Shown: in pieces, positions 1-30,949 of the stretch
How positions within the stretch are numbered: the first letter of the stretch is position 1
Layout of the letters: the number at the start of each line of letters is the position of its first letter
Assembly: GCA_045653985.1 (NCBI GenBank)
Contig: JAZOMK010000134.1
Coordinates: 1 to 30,949, forward strand
Source of the DNA: Clostridia bacterium
GTDB lineage: Bacteria; Bacillota; Clostridia; Christensenellales; QALW01
Direction: 5' to 3'
DNA: 30,949 nt
Made by a program: the position numbers and the translations under genes
Notes under the pieces: model-generated
Seen by the model: the letters and a program-made list of their open reading frames with translations, nothing else
The model's database searches: none
Told to the model about the DNA's origin: nothing

Positions 1-181
1 AAAAAACGTTTTAAGATGTTTTTTGCAACGTAAAGCCGATTTCTATCGGCTTTGTCGAGAAATTTAATCAATTTCTCGACATTTGATAATCATTATAATG
101 ATGAAATATACAAACAAGAGATAAATGAAAGTTTTAAAAAAATTGAGTTCGCTTTTTGTATGTTTTTGTTTGCTTTTCGCA

Positions 182-210
182 TTTACATGGTAAAGATTTT
201 TCGGTATAAT
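182..210 (+). promoter_or_regulatory. SigA/sigma70-type promoter for the DUF5696 operon
   Basis: TTTACA (182-187), 17-bp spacer, TATAAT (205-210); RBS GAGGTG at 217-222 before ATG 229. Confidence 0.75.
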
Positions 211-228
211 CTCACTGAGGTGAAAAAT

Positions 229-1935
229 ATGATTCAGGGAAAAATCAATGGGATATGTTACGAAATTCCTTATATTGAAGAAAAAAGGGAACAATATACC
301 TTTATTACCGTAAAAAAAGAGGATTATAAAGCATATGAAGAGGTAAGGCTTCTCAATGATATAAGCACCGTAGAGGCTTGTGATGGCTATTTTGTTACAC
401 CACAACGTTTAAGTGGAATACTTGTTTATCTTAATAAGGATGATGAAGATTATACGCAAACTTGTTTACCGTGCGTTAGCTTTTATGGCGTAAAAACACC
501 TGATAAATGTTTTGTTGCGATAATGGAAGGTATGCGTTATGAAACGCATTTTGAATTTAAAAAAGAAGGAAATCAATTTTCCTCTTGTTTCTTGTTGCGC
601 CTTAAAGATGACCACGTAGACGCATATGAGGATATAACGCTTATGGTTTATGAGCTTGACAACACTGCAGATTATAATACGATGGCTAAAATTTATCGTG
701 ATTATAAATATGCTAACGGATTAAAGTCTATTGAAGAAAAAAATCTTCCTATGGTAAATTATGCTTCGGTTGCGCCTGAAATTCGCGTCAGAATGGGGTG
801 GAAACCCGTGCCTGCTGAAATTGAATTTCAAACGGAAGAAAATGAGCCCGAAATGCACGTGGCAGTAACCTTTGAAAGACTTATAGAGCTTATGGACAAC
901 CTTAAAAAAGAAGGCGTGGAAAAGGCACAGTTCTGTCTTGTTGGTTGGAATAAATCAGGACACGATGGCAGATGGCCGCAGTATTTCCCTGTGGAAGAAA
1001 AATTAGGCGGAGAAGAAGGCTTAAAAAAGGCAATCAATCATGCCAAAAAACTGGGATATCATATTGTTTGCCATACAAATTCATCTGATGCTTACAGTAT
1101 TGCGGATAATTTTGATGAAAATATGATGATTCGCAATTTTGACCAGACAGTAGGAATGGGCACAACGTGGTCAGGTGGAAAAATGCATTTTGTTTGTGCC
1201 AAAGAAGCAATAAAATATACAAAAGAGATTTTGCCCAAAGTCAGGGAATTAGGATTTGAAGGCGTACATTATATTGACGTTTTATCAATTATTCGTCCAT
1301 ATTATTGCTATCATAAGGACCATCCTGCTAATCGCAAAGAAACAAGTCTTTTATGGAAAGAAATGTTGAAATACTCTCGTGATTTGTTTGGCGGTTGTGC
1401 TTCTGAGGGCAGTTATGATATGATTGCCGATGAACTTGATTCTGTTCTTTATTGTGGTTTCGGTAAATTTTTAACACCTCCGCTTCCCAATATTACTCAT
1501 AAAATAATTCCGTTGTGGGAACTTGTGTATCATGGCGCAGTTATGGCGTGCCCTGCATCGGAACTTGTAAATGTAGGTATTATTGACAGAAAACTTCAAC
1601 TTAAATTTGTTGAGTTTGGCGGTAGACCTGCTATGTACGTATATTCACGTTTCGTTACCGAATCAAAGGACCGTGGAAATTGGATGGGTGATGATGATTT
1701 GAGGCTTGAAACGGATGAGGATATGGCGCGCACAGTGAACGTGTTAAAGAAAACAGTTGAGTTTTATGAGCCATTGAAGGAATTGCAAAAGGAAAAAATC
1801 CTTGAACATAAATATCTTACTGATGATATTGTCCGTGTAACTTATGAAAAGGGAAAGAAAATTTATATAAATTATGGCGAAACCGCAGAGGTCGAAGGCG
1901 TAAAAATAAATTCAATGGACTATGTTATGGTATAG
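229..1935 (+). CDS. DUF5696-like putative TIM-barrel glycoside hydrolase, 568 aa (start moved from 52 to ATG 229)
   Basis: Motifs 'LVGWNKSGHDGRWPQYFPVEEKLGGEEGLKKAINHAKKLGY..VCHTN..DAY', 'GVHYIDV', 'IPLWELVYHG' recalled as DUF5696/GH101-like; promoter and RBS sit inside the longer ORF-track call; no signal peptide. Confidence 0.65.
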   Translation: MIQGKINGICYEIPYIEEKREQYTFITVKKEDYKAYEEVRLLNDISTVEACDGYFVTPQRLSGILVYLNKDDEDYTQTCLPCVSFYGVKTPDKCFVAIMEGMRYETHFEFKKEGNQFSSCFLLRLKDDHVDAYEDITLMVYELDNTADYNTMAKIYRDYKYANGLKSIEEKNLPMVNYASVAPEIRVRMGWKPVPAEIEFQTEENEPEMHVAVTFERLIELMDNLKKEGVEKAQFCLVGWNKSGHDGRWPQYFPVEEKLGGEEGLKKAINHAKKLGYHIVCHTNSSDAYSIADNFDENMMIRNFDQTVGMGTTWSGGKMHFVCAKEAIKYTKEILPKVRELGFEGVHYIDVLSIIRPYYCYHKDHPANRKETSLLWKEMLKYSRDLFGGCASEGSYDMIADELDSVLYCGFGKFLTPPLPNITHKIIPLWELVYHGAVMACPASELVNVGIIDRKLQLKFVEFGGRPAMYVYSRFVTESKDRGNWMGDDDLRLETDEDMARTVNVLKKTVEFYEPLKELQKEKILEHKYLTDDIVRVTYEKGKKIYINYGETAEVEGVKINSMDYVMV

Positions 1936-1957
1936 CCGAATGCACAGGAGAGAAAAA

Positions 1958-2533
1958 ATGTTATTGTATATTGTTCGGCATGCAGACCCCGTTTATGAAA
2001 CGGACTCGTTAACGGAAAAAGGTAAAGTACAAGCGGAAGCCGTAGCTAAAAGGCTGAATAAATCAGGTATTGATAGGGTGTTTAGTTCACCTTATGGACG
2101 TGCTAAAGAAACGGCTGATTATACCTGCAATTTGTTGGAAATAGATAAAAATATTGAAGAATGGACACGTGAAGTACATATTTCTCAAATGGATGCAGAA
2201 TCAAAGCGTGTTAAGGAATATGGTGAAGAGTTTTTAATGCGACTTGGGTATCAAAAAGAAAATGAAGGCTATCGTATTTTGTACGAAAACAATGAACGTG
2301 TTGCTTTGTTTTGTCATGGCGCTTTTATAATTGTTTGGTTAGCTGAATTATTAAGTATGCCTCTTGATATAATGCTCCAATCTTTTACGGTTACACACAC
2401 CGGTGTAACCGTAATTGAATTTCCAAATGACGATAGCGGAATAACAGTTCCTAAATGCTTATGTTTTTCTGACATTTCTCATTTGTATGCAGAAAATTTG
2501 GAATTGTTGCATGATAACAGAATTGAAATATAA
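1958..2533 (+). CDS. Histidine phosphatase family protein, 191 aa (start moved to ATG 1958)
   Basis: 'YIVRHADP', 'LTEKGKVQA', 'SSPYGRAKETA', 'ALFCHGA' signature motifs; RBS AGGAG at 1946-1950. Confidence 0.85.
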   Translation: MLLYIVRHADPVYETDSLTEKGKVQAEAVAKRLNKSGIDRVFSSPYGRAKETADYTCNLLEIDKNIEEWTREVHISQMDAESKRVKEYGEEFLMRLGYQKENEGYRILYENNERVALFCHGAFIIVWLAELLSMPLDIMLQSFTVTHTGVTVIEFPNDDSGITVPKCLCFSDISHLYAENLELLHDNRIEI

Positions 2534-2584
2534 ATTTTGATGTGAACAAGAGCATATAAATAGGATAAGGCGGGTTAAAATATC

Positions 2585-3589
2585 TTGAAATTAAATAACA
2601 TTTTTACATCGCATATGGTTTTTGCAAGCGGTAAGCCTATTCGTATATACGGTACAGGCTGCGGTAGAGCGCAGATAACTTTTGCAGGAATTACTAAAAC
2701 AGTTGTTTCTGAAACCGATAATTGGCTTATTGAATTTGAGCCTATGAAGTATGGCGGTCCTTATGAACTTATATTTGAGGATGGTAATGATGCTCTGACA
2801 CTAAAGAGTATTTATGTTGGAGAGGTTTATCTTTGTGCAGGACAATCAAATATGGAGTTCAAGATGAGCTGGTCATCGTTTGACCCTGCTTTGTATGAAT
2901 CAAACAATAAATTAAGGCTGTTTGCTACTGATAGAATTGAGAAAACTGACTATTATACACCTAAGGACGGATGGGTTATATGCGATAAGGAAAAAGTAGG
3001 AAAATGGTCGGCAATTGGTTATTTTACAGGCATGGAAATTGTAAAAGAAAAGGGGATTGCGGTAGGAGTTATAACTTGTTATCAAGGCGCTTCAGTAATC
3101 GAAAGTTGGGTGCCTAAAAATGCTTTTACAGATAACGGAATTGACGTTTCTTTAAATAGAAAGAATTATGACCATTATTTTGAAAAGTATGCAAGATGGA
3201 ATGGGGATGGCGTTCTTTATGAGTATGCGCTTTCGCAAGTCATACCCTTTTCGCTTTCGGCCGTTGTATGGTATCAAGGGGAAAGTGATACTTCAAAAGA
3301 GGAAGCGCCTCTTTACTTAAAGGAGTTATCAATTCTTATAGATATATGGCGTGAAAATTTTAAAAATGAAAAATTACCTTTTGTAATCGTTCAATTAGCA
3401 GATTGCCTAAAGAGAAGCGGTGTACCTTGGAGTACGGTTCAGAAAGCACAGTATGATATACAATTTCTTGTGCCGAATGTTAAATGTGTTATCTCATCAG
3501 ATGTGTGCGAAAATGATAATATTCATCCACCGACGAAGGATAAATTGTCAAAAAGGATAGCTTCTTCGCTTTTAGAATTTATGGATTAA
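2585..3589 (+). CDS. Sialate O-acetylesterase (SASA)-type carbohydrate acetylesterase, 334 aa, TTG start
   Basis: 'GEVYLCAGQSNME', 'YQGASVIESW', 'WYQGESD', 'LPFVIVQLA', 'NIHPPTK' motifs of the SASA/SGNH family. Confidence 0.85.
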   Translation: MKLNNIFTSHMVFASGKPIRIYGTGCGRAQITFAGITKTVVSETDNWLIEFEPMKYGGPYELIFEDGNDALTLKSIYVGEVYLCAGQSNMEFKMSWSSFDPALYESNNKLRLFATDRIEKTDYYTPKDGWVICDKEKVGKWSAIGYFTGMEIVKEKGIAVGVITCYQGASVIESWVPKNAFTDNGIDVSLNRKNYDHYFEKYARWNGDGVLYEYALSQVIPFSLSAVVWYQGESDTSKEEAPLYLKELSILIDIWRENFKNEKLPFVIVQLADCLKRSGVPWSTVQKAQYDIQFLVPNVKCVISSDVCENDNIHPPTKDKLSKRIASSLLEFMD

Positions 3590-3624
3590 AAAATCTCTCA
3601 GTTAAGAAAACTGAGAGATTTTTT
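3588..3624. terminator. Bidirectional intrinsic terminator between convergent genes
   Basis: AAAAAATCTCTCAGTT-aagaa-AACTGAGAGATTTTTT perfect inverted repeat with A/T tracts on both sides. Confidence 0.9.
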
Positions 3625-6600
3625 CTATTTATAAATGTATAATACATAATCTGTTCCGGCAGGTTTTTCAGGGAGATTATATGACGAACTTAAAAATGTG
3701 TTAAAAGTTGCTTCTGCGCTATAAGTATTATTTATCGGGTCAAACCAACGATAATGATATGTTGTGAAGCGACTAAGGTTTTTTAGTGTACCCGTTGCAG
3801 TACCGTTTTCTGAGTTTGGATTTTCAGCAACGGAAGTATCAGAGAAGTTAAAAAAGTAAATAACAATTTTACTATTGTCGGCATTTGACGCAATATTTGC
3901 AAATGCACCTTCTGAACGTGTTAAATAATCAAGTTCGTATGAAGTGCTAACTTCTGAACCGAATCTTGGCATAAGGTTCCACCAATCACCAACAGTGTCT
4001 TCGAAGAAGGTACGCATATATCCCATTTGAATTGCACTTGGATAGTTAAGGGAATCTTCCCAAGTTGCCGCCTGCTTTTCTTCAGGGGTGATGGTATCAA
4101 CTTTGTCAGTTGTGGTAGAATCTTCATCATATTCACTTAAATAACACCAGGTATCTTGCCCACCCCATGCGTATCCGAAAACACCGCCTAAATAAGAAAT
4201 CCATCCTTGTGCACGAGCACCAAAGTTTTTAGTCCAAAGATAACAATATCTGCCTTCATAATTTACGACAGGCTTACCTTGACCATATTCCATGGCATTG
4301 TATGCGTAAATGTGATTGTTGCTTTCGTTATGAAGTGAAGGAGACCATTGCATAGCATAGAAATCGTGTTCCTCTAAGGATGCAAAAGAAGAATCTCTTA
4401 CACCGCGAACATTTGAAACACCTTCCATATGTGCCGTGAGGGGACTATTATATGCATCGTATTTTGATATATATTGGGCAACGTAATGATACGGATTATT
4501 AATGTAGCTCCATTCTTTGTGTCCGTTAAAGTTGTCACGTTGCCAGAAGAAGTCATTATCAACTTCCTGTCCCATTGACCACATTACGGGGAAGGCTGAA
4601 TATCTTGCAACCCAATAGCGGCAGATGCGTTCAAGTTCTGCTTTTGCACTGTCGGAAAGGTCATACATAAGATATTCGTAAGTGCCATCGTCATTTTGTG
4701 TTGTTGGGTGCGTTGCTGTGCCTACAACTGTATCAGAGAACCCACCGAAGTTATTGATGAACGTCGTCATACTTGATGGATAGAAGAAGGATGCATTTAC
4801 GTGCGTAAGTCCTGCATCTGCAATAATTTCAAACTTTTGGTCATATTCTCTTAATGCCGATATATCCACAATAGAGATACCATCTTCAAAATTGAATTTT
4901 GCACTTAATGGTTGTGATTGAATAACGGAATAACCGTTTTGAACTCTGTTAGCAGTGATGGTTTCAACCATTTCAACAGTTTCACCGCCAAGCCCCCAAT
5001 GGGTATCTGCTAAGTAGAAGAAAGGAGTGTTATCGTCATACATAAAATATTTAACGTTTTCAACAACTTTAACTCGGCCGTGTTTGTATAAATCAAGTTC
5101 GCCTGAATATTTTGTGCAAGTTACGGTATTTGTTTGGTTGTGCAACCCTGTATTTTCACTGTCGGTACATACTGTTGTATACGACCATTGGCCCTCAGTA
5201 GGACACATAAAGCGAATGCGCCATATATCTCCACCATCCCAGAAACCTGGAACAGTATAGGTGGTTGTTCCGTTTGTGAGGATAAGGTTAACGTCAACAT
5301 CACGATAGGGGTCATCGTATTTTTTGTTTGAAATAAGTGTAATTTCGTTTGTGCGCCAGGTTTCTGCGTCCGATACACTTACAGGCTGTTCTTGATTAAC
5401 AATAGCCTCGGTAATTGAAAAATCAACAATAGCAATTTCAGCAATTTCGGTGACGTTTATTGAATGGAATCCAAACCTCCAATATTGTCCCACACCAATA
5501 TCACTTGAAAGAACTTTAATAGTGGTTCGGTACGTGTGCCAGACGTTATTTTTCGATTCATCGGCAACAGGAAAGTTTAAATAATAGTTCCCGTTATGGT
5601 CTGTTGAAAATGAAGTTTCGGTTTTTGTTCTTATCAGAGGAGTGAAGGGCATATAAACCGAATCGATGTTTCTTGCTGCTATTTTGTATTTGAAACTGAT
5701 TGTATATTCGCCTGCTCTTTTAATAAGTGGCATGATATCAAGCATTGGTGTTTGATAGTTTGCTGCGTTTTCGTTTATTTGTGCAACAAGGAACTGATTT
5801 CCGTCTTCAATTTTAAGGTCAAGCTTAATGTTATCGGATGCATCATCTAAATCAAACCAATCAGTATCGGTTATAAAATTGATACCTTCAAAAGTGCTGT
5901 TTGCCGTGCTGATTGTTTCTGTTTTTGCGGGTGTGCCAAGAACATCGCTGTCTTCTAATTCGAAAACAGAATCATTGGTATTTGTGGCTTTTGCATATTC
6001 TTTTGCGGATTTTCCGTAATTGTAAAGAGCTTTTGAAAGCTCGCCAACAGAGGCATCATTATGTTTTGCTCCAACGTATGCGCAAACATTGTATGAAACG
6101 GTACTGATTGTGTTGCCATCTTTTACAAGCTTTAACGTAAAGACTTTGTCAAACTCTGTCGCTTTTAAATCGTGGGTGTAGTATGTATATGAACCGTCGG
6201 TATTTTTTGTAAGCTCTGAACGATTGATTTTTGTGCCGTTAACGTAAACTTCTACGTTTTCATCATTAAGAAGAAGTTTGAAAAATACGTTGTTTGCATT
6301 TGAAACGTGCACGCCCAATGATTTTACTTTGTTTTCGCTATCGGTGTTGCCGATAACTTCTTTTACACCAACAGGCACGATAAAATCACTTTTATATTCA
6401 GTTATCCAATTATAACTATTCGCAAGAGAATCGGTACGATAGTCTTTATATAACTGTGATTGCGCACCGTATTCAAGCATATCTGCAAGAAGAGCTTTGA
6501 ATTTTTTGTGCTGTGATGAAGTGTAACCAAGTTCCGTTGCCGTTTTGTTTATTTGACGTTGACAATAAAGGGCAACGCTGTAATTTTCGTGTTTTGCAAG

Positions 6601-6936
6601 CAACGTGCCGTCAGAAGCAAAAAGTTCTGCGTTTATGGTGTCTGTCATACACTGTGGATTGATACCTAAGTATGAGTATTTATACATTTTTTGCGTTGAA
6701 TCATAACTTCCATTAACTTCTGTTACTTTGCCGGAAGATGATGTGAAACGCATATAAGCGTTACTTAAATCTGTATCTGAAGTTGCAAAATAATCAAGCG
6801 TAAGCGTTGAACCAAGATTAAGAACTGCACCGTTTATTTTTGAAGCAGGTTCTTCATCTTCTGCAAAAATTGTGCCTAAATTTACGCAAGAAAGCAATAA
6901 TATAAATGATAATAAAATACTTATAAGTTTCTTCAT
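3625..6936 (-). CDS. Secreted multidomain protein, 1103 aa: signal peptide + unrecognised duplicated domain + CBM-like domain + DUF5060 + DUF4038 (GH140/apiosidase-like) + C-terminal beta domain
   Basis: MKKLISILLSFILLLSCVNLGTIFA signal peptide (RBS AAGGA 8 nt before ATG 6936); 'VPGFWDGGDIWRIRFM.P.EG.W.Y.T' (DUF5060-like); 'TPFFYLADTHW', 'YWVARYSAFPVMWSMGQEVDND', 'VVNYEGRY', 'YAWGGQDTW' (DUF4038-like); clearly homologous to 20103-21887 and 21897-23609. Confidence 0.75.
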   Translation of the reverse strand: MKKLISILLSFILLLSCVNLGTIFAEDEEPASKINGAVLNLGSTLTLDYFATSDTDLSNAYMRFTSSSGKVTEVNGSYDSTQKMYKYSYLGINPQCMTDTINAELFASDGTLLAKHENYSVALYCQRQINKTATELGYTSSQHKKFKALLADMLEYGAQSQLYKDYRTDSLANSYNWITEYKSDFIVPVGVKEVIGNTDSENKVKSLGVHVSNANNVFFKLLLNDENVEVYVNGTKINRSELTKNTDGSYTYYTHDLKATEFDKVFTLKLVKDGNTISTVSYNVCAYVGAKHNDASVGELSKALYNYGKSAKEYAKATNTNDSVFELEDSDVLGTPAKTETISTANSTFEGINFITDTDWFDLDDASDNIKLDLKIEDGNQFLVAQINENAANYQTPMLDIMPLIKRAGEYTISFKYKIAARNIDSVYMPFTPLIRTKTETSFSTDHNGNYYLNFPVADESKNNVWHTYRTTIKVLSSDIGVGQYWRFGFHSINVTEIAEIAIVDFSITEAIVNQEQPVSVSDAETWRTNEITLISNKKYDDPYRDVDVNLILTNGTTTYTVPGFWDGGDIWRIRFMCPTEGQWSYTTVCTDSENTGLHNQTNTVTCTKYSGELDLYKHGRVKVVENVKYFMYDDNTPFFYLADTHWGLGGETVEMVETITANRVQNGYSVIQSQPLSAKFNFEDGISIVDISALREYDQKFEIIADAGLTHVNASFFYPSSMTTFINNFGGFSDTVVGTATHPTTQNDDGTYEYLMYDLSDSAKAELERICRYWVARYSAFPVMWSMGQEVDNDFFWQRDNFNGHKEWSYINNPYHYVAQYISKYDAYNSPLTAHMEGVSNVRGVRDSSFASLEEHDFYAMQWSPSLHNESNNHIYAYNAMEYGQGKPVVNYEGRYCYLWTKNFGARAQGWISYLGGVFGYAWGGQDTWCYLSEYDEDSTTTDKVDTITPEEKQAATWEDSLNYPSAIQMGYMRTFFEDTVGDWWNLMPRFGSEVSTSYELDYLTRSEGAFANIASNADNSKIVIYFFNFSDTSVAENPNSENGTATGTLKNLSRFTTYHYRWFDPINNTYSAEATFNTFLSSSYNLPEKPAGTDYVLYIYK

Positions 6937-6961
6937 ATAGGGCATCCTTTCGGTAAACGTT

Positions 6962-7756
6962 TTAAATTAAAAATTCATCGCCATCGTGAGCGACTGAAAC
7001 TGGATAAGGCAGACTTAAACATATTTGGATTAAGCGTTTTTCACCGTTATCAACATTCCAGCTTTCATTTATTTTTACGTGCCACTTATCAGCTACGTGA
7101 ATAAAAATAAGTTTATTAAACTTTGCTTTTTCTAAAATAGGTAATGCGGTGTCAGGACTATAGTGTGTTGCTTCACAAAGGCAAAGGTCAAAATGTTCGT
7201 CATTGGCAATTTTGGGAAAATCGGAAAAATCACTCCACAAATCACCGGTATGTAAAATCCTTTTATCTTCTTTCTTAAAATATAAAACGTATGCAAAACT
7301 GCAAGGGTCGCCTTCACATCTGCCTTTTGTTCTTAAATGTGCTGTGCGAATAGCGGTAACCGTTAAATTTTCATCATCATAAATAATTCCGTCGTCTACG
7401 GATAAAAATTCAACGATATCAGTGCTTTCGTGAAGTGCACTTATCCAGTTTTTTAATGGCTCAATGGCTGTTGCCTCAGGCAAAAACAAGGTAAAAGGAA
7501 TTTGTCTTAACAAATGATATTTACCTACTTGCTTAATAAGCCCCGAAAGACCACCTGCATGGTCATCGTGCATATGAGAAATAAAAACGGCTCTTACGTC
7601 TTTTGCGTTCAAGCCTTTTCTTCTTAAAAGAGCTTCGCAGGGGGCGCCTGCATCAACTAAATAAATAACTCCGTTATCCGTTTCATAGGCGGTAGAAGAA
7701 TTAAAACGGGAAAACGTTGAATCTCCGTGGCTTGTGCCTAATGTATAAACTCTCAT
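6962..7756 (-). CDS. MBL-fold metallo-hydrolase, RNase Z-like subgroup, 264 aa
   Basis: 'LGTSHG', 'YLVDAG', 'ISHMHDDHAGGL' (HxHxDH), 'HTGD', 'CEATHY', 'FIH' metal ligands. Confidence 0.85.
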   Translation of the reverse strand: MRVYTLGTSHGDSTFSRFNSSTAYETDNGVIYLVDAGAPCEALLRRKGLNAKDVRAVFISHMHDDHAGGLSGLIKQVGKYHLLRQIPFTLFLPEATAIEPLKNWISALHESTDIVEFLSVDDGIIYDDENLTVTAIRTAHLRTKGRCEGDPCSFAYVLYFKKEDKRILHTGDLWSDFSDFPKIANDEHFDLCLCEATHYSPDTALPILEKAKFNKLIFIHVADKWHVKINESWNVDNGEKRLIQICLSLPYPVSVAHDGDEFLI

Positions 7757-7767
7757 AAAAAATCCTT

Positions 7768-8541
7768 TTAATATAAAATATAATCAAAATCCTTTGAAGG
7801 AAATTTAACGTCAACTTTCGTTGTGGGCTGAGCTTCTTTTATACTGTATAAACAATCAGCATCGTTCATATGTACGGGAAACAGAATGGGGATGTTGGCT
7901 TCTTCACAAAGCTTTATTGCTTCATAAACACTTGAATGTCCGCAAGAACGTGTTTCGGGGGCATCGGTTGGATGTGAAGCACCTAACGTGCAATCGTGAA
8001 TTATTGCATTTGCGTTTTTGAATAAATCTTTCATATCTGCTTTGTAGGCGGTATCACCGGTTATTGCAAGAACCTTTTTACTTATTTTATCTTCAAAACG
8101 GTAGCATCTTGCGGAAACGGGATGATATGAAATACCTGCAGAAATCAAAACATCGTCATTTTCAAAAAATTCGCCTTCGTTAAGTACGATTTCTTTCGGC
8201 ATTTTTTGTCCGAGAAAAAATTTATCAAGCTGAAGAAAGTTGTACGTTCTTTTTAAAACTTCAGGCATTGTTTCAGGACCTATAAACGTTAAATCGCCAA
8301 TGTTTTTTTGTTTGGATTGCATCATAAAAAACAACAATCCCGCAAGACCAATGTAATGGTCGTGGTGCATATGGGTGAAAATAATGTACTCAATTTTTGA
8401 TATATCGGTATCTCTGTTTCTTAACTGTGTCAACACGTTGTAACCGCAATCAACAAGATATTTGCCGTTAATTAAAAAACAGGGACAATCATTGTTTTTG
8501 TCAGGAATGCTTGAGGCACTTCCTAAAAAGCGAATATTCAT
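7768..8541 (-). CDS. MBL-fold metallo-hydrolase, RNase Z/AtsA-like subgroup, 257 aa
   Basis: 'FLGSASSIP', 'LVDCG', 'FTHMHHDHYIGL', 'ITGDT', 'IHDCT', 'GHSS', 'PVH' motifs. Confidence 0.85.
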   Translation of the reverse strand: MNIRFLGSASSIPDKNNDCPCFLINGKYLVDCGYNVLTQLRNRDTDISKIEYIIFTHMHHDHYIGLAGLLFFMMQSKQKNIGDLTFIGPETMPEVLKRTYNFLQLDKFFLGQKMPKEIVLNEGEFFENDDVLISAGISYHPVSARCYRFEDKISKKVLAITGDTAYKADMKDLFKNANAIIHDCTLGASHPTDAPETRSCGHSSVYEAIKLCEEANIPILFPVHMNDADCLYSIKEAQPTTKVDVKFPSKDFDYILY

Positions 8542-8550
8542 AAAAGCCTC

Positions 8551-9363
8551 CTATGTCTTTTGATGTTTCTTTCTGTATTGTGCAGGCGTCATTCCGGCTT
8601 CTTTTTTAAAAAAGGTGCTGAAATAGTAAACGGTTGCAAAACCCGTTGCTTCGGCAACCTGCTCGATAGAAGTATCGGGTTGTGAAATTAAAATCGTTTT
8701 TGCGTTTTCAAGGCGCAGGGACGAAATGTATTGATGTGGCGGTATGCCGAATAATTGTTTAAATAACCTGCGTAAATGTACTTCACTTACCGAAAGCATA
8801 GCTGCAAGTGCACTTACATTGAATTGTACTGATGAAATATTTTTATTGATGCAATCGTTGATTTTTTCAAGAAAAGTTGAGTAATGCAACGTAGACAAAT
8901 AATCCCTGAACAAAAAGTGCAATAAATCATAAAATTGACTTTTTGTTTTTAGACGATATCCTATAAAGGCATCTTTTTGCGTGCGATGTATTTTTTTGAA
9001 TTTTTCAAATACAAGGGCAGGGTCTGAAGGCGTCATTACATAAGGCAATGAAATATCCAGTGCGTTTTTACCATTGGGCATCGTAAAGTCAATGGCATAA
9101 AATTCAACCTTTTCGTTGGATAATTTCTTGCCTGAATATGGTAATCCGGTAGGCAATATCAATACTTGATTTGGGTGAACTTCTATGGTTTTGCCATCAA
9201 TAAAATATGCTGTATCACCTGAAACAAAGAAAATAGCACCGTTTACTTCACGGGGGGCGGTAAAGTTTCTTAACCAGTTATATCCCGAAAAGTGAAAAGT
9301 GTTGGATATTTTTACAACATCAATATCGTTTTCTATAAATTTGTTAAAATTAATTTCACTCAT
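8551..9363 (-). CDS. AraC/XylS family transcriptional regulator, 270 aa (start moved to ATG 9363)
   Basis: C-terminal 'SVSEVHLRRLFKQLFGIPPHQYISSLRLENAK.IL....SIEQVAEATGF..VYYFSTFFKKEAGMTPAQYRK'; N-terminal cupin-like region; RBS AAGGAG and a consensus promoter lie downstream of the ORF-track TTG start. Confidence 0.93.
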   Translation of the reverse strand: MSEINFNKFIENDIDVVKISNTFHFSGYNWLRNFTAPREVNGAIFFVSGDTAYFIDGKTIEVHPNQVLILPTGLPYSGKKLSNEKVEFYAIDFTMPNGKNALDISLPYVMTPSDPALVFEKFKKIHRTQKDAFIGYRLKTKSQFYDLLHFLFRDYLSTLHYSTFLEKINDCINKNISSVQFNVSALAAMLSVSEVHLRRLFKQLFGIPPHQYISSLRLENAKTILISQPDTSIEQVAEATGFATVYYFSTFFKKEAGMTPAQYRKKHQKT

Positions 9364-9391
9364 ACTTGTTGATAATCTCCTTATATTTCCA

Positions 9392-9420
9392 ATTATATTG
9401 TGGGATTTTTGTGTTGTCAA
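9392..9420 (-). promoter_or_regulatory. Consensus SigA promoter of the araC-MBL-MBL-DUF4038 operon
   Basis: Minus strand TTGACA (9415-9420), 17-bp spacer, TATAAT (9392-9397). Confidence 0.85.
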
Positions 9421-9461
9421 TGCTATGTTCGGTTTTTGTAAAAAAATGATAGTTTTTTATA

Positions 9462-9490
9462 TTGTTGAAAAATTGCATTTTTGCTATCAT
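9462..9490 (+). promoter_or_regulatory. Possible activator-dependent promoter for the CBM-like protein operon
   Basis: TTGTTG (9462-9467), 17 bp, TGc-TATCAT (extended -10); weak -35, divergent from araC. Confidence 0.4.
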
Positions 9491-9523
9491 TAAAATGAAG
9501 AAATTTTAAGGAGTGGTTTTTCT

Positions 9524-12500
9524 ATGAAAAAATTGATTTCCATTGCTCTTGCATTGGCAATGACTCTCAGCAGCATTGCGTTTATTGGTGCATCAGCGGC
9601 AACAGAAGTACCCGAAGGATACGTATGGAGTAAAAACCTTGTTCCGTCAGAATATTCTGATTTTGACAGCCTTCAGGTTGGTACAGACCCAATCGCAACA
9701 TCAAACAACCTTATGATATATGGTGGCAGCACAAACGTAAACGTTGTTTATGATGCACAAAAAGGTAGCAACGTTCTTAATTGGACGGGTAATGCTAACT
9801 ACATTGCTCCTAGATGGAACATTGGCGGACTTTTAAAGGATGTTGCACAGGACAGAGGCTTATCTTCACTTACGGTAAAGGTTTCCGTTGATATTAAGTT
9901 GAATAACTCGGTAGATAAAACTGCAGTTGGTTCAGTAAGCAACGTTGGCGATTTTGTTTTGAATGGCGCAAACGGAGTTACCGGAATAATGCTTCAGGAA
10001 AACTTTGGTAATAAAACCGGAACATGGTATACCGTTACGGGTGAATTTACTTTAAGCGAAGCAGATATTCAGTCAATCAATATGGCTGATAATAAATATA
10101 ACTACGGTTTGGCTTTTAGCGGATTCTTTACAGGCGTGCCTTACGGTCATATTGATAACGTAACCGTTCAGGTGCTTGTCCCTGCAGGATATGATTGGAG
10201 CGACAATATTGTTCCTGCAGAGTATTCGAATTTTGATTCTCTTGCAGTTGGCACAGACCCTATTGCAACATCAAATAACTTTATGATATATGGCGGCAGC
10301 ACAAACGTAAACGTTGTTTATGATGCACAGAAAGAAAGTAATGTTCTTAATTGGACAGGTAGCGCTAACTACACTGCACCCAGATGGAACATTGGCGGTA
10401 TTTTAAAAGATTTTGCAGAAGAAAAAGGCTTAACAACTCTTAAAGTAAAAGTATCTATGGATATTAAAATGAACAGCACAGCGGCACCTGATGCAACAAA
10501 TACCGTTGGTAACGTTGGTGATTTTGTTTTAAATGGTGCAAATGGTGTTAGCGGAATAATGCTTCAGGAGAACTTTGGTAATGCAATGGGCACCTGGTTT
10601 ACCGTTACAGGTGAATTTACTTTAACTGAAGCTGATATCCAATCAATAGATATGACAGATAACAGTAAAAACTATGGTATAACCTTTAAAGGTTGGGTTA
10701 CAGGTGTACCTTACGGGCACATTGATAACGTAGTAGTTAAGGTATACGCGCCTGTTGAATTAATACCCACCCCCGAAGCTACAGTAGAACCTACAGAAGA
10801 ACCCACACCTACAGCAACAGCTACACCTACGCCCGAACCAACACCTACGCCCGAACCAACACCTTTTAATGGCTTGGTAAACGGAAATGCTGAAAACGGT
10901 ACTGAAAACTGGGGCATAATGGCAGGTAATAACGGTAGTGTAGAACAAGTTTCAGGTGGTGCAAAGGATACAGAACATTCAATTAAGTTCACACCCGGCG
11001 ACAGATTCGCCTGGGGACAGATGGGTTCAATTGCATATGACCTTACACCTCAGATAAACGCTGAAGGCGCAGGCACATATAAGCTTTCATTCTACATTAA
11101 AGCAGAAGAAGGCAAGGGTGGCTTGTTTAACGTTGGTGTTGGCTCAATGTATTGGCAGACCGGCGTTGGTGCCAAGTATGACCCCAATGACCAGACCAAA
11201 TTAACTGATGTTCCAACAGCATATGTTCTTCAACTTGTTGAAATCACAGACCAGTGGCTCAAGATTAACGTTGAGTTCGAAATAACAGAAGAATATTTGG
11301 CACAGATTGCACTTGTACACGCAGTTCGTCCTAATCAGGCAAAATTATTCTTCCGTCTTGATGGCAGCGTTGGTGCTTATAAAACAGCAGGCACAGAATT
11401 CTCATATTTTGTTGATGAAGTTGTTTTAAGCAAGAAAGAAGCAGTTCCCGTAAAGGAACTTACAAATACTGATGCTGAAAATGGTATTGAAAATTGGGGT
11501 ATAATGTACGGCCAGAACGGTTCTGTTGAACAAGTTTCAGGCGGTGCAAAGGATACAGAACATTCAATTAAGTTCACACCCGGTGAAAGATTCGCGTGGG
11601 GACAGATGGGCTCCATCGCATATGACCTTTCACCTGCAATTATTGTTGATGAAGAAAATGGTTATTTCGGTAATGGCGCAGGTAATTATGAACTTTCCTT
11701 CTATATTAAAGCAGAAGAAGGCAAGGGTGGCTTATTTAACGTTGGCGTTGGCTCAATGTATTGGCAGGTAAATGCAGGCGCAACTTATGAAGGAACAAAC
11801 AAAACAACAGTTCCAACAGCTTACTTTATTAAGCTTGTTGAAATTGATGACCAGTGGCAAAAGGTTACTGTAAGATTTGAAATTACCGATGAATATCTTG
11901 AACAGATTGCGCTTGTTCATGCGGCAAGACCTAACCAGGCAAAATTGTTCTTCCGTCTTGATGGCAGTGTTGGTGCTTATGAAACGGCAGGTAGTGAATT
12001 CAGCTATTTTGTTGACGAAGTATCAATCAAGTATATGAACGGTGTTATTGCAGGTGCGAACGTTGATGTTGGAAGCACACTTACCGTAAATTATTATGCT
12101 AAACTTACAGCAGACTATACTTCAGCACAGATGGTGTTCACACGCAATGATAAGTCCATAACAGTTGATGGTGTTCTTGAAGATGGTATGTATAAGTTTG
12201 CTTATACGGGAATCAACCCACAGTGTATGAATGATAATATTTCGGCACAGCTTATCCTTGGTGATGAAGTTCTTGACGTAATGGAAAATTACAGCGTAAA
12301 GAAATATTGTGATAATCAGGCATCAAAAACATTCTCTGAAATAGGCATTTCCGAAGAAAAGTATGAAGCACTTAAAGCCTTTATGGCAAATATGCTTATT
12401 TACGGTGCAGAAGCACAGAAGCATATGGACTATAATACTGACAATCTTGTAACTGCAAATAGTGCTTGGATTGAAGAAGCAAAAACTTCATATGAAATTC

Positions 12501-12868
12501 CCGTTGCAGATATAAACATTGAGGGCAATACTGATGTAAGCAATAAGGTATATTCAGTAACACTTACTCTTTCAAACGTAAATCAGGTTACATTTAAGTT
12601 GGTTATAACTGACGAGGTTGAAGTTTATCTTAACGGCGAAGAAGCAGAGGTTGTTGACGGTTTTGTAAGGTCAAAGGCAATCAAAGCAGCCGATTTTGAT
12701 GAAGCACAGGTTTTAACTATCAAAAAAGATGGCGGAGTAATAAGTCAGGTAGAATATGCCGTAAACGACTATATTGCCAATAAGTATAACAGTGCAACAG
12801 TTGGTGAAATCGTATGTGCACTTAACAATTACGGAAAAGCTGCTGTAAACTATAAAGCTGCACAATAA
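9524..12868 (+). CDS. Secreted multi-module protein, 1114 aa: signal peptide, 2 type-A CBM4/9-like modules, PT linker, 2 type-B CBM4/9/22-like modules, C-terminal unrecognised duplicated domain; no catalytic domain recognised
   Basis: Signal peptide MKKLISIALALAMTLSSIAFIGASA; repeats 'NLVP.EYS.FDSL.VG' x2 and 'NG(N/D)AENG.ENWGIM.G.NGSVEQV...[13 protein letters not shown]' x2; C-terminus aligns by eye with the N-terminal domain of 3625-6936. Confidence 0.75.
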   Translation: MKKLISIALALAMTLSSIAFIGASAATEVPEGYVWSKNLVPSEYSDFDSLQVGTDPIATSNNLMIYGGSTNVNVVYDAQKGSNVLNWTGNANYIAPRWNIGGLLKDVAQDRGLSSLTVKVSVDIKLNNSVDKTAVGSVSNVGDFVLNGANGVTGIMLQENFGNKTGTWYTVTGEFTLSEADIQSINMADNKYNYGLAFSGFFTGVPYGHIDNVTVQVLVPAGYDWSDNIVPAEYSNFDSLAVGTDPIATSNNFMIYGGSTNVNVVYDAQKESNVLNWTGSANYTAPRWNIGGILKDFAEEKGLTTLKVKVSMDIKMNSTAAPDATNTVGNVGDFVLNGANGVSGIMLQENFGNAMGTWFTVTGEFTLTEADIQSIDMTDNSKNYGITFKGWVTGVPYGHIDNVVVKVYAPVELIPTPEATVEPTEEPTPTATATPTPEPTPTPEPTPFNGLVNGNAENGTENWGIMAGNNGSVEQVSGGAKDTEHSIKFTPGDRFAWGQMGSIAYDLTPQINAEGAGTYKLSFYIKAEEGKGGLFNVGVGSMYWQTGVGAKYDPNDQTKLTDVPTAYVLQLVEITDQWLKINVEFEITEEYLAQIALVHAVRPNQAKLFFRLDGSVGAYKTAGTEFSYFVDEVVLSKKEAVPVKELTNTDAENGIENWGIMYGQNGSVEQVSGGAKDTEHSIKFTPGERFAWGQMGSIAYDLSPAIIVDEENGYFGNGAGNYELSFYIKAEEGKGGLFNVGVGSMYWQVNAGATYEGTNKTTVPTAYFIKLVEIDDQWQKVTVRFEITDEYLEQIALVHAARPNQAKLFFRLDGSVGAYETAGSEFSYFVDEVSIKYMNGVIAGANVDVGSTLTVNYYAKLTADYTSAQMVFTRNDKSITVDGVLEDGMYKFAYTGINPQCMNDNISAQLILGDEVLDVMENYSVKKYCDNQASKTFSEIGISEEKYEALKAFMANMLIYGAEAQKHMDYNTDNLVTANSAWIEEAKTSYEIPVADINIEGNTDVSNKVYSVTLTLSNVNQVTFKLVITDEVEVYLNGEEAEVVDGFVRSKAIKAADFDEAQVLTIKKDGGVISQVEYAVNDYIANKYNSATVGEIVCALNNYGKAAVNYKAAQ
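10766..10864 (+). repeat. Pro/Thr/Glu-rich linker (in-frame)
   Basis: PTPEATVEPTEEPTPTATATPTPEPTPTPEPTP. Confidence 0.9.
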
Positions 12869-12879
12869 GGAGAATTTTT

Positions 12880-12996
12880 ATGAAAAAAGATTATTCGACA
12901 CCTGAAGTTGATATCATATCACTTTATAATAACGACGTTTTTACGGATAGTGCCAGCGATGGTAATATAGACCTGGGCGATGAGGATATTTTATAA
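12880..12996 (+). CDS. Unannotated 38-aa small protein MKKDYSTPEVDIISLYNNDVFTDSASDGNIDLGDEDIL (YxxP-leader-type acidic peptide)
   Basis: Strong RBS AAGGAG overlapping the TAA of the upstream gene, 7 nt before ATG 12880; stop TAA 12994-12996; MKKxYxxPxV...DVxTxS pattern recalled from small peptides of Clostridia/Bacteroidota; below the ORF-track size cutoff. Confidence 0.8.
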   Translation: MKKDYSTPEVDIISLYNNDVFTDSASDGNIDLGDEDIL

Positions 12997-13064
12997 TGGC
13001 TGTTTATACGCCAAATCTTTGATTTGACTTCAAATTTTCAGTTGAAATAAGGCTTTTACCTATT

Positions 13065-13093
13065 TTGACATCAACATAGGCATTATAAATAAT
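13065..13093 (+). promoter_or_regulatory. Putative SigA promoter for the second CBM-like protein
   Basis: TTGACA (13065-13070), 17 bp, AATAAT (13088-13093). Confidence 0.5.
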
Positions 13094-13096
13094 TTT

Positions 13097-13129
13097 ATTG
13101 AAACAGTGCCTGAAAAGCACTGTTTCAAT
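13097..13129. promoter_or_regulatory. Perfect 13-bp inverted repeat (operator or 5' stem-loop)
   Basis: ATTGAAACAGTGC-ctgaaaa-GCACTGTTTCAAT; no U-tract follows on the + strand. Confidence 0.55.
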
Positions 13130-13183
13130 GCCCAATAAAAGATTTTAAGAATTAAAAACATTATTATGAATGGGGAGTTTTTT

Positions 13184-16100
13184 ATGAAAAAATTACTTTC
13201 TTTCGTACTTGCATCGATAATAGTTATTAGCAGTATTGCTGTTATCAATGCAACAAATGCACCTGACGGATACGAGTGGAGTGAAAATCTGCTTTCAGCA
13301 GAATATTCTAACTTTGATAATCTTCAGGTAGGCACGGACCCTATTGCAAATTCAAATAATTTGATGATTTATGGTTCAAGTACCGACGTAAACGTTGTGT
13401 ATGATGAACAAAAAGGAAGTAACGTTCTTAATTGGACGGGGAGTGCAAATTATCATGCTCCAAGATGGAACGTAGGCGGTCTTTTAAAAGCTTTTGCAGA
13501 ACAAAACAATTTAAAAACTCTTACCGTAAAAATTTCAGCTGATATCAAGTTAAATAATACAGTTGATAAAACTGCAACAAATACGGTAGGTAACGTAGGT
13601 GATTTTGTTCTTAATGGCGTAAACAGTCAGAGCATAATGCTTCAGGAAAACTTCGGCAATAAAATGGGCACGTGGTTTACGGTTTCCGGCGAGGTAACCT
13701 TAACTGAAGCAGATATCCAAGCTATTGATATGGCTGATAACAAGAAAAATTGCGGTATCACTTTTAGCGGTTTTGTTACGGGTAAGCCTTACGGACATAT
13801 TGATAACGTAACCGTTCAGGTGCTTGTGCCTGAAAAGGTTGAAGTTAAGCAGATGACTAACGGAAACGCTGAAAACGGCACTGAAAATTGGGGCATAATG
13901 TATGGGCAGAATGGCTCCGTTGCTCAAGTTTCAGGCGGTGCAAACGATACGGCACATTCAATTAAGTTTACACCCGGTGAAAGATTCTCATGGGGACAAA
14001 TGGGCTCCGTTGCTTATGACCTTTCACCTGCAATTATTGTTGATGAACAAAACGGATATGCAGGTAGTGGCGCTGGTAATTATGAGCTTTCGTTCTATAT
14101 CAAAGCGGAGGAAGGCAAAAGCGGAACTTTCAGTCTCGGCTTTGGCTCAATGTATTGGCAGACTGCTGCCGGTGCAAAGTATGATTCCAATGACGCAACA
14201 AAGGTAACCACAGTACCTACGGCACAGAAAATAAAGGATATTGCAATTACAGACCAATGGCAGAAGATTACGGTTCAGTTTGAGGTAACGGAAGCATTCC
14301 TCGAACAAATTGCACTTGTGCATGCGGTAAGACCTAATCAGGCAAAGCTCTTCTTCCGTATTGACGGTAGTGGTGGTGCGTATAAAACAGCAGGAAGCGA
14401 ATTCAGCTATTTCGTTGACGAAGTTGTTTTTTCTAAAAAAACAGCAACACCTGTTGTAACAGCAACACCAACAGCAACGCCAACACCGACAGTTACACCC
14501 GTTGAAACGGCAACACCAACAGCGACGCCAACAGTAACACCTGTTGTAACAGCGACGCCAACAGAAACTCCTGTTGTAACAGCAACGCCAACTCCTACCC
14601 CTACCCCAACAATAATACCAACACCTTTTGCCGGTCTTAAAAATACCGATGCAGAAAGCGGCACTGAAAATTGGGGCATAATGTATGGTCAGAATGGCTC
14701 TGTTGAACAAGTTGCAGATGGTGCAAATGGAAGTGCACATTCAATTAAGTTTACACCCGGTGAGAGATTCTCTTGGGGACAGATGGGTTCAATAGCCTAT
14801 GACATTACACCATATATTAACGAAAAAGGTGCAGGCGAGTATCAGCTTTCATTTTACGTTAAGGCTGAAACAGGCAAAGGAGGAACTTTCAGTCTCGGCT
14901 TTGGCTCAATGTATTGGCAACTTGCATCAGGTGCAAAATATGATTCCAATGATACAACAAAGGTAACAACAGTACCTACTGCACAGAAAATAAAGGATAT
15001 TGCAATTACAGACCAATGGCAGAAGATTACGGTTCAGTTTGAGGTAACGGAAGCATTCCTCGAGCAGATTGCACTTGTACACGCAGTAAGACCCAATCAG
15101 GCAAAATTGTTCTTCCGTATGGATGGAAGCAGTGCGGCGTATAAAACAGCAGGAAGTGAATTCAGCTATTTTGTTGATGAAGTAGTTCTTCTTGCAGGCA
15201 GTGAAATTCCAACACCCACACCCGTGCCAACCCCAACACCTTTTGCAGGCCTTAAAAACGGCAACGCGGAAAGCGGTACTGAAAACTGGGGCATAATGTA
15301 TGGCAATAACGGAACTATAGCACAGGTTTCAGGCGGTGCTAACAATACGGCACACTCAATTAAGTTTACACCCGGTGAGAGATTTTCATGGGGACAGATG
15401 GGCTCAATAGCCTATGACCTTACACCATATATTAACGAAAAAGGTGCTAATAAATATCAGCTTTCATTCTATATTAAGGCAGAGGATGGTAAAGAAGGTA
15501 ACTTTAATCTTGGTATCGGCTCAATGTATTGGCAGACCGGTGTCGGTGCAAAATATGATTCCAATGATACAACAAAGGTAACGACAGTACCGACAGCCTA
15601 CGTGCTTGAGGGAATTTCAATAAACGATGAATGGAAAAAAGTTGTTGTTGAATTTGAATTAACAGAAGAATATTTAGAGCAGGTTGCATTGGTGCATGCA
15701 GTAAGACCCAATCAGGCAAAGCTTTTCTTCCGTCTTGACGGAAATAACGGAGCATACAAAAAGGCAGAAAATGAATTCAGCTATTTTGTTGATGAAGTAG
15801 TTCTTCTTGCAGGTAGTGAAATTCCAACACCCACACCCGTGCCAACCCCAACACCATTTGCAGGCCTTAAAAACGGCAATGCAGAAAGCGGCACTGAAAA
15901 TTGGGGCATAATGTATGGTCAGAATGGCTCTATTGAACAAGTTGCAGGCGGTGTAAACAAAACCGCACATTCAATTAAGTTTACACCGGGCGAAAGATTC
16001 TCGTGGGGACAGATGGGTTCTGTTGCTTATGATATTACACCTTACGTAAACGAGATGGGTGCAGGCAAGTATCAGCTTTCATTCTATATTAAGGCTGAGT

Positions 16101-17137
16101 CAGGTAAGTCAGGTGCTTTTAGTCTTGGCGTAGGCTCAATGTATTGGCAGAATGCTGCCGGTGCAAAGTATGACCCCAATGATGCAACAAAGGTAACGAC
16201 AGTGCCTACTGCGTTTAAGCTAAAAGATATTAATGTAACTGACAAATGGCAACAGATAACTGTTGAGTTTGAATTGACAAAAGAGTATCTTGAACAGATT
16301 GCACTTGTGCACGCAGTAAGACCTAATCAGGCAAAAATTTTCTTCCGCCTTGACGGTAGTAATGGTGCATATAAAAAAGCAGGTAGTGAGTTCAGCTATT
16401 TTGTTGATGAGGTAGTTGTTCTTGCAGGAAAAGATATTCCCACACCAACACCTTTCGCTGGTCTAAAAAACGGCAATGCAGAAAGTGGCACTAAAAACTG
16501 GAGCGTAATGTATGGTCAGAACGGTTCAATAAAGCAAGTTAAGGATGGTGCCAACGGAACAAAGCACTCAATCAAATTTACACCGGGTGCAAGGTTTGAT
16601 TGGGGACAGATGGGCTCCATCGCATATGACATTACTCCTTATATAAATGCCAAAGGAGCAGGCGTATATAAACTGTCCTTCTACATAAAAGCTGAAGAAG
16701 GCAAAGGTGGAAAATTCAGTTTGGGTGTAGGCTCAATGTATTGGCAGACGAAAGAGGGGGCACAATATGACCCCAACAATAAAGCATTGAAAACTACGTT
16801 GCCTACCGCATATAAGATAACAGATATTGAAGTTACTGATGAGTGGCAGTTAGTTGAAGTTGAGTTCAGAATTACAAAAGATTATTTGAAGCAAATAGCT
16901 CTTGTACATGCGGCACGTCCTAACCAGGCACAAATCTTCTTCCGTCTTGACGGCAGCAGTGGAGCATATAAAGCAAAGGGCAGTGAATTCAGCTATTTTG
17001 TCGATGAGGTTGTTTTGAAAATTGACGGCAAGGATAAACCTACCGACAGCGGTGATAAATTGCCTTTAATTACGGTATGTGTTTTAGCGGCATCTGTAAT
17101 TTCAGTATGTATAATTAAAAAGAGAAAGGAAGACTAA
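13184..17137 (+). CDS. Cell-wall-anchored tandem CBM-like protein, 1317 aa: signal peptide, 1 type-A and 5 type-B modules, PT linkers, sortase-like C-terminal sorting signal (start moved to ATG 13184)
   Basis: RBS GGGGAG before [23 protein letters not shown]; five copies of 'N..AE.GT.NW..MYG.NG...QV..G' and 'ALVHA.RPNQA..FFR.DG'; C-terminus KPTDSGD + hydrophobic stretch + KKRKED. Confidence 0.78.
14222..15063 (+). repeat. 83-bp perfect direct repeat (14222-14304 and 14981-15063) between type-B modules 1 and 2
   Basis: gcacagaaaataaaggatattgcaattacagaccaatggcagaagattacggttcagtttgaggtaacggaagcattcctcga occurs twice. Confidence 0.85.
14441..14626 (+). repeat. Long Thr/Pro/Val/Ala-rich linker (in-frame)
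   Basis: [62 protein letters not shown]. Confidence 0.9.
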
Positions 17138-17141
17138 TAAA

Positions 17142-17894
17142 ATGAAAAAAATAATTTTAACATCACTTTTAATATTGGCTTTATGCCTTTGCGCTTGCGG
17201 AAATGATACAACTGCAGAACCCACAGTAACACCTGAAAATACTGCAAATTCAGGTGTTATGGTAAAAGAAACACCTGTTGCTGATAATAACGAAGGCGAA
17301 ACTGCAACTGCAGAACCCACAGCAACACCGGAACCTACACCTGAACCAACTCCCGCACCTCGCGAAGAAGATGACCTTACTGATAACCTTGTTCCTGAAA
17401 AGGATGCAACCTTTGAAGGCATTACTGCTTATGAAGAAACAGCTTGGGAAAATGTTTGGTCAGGCTCATATAAGGTTGTTGAGGGTTATGCAGGGCAGGG
17501 CCTTGAGTTTACTCCTCAGGTTGGTATGAACTATTGCTCTGCTTCATACAATATCTGTCCTTTAATTACTGAAGCAGGGGAGTATGAGGTTTCGTTTAGA
17601 ATTAAGTACGTAGGCAACGTTAAAGCAATGCCTAATAAGCCTGCAGGTGTCCTTATCAGAGGCGGCAAGAACTATTCAAACTCATTTATTCTTGAGCAGC
17701 CAAGCGGAAATGCCTATGTTAGATTTAATTATAATGTTGAGGGCGATTTGGGCGATTGGCAGAAAATAACGTTCTTGTTTACTTGCGAAGAGGAAGATAT
17801 CAGCGCAGATGCAATCTGGCGTGTTTGCTTAGAACAAATTGATTCAAACGTTACATCATTCGTTATTGACAATTTCTGTGTAAGAATGGCTTAA
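17142..17894 (+). CDS. Lipoprotein with PT/PE linker and one CBM-like domain, 250 aa
   Basis: Lipobox LCLCAC-G; linker ATAEPTATPEPTPEPTP; domain 'NLVPEKDATFEG...NICPLITEAGEYEVSFRIK...WQKITF...WRV' resembles the middle domain of 3625-6936 and the type-B modules. Confidence 0.75.
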   Translation: MKKIILTSLLILALCLCACGNDTTAEPTVTPENTANSGVMVKETPVADNNEGETATAEPTATPEPTPEPTPAPREEDDLTDNLVPEKDATFEGITAYEETAWENVWSGSYKVVEGYAGQGLEFTPQVGMNYCSASYNICPLITEAGEYEVSFRIKYVGNVKAMPNKPAGVLIRGGKNYSNSFILEQPSGNAYVRFNYNVEGDLGDWQKITFLFTCEEEDISADAIWRVCLEQIDSNVTSFVIDNFCVRMA

Positions 17895-17898
17895 TTTT

Positions 17899-20091
17899 AT
17901 GAAAAAATACTTTGAATGTGCTGAAAAAGTAGAAAAAGAATATATATGTCCGCATTTTATTGAAGAAAGCGGACTTTCAAAAGACGAACTTGTAAAAGGC
18001 CTTGAGGAGATATACAATACGTATATTAAAACGGAGTCAATGATGCTTGTGCGTGCAAGAATGATTAAGTTCATTCTTGCAAATGCACAAATTCAGATAG
18101 ACCCTTATAATCCTTTTGCTGATAGAATAAATGAGGGTACAACGTATAATGCTTACGCTGATTGGGATGGCGTAGGTGAAATCTTGTTGCGCAATACTAT
18201 GCGTCCAAGAGTACTTGAAAAGCATATTCCCGAGCTTTTTGAAAAAAGAAATATTGCATACAGTATTGGCTGCATGACTGCTGATGCTGATTATTGGCAT
18301 ACCGTACCTTGCTGGCACGATATTTTATCACTTGGCTTTGTTGGCTTGCTTGAACGAGCAAAACAAGCAAGGGAAAAAAATGATTTAACAAAAGAACAAT
18401 ATGATTTTTATGATTCGGTAATTATAACTTACGAGGCTATTATTGATTACATAAAAAGATTATATGAAATTTCAAAAAACTATGATATTTCCGAATATAC
18501 GAATGCTTTGAAAAATATTGCTTCTAAAAAACCGGAAACACTTTACGAAGCATTGCTTACCGTATATTTATATACCACCATTGAAGAAATAGGTTGCGAA
18601 CGTGCAAGATGTCTGGGTAGAATCGATATTCATTATTATCCTTTTTATGTAAATGATTTAAAAACGGGTAAAAGTGAAGAAGATATAAAGGAACTGTTCA
18701 GATTCTTTTTCGGTAAATTTCATGCGGCACGCAGGTATGCAAATCAGCCTTTAGACCTTTGCGGCGTTGATGTTTACGGCATTAAAGGAGAAAATGAACT
18801 TACCTGGCTGATTCTGGACGTTTGGAATGAACTTGGCTTTGATAACCCAAAAGTACATATACATTGCCATAATGGTATGGATGAAAAAATCATTCCGTAC
18901 TGTATGAATCTTATACGTGATGGCAAAAACTCAATTGTATTTGTCAATGATGAAACAGTATTTAAGGCGTATGATAAAATCGGTATAAGTCAGGAAGAAT
19001 CACGATTGTATGAAGTTCTTGGCTGTTATGAACCCATTATACCGGGTGTGGAAGAACCTTGTATAGGCGGTTCGTGGCTGAATATGGCCAAGGCTATGGA
19101 GTTTTTATTTACCGGTGGTAAGGATAAAATTACGGGATATCAATTCAGCGTATCTACACCGGATACTTTTGAAACATTTGAAGATTTTTACAATGGTTAT
19201 TTAACTCAGCTTGATTATCTTGTTGACTTTGCAAAAAGCTATATTGAAATAAATTCAAGTTATAATATGCAAATAAATCCTTCACCTGTTTATTCAGCAT
19301 CAAGCTCGTATTGCATCGAAAAAGGCAAGGATATATTCAACAAAGGAGCAAAGTACACAAACACTTCAGTAAAATGCTTTGGTATTGGTACGGTTGTTGA
19401 TTCAATTTACGCGGTTAAAAAATATGTTTTTGATGAAAAAAGAATAAGCTTTTCCGAAATGAGAAAAGCTGTTCTCTCAAATTGGAACGGATATGAAGCT
19501 TTGCGGATTGAAATCAGTCGTGATAAAGAAAAATATGGCTGTGGAAATGAAAAAGTAGATAATATTGCAAAAGCAATTTATAAACATCTTTCAAAAAGTC
19601 TTACGGGTAGAAGGAACGGTAGAGAAGGTGTATGGCGAATGGGGGGAGACTCCATTGATTACTCCTTATCCTTTGGTGCTAAAGTGGCGGCAACACCTGA
19701 TGGAAGGTTTGATAAAGAAGCTTTATCAAAAAATCTTTGTGCTACTTTGGGTAAAGATATAAATGGTATAACGGCACTTATTCGTTCAGCAACAACTATT
19801 GACCATACTGATTTTTGTGATGGTATCGTACTTGATTTCTTGCTTCATCCAAGTGCTGTTTCAGGCGAAGATGGTCTTGCAGCAATGTGTGGACTGCTAA
19901 AGGTATATTTTGCACGTGGTGGACTTGCTTTGCAAGGAAATGTTTTCAGTACGGAAGATTTAATTGATGCACAAAAGAATCCCGGCAAATATCCTAGTCT
20001 CCAAGTACGTGTCTGTGGTTGGAATGAGTATTTTGACCGTATGAGTAAGGAAATGCAAGATTTCTTTATTGCACAACTGAAATCAGAATGA
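17899..20091 (+). CDS. Glycyl radical enzyme (PFL-like family), 730 aa; substrate unknown
   Basis: Cys loop 'GCYEP' (19021-19035); C-terminal glycyl radical domain 'AQKNPGKYPSLQVRVCGWNEYF' (RVCGW at 20008-20022); 'ATPDGR...LSKN', 'KYGCG...VD'. Confidence 0.92.
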   Translation: MKKYFECAEKVEKEYICPHFIEESGLSKDELVKGLEEIYNTYIKTESMMLVRARMIKFILANAQIQIDPYNPFADRINEGTTYNAYADWDGVGEILLRNTMRPRVLEKHIPELFEKRNIAYSIGCMTADADYWHTVPCWHDILSLGFVGLLERAKQAREKNDLTKEQYDFYDSVIITYEAIIDYIKRLYEISKNYDISEYTNALKNIASKKPETLYEALLTVYLYTTIEEIGCERARCLGRIDIHYYPFYVNDLKTGKSEEDIKELFRFFFGKFHAARRYANQPLDLCGVDVYGIKGENELTWLILDVWNELGFDNPKVHIHCHNGMDEKIIPYCMNLIRDGKNSIVFVNDETVFKAYDKIGISQEESRLYEVLGCYEPIIPGVEEPCIGGSWLNMAKAMEFLFTGGKDKITGYQFSVSTPDTFETFEDFYNGYLTQLDYLVDFAKSYIEINSSYNMQINPSPVYSASSSYCIEKGKDIFNKGAKYTNTSVKCFGIGTVVDSIYAVKKYVFDEKRISFSEMRKAVLSNWNGYEALRIEISRDKEKYGCGNEKVDNIAKAIYKHLSKSLTGRRNGREGVWRMGGDSIDYSLSFGAKVAATPDGRFDKEALSKNLCATLGKDINGITALIRSATTIDHTDFCDGIVLDFLLHPSAVSGEDGLAAMCGLLKVYFARGGLALQGNVFSTEDLIDAQKNPGKYPSLQVRVCGWNEYFDRMSKEMQDFFIAQLKSE

Positions 20092-20102
20092 GAGGACTTT
20101 AA

Positions 20103-21887
20103 ATGAAAAAAATATTAAGCGCAATACTTTTGATGGTAATGCTTTTTGCATATACCGCTTGTGGTAATAACGAAGAAGAACAACCTAAAGAAGAGCTTAT
20201 CAAGGCGGGGGAAGTTAATTTTCTTACTGAAACATGGGTGTGCACTGAGCTTACTTTTCAGTCGTTAAAAGAATATAACAACGGCAAGCAGTTTGAAGTT
20301 GTAATGGATGCCGTTTTTACAAACAGAACAACGGGAACAACACTTACCATACCTGCGTTCTGGGATGGCGGAAATATTTTTAAAGTTCGTTTTGCACCTA
20401 CAGAAAAGGGCATTTGGGATTTTAAAACTATCTGCGAAAGTGATGATAGTCTTCACGATTTTTCAGGTACCGTCGGTGCAAATCCATATAGTGGTGAACT
20501 TGATATCTACAAGCACGGCTTTGTAACTGTTGAAGCAGGTAAAAAATATTTTGTTTATGCTGACGGCACACCATTCTTCTATTTGGGTGATACCCATTGG
20601 AATATGTTTGGTGAAGAATTTGATTCAGCAGGACCTTATGCTGGCGATTTACAAACGGATTCTCATTTCAAATATATTGTTGATAAACGTGTTGAACAGG
20701 GATATACAGTATATCAAAGCCAGCCCGGAGATACACCCTATTCGGTAGAATCAGGCTTCAACGAAAAGGATATTGAAGGCTTTAAGGAAGCCGATAAGTA
20801 TTTTCAATATATTGCTGAAAAAGGGCTTGTTCACGCAAACTCGCAGTTCTTTTTTACAAGCACTATGACGAGAATTCTCGGCAGAAAAACAGAATATATT
20901 GAAAATCTCTCACGTTATTGGGTTGCACGCTTTGGAGCATATCCCGTAATGTGGACTCTTGCACAGGAAATGGATAATGATTTCCTTGTGGAAAATAACA
21001 ATAATAATGATTGGGATTATACCAATAATCCTTGGGTTCAGGTAGCAGAATATATCAATAAATATGATGCATATAATCATCCCCTTACGGGGCACCAGGA
21101 AAATGCAAAAAGAACCACAATAAACGGAATGGCGGCAGGCTATGACCCAACTGTTGCTTCTGATAATAATGGCGTTTCACTTTTTGCTACGAAAGAAGCT
21201 TCAGAAAAAGCGGGGCATAACTGGTGGGGCGCTCAGTGGCAACCATCCCTTGATGGAAAATTGCAGCTTGGCGACTTTGGCGTAGCAAAAGAATATTGGA
21301 TGTCGGAAAAACCTGCTGTTATGTATGAATCCCGTTATGACAGACTTTGGACTATGGAATTTGGTGCCCGCGCACAAGGTTGGATTGCATATCTTAACGG
21401 TATGTACGGCTATGGCTACGGTGCACAGGATATCTGGGCATACGATAATGATTTCTTAAAAGATACTTCTTGGTCAGATGGTGTAGAAACGGTTACGGTT
21501 GAAGACCATCAGATGCGTTGGTCGGAAAGCATAGAATTACCTTCAGGTTATCAGGTGGGCTATATGCGCCAATTCTTTGAAAAGCTTGAATGGCATAAGT
21601 TAGTGCCAACCTTTAACAGCGAAACTTATTTTAAGCCAAACAAACTTGAAACAAACCTCTATGCCTGTGCAACTGATGAAAACAACGTTTACGTTGTATA
21701 TTTCTACAGTAAGCATATGCGTACGGGCACTATACAGAGACTTGATGCCAACGCAACTTATACGGCAACATGGTACAACCCAAGAACAAACGAATATACG
21801 AAAATAGAAGAATTTGAAGGCGAATACTACGAGGTTCCGTTAAGACCGGACCGCGAAGATTGGGTATTGCTTGTTACAAAAAATTAG
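20103..21887 (+). CDS. Lipoprotein DUF5060 + DUF4038 (GH140/apiosidase-like) + C-terminal beta domain, 594 aa
   Basis: Lipobox FAYTAC-G; 'IPAFWDGGNIFKVRFAPTEKGIWDFKT', 'TPFFYLGDTHW', 'YWVARFGAYPVMWTLAQEMDND', 'VMYESRY', 'YGYGAQDIW'. Confidence 0.8.
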   Translation: MKKILSAILLMVMLFAYTACGNNEEEQPKEELIKAGEVNFLTETWVCTELTFQSLKEYNNGKQFEVVMDAVFTNRTTGTTLTIPAFWDGGNIFKVRFAPTEKGIWDFKTICESDDSLHDFSGTVGANPYSGELDIYKHGFVTVEAGKKYFVYADGTPFFYLGDTHWNMFGEEFDSAGPYAGDLQTDSHFKYIVDKRVEQGYTVYQSQPGDTPYSVESGFNEKDIEGFKEADKYFQYIAEKGLVHANSQFFFTSTMTRILGRKTEYIENLSRYWVARFGAYPVMWTLAQEMDNDFLVENNNNNDWDYTNNPWVQVAEYINKYDAYNHPLTGHQENAKRTTINGMAAGYDPTVASDNNGVSLFATKEASEKAGHNWWGAQWQPSLDGKLQLGDFGVAKEYWMSEKPAVMYESRYDRLWTMEFGARAQGWIAYLNGMYGYGYGAQDIWAYDNDFLKDTSWSDGVETVTVEDHQMRWSESIELPSGYQVGYMRQFFEKLEWHKLVPTFNSETYFKPNKLETNLYACATDENNVYVVYFYSKHMRTGTIQRLDANATYTATWYNPRTNEYTKIEEFEGEYYEVPLRPDREDWVLLVTKN

Positions 21888-21896
21888 GAGAATAAT

Positions 21897-23609
21897 ATGA
21901 GGAAATTCAGTGCAGAGTGTTGGGTTGCCTGCGAAATTGATTTTGAATCATCGATGATTTATGATAATGCAGAACAATTCAATGTAATGCTTGATGTGGT
22001 GTTTACCCATTCTGATGGAACTGAGATGAAAATACCTGCCTTCTGGTATGAAAAAAATACGTTTAAGGTCAGATTTGCACCTACCAAAGAAGGTCGTTGG
22101 CTTTTTAAGACTATGTGCAAAACTGATTCATCACTTAATAATATTTGCGGCGAAGTAGATGCACAAAAATATTCAGGTGAGCTTGAAATATATAAGCATG
22201 GCTTTGTTAAGAATAACGGCAATAAATTTTTTGTTTATGATGATAATTCTCCATTTTTCTATCTTGGCGATACTCATTGGGGAATGTATGGTGAGGAATT
22301 AGATTCCTTGGGGGAATATGCCGGGTATATAAAAAGCTTTTCTGAATATAACGGTACTGACTCTCATTTTAAATATATTGTTGACAGAAGAGTTAAACAA
22401 GGCTTTACCGTATATCAAAGCGAACCGGGCGGTAGAATTCTTTATAACCTTAAAGACGGCGTTGATGAAAATGATATTGAGGGTTTTAAAGAAGCAGACA
22501 GATATTTTTCATACATAGCAGAAAAAGGTTTGGTTCATGCAAATGCGCAGTTTTTCTATATTTCAAATATGGTGCCTGAAATTTATGAAGATACTGAGTA
22601 TCTTGAAAAATTAACAAGGCTATGGGTTGCAAGATATTCGGCATATCCTGTTTTATGGACTCTTGCCCAGGAAGCGGATAATGATTTTTATGCTGAGCGT
22701 ACTCCAAATGCTCAATGGAATTATATGAATAATCCATGGATTCTTGTTGCTAAGTACATACATAAATATGATGCCTATAAACATCCGTTAACTTGTCATC
22801 AGGAAAATACTAACTTTACCACTGTAACCGGCAGAGGTACATCAGGAGATAAAGGCATAAAACCCGATAATGAAGGACGCTCTCTTTTTGCTTCTAAAGA
22901 GATAAGCAAAAAAACGGGGCATAATTGGTGGGGAGTACAATGGCAACCTTATTTGGGCAATTACGTTGAAACGGGACTTAACCACTCAAGTGAGTTTGAA
23001 CAAGAAATAATAAATGATTATTGGCAAAGTGAAAAAATTTCTGTTCTTTATGAATCTCGTTATGATTGTATGTGGACAATGGAGTTTGGTGCCCGTGCAC
23101 AAGGCTGGATTGCATATCTTAACGGCTTTTATGGCTATGGTTACGGTGCACAGGATATTTGGGCATACAATAATGATTTTATGAAGCGTGGCTTGTGGGA
23201 TGACGGATATGAATATGTTATCCAATTAGCAAAATACATTACGTGGCCACAAGCAGTTGAACTTCCGTCAGCAAAACAAATGGGAATAATGAGAAAGTTC
23301 TTCGAAGAAAATGAATGGCACAAGTTGATTCCTGACTTCAAAAATCAAAATCACTTTATTCCTGATGAAACAGAAGAAAATTTATATGCCGTTTCAACTA
23401 ATAATTCCGAAAAAATAGTAGTTTATCTGTACGGCAAAAATACTTTAACAGGTAAGCTTAAAGGTCTTGAAGGTACTTATGAGATATCGTGGTTTGACGT
23501 AAGAAGTGGTAAATATATAAAAATTGGAACTACATCTGCCACGGAATATGAACTGCCTCAAAGACCGGACAATAATGACTGGGTAGTTTTAGCCCAAAAA
23601 ATAATTTAA
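21897..23609 (+). CDS. DUF5060 + DUF4038 (GH140/apiosidase-like) paralog without signal peptide, 570 aa
   Basis: Same motifs as the upstream paralog ('IPAFW....FKVRFAPT.EG.W', 'PFFYLGDTHW', 'WTLAQE.DND', 'YESRY'); N-terminus MRKFSAECWVACEIDF has no hydrophobic signal. Confidence 0.8.
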   Translation: MRKFSAECWVACEIDFESSMIYDNAEQFNVMLDVVFTHSDGTEMKIPAFWYEKNTFKVRFAPTKEGRWLFKTMCKTDSSLNNICGEVDAQKYSGELEIYKHGFVKNNGNKFFVYDDNSPFFYLGDTHWGMYGEELDSLGEYAGYIKSFSEYNGTDSHFKYIVDRRVKQGFTVYQSEPGGRILYNLKDGVDENDIEGFKEADRYFSYIAEKGLVHANAQFFYISNMVPEIYEDTEYLEKLTRLWVARYSAYPVLWTLAQEADNDFYAERTPNAQWNYMNNPWILVAKYIHKYDAYKHPLTCHQENTNFTTVTGRGTSGDKGIKPDNEGRSLFASKEISKKTGHNWWGVQWQPYLGNYVETGLNHSSEFEQEIINDYWQSEKISVLYESRYDCMWTMEFGARAQGWIAYLNGFYGYGYGAQDIWAYNNDFMKRGLWDDGYEYVIQLAKYITWPQAVELPSAKQMGIMRKFFEENEWHKLIPDFKNQNHFIPDETEENLYAVSTNNSEKIVVYLYGKNTLTGKLKGLEGTYEISWFDVRSGKYIKIGTTSATEYELPQRPDNNDWVVLAQKII

Positions 23610-23732
23610 AAAGATATTTTCTAAGCGGTATTTATCAATATTTTCCTTTCTTTATTTGTTGTAAAACCGCATAGCTACGCCTCCTCTTCCCCGAATTTTT
23701 TCATGAGGAGGTGCCGTGCTTTTGGAAATAAT

Positions 23733-23770
23733 AAAAATAGACGCACTTTTTTATAAGTGCGTCTTATTTT
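23733..23770 (+). terminator. Intrinsic terminator (probably bidirectional) after the DUF4038 operon
   Basis: AAAATAGACGCACTT...AAGTGCGTCTTATTTT inverted repeat. Confidence 0.75.
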
Positions 23771-23801
23771 ATGGCCTTTAAGAAGATGTTTAAGATAATA
23801 G

Positions 23802-23830
23802 AGGCTGTTGATGGGAAGCCTCAACAACCT
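23802..23830 (-). terminator. Hairpin just downstream of the second araC
   Basis: AGGCTGTTGA-tgggaagcc-TCAACAACCT near-perfect stem adjacent to the stop codon at 23831. Confidence 0.5.
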
Positions 23831-24637
23831 TTATAACGTGTTTCGTTGAGATTTGGGTGATTGTCCGAATTTCTTTTTGTAATCTTTTATAAAGAAGGAG
23901 GTACTGTTATATCCGCATTTTTCTGCAATGTCGGTAATGGTTAAGTCTGTGTACAAAACTAAATCGGCACCGTAAGTCAACCTTAAATCTTTGAGCATTT
24001 CAAAAGGCGTTATGCCGTATTTCTTTTTGAATTTTCTGACAAAATAACTTTTTTCAAGATGGACTGAAGCGGCAATATCATTTAGCGTTAAATGATGGGA
24101 GAGATTTTGTTTTATAAAGGTTAAAGCTTCGTCGGTTTCGCAAGAAGCCTCTCGTATTTTAGAGGCTTTTTGCGAATGTATTTCAGCATTGATGCGAAAA
24201 AGTAATTCTAAAAAGAGTTCGTGTGCCATAGGGGAGTTTATATCTGTTAAGGTGTAAAATTCGGAATATATTTTTTTAATCTCGCTATTGTTTTTTGCGT
24301 TTATTGTTGGCGGAAGCGAATCTATTAAAAAATGTGAAAAATCAGGATGAATACTACCTGATATATTTCTATTATAGCCGTTGATGTGACTTTTGTTTGA
24401 AAATGCAACAGTAAGCAAAAATGTATCTTGAGGGCCTTTTGTCCACACAACTTGCCCTGGTTTACGAAAGCAAATGGAACCATATTCCACAGGAAAACTT
24501 TTATCATTAAGGAACATAGTGCGGCCTGAACCAACTTCAAAATCTATTTCGTAGTCCTTGACCACTCTTTTGAATCTTTGCTGCATGGTGTTTTTTTGTG
24601 AAGCAAATCTTCGACATTCAAGTATTGTAAATTCCAT
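23831..24637 (-). CDS. AraC/XylS family transcriptional regulator, 268 aa (start moved to ATG 24637)
   Basis: 'LTLNDIAASVHLEKSYFVRKFKKKYGITPFEMLKDLRL..GA.L...TDLTITDIAEKCGYNSTSFFIKDYKKKFGQSP'; the ORF-track GTG lies inside the RBS GAGGTG. Confidence 0.93.
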   Translation of the reverse strand: MEFTILECRRFASQKNTMQQRFKRVVKDYEIDFEVGSGRTMFLNDKSFPVEYGSICFRKPGQVVWTKGPQDTFLLTVAFSNKSHINGYNRNISGSIHPDFSHFLIDSLPPTINAKNNSEIKKIYSEFYTLTDINSPMAHELFLELLFRINAEIHSQKASKIREASCETDEALTFIKQNLSHHLTLNDIAASVHLEKSYFVRKFKKKYGITPFEMLKDLRLTYGADLVLYTDLTITDIAEKCGYNSTSFFIKDYKKKFGQSPKSQRNTL

Positions 24638-24658
24638 AAAAATTATCACCTCTTATTC

Positions 24659-24687
24659 AGTATACCGTCGGGCGGTTAAAAAGTCAA
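24659..24687 (-). promoter_or_regulatory. SigA promoter of the second araC
   Basis: Minus strand TTGACT (24682-24687), 17 bp, TATACT (24659-24664). Confidence 0.7.
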
Positions 24688-24745
24688 TATAATTATATAA
24701 AAAGTCTATATATCGCCTTGAAATATCAAGAAATAGTAATATAAT
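24678..24745 (+). promoter_or_regulatory. Promoter of the GH-SGNH-SMP30-SDR-uxuA operon, with 21-bp-period direct repeats (likely AraC sites)
   Basis: AAAAAGTCAATATA (24678-24691) and AAAAAGTCTATATA (24699-24712), then TTGAAA (24718-24723), 16 bp, TATAAT (24740-24745). Confidence 0.65.
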
Positions 24746-24778
24746 TATATTAAAAGATAGCGAAAGGATTTTTTTGTT

Positions 24779-26398
24779 ATGGGAAAAATAAATATAAAGA
24801 TAACCAAAGATAAATATGCACATACCTTTGGGGGTATTGGATTTCATAATAATGAAGCAATGCTTTATCCCACTATTGAAAAAGAGCATTTTGACCAGCT
24901 TTTAGGTAAATGTTATCGTGAAATTGCCCCGGGATTTATGCGAACCTTTGGCGGTTATGATGATTGGACAAAGGAAGCGATGAATTCTTTCAGCGAATAT
25001 TATGAAAGAATGCAAAAGGTAACGGATACTCCTATTTATCTTGCAGCGGCAAAAGGGAAAATGCACTTTTCTGATGAAGAAATGGAAAAGTATTGCGAAG
25101 CAGTTGCGGATAATTTAATGTATCTTAAAAAGACTAAAAATATGAAGCATTTACGATATTATTGCTTCTCTAATGAAATGTCACAATGTGGTTGGGGAGA
25201 TTTGATGCAAGACCTTCCACTCTTTAAAAAGTATCACCAAATGCTTTATCGGGCATTCCAAAATAGAGGGCTTGATATAGGACTTCTTTCCACTGATGCT
25301 TCGGAGTATCAAAATTGGGATACAGTCGATTGGGCAATAGAAAATATGAGTAGAATTACAGAAGATTATTGCTTGCATGTTTATGAAAGACATAGTATTT
25401 ACGATACGACTTTTTATGATTTCTTTTATAAAAAGTGCAATGAAGTAGTGAGAAAAGCAATAAAAAGCGATAACAAAAGATTTATTTTAGGCGAAATAGG
25501 CATACAAAAAATTGTAGATGATACAGTGTATCTGGGATATGGTAACGGTGTTGTTTTTGATACTTGCAGATGGTTTGATGATGATTATGAAAGAACGTAT
25601 TGTGCACTTATGCAGGCAGAAATGATTTTTTCAGCAATCAATGCAGGTGTTTTTGCTATTGCTATGTGGAGCTATACGGACTATCCTGACCCGTTTTCCT
25701 GTGCACATTCAGAATATGACGGTTATGCAAAAAACTGGGCACAATGCGAAAAATTTGTAAGCGGTACAACTGATTGCAAATACAATAAATGGGGAATGTT
25801 CACTTGGGAAGATGATGGCAACAATAAAGTAAAGGAATTTTATTGGTGTCTTGCTCCGTTGGTAAAACTTTTCAAAAAACATTCTAAAGTGCTTAATATT
25901 TCTTGCGATGACCCGATGGTACGTTGCTGTGGTATTTTGAATCGCGACGGCAGTGTATCAATAGGTATGGTAAACCGTAATAAAGAAGACGTAAAAATAA
26001 CGCTTGACAGTGATTTGATTAAAAAAGCCGTAAGAGTATATGAGTACGATACAAAAAATGTACCATACAATAAGTTTGGCGATATACAAGATTTCTCTGT
26101 TATTACACAAAATACTTATGTGTTAAAAGCAGAAAGTGTAACGTTTTTCACTACCGACTATGAAGAAAAAGAAATGCACTATATTGCAGGCGGTAAGAAA
26201 ATAGAAAATGGCATTTTATACTGGAAGCCTGTTAAAGATTCAAATCATTGCTATTATCGGGTTTTTGCAGCAGAAAATGCTGGTTTTATACCTACAAGGG
26301 AGAATCAGATAGCATCTACGATAGATTGCTCATTACCCATAGAAAATGAAAAGTTGTATTACAAAGTAATGTCGGTAGACAAGTACGGAAATATTTAA
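24779..26398 (+). CDS. Putative clan GH-A-like glycoside hydrolase (GH39/GH30-like fold, family unassigned), 539 aa, no signal peptide
   Basis: 'FGGIGFH' N-terminus, 'GFMRTF', candidate acid/base 'YYCFSNEM', 'YCLHVY', candidate nucleophile 'FILGEIG', 'KWGMFTW', C-terminal beta-sandwich 'VSIGMVNR'. Confidence 0.55.
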   Translation: MGKINIKITKDKYAHTFGGIGFHNNEAMLYPTIEKEHFDQLLGKCYREIAPGFMRTFGGYDDWTKEAMNSFSEYYERMQKVTDTPIYLAAAKGKMHFSDEEMEKYCEAVADNLMYLKKTKNMKHLRYYCFSNEMSQCGWGDLMQDLPLFKKYHQMLYRAFQNRGLDIGLLSTDASEYQNWDTVDWAIENMSRITEDYCLHVYERHSIYDTTFYDFFYKKCNEVVRKAIKSDNKRFILGEIGIQKIVDDTVYLGYGNGVVFDTCRWFDDDYERTYCALMQAEMIFSAINAGVFAIAMWSYTDYPDPFSCAHSEYDGYAKNWAQCEKFVSGTTDCKYNKWGMFTWEDDGNNKVKEFYWCLAPLVKLFKKHSKVLNISCDDPMVRCCGILNRDGSVSIGMVNRNKEDVKITLDSDLIKKAVRVYEYDTKNVPYNKFGDIQDFSVITQNTYVLKAESVTFFTTDYEEKEMHYIAGGKKIENGILYWKPVKDSNHCYYRVFAAENAGFIPTRENQIASTIDCSLPIENEKLYYKVMSVDKYGNI

Positions 26399-26410
26399 GG
26401 AGGGATTATT

Positions 26411-26968
26411 ATGAAAATTACGTTATTGGGAGATTCTATAAGACAAATAGGCTACGGAACGATTGTACCTAAGCTGCTTGGTAATAACTATGAGGTGTAT
26501 CAGCCTAATGATAATTGTCGTTTTTCGAAATACACATTAAGAATGCTTGAAGATATAGAGGGCAATATATGTGGAAGCGATATAATTCATTGGAATAACG
26601 GTTTATGGGATGTAAAACGATTGTTAGACGGAAAGAGCGTAACTCCGCCTGCGGAATATGTTGAAAATATGTTGAGAATTGCAGATTTTCTTTTAAAAAG
26701 AGGCAAAAAAGTGATTTTCGCAACAACAACTCCCGTAACAGAAGTTCATCCAAGAATAAGTAACGTTGACATAAATTATTATAACAGTTTGATTGTCTCT
26801 GTTTTAAAAGAGAAAGATATAATTATAAACGACCTTAACACACTTATAAGCACAAATATAGATGAATACATCCGAAAGGATGATAATATTCATCTTACTC
26901 CCAAAGGAATAGAGGCTGCAGCTTCACAGGTTATAAAAATTATAAAAGATACTGAAAAATTGCTGTAA
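26411..26968 (+). CDS. SGNH/GDSL hydrolase, 185 aa
   Basis: 'LLGDSI' (block I), 'IHWNNGLWD' (block III), 'DDNIHLT' (block V). Confidence 0.88.
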   Translation: MKITLLGDSIRQIGYGTIVPKLLGNNYEVYQPNDNCRFSKYTLRMLEDIEGNICGSDIIHWNNGLWDVKRLLDGKSVTPPAEYVENMLRIADFLLKRGKKVIFATTTPVTEVHPRISNVDINYYNSLIVSVLKEKDIIINDLNTLISTNIDEYIRKDDNIHLTPKGIEAAASQVIKIIKDTEKLL

Positions 26969-26979
26969 GGAGTTTTACA

Positions 26980-27828
26980 GTGGAAATTTTAAACAAACAA
27001 ATTCGTTGTTCCGTGGCGGAAGGTCCGTTATGGGATGATAAAAACAACAAATTGTTTTTTGTAGATATTTTAGGTAAATGTATATTTATACTCGACTATT
27101 TAACGGGAAAAGTTAAAAAATACAACGTTGGTCAGCAGATAGGTTGTATAGCATTATGCGAAAATGATAATATTCTTCTTGCTATGGAGGATGGTGTTTA
27201 TATAATGGCACCTGATGGCGAAAAAAGATTGGCTCATCAACCTATACAAATTAAAGGGCGTAGATTTAATGACGGAAAAGTGGGCCCTGATGGTTGCTTT
27301 TACGTTGGAACTACCGATTATGACGGCAAGGGTGCTTTTTACCGTCTGAAAAATAGCGTTTTAGAAGAATTGTTTGACTGTTGCAGTTGTTCTAACGGCA
27401 TTGATTGGTCAGTTGACGGCAAAAAAATGTTTTACTGCGATACACCACTTCAAAAAATTGAAGTTTTTGATTTCGATAAGAAAACGCATAGCCTTTCAAA
27501 TCGTAGCACGTTTGCTTTGATAGATAAAAGCATCGGTATGCCGGATGGCTTTGCTATGGACAACAATGACAATATATGGCTTGGTTTATGGAATGGAAAC
27601 GCAGTAGTTCAGGTAAAAAAAGACGGCAGTATTGGCGAAAAAATTGATGTTCCTGCAAAAAAAGCCTCATCCTGCTGCTTTGCAGGAGAACATCTTACGG
27701 ATTTGGTAATAACAACTGCTTCTAAGGATGATGAAACTACCTATCCGCTTTCAGGCTACTTGTTTTTAAAGAAAATGAATGTAAAAGGCAAAAAAAGTTT
27801 CAGATATATTGAAAATGGAGATGATTAA
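26980..27828 (+). CDS. SMP-30/gluconolactonase/LRE family sugar lactonase, 282 aa, GTG start
   Basis: 'AEGPLWD', 'RFNDGKVGPDG.FYVGT', 'SNGIDWS.DGKKMFYCDT', 'PDGFAMD', 'SSCCFAG'. Confidence 0.92.
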   Translation: MEILNKQIRCSVAEGPLWDDKNNKLFFVDILGKCIFILDYLTGKVKKYNVGQQIGCIALCENDNILLAMEDGVYIMAPDGEKRLAHQPIQIKGRRFNDGKVGPDGCFYVGTTDYDGKGAFYRLKNSVLEELFDCCSCSNGIDWSVDGKKMFYCDTPLQKIEVFDFDKKTHSLSNRSTFALIDKSIGMPDGFAMDNNDNIWLGLWNGNAVVQVKKDGSIGEKIDVPAKKASSCCFAGEHLTDLVITTASKDDETTYPLSGYLFLKKMNVKGKKSFRYIENGDD

Positions 27829-28650
27829 ATGAGAAGAGCATTATTTGTAACGGGCGTTAATAAAGAAAACGGCGGGCACGTAATAGCAAAACGTTTTGCA
27901 AAAGAGGGGTATGATGTTTTTGTTACTGCACGTAAGCAAGAAAGTGCCGATGAAGTGGCAGCGGAGCTTATAAAAACTTATAATATTTTTGCAAAAGGAT
28001 ATAAGTTGGAATTAAGAAACGATGATTCAATTTATGATATTTTCAAAGATATAGATTCATTGGGATATTTTGTTGAAACCCTCTGTCTCAATGCAGCTGA
28101 CTTAGGATTTTTTGGCAATAATCCTGCAGACGGATTCGATTTCTTTGAGATGACACCTGAACAGTTGCAATCTGTACTGGAAGCAAATATAGTTGGTAAT
28201 TTTAAAATAGCACAGCAGGCAGCAATTCGTATGAAAGAAAAGCATGCAGGGGCAATAGTGTTTATCAGTTCAAACTCTGTAACAAGACCCAATGAAAACA
28301 GAACAGCATATATAACCTCTAAAGGCGGGATAAATGCCTTATCCAAAACTATGGCTGTAGATTTGGGTAAATATGGCATCAGAAGTAACGTTGTAATGCC
28401 TGGCACAATAAAAACTCAACGTTGGATAGGTATGGGAAATAAACAAATTTCTAACGGCACAATGGTACCTATAGGGGATATTTCTGATTTAGAAGATATT
28501 GCAAATGCCGTATGGTATTTAGGTACAGAGCAATCCAAAAACGTTACCGGAACTGAATTAGTTGTTGATGGCGGTATGACGTCTCAGCTTTTTCCTGCAA
28601 TTTTAGCAAAATACCGTGCTGAAGAAATTGCGAAAATGGATGGGGAATAA
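27829..28650 (+). CDS. Short-chain dehydrogenase/reductase (SDR), 273 aa
   Basis: 'LNAA', 'IVFISS', catalytic 'YITSK', 'GIRSNVVMPG.I.T', 'VTGTELVVDGG'; atypical cofactor loop TGVNKENGG. Confidence 0.9.
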   Translation: MRRALFVTGVNKENGGHVIAKRFAKEGYDVFVTARKQESADEVAAELIKTYNIFAKGYKLELRNDDSIYDIFKDIDSLGYFVETLCLNAADLGFFGNNPADGFDFFEMTPEQLQSVLEANIVGNFKIAQQAAIRMKEKHAGAIVFISSNSVTRPNENRTAYITSKGGINALSKTMAVDLGKYGIRSNVVMPGTIKTQRWIGMGNKQISNGTMVPIGDISDLEDIANAVWYLGTEQSKNVTGTELVVDGGMTSQLFPAILAKYRAEEIAKMDGE

Positions 28651-28662
28651 AAGGAGTTTTTT

Positions 28663-29661
28663 ATGAAAATTATTCTTGGAGCAATAAAAGAATTTAACGA
28701 CGATGCGCTTATATTAGCGCGTCAATTAGGTGCAGAAGGATTTCATTTTAACACACCGCCCATAGCAACAAATGATGAAAATTATTGGACGGTAAGAGCT
28801 CTTAAGTGGCTTAAGGAATATACAGAGAAGTTTGAACTTAAGCTTGAAATGATTGAAAACGTTCCTATACGCTTTTTTGATAAAATTTTACTTGGACTTC
28901 CGGGCAGAGACGAGCAAATTGAAAATTATATAAAGATTTTGCACAATATGGGTGAAGTAGGAATTCCTGTTCTGGGACATCATTTCTGTCCTACGTGGGC
29001 ATGGCGTACAACAATAACAGAACCATACAGATTAGGTGCTTTTGTTTCTGCTTATGACCATTCAGTACACGACGATTTACCTAATGCGTATACACAAAGT
29101 AAAGCTCATATGGTAAGACAAAATCCTGATATGATACCACCAACGGCAGACGATTTATGGAATAATTTTGCTTACTTTGCAAAAGCTGTATTGCCTGAAG
29201 CGGAAAAAGCAGGAGTTAAACTTATTACTCATCCATCTGACCCTCCCATAAGAAATGTTGCAGGAGTTGACAGAATCTTTATATCACCCGATGATTTCCG
29301 CAAAGCAGAAAAAATAACAAATAATTCTGCTTGGGGTATCAATTTCTGTATGGGTACTTTCTCCCAATTAGGAGGAGAAGAATGTGTGCTTGAAATGATA
29401 AATGAATTTGTGCCCAAAAATAAAATTCATATGGTTCATTTCAGAGATGTTCAAGGTAGTGTTGAAAAATTCAACGAGTGTTTCCTTGGAGAAGGACGCT
29501 ATAACCCTGCTAAAGTAATGAAAGCGCTGATAGATAATGGCTACGACGGCATTATGCTTGATGACCACGTGCCGTATCTTACAAGTGATACACGTTGGGG
29601 ACATACTGCAAGAGCATACACATTTGGCTTTCTTAAGGGACTTGCTTCTGCACTGAAATAA
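28663..29661 (+). CDS. uxuA: Mannonate dehydratase (UxuA) family, 332 aa
   Basis: 'LEMIENVP', 'ILLGLPGRDEQIENY', 'DLWNNFAYFAKAVLPEAEKAGVKL..HPSDPP', 'GINFCMGT', 'HFRDVQG', 'MLDDHVP', 'GH..RAY..G'; family-level call, substrate may differ. Confidence 0.85.
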   Translation: MKIILGAIKEFNDDALILARQLGAEGFHFNTPPIATNDENYWTVRALKWLKEYTEKFELKLEMIENVPIRFFDKILLGLPGRDEQIENYIKILHNMGEVGIPVLGHHFCPTWAWRTTITEPYRLGAFVSAYDHSVHDDLPNAYTQSKAHMVRQNPDMIPPTADDLWNNFAYFAKAVLPEAEKAGVKLITHPSDPPIRNVAGVDRIFISPDDFRKAEKITNNSAWGINFCMGTFSQLGGEECVLEMINEFVPKNKIHMVHFRDVQGSVEKFNECFLGEGRYNPAKVMKALIDNGYDGIMLDDHVPYLTSDTRWGHTARAYTFGFLKGLASALK

Positions 29662-29684
29662 CGTATATTAAACGTAAAAAACTT

Positions 29685-29711
29685 AAGTCCGCTGAGTATA
29701 TCAACGGGCTT
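29685..29711 (+). terminator. Probable terminator after the uxuA-family gene
   Basis: AAGTCCGCTGA-gtata-TCAACGGGCTT imperfect stem followed by ATTTCTATT. Confidence 0.45.
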
Positions 29712-29721
29712 ATTTCTATTC

Positions 29722-29740
29722 TGGTCAACATTTTGGTCAA
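29722..29740. repeat. TGGTCAA direct repeat pair (12-bp period); candidate integrase arm-type sites
   Basis: cTGGTCAAcatttTGGTCAA about 50 bp from the tRNA 3' fragment. Confidence 0.5.
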
Positions 29741-29750
29741 GTTGAAGGCA

Positions 29751-29788
29751 AAAAAATAATGAGTGGATTCGTTAAGAACTCACTCATT
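29751..29788 (-). terminator. Intrinsic terminator downstream of the tRNA-Met 3' fragment
   Basis: Minus strand AATGAGTGAGTTC-ttaac-GAATCCACTCATT followed by a T-run. Confidence 0.7.
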
Positions 29789-29792
29789 TATC

Positions 29793-29838
29793 TGGTTGCG
29801 GGGACGGGACTTGAACCACGCGACCTTCGGGTTATGAG
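29793..29838 (-). mobile_element. Attachment site: degenerate 3' half of an initiator-type tRNA-Met (anticodon loop to CCA), not a functional tRNA
   Basis: Minus strand CTCATAA CCCGA AGGTC GCGTGG TTCAAGT CCCGT CCCCGCA ACCA: CAT anticodon, T-loop, CCA end; no 5' half upstream; T-stem 5' side has one extra base. Confidence 0.85.
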
Positions 29839-29881
29839 AATAGAATGAAAATCTCGAAAACCCTTGCTATCACTAGCTTCT

Positions 29882-30940
29882 TTATGCCCCCTGAGCCACC
29901 TCTGAGCCACCCCTTAAAAAGGTGTCTAATTTATCAACTTGTAGGTTCTTGTGTTGTGCAGACAAATGTGTATATATGGAAAGGGTCGTTTGTATGTCTG
30001 CGTGACCCATTTGTTCCTTTGCTGTTAGTGCATCAATACCCGCTTCAAACATAATTGTACAAAACGTATGTCTTAATTCGTGTGGTGTAAATGTATTGAT
30101 TATCATAGGAATATCTGCGCTGTTGTCGTGCTTATTTACAGCACCATCAAAACCGTATTTGATATTCAAATCCAACATATAACTTTGGTACAATCTTTTC
30201 CAAGAATCATCGGTCATCATTTTTCCCTTTGCGTTAGTTAAAACAAAGGGTGATACCCTTGGCAAGCATTTCAAATAATCAATTAATATTTGTGGTACAG
30301 AAACCACTCTTGCCTTTCCGTTCTTTGGAGCCTTAAAATCCTTTGTCTTAAAATTATAGGATTTTGTGACCGAGATTTTGTTGTTTTTGAAATCAATGTC
30401 GTTCCACTGTAGCGCAGTTGCTTCTCCACGCCTTAACCCTGATAACATCATAAGCATAGCGGAAGGCTTTGCTCTGTGATGAAATTCCATCACACGATTT
30501 CTTTCTTCTTCACTTAATGCTCTACGCTGTACTGGATCTACTGCGGATTGTGGAATTTTAAGTTTTGTCGCTGGGTTAAAAATAATAATCCTATTATCAC
30601 AAGCAAAGTCAAAAATTGCTTTGATGACCTGAACATATCCCCTTATAGTTTTTTTAGCCATAGGCTCCCCTGTATTAGGGTTTATTGCAGCAATGGAAAA
30701 AAGTATTGTCTGCAATTCAAATGGCTTTATTTGATTAATATGGGCATTTCCAAGTGCATCTATCCATATAGCTGACCTTGTTTTTAAGCAGGAATATCTA
30801 TCTGCTGACACCTCATATTTTTTAGATGTTAGCCAATGTTCCGCCCACGTTTTGAACAAATCATTGGATGCGGAAATATCAATTCCCTTTCTTAATGATA
30901 CTCTTAATTCTTCTGCCTTAATAAGTCGGATCGTAGCCAT
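29882..30940 (-). CDS. Tyrosine recombinase / phage-type integrase; probably 5'-truncated by the window edge
   Basis: Catalytic motifs 'SGLRRGEATALQWNDID' (R), 'KAPKNGKAR' (K), 'HELRHTF' (HxxR), 'MGH', 'TTLSIYTH' (Y); frame stays open to the window end. Confidence 0.95.
   Translation of the reverse strand: MATIRLIKAEELRVSLRKGIDISASNDLFKTWAEHWLTSKKYEVSADRYSCLKTRSAIWIDALGNAHINQIKPFELQTILFSIAAINPNTGEPMAKKTIRGYVQVIKAIFDFACDNRIIIFNPATKLKIPQSAVDPVQRRALSEEERNRVMEFHHRAKPSAMLMMLSGLRRGEATALQWNDIDFKNNKISVTKSYNFKTKDFKAPKNGKARVVSVPQILIDYLKCLPRVSPFVLTNAKGKMMTDDSWKRLYQSYMLDLNIKYGFDGAVNKHDNSADIPMIINTFTPHELRHTFCTIMFEAGIDALTAKEQMGHADIQTTLSIYTHLSAQHKNLQVDKLDTFLRGGSEVAQGA
29891..29911. repeat. CTGAGCCACC direct repeat pair (11-bp period) at the integrase 3' end; candidate arm-type sites
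   Basis: CTGAGCCACCtCTGAGCCACC, 53 bp from the att core. Confidence 0.6.
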
Positions 30941-30949
30941 GTCGTTCTG

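Follow-up and report, generated by a model that had tools for sequence, protein, structure and literature searches.

Several RiPP precursors carry their core fused to a protein-sized N-terminal part, among them those with NHLP and Nif11 leaders and, within the borosins, the fused as opposed to the split forms. Signal peptidases of the SipW type (S26B, Ser/His) have dedicated substrates, which in Bacillus are TasA and TapA. In lasso peptide clusters of the paeninodin and pseudomycoidin type, tailoring is the work of an HPr-kinase-like kinase together with a nucleotidyltransferase (PMC7533575, PMC10368454). The locus described here resembles each of these systems in part, and points to an undescribed peptide-domain partnership in rumen bacteria.

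The window, by which we mean the whole 30,949-nt stretch of DNA that was analysed, encodes on its minus strand a secreted GH140-like enzyme of 1106 aa (3625–6945). The order of its parts is a signal peptide, a domain of ~290 aa, a short acidic motif, a CBM-like module, DUF5060 (residues 527–593; PF16586, 75.1 bits) and an apiosidase-like GH140 catalytic domain (residues 630–983; PF13204, 109.7 bits); the last two both score above the Pfam cut-offs, which places the protein among the apiosidase-like GH140 enzymes. The acidic motif, FELEDSDVL, occupies residues 328–336 in the translated window (5938–5964, minus strand). The original prediction had put it just past the N-terminal domain, and there it lies, seven residues beyond the domain end; the linker TNTNDSV (5965–5985, minus strand) leads from the last domain helix to the motif, which is flanked by ...ALYNYGKSAKEYAKA-TNTNDSV upstream and by GTP downstream. 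In an AlphaFold model this last helix runs on to 1–2 residues before the motif. The resemblance that drew attention to the segment was also reproduced: FELEDSDVL matches IDLGDEDIL, the C-terminus of a 38-aa peptide encoded in the same window, with four identities and three conservative pairs in nine residues, and the likeness of the fused copy to the peptide reaches into the G/D/N/S-rich residues right before the motif.

The unannotated domain itself comprises about 285–290 aa (residues 37–320; 5986–6837, minus strand) and is built of two Ig-like beta-sandwiches with a helical hairpin after each. No Pfam or NCBIfam family covers it, as searches returned only sub-threshold Ig-like or Pgp3 noise, and fold searches found generic Ig/FN3/CBM56-like sandwiches and no solved relative of the whole domain. 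Searches of AFDB and the ESM Atlas show it to be widespread in Bacillota, in which many kinds of secreted enzymes and adhesins carry it. The sequence clusters that contain it number at least 2236, and genomes of this ruminant-gut genus have as many as 22 copies, with at least 18 in the genome studied. A second copy in the window, 44% identical to the first (E 2e-61), forms the C-terminus (12041–12865, plus strand) of a CBM-rich protein of 1114 aa (9524–12868); it ends at ...NYKAAQ and a stop codon, with no fused motif. The gene of the 38-aa peptide (12880–12996, plus strand) directly follows. Its ribosome-binding site AAGGAG (12867–12872, plus strand) lies 7 nt 5' of the peptide ATG and overlaps the TAA stop (12866–12868) of the 1114-aa gene. 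A contig from a bovine metatranscriptome covers 12510–12977, which is compatible with co-transcription of the two genes; RNA contig depth falls to about 0 across 12978–13154. A 15-bp hairpin (13097–13129, assigned to neither strand) lies 3' of the peptide gene, and its terminator-like call applies to the minus strand.

Conservation of the motif after the domain, which the original prediction had proposed as a check, was found in paralogs of the same genome, in relatives of the genus, on metagenome contigs, and in the closest ~25 representatives of the 2236 clusters with the domain. The consensus of the fused form is F-[DE]-L-[GE]-[DE]-E-D-[DVI]-L, with the F, L and L positions fixed. In distant homologs with an internal domain the fused motif is absent. 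Among 182 distinct domain ends sampled, 38 have a fused motif, at a median of 7.5 residues beyond the end of the domain profile and always within ~20 residues of the domain end, while 124 terminate before any tail of this type. Own-genome paralogs with a complete domain end and further sequence carry the motif 8–14 residues on or have it on the next small ORF, with the sole exception of C313. Across more than 30 distinct fused proteins the motif forms a conserved island within otherwise variable linkers. Secreted proteins of several domains often have acidic linkers of low complexity, and two acidic segments might resemble each other over nine residues by chance; we regard this explanation as practically negligible. 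Over the entire genome (2,486,499 residues in six-frame ORFs), a regular expression for the motif has 20 matches, of which 13 directly follow a domain copy (ten fused to it and three on an adjacent peptide), a placement that, together with the conservation in paralogs, relatives and metagenome contigs and the exclusion pattern described below, refutes a chance match.

The fused and the separately encoded forms of the motif are mutually exclusive at the same domain. None of seven C-terminal domain copies with a fused motif is followed by a peptide gene, whereas 12 of the 14 copies without one have a peptide gene within 120 nt downstream. The three adjacent-peptide matches in the genome belong to genes of 35–38 aa that start 13–20 nt past the stop codon of the domain gene. 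The same arrangement is seen after distant domains (33–40% identity) on metagenome contigs, and likewise for the peptide-family members P0179, P0183 and P0186. Translational read-through or programmed frameshifting could be dismissed as a link between domain and peptide: the peptide is out of frame in the window, in C86 and C103 it follows two stops in the same frame, and all the peptide genes possess a start codon, in some cases GTG, and a ribosome-binding site of their own.

Structure models bear on the idea, contained in the original prediction, that the motif is a tethered ligand or a complementing strand of the domain. An AlphaFold2 model of residues 30–345 of the 1106-aa protein, computed with a 126-row alignment, gives the domain a mean pLDDT of 93.5 (pTM 0.88) and leaves FELEDSDVL undocked at pLDDT 40–70, so that the anticipated packing of the motif on its own domain did not appear. 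Since the domain folds fully without the motif in this model, a complementing strand is unlikely, and donor-strand complementation was rejected on the same evidence. A second fold was run once on a construct in natural sequence order made by artificial read-through, in which the domain of G000:C103 is followed by its peptide with TAA TAA read as Gly; free peptides were left out of the alignment because MAFFT misplaced them. Here the final ~10 residues, FDLPEDELL, reach a pLDDT of ~87 and form beta-bridges, while the linker and the leader stay below 50; this pattern is usual for a docked peptide, although the high pLDDT is evidence of docking of an indirect kind. The notion of a tethered ligand thus gains from this model and from the exclusion of fused and separate forms, and loses from the undocked motif in the enzyme's own model. 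Because the linker in the 1106-aa protein is very short, FELEDSDVL may bind the domain of another molecule instead of its own.

The beta-bridges of the fusion model, and the constant placement of the motif close to the domain end, would also suit a motif that is a structural part of the domain, such as a strand or cap that completes its folding, or a plain acidic flexible linker with no partner. We hold this to be very improbable. The domain is modelled complete without the motif, most sampled domain ends stop ahead of any such tail, and three domain copies (C313, L035 and L043) have neither a fused motif nor a separate peptide; in a plain linker the F, L and L would not stay at fixed positions.

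Judged by its sequence, the peptide consists of two parts. Its first ~23 residues (12880–12948, plus strand; K-x-Y-x-x-P ... T-D) are a lasso-like YxxP leader, which the original prediction had missed, and the remainder (12949–12993, plus strand) is a core made of S-A-S-D-G-N and IDLGDEDIL, with the motif at 12967–12993; SASDGNIDLGDEDIL and FELEDSDVL are examples of core peptides. In an alignment of 14 peptides the leader follows the pattern K-x-Y-x-x-P-x-h-x-h-h ... D-h-h-T-x-S-G (h, hydrophobic residue), in which the Tyr is invariant, at least 90% of the peptides have the Pro, the position two past the Pro is hydrophobic, and T-x-S-G is conserved. Cleavage of the leader is predicted near T-x|S-G. 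Since the first ~23 residues are the leader, the fused copy corresponds to the core only, and is best read as the counterpart of the leaderless core of such a peptide. Pfam and NCBIfam searches with the peptide gave no match even at E 10, and an ESM Atlas feature search yielded unnamed clusters only; the 14-peptide alignment retrieved 37 unnamed members of the family from databases.

The peptide family co-occurs with a cassette for a PqqD-type protein and an S26-like peptidase. In 41 related genomes the family and the S26-like gene have an identical pattern of presence and absence (both in 19, neither in 22), and of 151 sampled genomes of the order eight are peptide-positive, seven of them with the S26-like gene; these counts come from related genomes and hence are not independent. 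The peptide adjoins the cassette at two loci (G022 and the metagenome locus L065). The genome studied, which has two PF05402 (PqqD) genes above the cut-off with orthologs confirmed in relatives, encodes PqqD and the S26-like peptidase separately; in G008 and G019 the two form one fused ORF. The peptidase-like partner has 145 aa with the boxes G-x-S-M-x-P, H-R and G-D-N; it has weak NCBIfam matches to the archaeal-type signal peptidase I and SipW, scoring 24–30 bits against TIGR02228 (cut-off 51.85), and no Pfam match at E 0.001. The cassette also has an HprK-like P-loop protein and nucleotidyltransferases. With regard to the HPr-rel-A system (TIGR04352/TIGR04353), scores of 12–19 bits against cut-offs of 200 for HprK_rel_A and 35 for PqqD_rel_X amount to a resemblance only. 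Searches for export functions found neither a Sec signal on the peptide nor an exporter; double-glycine export by a C39 ABC transporter was discarded, given that the core is not preceded by a conserved GG and that the 76%-complete genome has no PF03412 match.

According to a hand comparison of coordinate tables, roughly half of the genus's peptide genes are located elsewhere than behind this domain, for instance behind trpB-like or AraC-like genes, and the motif is thus not confined to the domain. As these peptides carry the same acidic tail, the tail may have a different reader. This could be one of the tailoring enzymes encoded in the cassette (HprK-like kinase or nucleotidyltransferase), a metal ion, or a polymer or receptor at the cell surface. 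On this view the motif neighbours the domain only because domain and peptide gene are duplicated and shuffled jointly as one 3' cassette, with an occasional fusion. A composition of the cassette like that of tailored lasso clusters (PMC7533575) and the undocked FELEDSDVL in the model of its own protein are in keeping with such a reader. So is the acidity of the domain, with a mean net charge of -14.5, as a result of which binding of an acidic peptide would require a local basic patch or a bridging cation. This alternative is nonetheless rather unlikely in our estimate. Against it stand the strict exclusion of fused and separate motifs at the same domain, the conservation of the motif in the variable linkers of so many fused proteins, and the high pLDDT that the motif attains in a model in which only the domain accompanies it; moreover, PqqD-dependent enzymes would need a leader, and the fused copies have none.

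On balance, we moderately favor the explanation that FELEDSDVL is the fused, leaderless acidic core of a ribosomal peptide family, and that it acts as a short linear motif docking on the two-lobed ~290-aa domain. That it docks physically is inferred from the gene fusions, from the coupled translation of domain and peptide genes and from a single AlphaFold model. The ancestral state was probably a secreted protein ending in the domain (...YNYGxSAxAYxxA stop) and a translationally coupled gene for a peptide of 35–65 aa. The leader of this peptide would be bound by the PqqD-type peptide-recognition protein and probably cut off by the S26/SipW-like peptidase encoded beside it or fused to it, and the C-terminal F-D-L-x-E-D-D-x-L would be its functional end. 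In this genus the core appears to have been fused repeatedly to the domain, either at the C-terminal end of the protein or, with an N-terminal domain like that of the GH140-like enzyme, as an internal linker motif; such a motif would ride along with the Sec-exported protein and make the leader unneeded. The putative site of action is extracellular, and it is a guess that the pair serves to assemble or anchor secreted enzymes of glycan degradation. A more far-reaching and speculative possibility, to which we give limited credence, is an undescribed two-component surface system of rumen Clostridia, in which acidic peptides matured by PqqD and the S26-like peptidase, and possibly tailored by the kinase and nucleotidyltransferases, plug into a dedicated ~290-aa receptor module found on dozens of secreted glycoside hydrolases and adhesins. 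Fused copies such as FELEDSDVL would then allow proteins to bind each other's modules, and the pair would assemble or anchor extracellular enzymes as a peptide-based analogue of cohesin and dockerin.

The domain is widespread and yet without a family name, and the motif, whether fused or supplied by a coupled peptide gene, offers a first handle on its role; the fusion yields a directly testable binding hypothesis. The analysis also brings to light an unnamed family of YxxP-leader peptides together with the PqqD/S26-like pair, which may be a new route of leader-peptide processing and would connect machinery of the RiPP type with the enzymes of the cell surface instead of with antibiotics. Should the pair indeed assemble or anchor fibre-degrading enzymes, this would bear on how glycan degradation is organised in non-cellulosomal rumen bacteria.

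Compared with known systems, the peptides resemble lasso precursors in their leaders, with Y-x-x-P-x-hydrophobic and a Thr near the predicted junction of leader and core. The small PqqD-family protein, separate from or fused to a peptidase, is like lasso B1, and the HprK-like P-loop protein and nucleotidyltransferases in the same cassette are like those of tailored lasso clusters. In contrast, the Tyr-to-Thr spacing is 17 residues here and 15 in lasso leaders, the peptidase is S26/SipW-like instead of transglutaminase-like as in B2, and the cores are linear and highly acidic, lack a consistent ring pattern from position 1 to Asp/Glu-7–9, and in some cases form part of a large secreted protein by fusion. 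We rejected a genuine lasso system, as the B2 peptidase (PF13471) has no match in the 76%-complete genome G000, and neither it nor an Asn-synthetase-like cyclase is present in the two complete cassettes seen (Pfam matches of L065, ORFs of L068). The S26-like partner of PqqD shares its boxes with SipW-type S26B peptidases; it differs in scoring far under the family cut-offs, in having no N-terminal membrane anchor, in being coupled or fused to a PqqD domain, and in a presumed substrate leader that is not a signal peptide. As in NHLP, Nif11 and borosin precursors, a short C-terminal core is found on a large folded protein and also in a stand-alone short precursor, whereas the large part here is a Sec-exported enzyme or adhesin module in place of a cytoplasmic leader, an internal position is possible for the fused motif, and no modifying enzyme is evident for the fused form. 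One related locus also encodes a dockerin protein. No cohesin or dockerin Pfam family is found in the 1106-aa or the 1114-aa protein, and there is no relation in sequence or fold. The likeness to the cohesin-dockerin pairs of rumen Clostridia, which bring together secreted enzymes of glycan breakdown, is one of arrangement, in that a non-catalytic module recurs on many secreted enzymes and is paired with a small acidic partner element; unlike the folded Ca-binding dockerin, the partner here is a nine-residue linear motif that may also be ribosomally made as a separate, leader-bearing peptide.

Minus-strand translation recovers the acidic nine-mer FELEDSDVL at positions 5938-5964 of the window, as originally predicted, and places it at residues 328-336 of a 1106-aa ORF (3625-6945, minus strand). 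In this protein a signal peptide precedes an unannotated domain (~residues 37-320), to which the linker TNTNDSV joins the motif; further on come a CBM-like module, DUF5060 (residues 527-593) and, at residues 630-983, an apiosidase-like GH140 catalytic domain, the last two assigned with Pfam. The unannotated domain shares 44% identity (E 2e-61) with the domain at the C-terminus of a 1114-aa protein encoded at 9524-12868 on the plus strand. The TAA stop of the latter gene overlaps an AAGGAG ribosome-binding site, and seven bases past this site starts a 38-aa ORF (12880-12996, plus strand) that ends with IDLGDEDIL; the two motifs share four identities and three conservative pairs in nine residues, exactly as first counted.

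The window sequence is present in bovine and sheep gut metagenomes. A contig from one bovine metatranscriptome (about 98.5% identity) runs over 12510-12977, from the last part of the 1114-aa gene across its stop codon and into the peptide ORF, most of which it covers. The RNA depth is close to zero from the contig end (12977) up to 13154, a DNA run covers 12871-13080, and a hairpin is located at 13097-13129, downstream of the peptide gene. Co-transcription with the 1114-aa gene and termination past the peptide gene are compatible with the RNA data rather than proven by them. A T>G substitution at 12930 in bovine metatranscriptome and metagenome strains, which by eye changes codon 17 from Asn to Lys, points to strain variation within the leader (peptide residues 1 to ~23). 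The neighboring 1323-aa protein (13166-17137, plus strand) has repeated CBM-like modules and a C-terminal hydrophobic stretch with a basic tail, resembling a sortase-type sorting signal; it has no ~290-aa domain, and thus adjacent surface proteins differ in their C-terminal ends. At 17899-20091 and 20103-23609 a glycyl-radical-enzyme gene lies amid surface CBM proteins, with two further DUF5060/apiosidase-like genes (Pfam) in the same neighborhood.

The genome holding the window (a 2.1-Mb assembly of 465 contigs, 76% complete) has at least 18 stretches coding for the domain. In every complete-ended copy with sequence beyond it, except the one on contig C313, the acidic element follows 8-14 residues past ...YNYGxSAxxYxxA. 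It is internal where more protein follows (contigs C351, C427, C371, C362, C358, C333 and the 1106-aa gene), stands at the extreme C-terminus before the stop in other copies (FNLEEDEL, FNLEEDIL, FDLEDDIL), or is found on a small ORF right past the stop (C86, C103 and the window contig C134). A motif regular expression matched 20 times in 2.49 million six-frame ORF residues, 13 of these matches being the domain-linked sites, and the roughly 25 closest domain clusters bear the motif, some twice in tandem; the nine-mer match is thus more than a chance resemblance unconserved in homologs. Overall, the domain was detected in 2236 clusters (E up to 0.001), where it is mostly C-terminal and ends without a tail. 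Among 182 sampled distinct domain ends, 124 have nothing beyond the domain, the motif is C-terminal in 16 and internal in 22, 14 continue without it, and 6 have other short tails. The resulting consensus is F-[DE]-L-[GE]-[DE]-E-D-[DVI]-L, with an 8-residue variant F-D-L-E-x-D-I-L. Two tandem copies 10-20 residues apart were observed in the fused tails of three homologs (P0017, P0019, P0029) and in a 65-aa free peptide (locus L040).

Comparison of distinct domain copies from the window genome and 13 relatives from the same genus, using a peptide profile and a distance limit of 120 nt, revealed a peptide gene starting within this distance past 12 of the 14 motif-less C-terminal domains, and past none of the seven C-terminal domains bearing the motif (hypergeometric probability about 3e-4, for copies that are paralogs and hence not independent). 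The fused (cis) and separately encoded (trans) forms are alternatives to each other. Of four more distant representatives, with domain identities of 33-40%, three are followed by a small gene; the two sequences read (L047, L048) are both of this type, the third being that of P0045. The peptide-family members P0179, P0183 and P0186 each sit past a protein ending with the domain. The cis-trans similarity reaches into the G/D/N/S-rich residues ahead of the motif, but excludes the leader. This alternation and the similarity beyond the motif lend good support to the proposal that the cis motif is the tethered equivalent of the element provided by the free peptide.

The AlphaFold2 model of the domain (126-row alignment; mean pLDDT 93.5, pTM 0.88) has two Ig-like sandwiches with a helical hairpin after each, a repeat that fits an internal duplication. 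Fold searches identified no whole-domain match among solved structures, and Pfam and NCBIfam contain no family for it. In the AlphaFold DB and ESM Atlas, Bacillota proteins carry it as a module, combined with NEAT, LamG, ricin, transglutaminase, beta-helix, LRR, endonuclease and other domains. The original prediction made the motif either a ligand or a complementing strand of the domain, to be checked by its packing. In the model of the 1106-aa protein the last helix ends at most two residues from the motif, which is unbound (pLDDT 40-70), a negative outcome of the packing check for this protein. The complementing strand is therefore unlikely, as the domain itself is modeled at pLDDT 93.5 while the motif is unbound. 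In contrast, a single trans model from contig C103, where the domain, two TAA stops (read as Gly), five codons and the peptide share one natural frame, and for which the alignment included fused homologs, has the linker and leader at pLDDT below 50 and the last ~10 residues (FDLPEDELL) at ~87 with beta-bridges, which looks like a docked peptide. The two models disagree. A ligand role is plausible and slightly favored. The domain is acidic overall (mean net charge -14.5, a few conserved basic columns), so docking of an acidic motif would require a locally basic surface or a cation bridging the two; given the short cis linker, the motif may dock onto another molecule instead of the domain it is attached to.

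In an alignment of 14 peptides, an invariant Tyr is followed three residues on by a nearly invariant Pro, alternating hydrophobic residues, D-h-h-T-x-S-G (h, hydrophobic) and a variable acidic tail. A profile search of public data yielded 37 unnamed members without a Pfam family. By hand comparison of coordinate tables, about half of the genus peptide genes are not past a recognizable domain copy; peptide genes also follow other genes, and thus the peptide system is broader than the domain. In two genomes a YxxP peptide gene lies directly past a trpB-like gene with no domain nearby (C201:5497-5592, minus strand, L016, in the window genome, and G011:C6:95222-95326, L077), the tails of the two being ...LPFDEFD and ...LPFDPFFLN.

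The window genome has two PqqD genes, while neither a lasso B2 nor a C39 peptidase was found in its 76% complete assembly. One PqqD gene precedes that of a 145-aa protein that has the boxes G-x-S-M-x-P, H-R and G-D-N and weakly matches archaeal/SipW-type (S26) signal peptidase I (C50:3-645, L051); the pair is also separate in G007 (L062:7438-8132) and is one fused ORF (L084, L085, L086) in G008 and G019, where Pfam confirms PqqD, and, on visual inspection, in G004. The G019 fusion starts with MKKYSTPDVII, which resembles the peptide leader. The second PqqD gene accompanies genes for an RmlA-like nucleotidyltransferase and an HprK-like P-loop protein (C71:861-2661, L050). All four genes form an operon adjoining a YxxP peptide gene in G022, from another genus (L068:4090-6698), and a metagenome contig (L065:850-4041) encodes, by homology, a domain protein, peptide, small dockerin protein, HprK-like protein, PqqD, S26-like peptidase and nucleotidyltransferase in this order. 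Across 41 related genomes, those matched by the peptide profile are exactly those with the S26-like gene (both in 19, neither in 22); among 151 genomes sampled order-wide, the S26-like gene occurs in seven of eight peptide-positive genomes, and its distant homologs in five more without a detected peptide. These counts overstate independence because the genomes are related. The PqqD/S26-like cassette is present in every domain-positive genome sampled.

The original observation is thus confirmed, and its interpretation is supported in part. In the best reading, the cis motif would be the core of a YxxP-leader peptide, fused and without its leader, and would serve the domain as a short linear motif. 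Neither a family name for the domain, the peptides or the PqqD/S26-like pairing in the libraries searched, nor a paper describing them, was found. The mechanisms involved are of known kinds, namely recognition of a leader/core peptide by a PqqD protein, and docking of a motif on a domain. PqqD-type recognition proteins of lasso-peptide systems bind a YxxPxL...T leader (PMC10368454, PMC7533575), which the N-terminal pattern of the peptides resembles. The fused and split PqqD/S26-like forms parallel the fused and split lasso B proteins.

What the first reader, a model, noticed from the sequence alone, without database searches (positions are those of the whole stretch)
12880..12996. Hidden 38-aa YxxP peptide supplies in trans the motif that the paralog carries in cis: candidate undescribed domain-peptide complementation or docking system
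Seen: the ORF is translationally coupled to the gene ending in the unrecognised domain (its RBS AAGGAG overlaps that gene's TAA). It encodes MKKDYSTPEVDIISLYNNDVFT-DSASDGN-IDLGDEDIL. The other protein with this domain continues directly into SV-FELEDSDVL. So domain then motif occurs twice: fused when the domain is N-terminal, split when it is C-terminal. Known: YxxP(L/V) with a late Thr is the RRE-binding leader pattern of lasso-type RiPP precursors, and I recall similar MKKxYxxP...DVxTxS peptides beside large surface proteins in Clostridia and Bacteroidota with no function known to me. Inference: the leader may direct export or processing by machinery encoded elsewhere, and the acidic C-terminus may complete, chaperone, metal-bridge or anchor the domain. 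Nine residues is a short match, so this is a hypothesis.
Basis: partly seen in the sequence, partly recalled or inferred. Interest (0 to 1): 0.88.

Follow-up and report, generated by a model that had tools for sequence, protein, structure and literature searches.

The report
Peptide precursor matching surface-protein tail
The 38-codon gene is real: it most likely encodes a leader-plus-core precursor peptide processed by enzymes elsewhere in the genome, and its acidic core is the same motif that sister surface proteins carry fused to the same domain, which hints at what this new peptide class is for.

Summary
Observation confirmed and extended. The sORF (12880-12996) is one of four paralogs in this genome. 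Three of them sit 12 nt behind a gene that ends in the same ~280-aa two-Ig 'domain X'. Every other complete domain X copy carries the acidic motif [DN]-F-[DN]-L-x-E-E-D-x-L in cis.

A census of 113 copies across the genus gave:
- 54 copies with a cis tail, none with a downstream sORF;
- 53 tail-less terminal copies, 41 with the sORF.

A tree shows the cis-tail copies form one clade nested among the trans copies. The pattern is therefore essentially one gene fusion of the peptide core onto domain X, followed by radiation.

The N-terminal half (Y5-x-x-P8-x-V10 ... F21-T22) is a lasso/LPP-type RRE-binding leader. The genome encodes two B1-type RREs elsewhere: one with an S26-like peptidase, one with a ScmC/HprK-like P-loop protein and an NTP transferase. 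These enzymes co-occur with the peptides in 18 of 21 genus genomes. In other genera they lie directly beside the peptide.

The closest known system is the linear polyphosphorylated peptides (LPP; Popov et al. 2026). This scan has already noted similar scattered precursors on other DNA.

Docking of the tail onto domain X is not supported: AlphaFold2 leaves it disordered both in cis and in a read-through fusion. Function stays inferred.

The parts
9524..12868 (+). Gene for a 1114-aa secreted multi-domain protein (signal peptide, repeated CBM4_9-like modules, Pro/Thr linker, C-terminal domain X without a tail)
12041..12865 (+). Domain X, tail-less C-terminal copy (residues 840-1114): two Ig-like sandwiches, each followed by helices, ending ...NYGKAAVNYKAAQ
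   Evidence: Alignment; HMM hits; AlphaFold2 model of the paralog at pLDDT ~96; only generic tandem-Ig matches in the PDB
12867..12872 (+). Shine-Dalgarno AAGGAG overlapping the upstream TAA, 7 nt before the ATG
12880..12996 (+). 38-codon precursor-peptide gene (stop included)
   Evidence: An RNA contig of a bovine metatranscriptome spans 12510-12977.
12880..12945 (+). Predicted leader, residues 1-22. It contains Y5-S-T-P8-E-V10 (12892-12909) and F21-T22. M, Y, P and T are invariant or nearly invariant across 28 family members.
   Evidence: motif logic from PMC13381572
12940..12951 (+). F21-T22 | D23-S24: inferred leader cleavage site after Thr, with a candidate phospho-acceptor Ser
   Evidence: Inference by analogy to the LPP motif F-E-T(-1)|x-x-S(+3). 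The T-[ED]-S-G pattern appears.
12946..12993 (+). Predicted core, 16 aa, net charge about -6. Residues 29-38 (12964-12993) are the N-I-D-L-G-D-E-D-I-L tail motif.
5986..6867 (-). Domain X, N-terminal copy in the 1106-aa GH140-like (DUF4038/apiosidase-like) enzyme
5938..5970 (-). Cis tail S-V-F-E-L-E-D-S-D-V-L directly after that domain copy (residues 326-336); predicted disordered
13065..13093 (+). Promoter-like site (TTGACA-17-AATAAT) between the sORF and the next gene. The stretch 13020-13141 is uncovered in the RNA run but covered in DNA runs. The sORF therefore appears to close the upstream transcription unit.

Best explanation
The sORF encodes a ribosomal precursor peptide of the lasso-related, cyclase-free kind recently named linear polyphosphorylated peptides (LPP).

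Proposed mechanism:
1. Residues 1-22 form a leader. Its Y5-x-x-P8-x-V10 segment is bound, as an added beta-strand, by a small PqqD-type RRE encoded elsewhere (own genome contigs C71 and C50).
2. The RRE presents the peptide to a ScmC/HprK-like P-loop protein, a putative Ser kinase, with an RfbA-type NTP transferase next to it.
3. The RRE also presents it to an S26-type leader peptidase, which would cut after Thr22.
4. This releases a 16-residue, very acidic, disordered core ending in N-I-D-L-G-D-E-D-I-L.

The gene is translationally coupled to, and co-transcribed with, a secreted protein that ends in a tail-less 'domain X'. In a sister clade of domain X copies the peptide gene was fused once onto the domain, losing stop and leader. 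Those proteins carry the same core as a conserved cis tail and are exported by Sec. The leader is therefore needed only for recognition, processing and export. The core is a short linear motif that acts outside the cell together with domain X surface proteins.

Shown: reality and conservation of the gene, homology of core and cis tail, single-fusion phylogeny, presence and co-occurrence of the enzyme set.
Inferred: the binding, phosphorylation, cleavage and export steps, and what the tail binds.
For: Family and context:
- Four paralogs occur in this genome; three sit 12 nt behind tail-less domain X genes.
- The peptide HMM hits 9 of 12 sampled genus genomes, and 47 of 399 genomes (30 of 217 genera) of the class.
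- M1 and P8 are invariant; Y5 and T22 are at least 90% conserved.

Census by domain X in the genus:
- 54 cis-tail copies: 0 with a downstream sORF.
- 53 tail-less terminal copies: 41 with the sORF, 12 without.
- 6 internal copies without a tail.
- MAFFT aligns the cis tails to the core with a gap over the leader.
- The tail HMM ranks the sORFs 6th-8th of 58,319 ORFs.
- The tree puts the cis copies in one clade nested in a trans grade.

Enzymes in the own genome:
- C71: RRE, NTP transferase, ScmC-like protein. C50: RRE, S26-like peptidase.
- RRE1 matches the lasso RRE TbiB1 (5v1u) at E 7e-6, and 9x8z_B.
- The peptidase has GISMYP / LHRI / RGDN motifs and S24/S26 neighbours.
- The 232-aa protein belongs to the ScmC family and has an SGVGKS P-loop.

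Co-occurrence and synteny:
- Peptidase and ScmC-like genes are present in 18 of 21 genus genomes. They are missing exactly from G003, G127 and G192, which also lack both peptide and domain X.
- In G044 the only peptide gene is divergent from the RRE-NTP transferase-ScmC operon, and in G244 it lies ~1.4 kb from the ScmC-like gene.
- In G691 the order is domain X gene, peptide, ScmC-like (37% identity), RRE, S26 peptidase (43% identity).

Literature and expression:
- LPP precursors carry YxxPxVLxHQxIxFETxxS, are cut after T(-1) and phosphorylated on S+3 (PMC13381572).
- An RNA contig bridges the gene end and the sORF.
Against: - No enzyme of the set lies in this window, and no ABC exporter was found next to either RRE locus.
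- The Y-to-T spacing is 17 residues, against 15 in the LPP consensus. The conserved Ser is at +2, not +3.
- The kinase assignment rests on weak family matches (TIGR04249 E 0.0016; atlas score 0.98), with no PDB or Pfam-A hit.
- The NTP transferase scores as ordinary RfbA and may be housekeeping.
- Cis tails lack a conserved Ser, so any phosphorylation is not needed for the motif itself.
- 12 tail-less terminal copies have neither tail nor sORF.
- One paralog follows a PLP enzyme, not domain X.
- Outside the genus only about 10 of 29 peptides follow a domain X gene.
- The RNA evidence comes from assembled contigs of a metatranscriptome and does not show translation.
Confidence: 0.62

Rival explanations
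1. One reading: the mature acidic peptide binds directly to the tail-less domain X outside the cell, as non-covalent docking or completion of the fold. In paralogs the cis tail occupies the same site.
For: - The Rosetta-stone logic of the fusion applies.
- Coupling is tight (12-nt gap) behind 41 of 53 tail-less terminal copies.
- The pairing of a domain X gene with the peptide is ancient and reaches other genera and metagenomic relatives.
- The tail is always placed 6-12 residues after the last helix.
Against: - In the AlphaFold2 model of domain plus cis tail, the domain is at pLDDT ~96 but the tail at 30-36, with no secondary structure.
- In the natural in-frame read-through fusion of a tail-less copy with its peptide, the core is at pLDDT 44-59 and pTM falls from 0.85 to 0.77.
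- Many family peptides follow proteins without domain X.
- These are single-chain models with shallow alignments, so absence of docking is weak evidence.
Confidence: 0.2
2. The peptide is an independent secreted RiPP, such as a signal, a biofilm or capsule component, or an antagonist. Its genes merely ride behind highly expressed surface-protein genes. The cis tail would then be a fused remnant kept as an acidic flexible linker, with no shared function.
For: - LPP and paeninodin clusters sit in polysaccharide loci and their role is unknown.
- RRE2 and the peptidase form a conserved cassette with a Bac_transf sugar transferase and a WaaS/CpsH glycosyltransferase.
- Some paralogs follow unrelated genes.
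- The fusion happened about once.
Against: - The cis motif stays conserved through a radiation of 54 surveyed copies (about 44 rows in the tree) at 45-55% domain identity. It is kept both at C-termini and internally after domain shuffling. A mere linker would not be conserved this way.
- The sORF position is immediately behind domain X genes far more often than expected for hitch-hiking.
Confidence: 0.15
3. The ORF is non-coding chance sequence, or a regulatory upstream ORF for the next gene (13166-17137).
For: It is short, it has no database family, and it lies between two large genes.
Against: - The amino-acid sequence is conserved across genera, with four nearly fixed positions.
- It has a strong SD site coupled to the upstream stop.
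- A 170-nt gap with a promoter-like site and no RNA cover lies before the next gene.
- Paralogs differ in frame relative to the upstream gene, so no recoding is involved.
Confidence: 0.02

Closest known systems
Linear polyphosphorylated peptides (LPP), lppA-K-B-S-D-N of Paenibacillus alginolyticus (Popov et al., Nat Commun 2026, PMC13381572)
   Same: - The precursor is short, with an N-terminal Y-x-x-P-x-V leader and an F-(x)-T cleavage motif followed by Ser.
- The RRE is a discrete lasso-B1-type protein.
- The leader peptidase is S26/SipW-like.
- An HprK-like P-loop protein and an NTP transferase are present.
- There is no cyclase.
- The genes are linked to polysaccharide genes.
   Different: - Precursors are scattered (up to 12 per genome) behind surface-protein genes instead of lying inside one cluster.
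- The enzymes are split over two loci.
- No MsbA-like pump was seen beside them.
- The leader is two residues longer, and the Ser is at +2.
- The core is only about 16 aa and is homologous to a protein tail.
- The host is a rumen or gut member of Clostridia, not Bacilli.
- No modification has been shown.
Paeninodin-type and other lasso peptides with split B1/B2 (TbiB1, TfuB1 structures 5v1u, 6jx3)
   Same: The YxxPxL leader motif with a conserved Thr near the cleavage site. The RREs here match TbiB1 and TfuB1 by sequence.
   Different: No B2 transglutaminase-type peptidase in 5 genomes. No cyclase context. The cores are too short, and their Asp/Glu spacing is too inconsistent, for a threaded lasso.
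Rosetta-stone gene fusions (separate partners in one lineage, fused in another)
   Same: The peptide core is a separate gene behind domain X in the ancestral grade and is fused to domain X in one derived clade.
   Different: The separate partner here is a leader-bearing RiPP-type precursor, not an ordinary protein. Only the post-cleavage part was retained in the fusion.
Cohesin-dockerin and other module-plus-short-tail assembly systems of gut Clostridia
   Same: An acidic short C-terminal element on secreted carbohydrate-active proteins. Some domain X proteins also carry cohesins.
   Different: The tail is 10-16 residues, has no conserved EF-hand pattern, and is predicted disordered. Canonical dockerins and cohesins exist separately in these genomes.

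Membership tests
LPP (linear polyphosphorylated peptide) precursors | N-terminal [Y/W]xxPx[L/V/I] RRE-binding motif in a conserved leader, with a variable C-terminus | tested here: met
   Y5-S-T-P8-E-V10 is present. P is invariant and Y at least 90% conserved in 28 members, and the cores are variable.
LPP (linear polyphosphorylated peptide) precursors | Consensus ...IxFET(-1)|xxS(+3) at the leader/core junction | tested here: inconclusive
   A variant, [VI]-[FLI]-T-[ED]-S-G, is found. Thr is at least 90% conserved, the Y-to-T spacing is 17 rather than 15, and Ser is at +2 (PMC13381572).
LPP (linear polyphosphorylated peptide) precursors | Discrete RRE (LppB-like) in the genome | tested here: met
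   Two 86-106-aa PqqD-family proteins in G000 (C71, C50) and in all 5 genomes tested. Sequence matches to TbiB1 and to 9x8z_B.
LPP (linear polyphosphorylated peptide) precursors | SpI/SipW-like (S26) leader peptidase paired with the RRE | tested here: met
   A 145-aa protein lies directly after RRE2. It matches TIGR02228 at E 2e-5, has S24/S26 atlas neighbours, and has the motifs GISMYP, LHRI and RGDN. It is present in 18 of 21 genus genomes.
LPP (linear polyphosphorylated peptide) precursors | HprK-like kinase | tested here: inconclusive
   A 232-aa ScmC-family P-loop protein lies beside RRE1. There is no Pfam-A or PDB sequence hit, and it was not compared with LppK itself.
LPP (linear polyphosphorylated peptide) precursors | NTP transferase and MsbA-like exporter in the cluster | tested here: inconclusive
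   An RfbA-type NTP transferase lies between RRE1 and the ScmC-like gene. No ABC exporter lies next to either locus, and a genome-wide search was not done.
LPP (linear polyphosphorylated peptide) precursors | Precursor encoded inside the biosynthetic cluster | tested here: not met
   In this genome the precursors are remote from the enzymes. The feature is met in G044 and G691, and in G244 the peptide lies ~1.4 kb from the ScmC-like gene.
LPP (linear polyphosphorylated peptide) precursors | Multiple phosphorylation of a core Ser and RRE-dependent cleavage | not testable with these tools
   This needs expression and mass spectrometry.
Lasso peptides | B2 cysteine peptidase and ATP-dependent macrolactam cyclase; core with Gly/Ala/Ser/Cys1 and Asp/Glu7-9 plus a threaded tail | tested here: not met
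   PF13471 is absent from 5 genus genomes. The acceptor spacing is inconsistent among paralogs, and the tails after it are as short as 2-7 residues.
   The tail has pLDDT 30-36 in cis and 44-59 in the read-through fusion. Only single-chain AlphaFold2 was used, so this is a weak test.

The most novel reading that the evidence does not exclude
The processed (possibly phospho- or glyco-modified) peptide is a detachable C-terminal tail for surface proteins. It would be exported by the RiPP route and then join domain X proteins at the cell surface, non-covalently or through its modified Ser to a wall or capsule polymer. A RiPP pathway would then serve to equip or anchor secreted carbohydrate-active enzymes. 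The single fusion clade would show the same function hard-wired in cis.
Probability: 0.25. Interest if true: 0.9.

Novelty: new variant of a known kind. Interest (0 to 1): 0.7.

Why it matters
The biological role of LPP-type and kinase-associated lasso-like peptides is unknown (PMC13381572).

In this lineage the peptide core has been captured once as a conserved tail of a widespread but unnamed surface-protein domain. Elsewhere the peptide, its kinase-like protein, RRE and peptidase lie directly behind genes ending in that domain.

That gives a concrete, testable lead: these peptides work with large surface proteins of gut and rumen Clostridia, and the core motif can be studied on an ordinary secreted protein without the modification machinery.

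It also defines two unannotated families: the ~280-aa two-Ig domain X, and the MKKY-x-x-PE...DV-x-T-x-SG peptides found in 30 of 217 sampled genera.

Tried and rejected
The family was traced with genome HMM searches instead.
- Pfam and NCBIfam give nothing for the peptide or for domain X.
- Lasso peptide reading rejected: there is no B2, and the cores are unsuitable.
- EF-hand or half-dockerin reading of D-S-A-S-D-G-N-I-D-L-G-D rejected. The pattern is not kept in paralogs or cis tails, and ordinary dockerins and cohesins exist in matched small numbers.
- Stop-codon read-through or frameshift joining of peptide to the upstream protein rejected. The sORF is out of frame here, but in frame behind two stops in C86 and C103.
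- Double-glycine/C39 export rejected: Peptidase_C39 is absent in 3 of 5 genomes.
- No precursor lies next to the RRE loci of G292 and G150.
- Foldseek of domain X against the PDB gave only generic tandem-Ig adhesins and Fabs, TM ~0.2.
- The third PqqD hit is a radical SAM/SPASM enzyme in an unrelated context.
- Multiple independent fusions were looked for but not found. The tree supports about one origin, so the 54-versus-41 split must not be read as many independent events.
- Rows left out of the census: G000's own copies (reported separately), six partial matches at contig ends, matches not reaching the domain's C-end, and 4 matches the tool did not list.

Full report
**1. What is there.** Window 12880-12996 (+) is an ATG-started 38-codon ORF.
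- AAGGAG (12867-12872) overlaps the TAA of the preceding 1114-aa gene (9524-12868) and lies 7 nt before the ATG.
- The preceding protein has a Sec-type signal peptide, repeated CBM4_9-like modules, and a C-terminal ~280-aa region with no Pfam or NCBIfam match. I call this region domain X.
- The same domain opens the 1106-aa GH140-like enzyme on the minus strand (3625-6945). There it runs on into ...SVFELEDSDVL.

**2. Is it more than chance?** Yes.
- A regex and HMM scan of the whole assembly (2.1 Mb, 465 contigs) found three more paralogs of the peptide. Two of them, on C86 and C103, start 12 nt after a gene that ends in a tail-less domain X. The fourth, on C201, follows a PLP-dependent enzyme.
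- The genome holds about 17 domain X copies. Of the complete ones, six N-terminal and three C-terminal copies are followed 6-12 residues after the last helix by [DN]-F-[DN]-L-x-E-E-D-x-L. Three tail-less copies have the sORF, and one has neither.
- An HMM made only from cis tails of other genomes ranks the three sORFs 6th-8th among 58,319 six-frame ORFs of this genome. Ranks 1-5 and 9 are cis tails.

**3. Genus census.** Domain X matched 15 of 21 genomes of the genus. I fetched the end of every match that reaches the domain's C-terminus (plus loci) and classified 113 copies:

| Class | Copies | With downstream sORF |
|---|---|---|
| Internal, cis tail | 29 | 0 |
| Terminal, cis tail | 25 | 0 |
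| Terminal, tail-less | 53 | 41 |
| Internal, no tail | 6 | not applicable |

- MAFFT aligns the cis tails to the peptide's last ~14 residues, with a gap across the leader.
- A maximum-likelihood tree of 90 full domains puts all cis-tail copies in one clade. That clade is nested within a grade of sORF-associated copies, whose nearest members include the window's own 9524-12868 copy.
- The cis/trans exclusivity is therefore best read as one fusion of the peptide gene onto domain X, with loss of stop and leader, followed by radiation and domain shuffling. It is not many independent events.
- The motif's conservation through that radiation argues that it is functional in cis.

**4. What the N-terminal half is.**
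- In 28 aligned members, M1 and P8 are invariant and Y5 and T22 are at least 90% conserved. The consensus is MKKY-x-x-PE-x-x-I-x-x-I-x-x-x-DV-x-T-x-SG.
- This is the [Y/W]xxPx[L/V] motif recognised by lasso-type RREs.
- A literature search led to Popov et al. 2026 (PMC13381572). That paper describes linear polyphosphorylated peptides. [quoted passage not shown] A SipW-like peptidase cuts after T(-1) in an RRE-dependent way. [quoted passage not shown]

**5. Is such machinery present?** Yes, but elsewhere in the genome.
- All five genus genomes tested have two ~86-aa PqqD-family proteins.
- In G292 one heads an RRE / RfbA-type NTP transferase / 232-aa protein operon. The other heads an RRE / 145-aa protein / Bac_transf / WaaS-CpsH glycosyltransferase operon. 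The second cassette is conserved in G150.
- The 145-aa protein matches archaeal-type signal peptidase I (TIGR02228, E 2e-5). It has S24/S26 neighbours in the ESM Atlas and shows GISMYP, LHRI and RGDN motifs.
- The 232-aa protein is of the ScmC family and has an SGVGKS P-loop.
- RRE1 matches the lasso RRE TbiB1 (5v1u, E 7e-6) and the entry 9x8z_B. RRE2 matches TfuB1 weakly.
- The lasso B2 family is absent.
- The window's own genome has both loci, on C71 and C50.

**6. Linkage of peptides and enzymes.**
- Peptidase and ScmC-like genes occur in 18 of 21 genus genomes. They are missing exactly in G003, G127 and G192 (94-98% complete), the genomes with no peptide and no domain X.
- G044 and G244 have no domain X and a single peptide gene each. 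In G044 it has its own promoter and terminator and is divergent from the RRE-NTP transferase-ScmC operon; in G244 it lies ~1.4 kb from the ScmC-like gene.
- The widened peptide HMM hits 47 of 399 genomes (30 of 217 genera) of the class.
- In 29 loci from other genera the peptide nearly always follows a large ORF, which ends in domain X in about ten of them. In several the ScmC-like gene comes next.
- In G691 the order is domain X gene, peptide, ScmC-like (37% identity), RRE, S26-like peptidase (43% identity).
- Metagenomic relatives with ~31% identical domain X also have the sORF.

**7. Does the tail dock on the domain?**
- AlphaFold2 of residues 25-350 of the minus-strand protein, with a 32-row alignment, gives a confident domain (pLDDT ~96). 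The fold is two Ig-like sandwiches, each followed by helices. The 26 residues after it have pLDDT 30-36 and no structure.
- Foldseek finds only generic tandem-Ig folds.
- In C103 the sORF is in frame behind two TAA codons. I read these as Gly to obtain a natural single chain of tail-less domain plus peptide, and folded it with a 40-row alignment.
- In that model the leader part reaches pLDDT ~58-71, the core 44-59, and pTM drops to 0.77.
- Within the limits of single-chain models, there is no support for a defined groove.

**8. Expression.** In a bovine metatranscriptome one contig spans 12510-12977, covering the gene end and nearly the whole sORF. Positions 13020-13141 are uncovered in RNA but covered in DNA runs, and RNA cover resumes at 13155. 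A TTGACA-17-AATAAT site lies at 13065-13093. This fits co-transcription with the upstream gene. It does not prove translation.

**9. Reading.**
- The sORF is a real precursor-peptide gene of an LPP-like pathway, in a dispersed arrangement: many precursors behind surface-protein genes, enzymes at two remote loci.
- The new element is that the core equals the tail of domain X paralogs, through one ancestral fusion. The leader is thus dispensable once the core travels with a Sec substrate, and the core motif works outside the cell next to domain X.
- What the motif binds is not shown. Candidates are domain X itself, a third partner, a metal ion or a wall polymer.
- Earlier agents of this scan reported similar scattered YxxP precursors behind surface-protein genes in other genomes. 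The cis-tail homology was not among their notes.

Noticed in passing
window 17899-20091: A 730-aa glycyl radical enzyme (PFL-like plus Gly_radical; below every NCBIfam equivalog cut-off) sits inside a glycan-utilisation locus, next to two GH140-like genes. No activating enzyme is in the window.
   Followed up: no
window 13166-17137 and 9524-12868: The two giant neighbours are built from near-identical ~170-aa CBM4_9/DUF4627-like modules (six and two copies), separated by Pro/Thr linkers. Both also share an N-terminal ~190-aa module. The 1323-aa protein ends in a single hydrophobic helix followed by KKRKED, a membrane anchor without LPXTG.
   Followed up: partly
L134:3754-6132 (G292:C17) and L135:2389-4710 (G150:C34): A conserved four-gene cassette: RRE, S26-like peptidase, Bac_transf phosphoglycosyl transferase, WaaS/CpsH glycosyltransferase. 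It suggests the peptide pathway is tied to glycan synthesis.
   Followed up: partly
L087, L088, L092 (G150:C109, G292:C13, G304:C259): These domain X copies have two tandem cis tails separated by P-E-V-I-I-P-E-G-D-G-D. The spacer resembles a leader remnant (compare K-P-E-V-V-I-T-P in the C201 paralog) and may be a second fusion of a downstream peptide gene.
   Followed up: no
L003:1495-1596 (G000:C201) and L020 (G102:C6): A peptide paralog ending ...KLPFDEFD lies right after a PLP-dependent (TrpB-like fold) enzyme gene. The arrangement is syntenic in two genomes, has a clean terminator, and is unrelated to domain X.
   Followed up: partly
window 6962-8541: Two tandem metallo-beta-lactamase-fold genes (264 and 257 aa) lie between an AraC regulator and the GH140-like enzyme.
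   Followed up: no
window 29882-30949: A phage-type integrase gene lies at the window edge.
   Followed up: no
window 12930, 12954, 12966: All three strain variants seen inside the sORF in public runs fall on third codon positions: N17K, A25 synonymous and N29K. The two replacements are at sites that vary among paralogs.
   Followed up: partly
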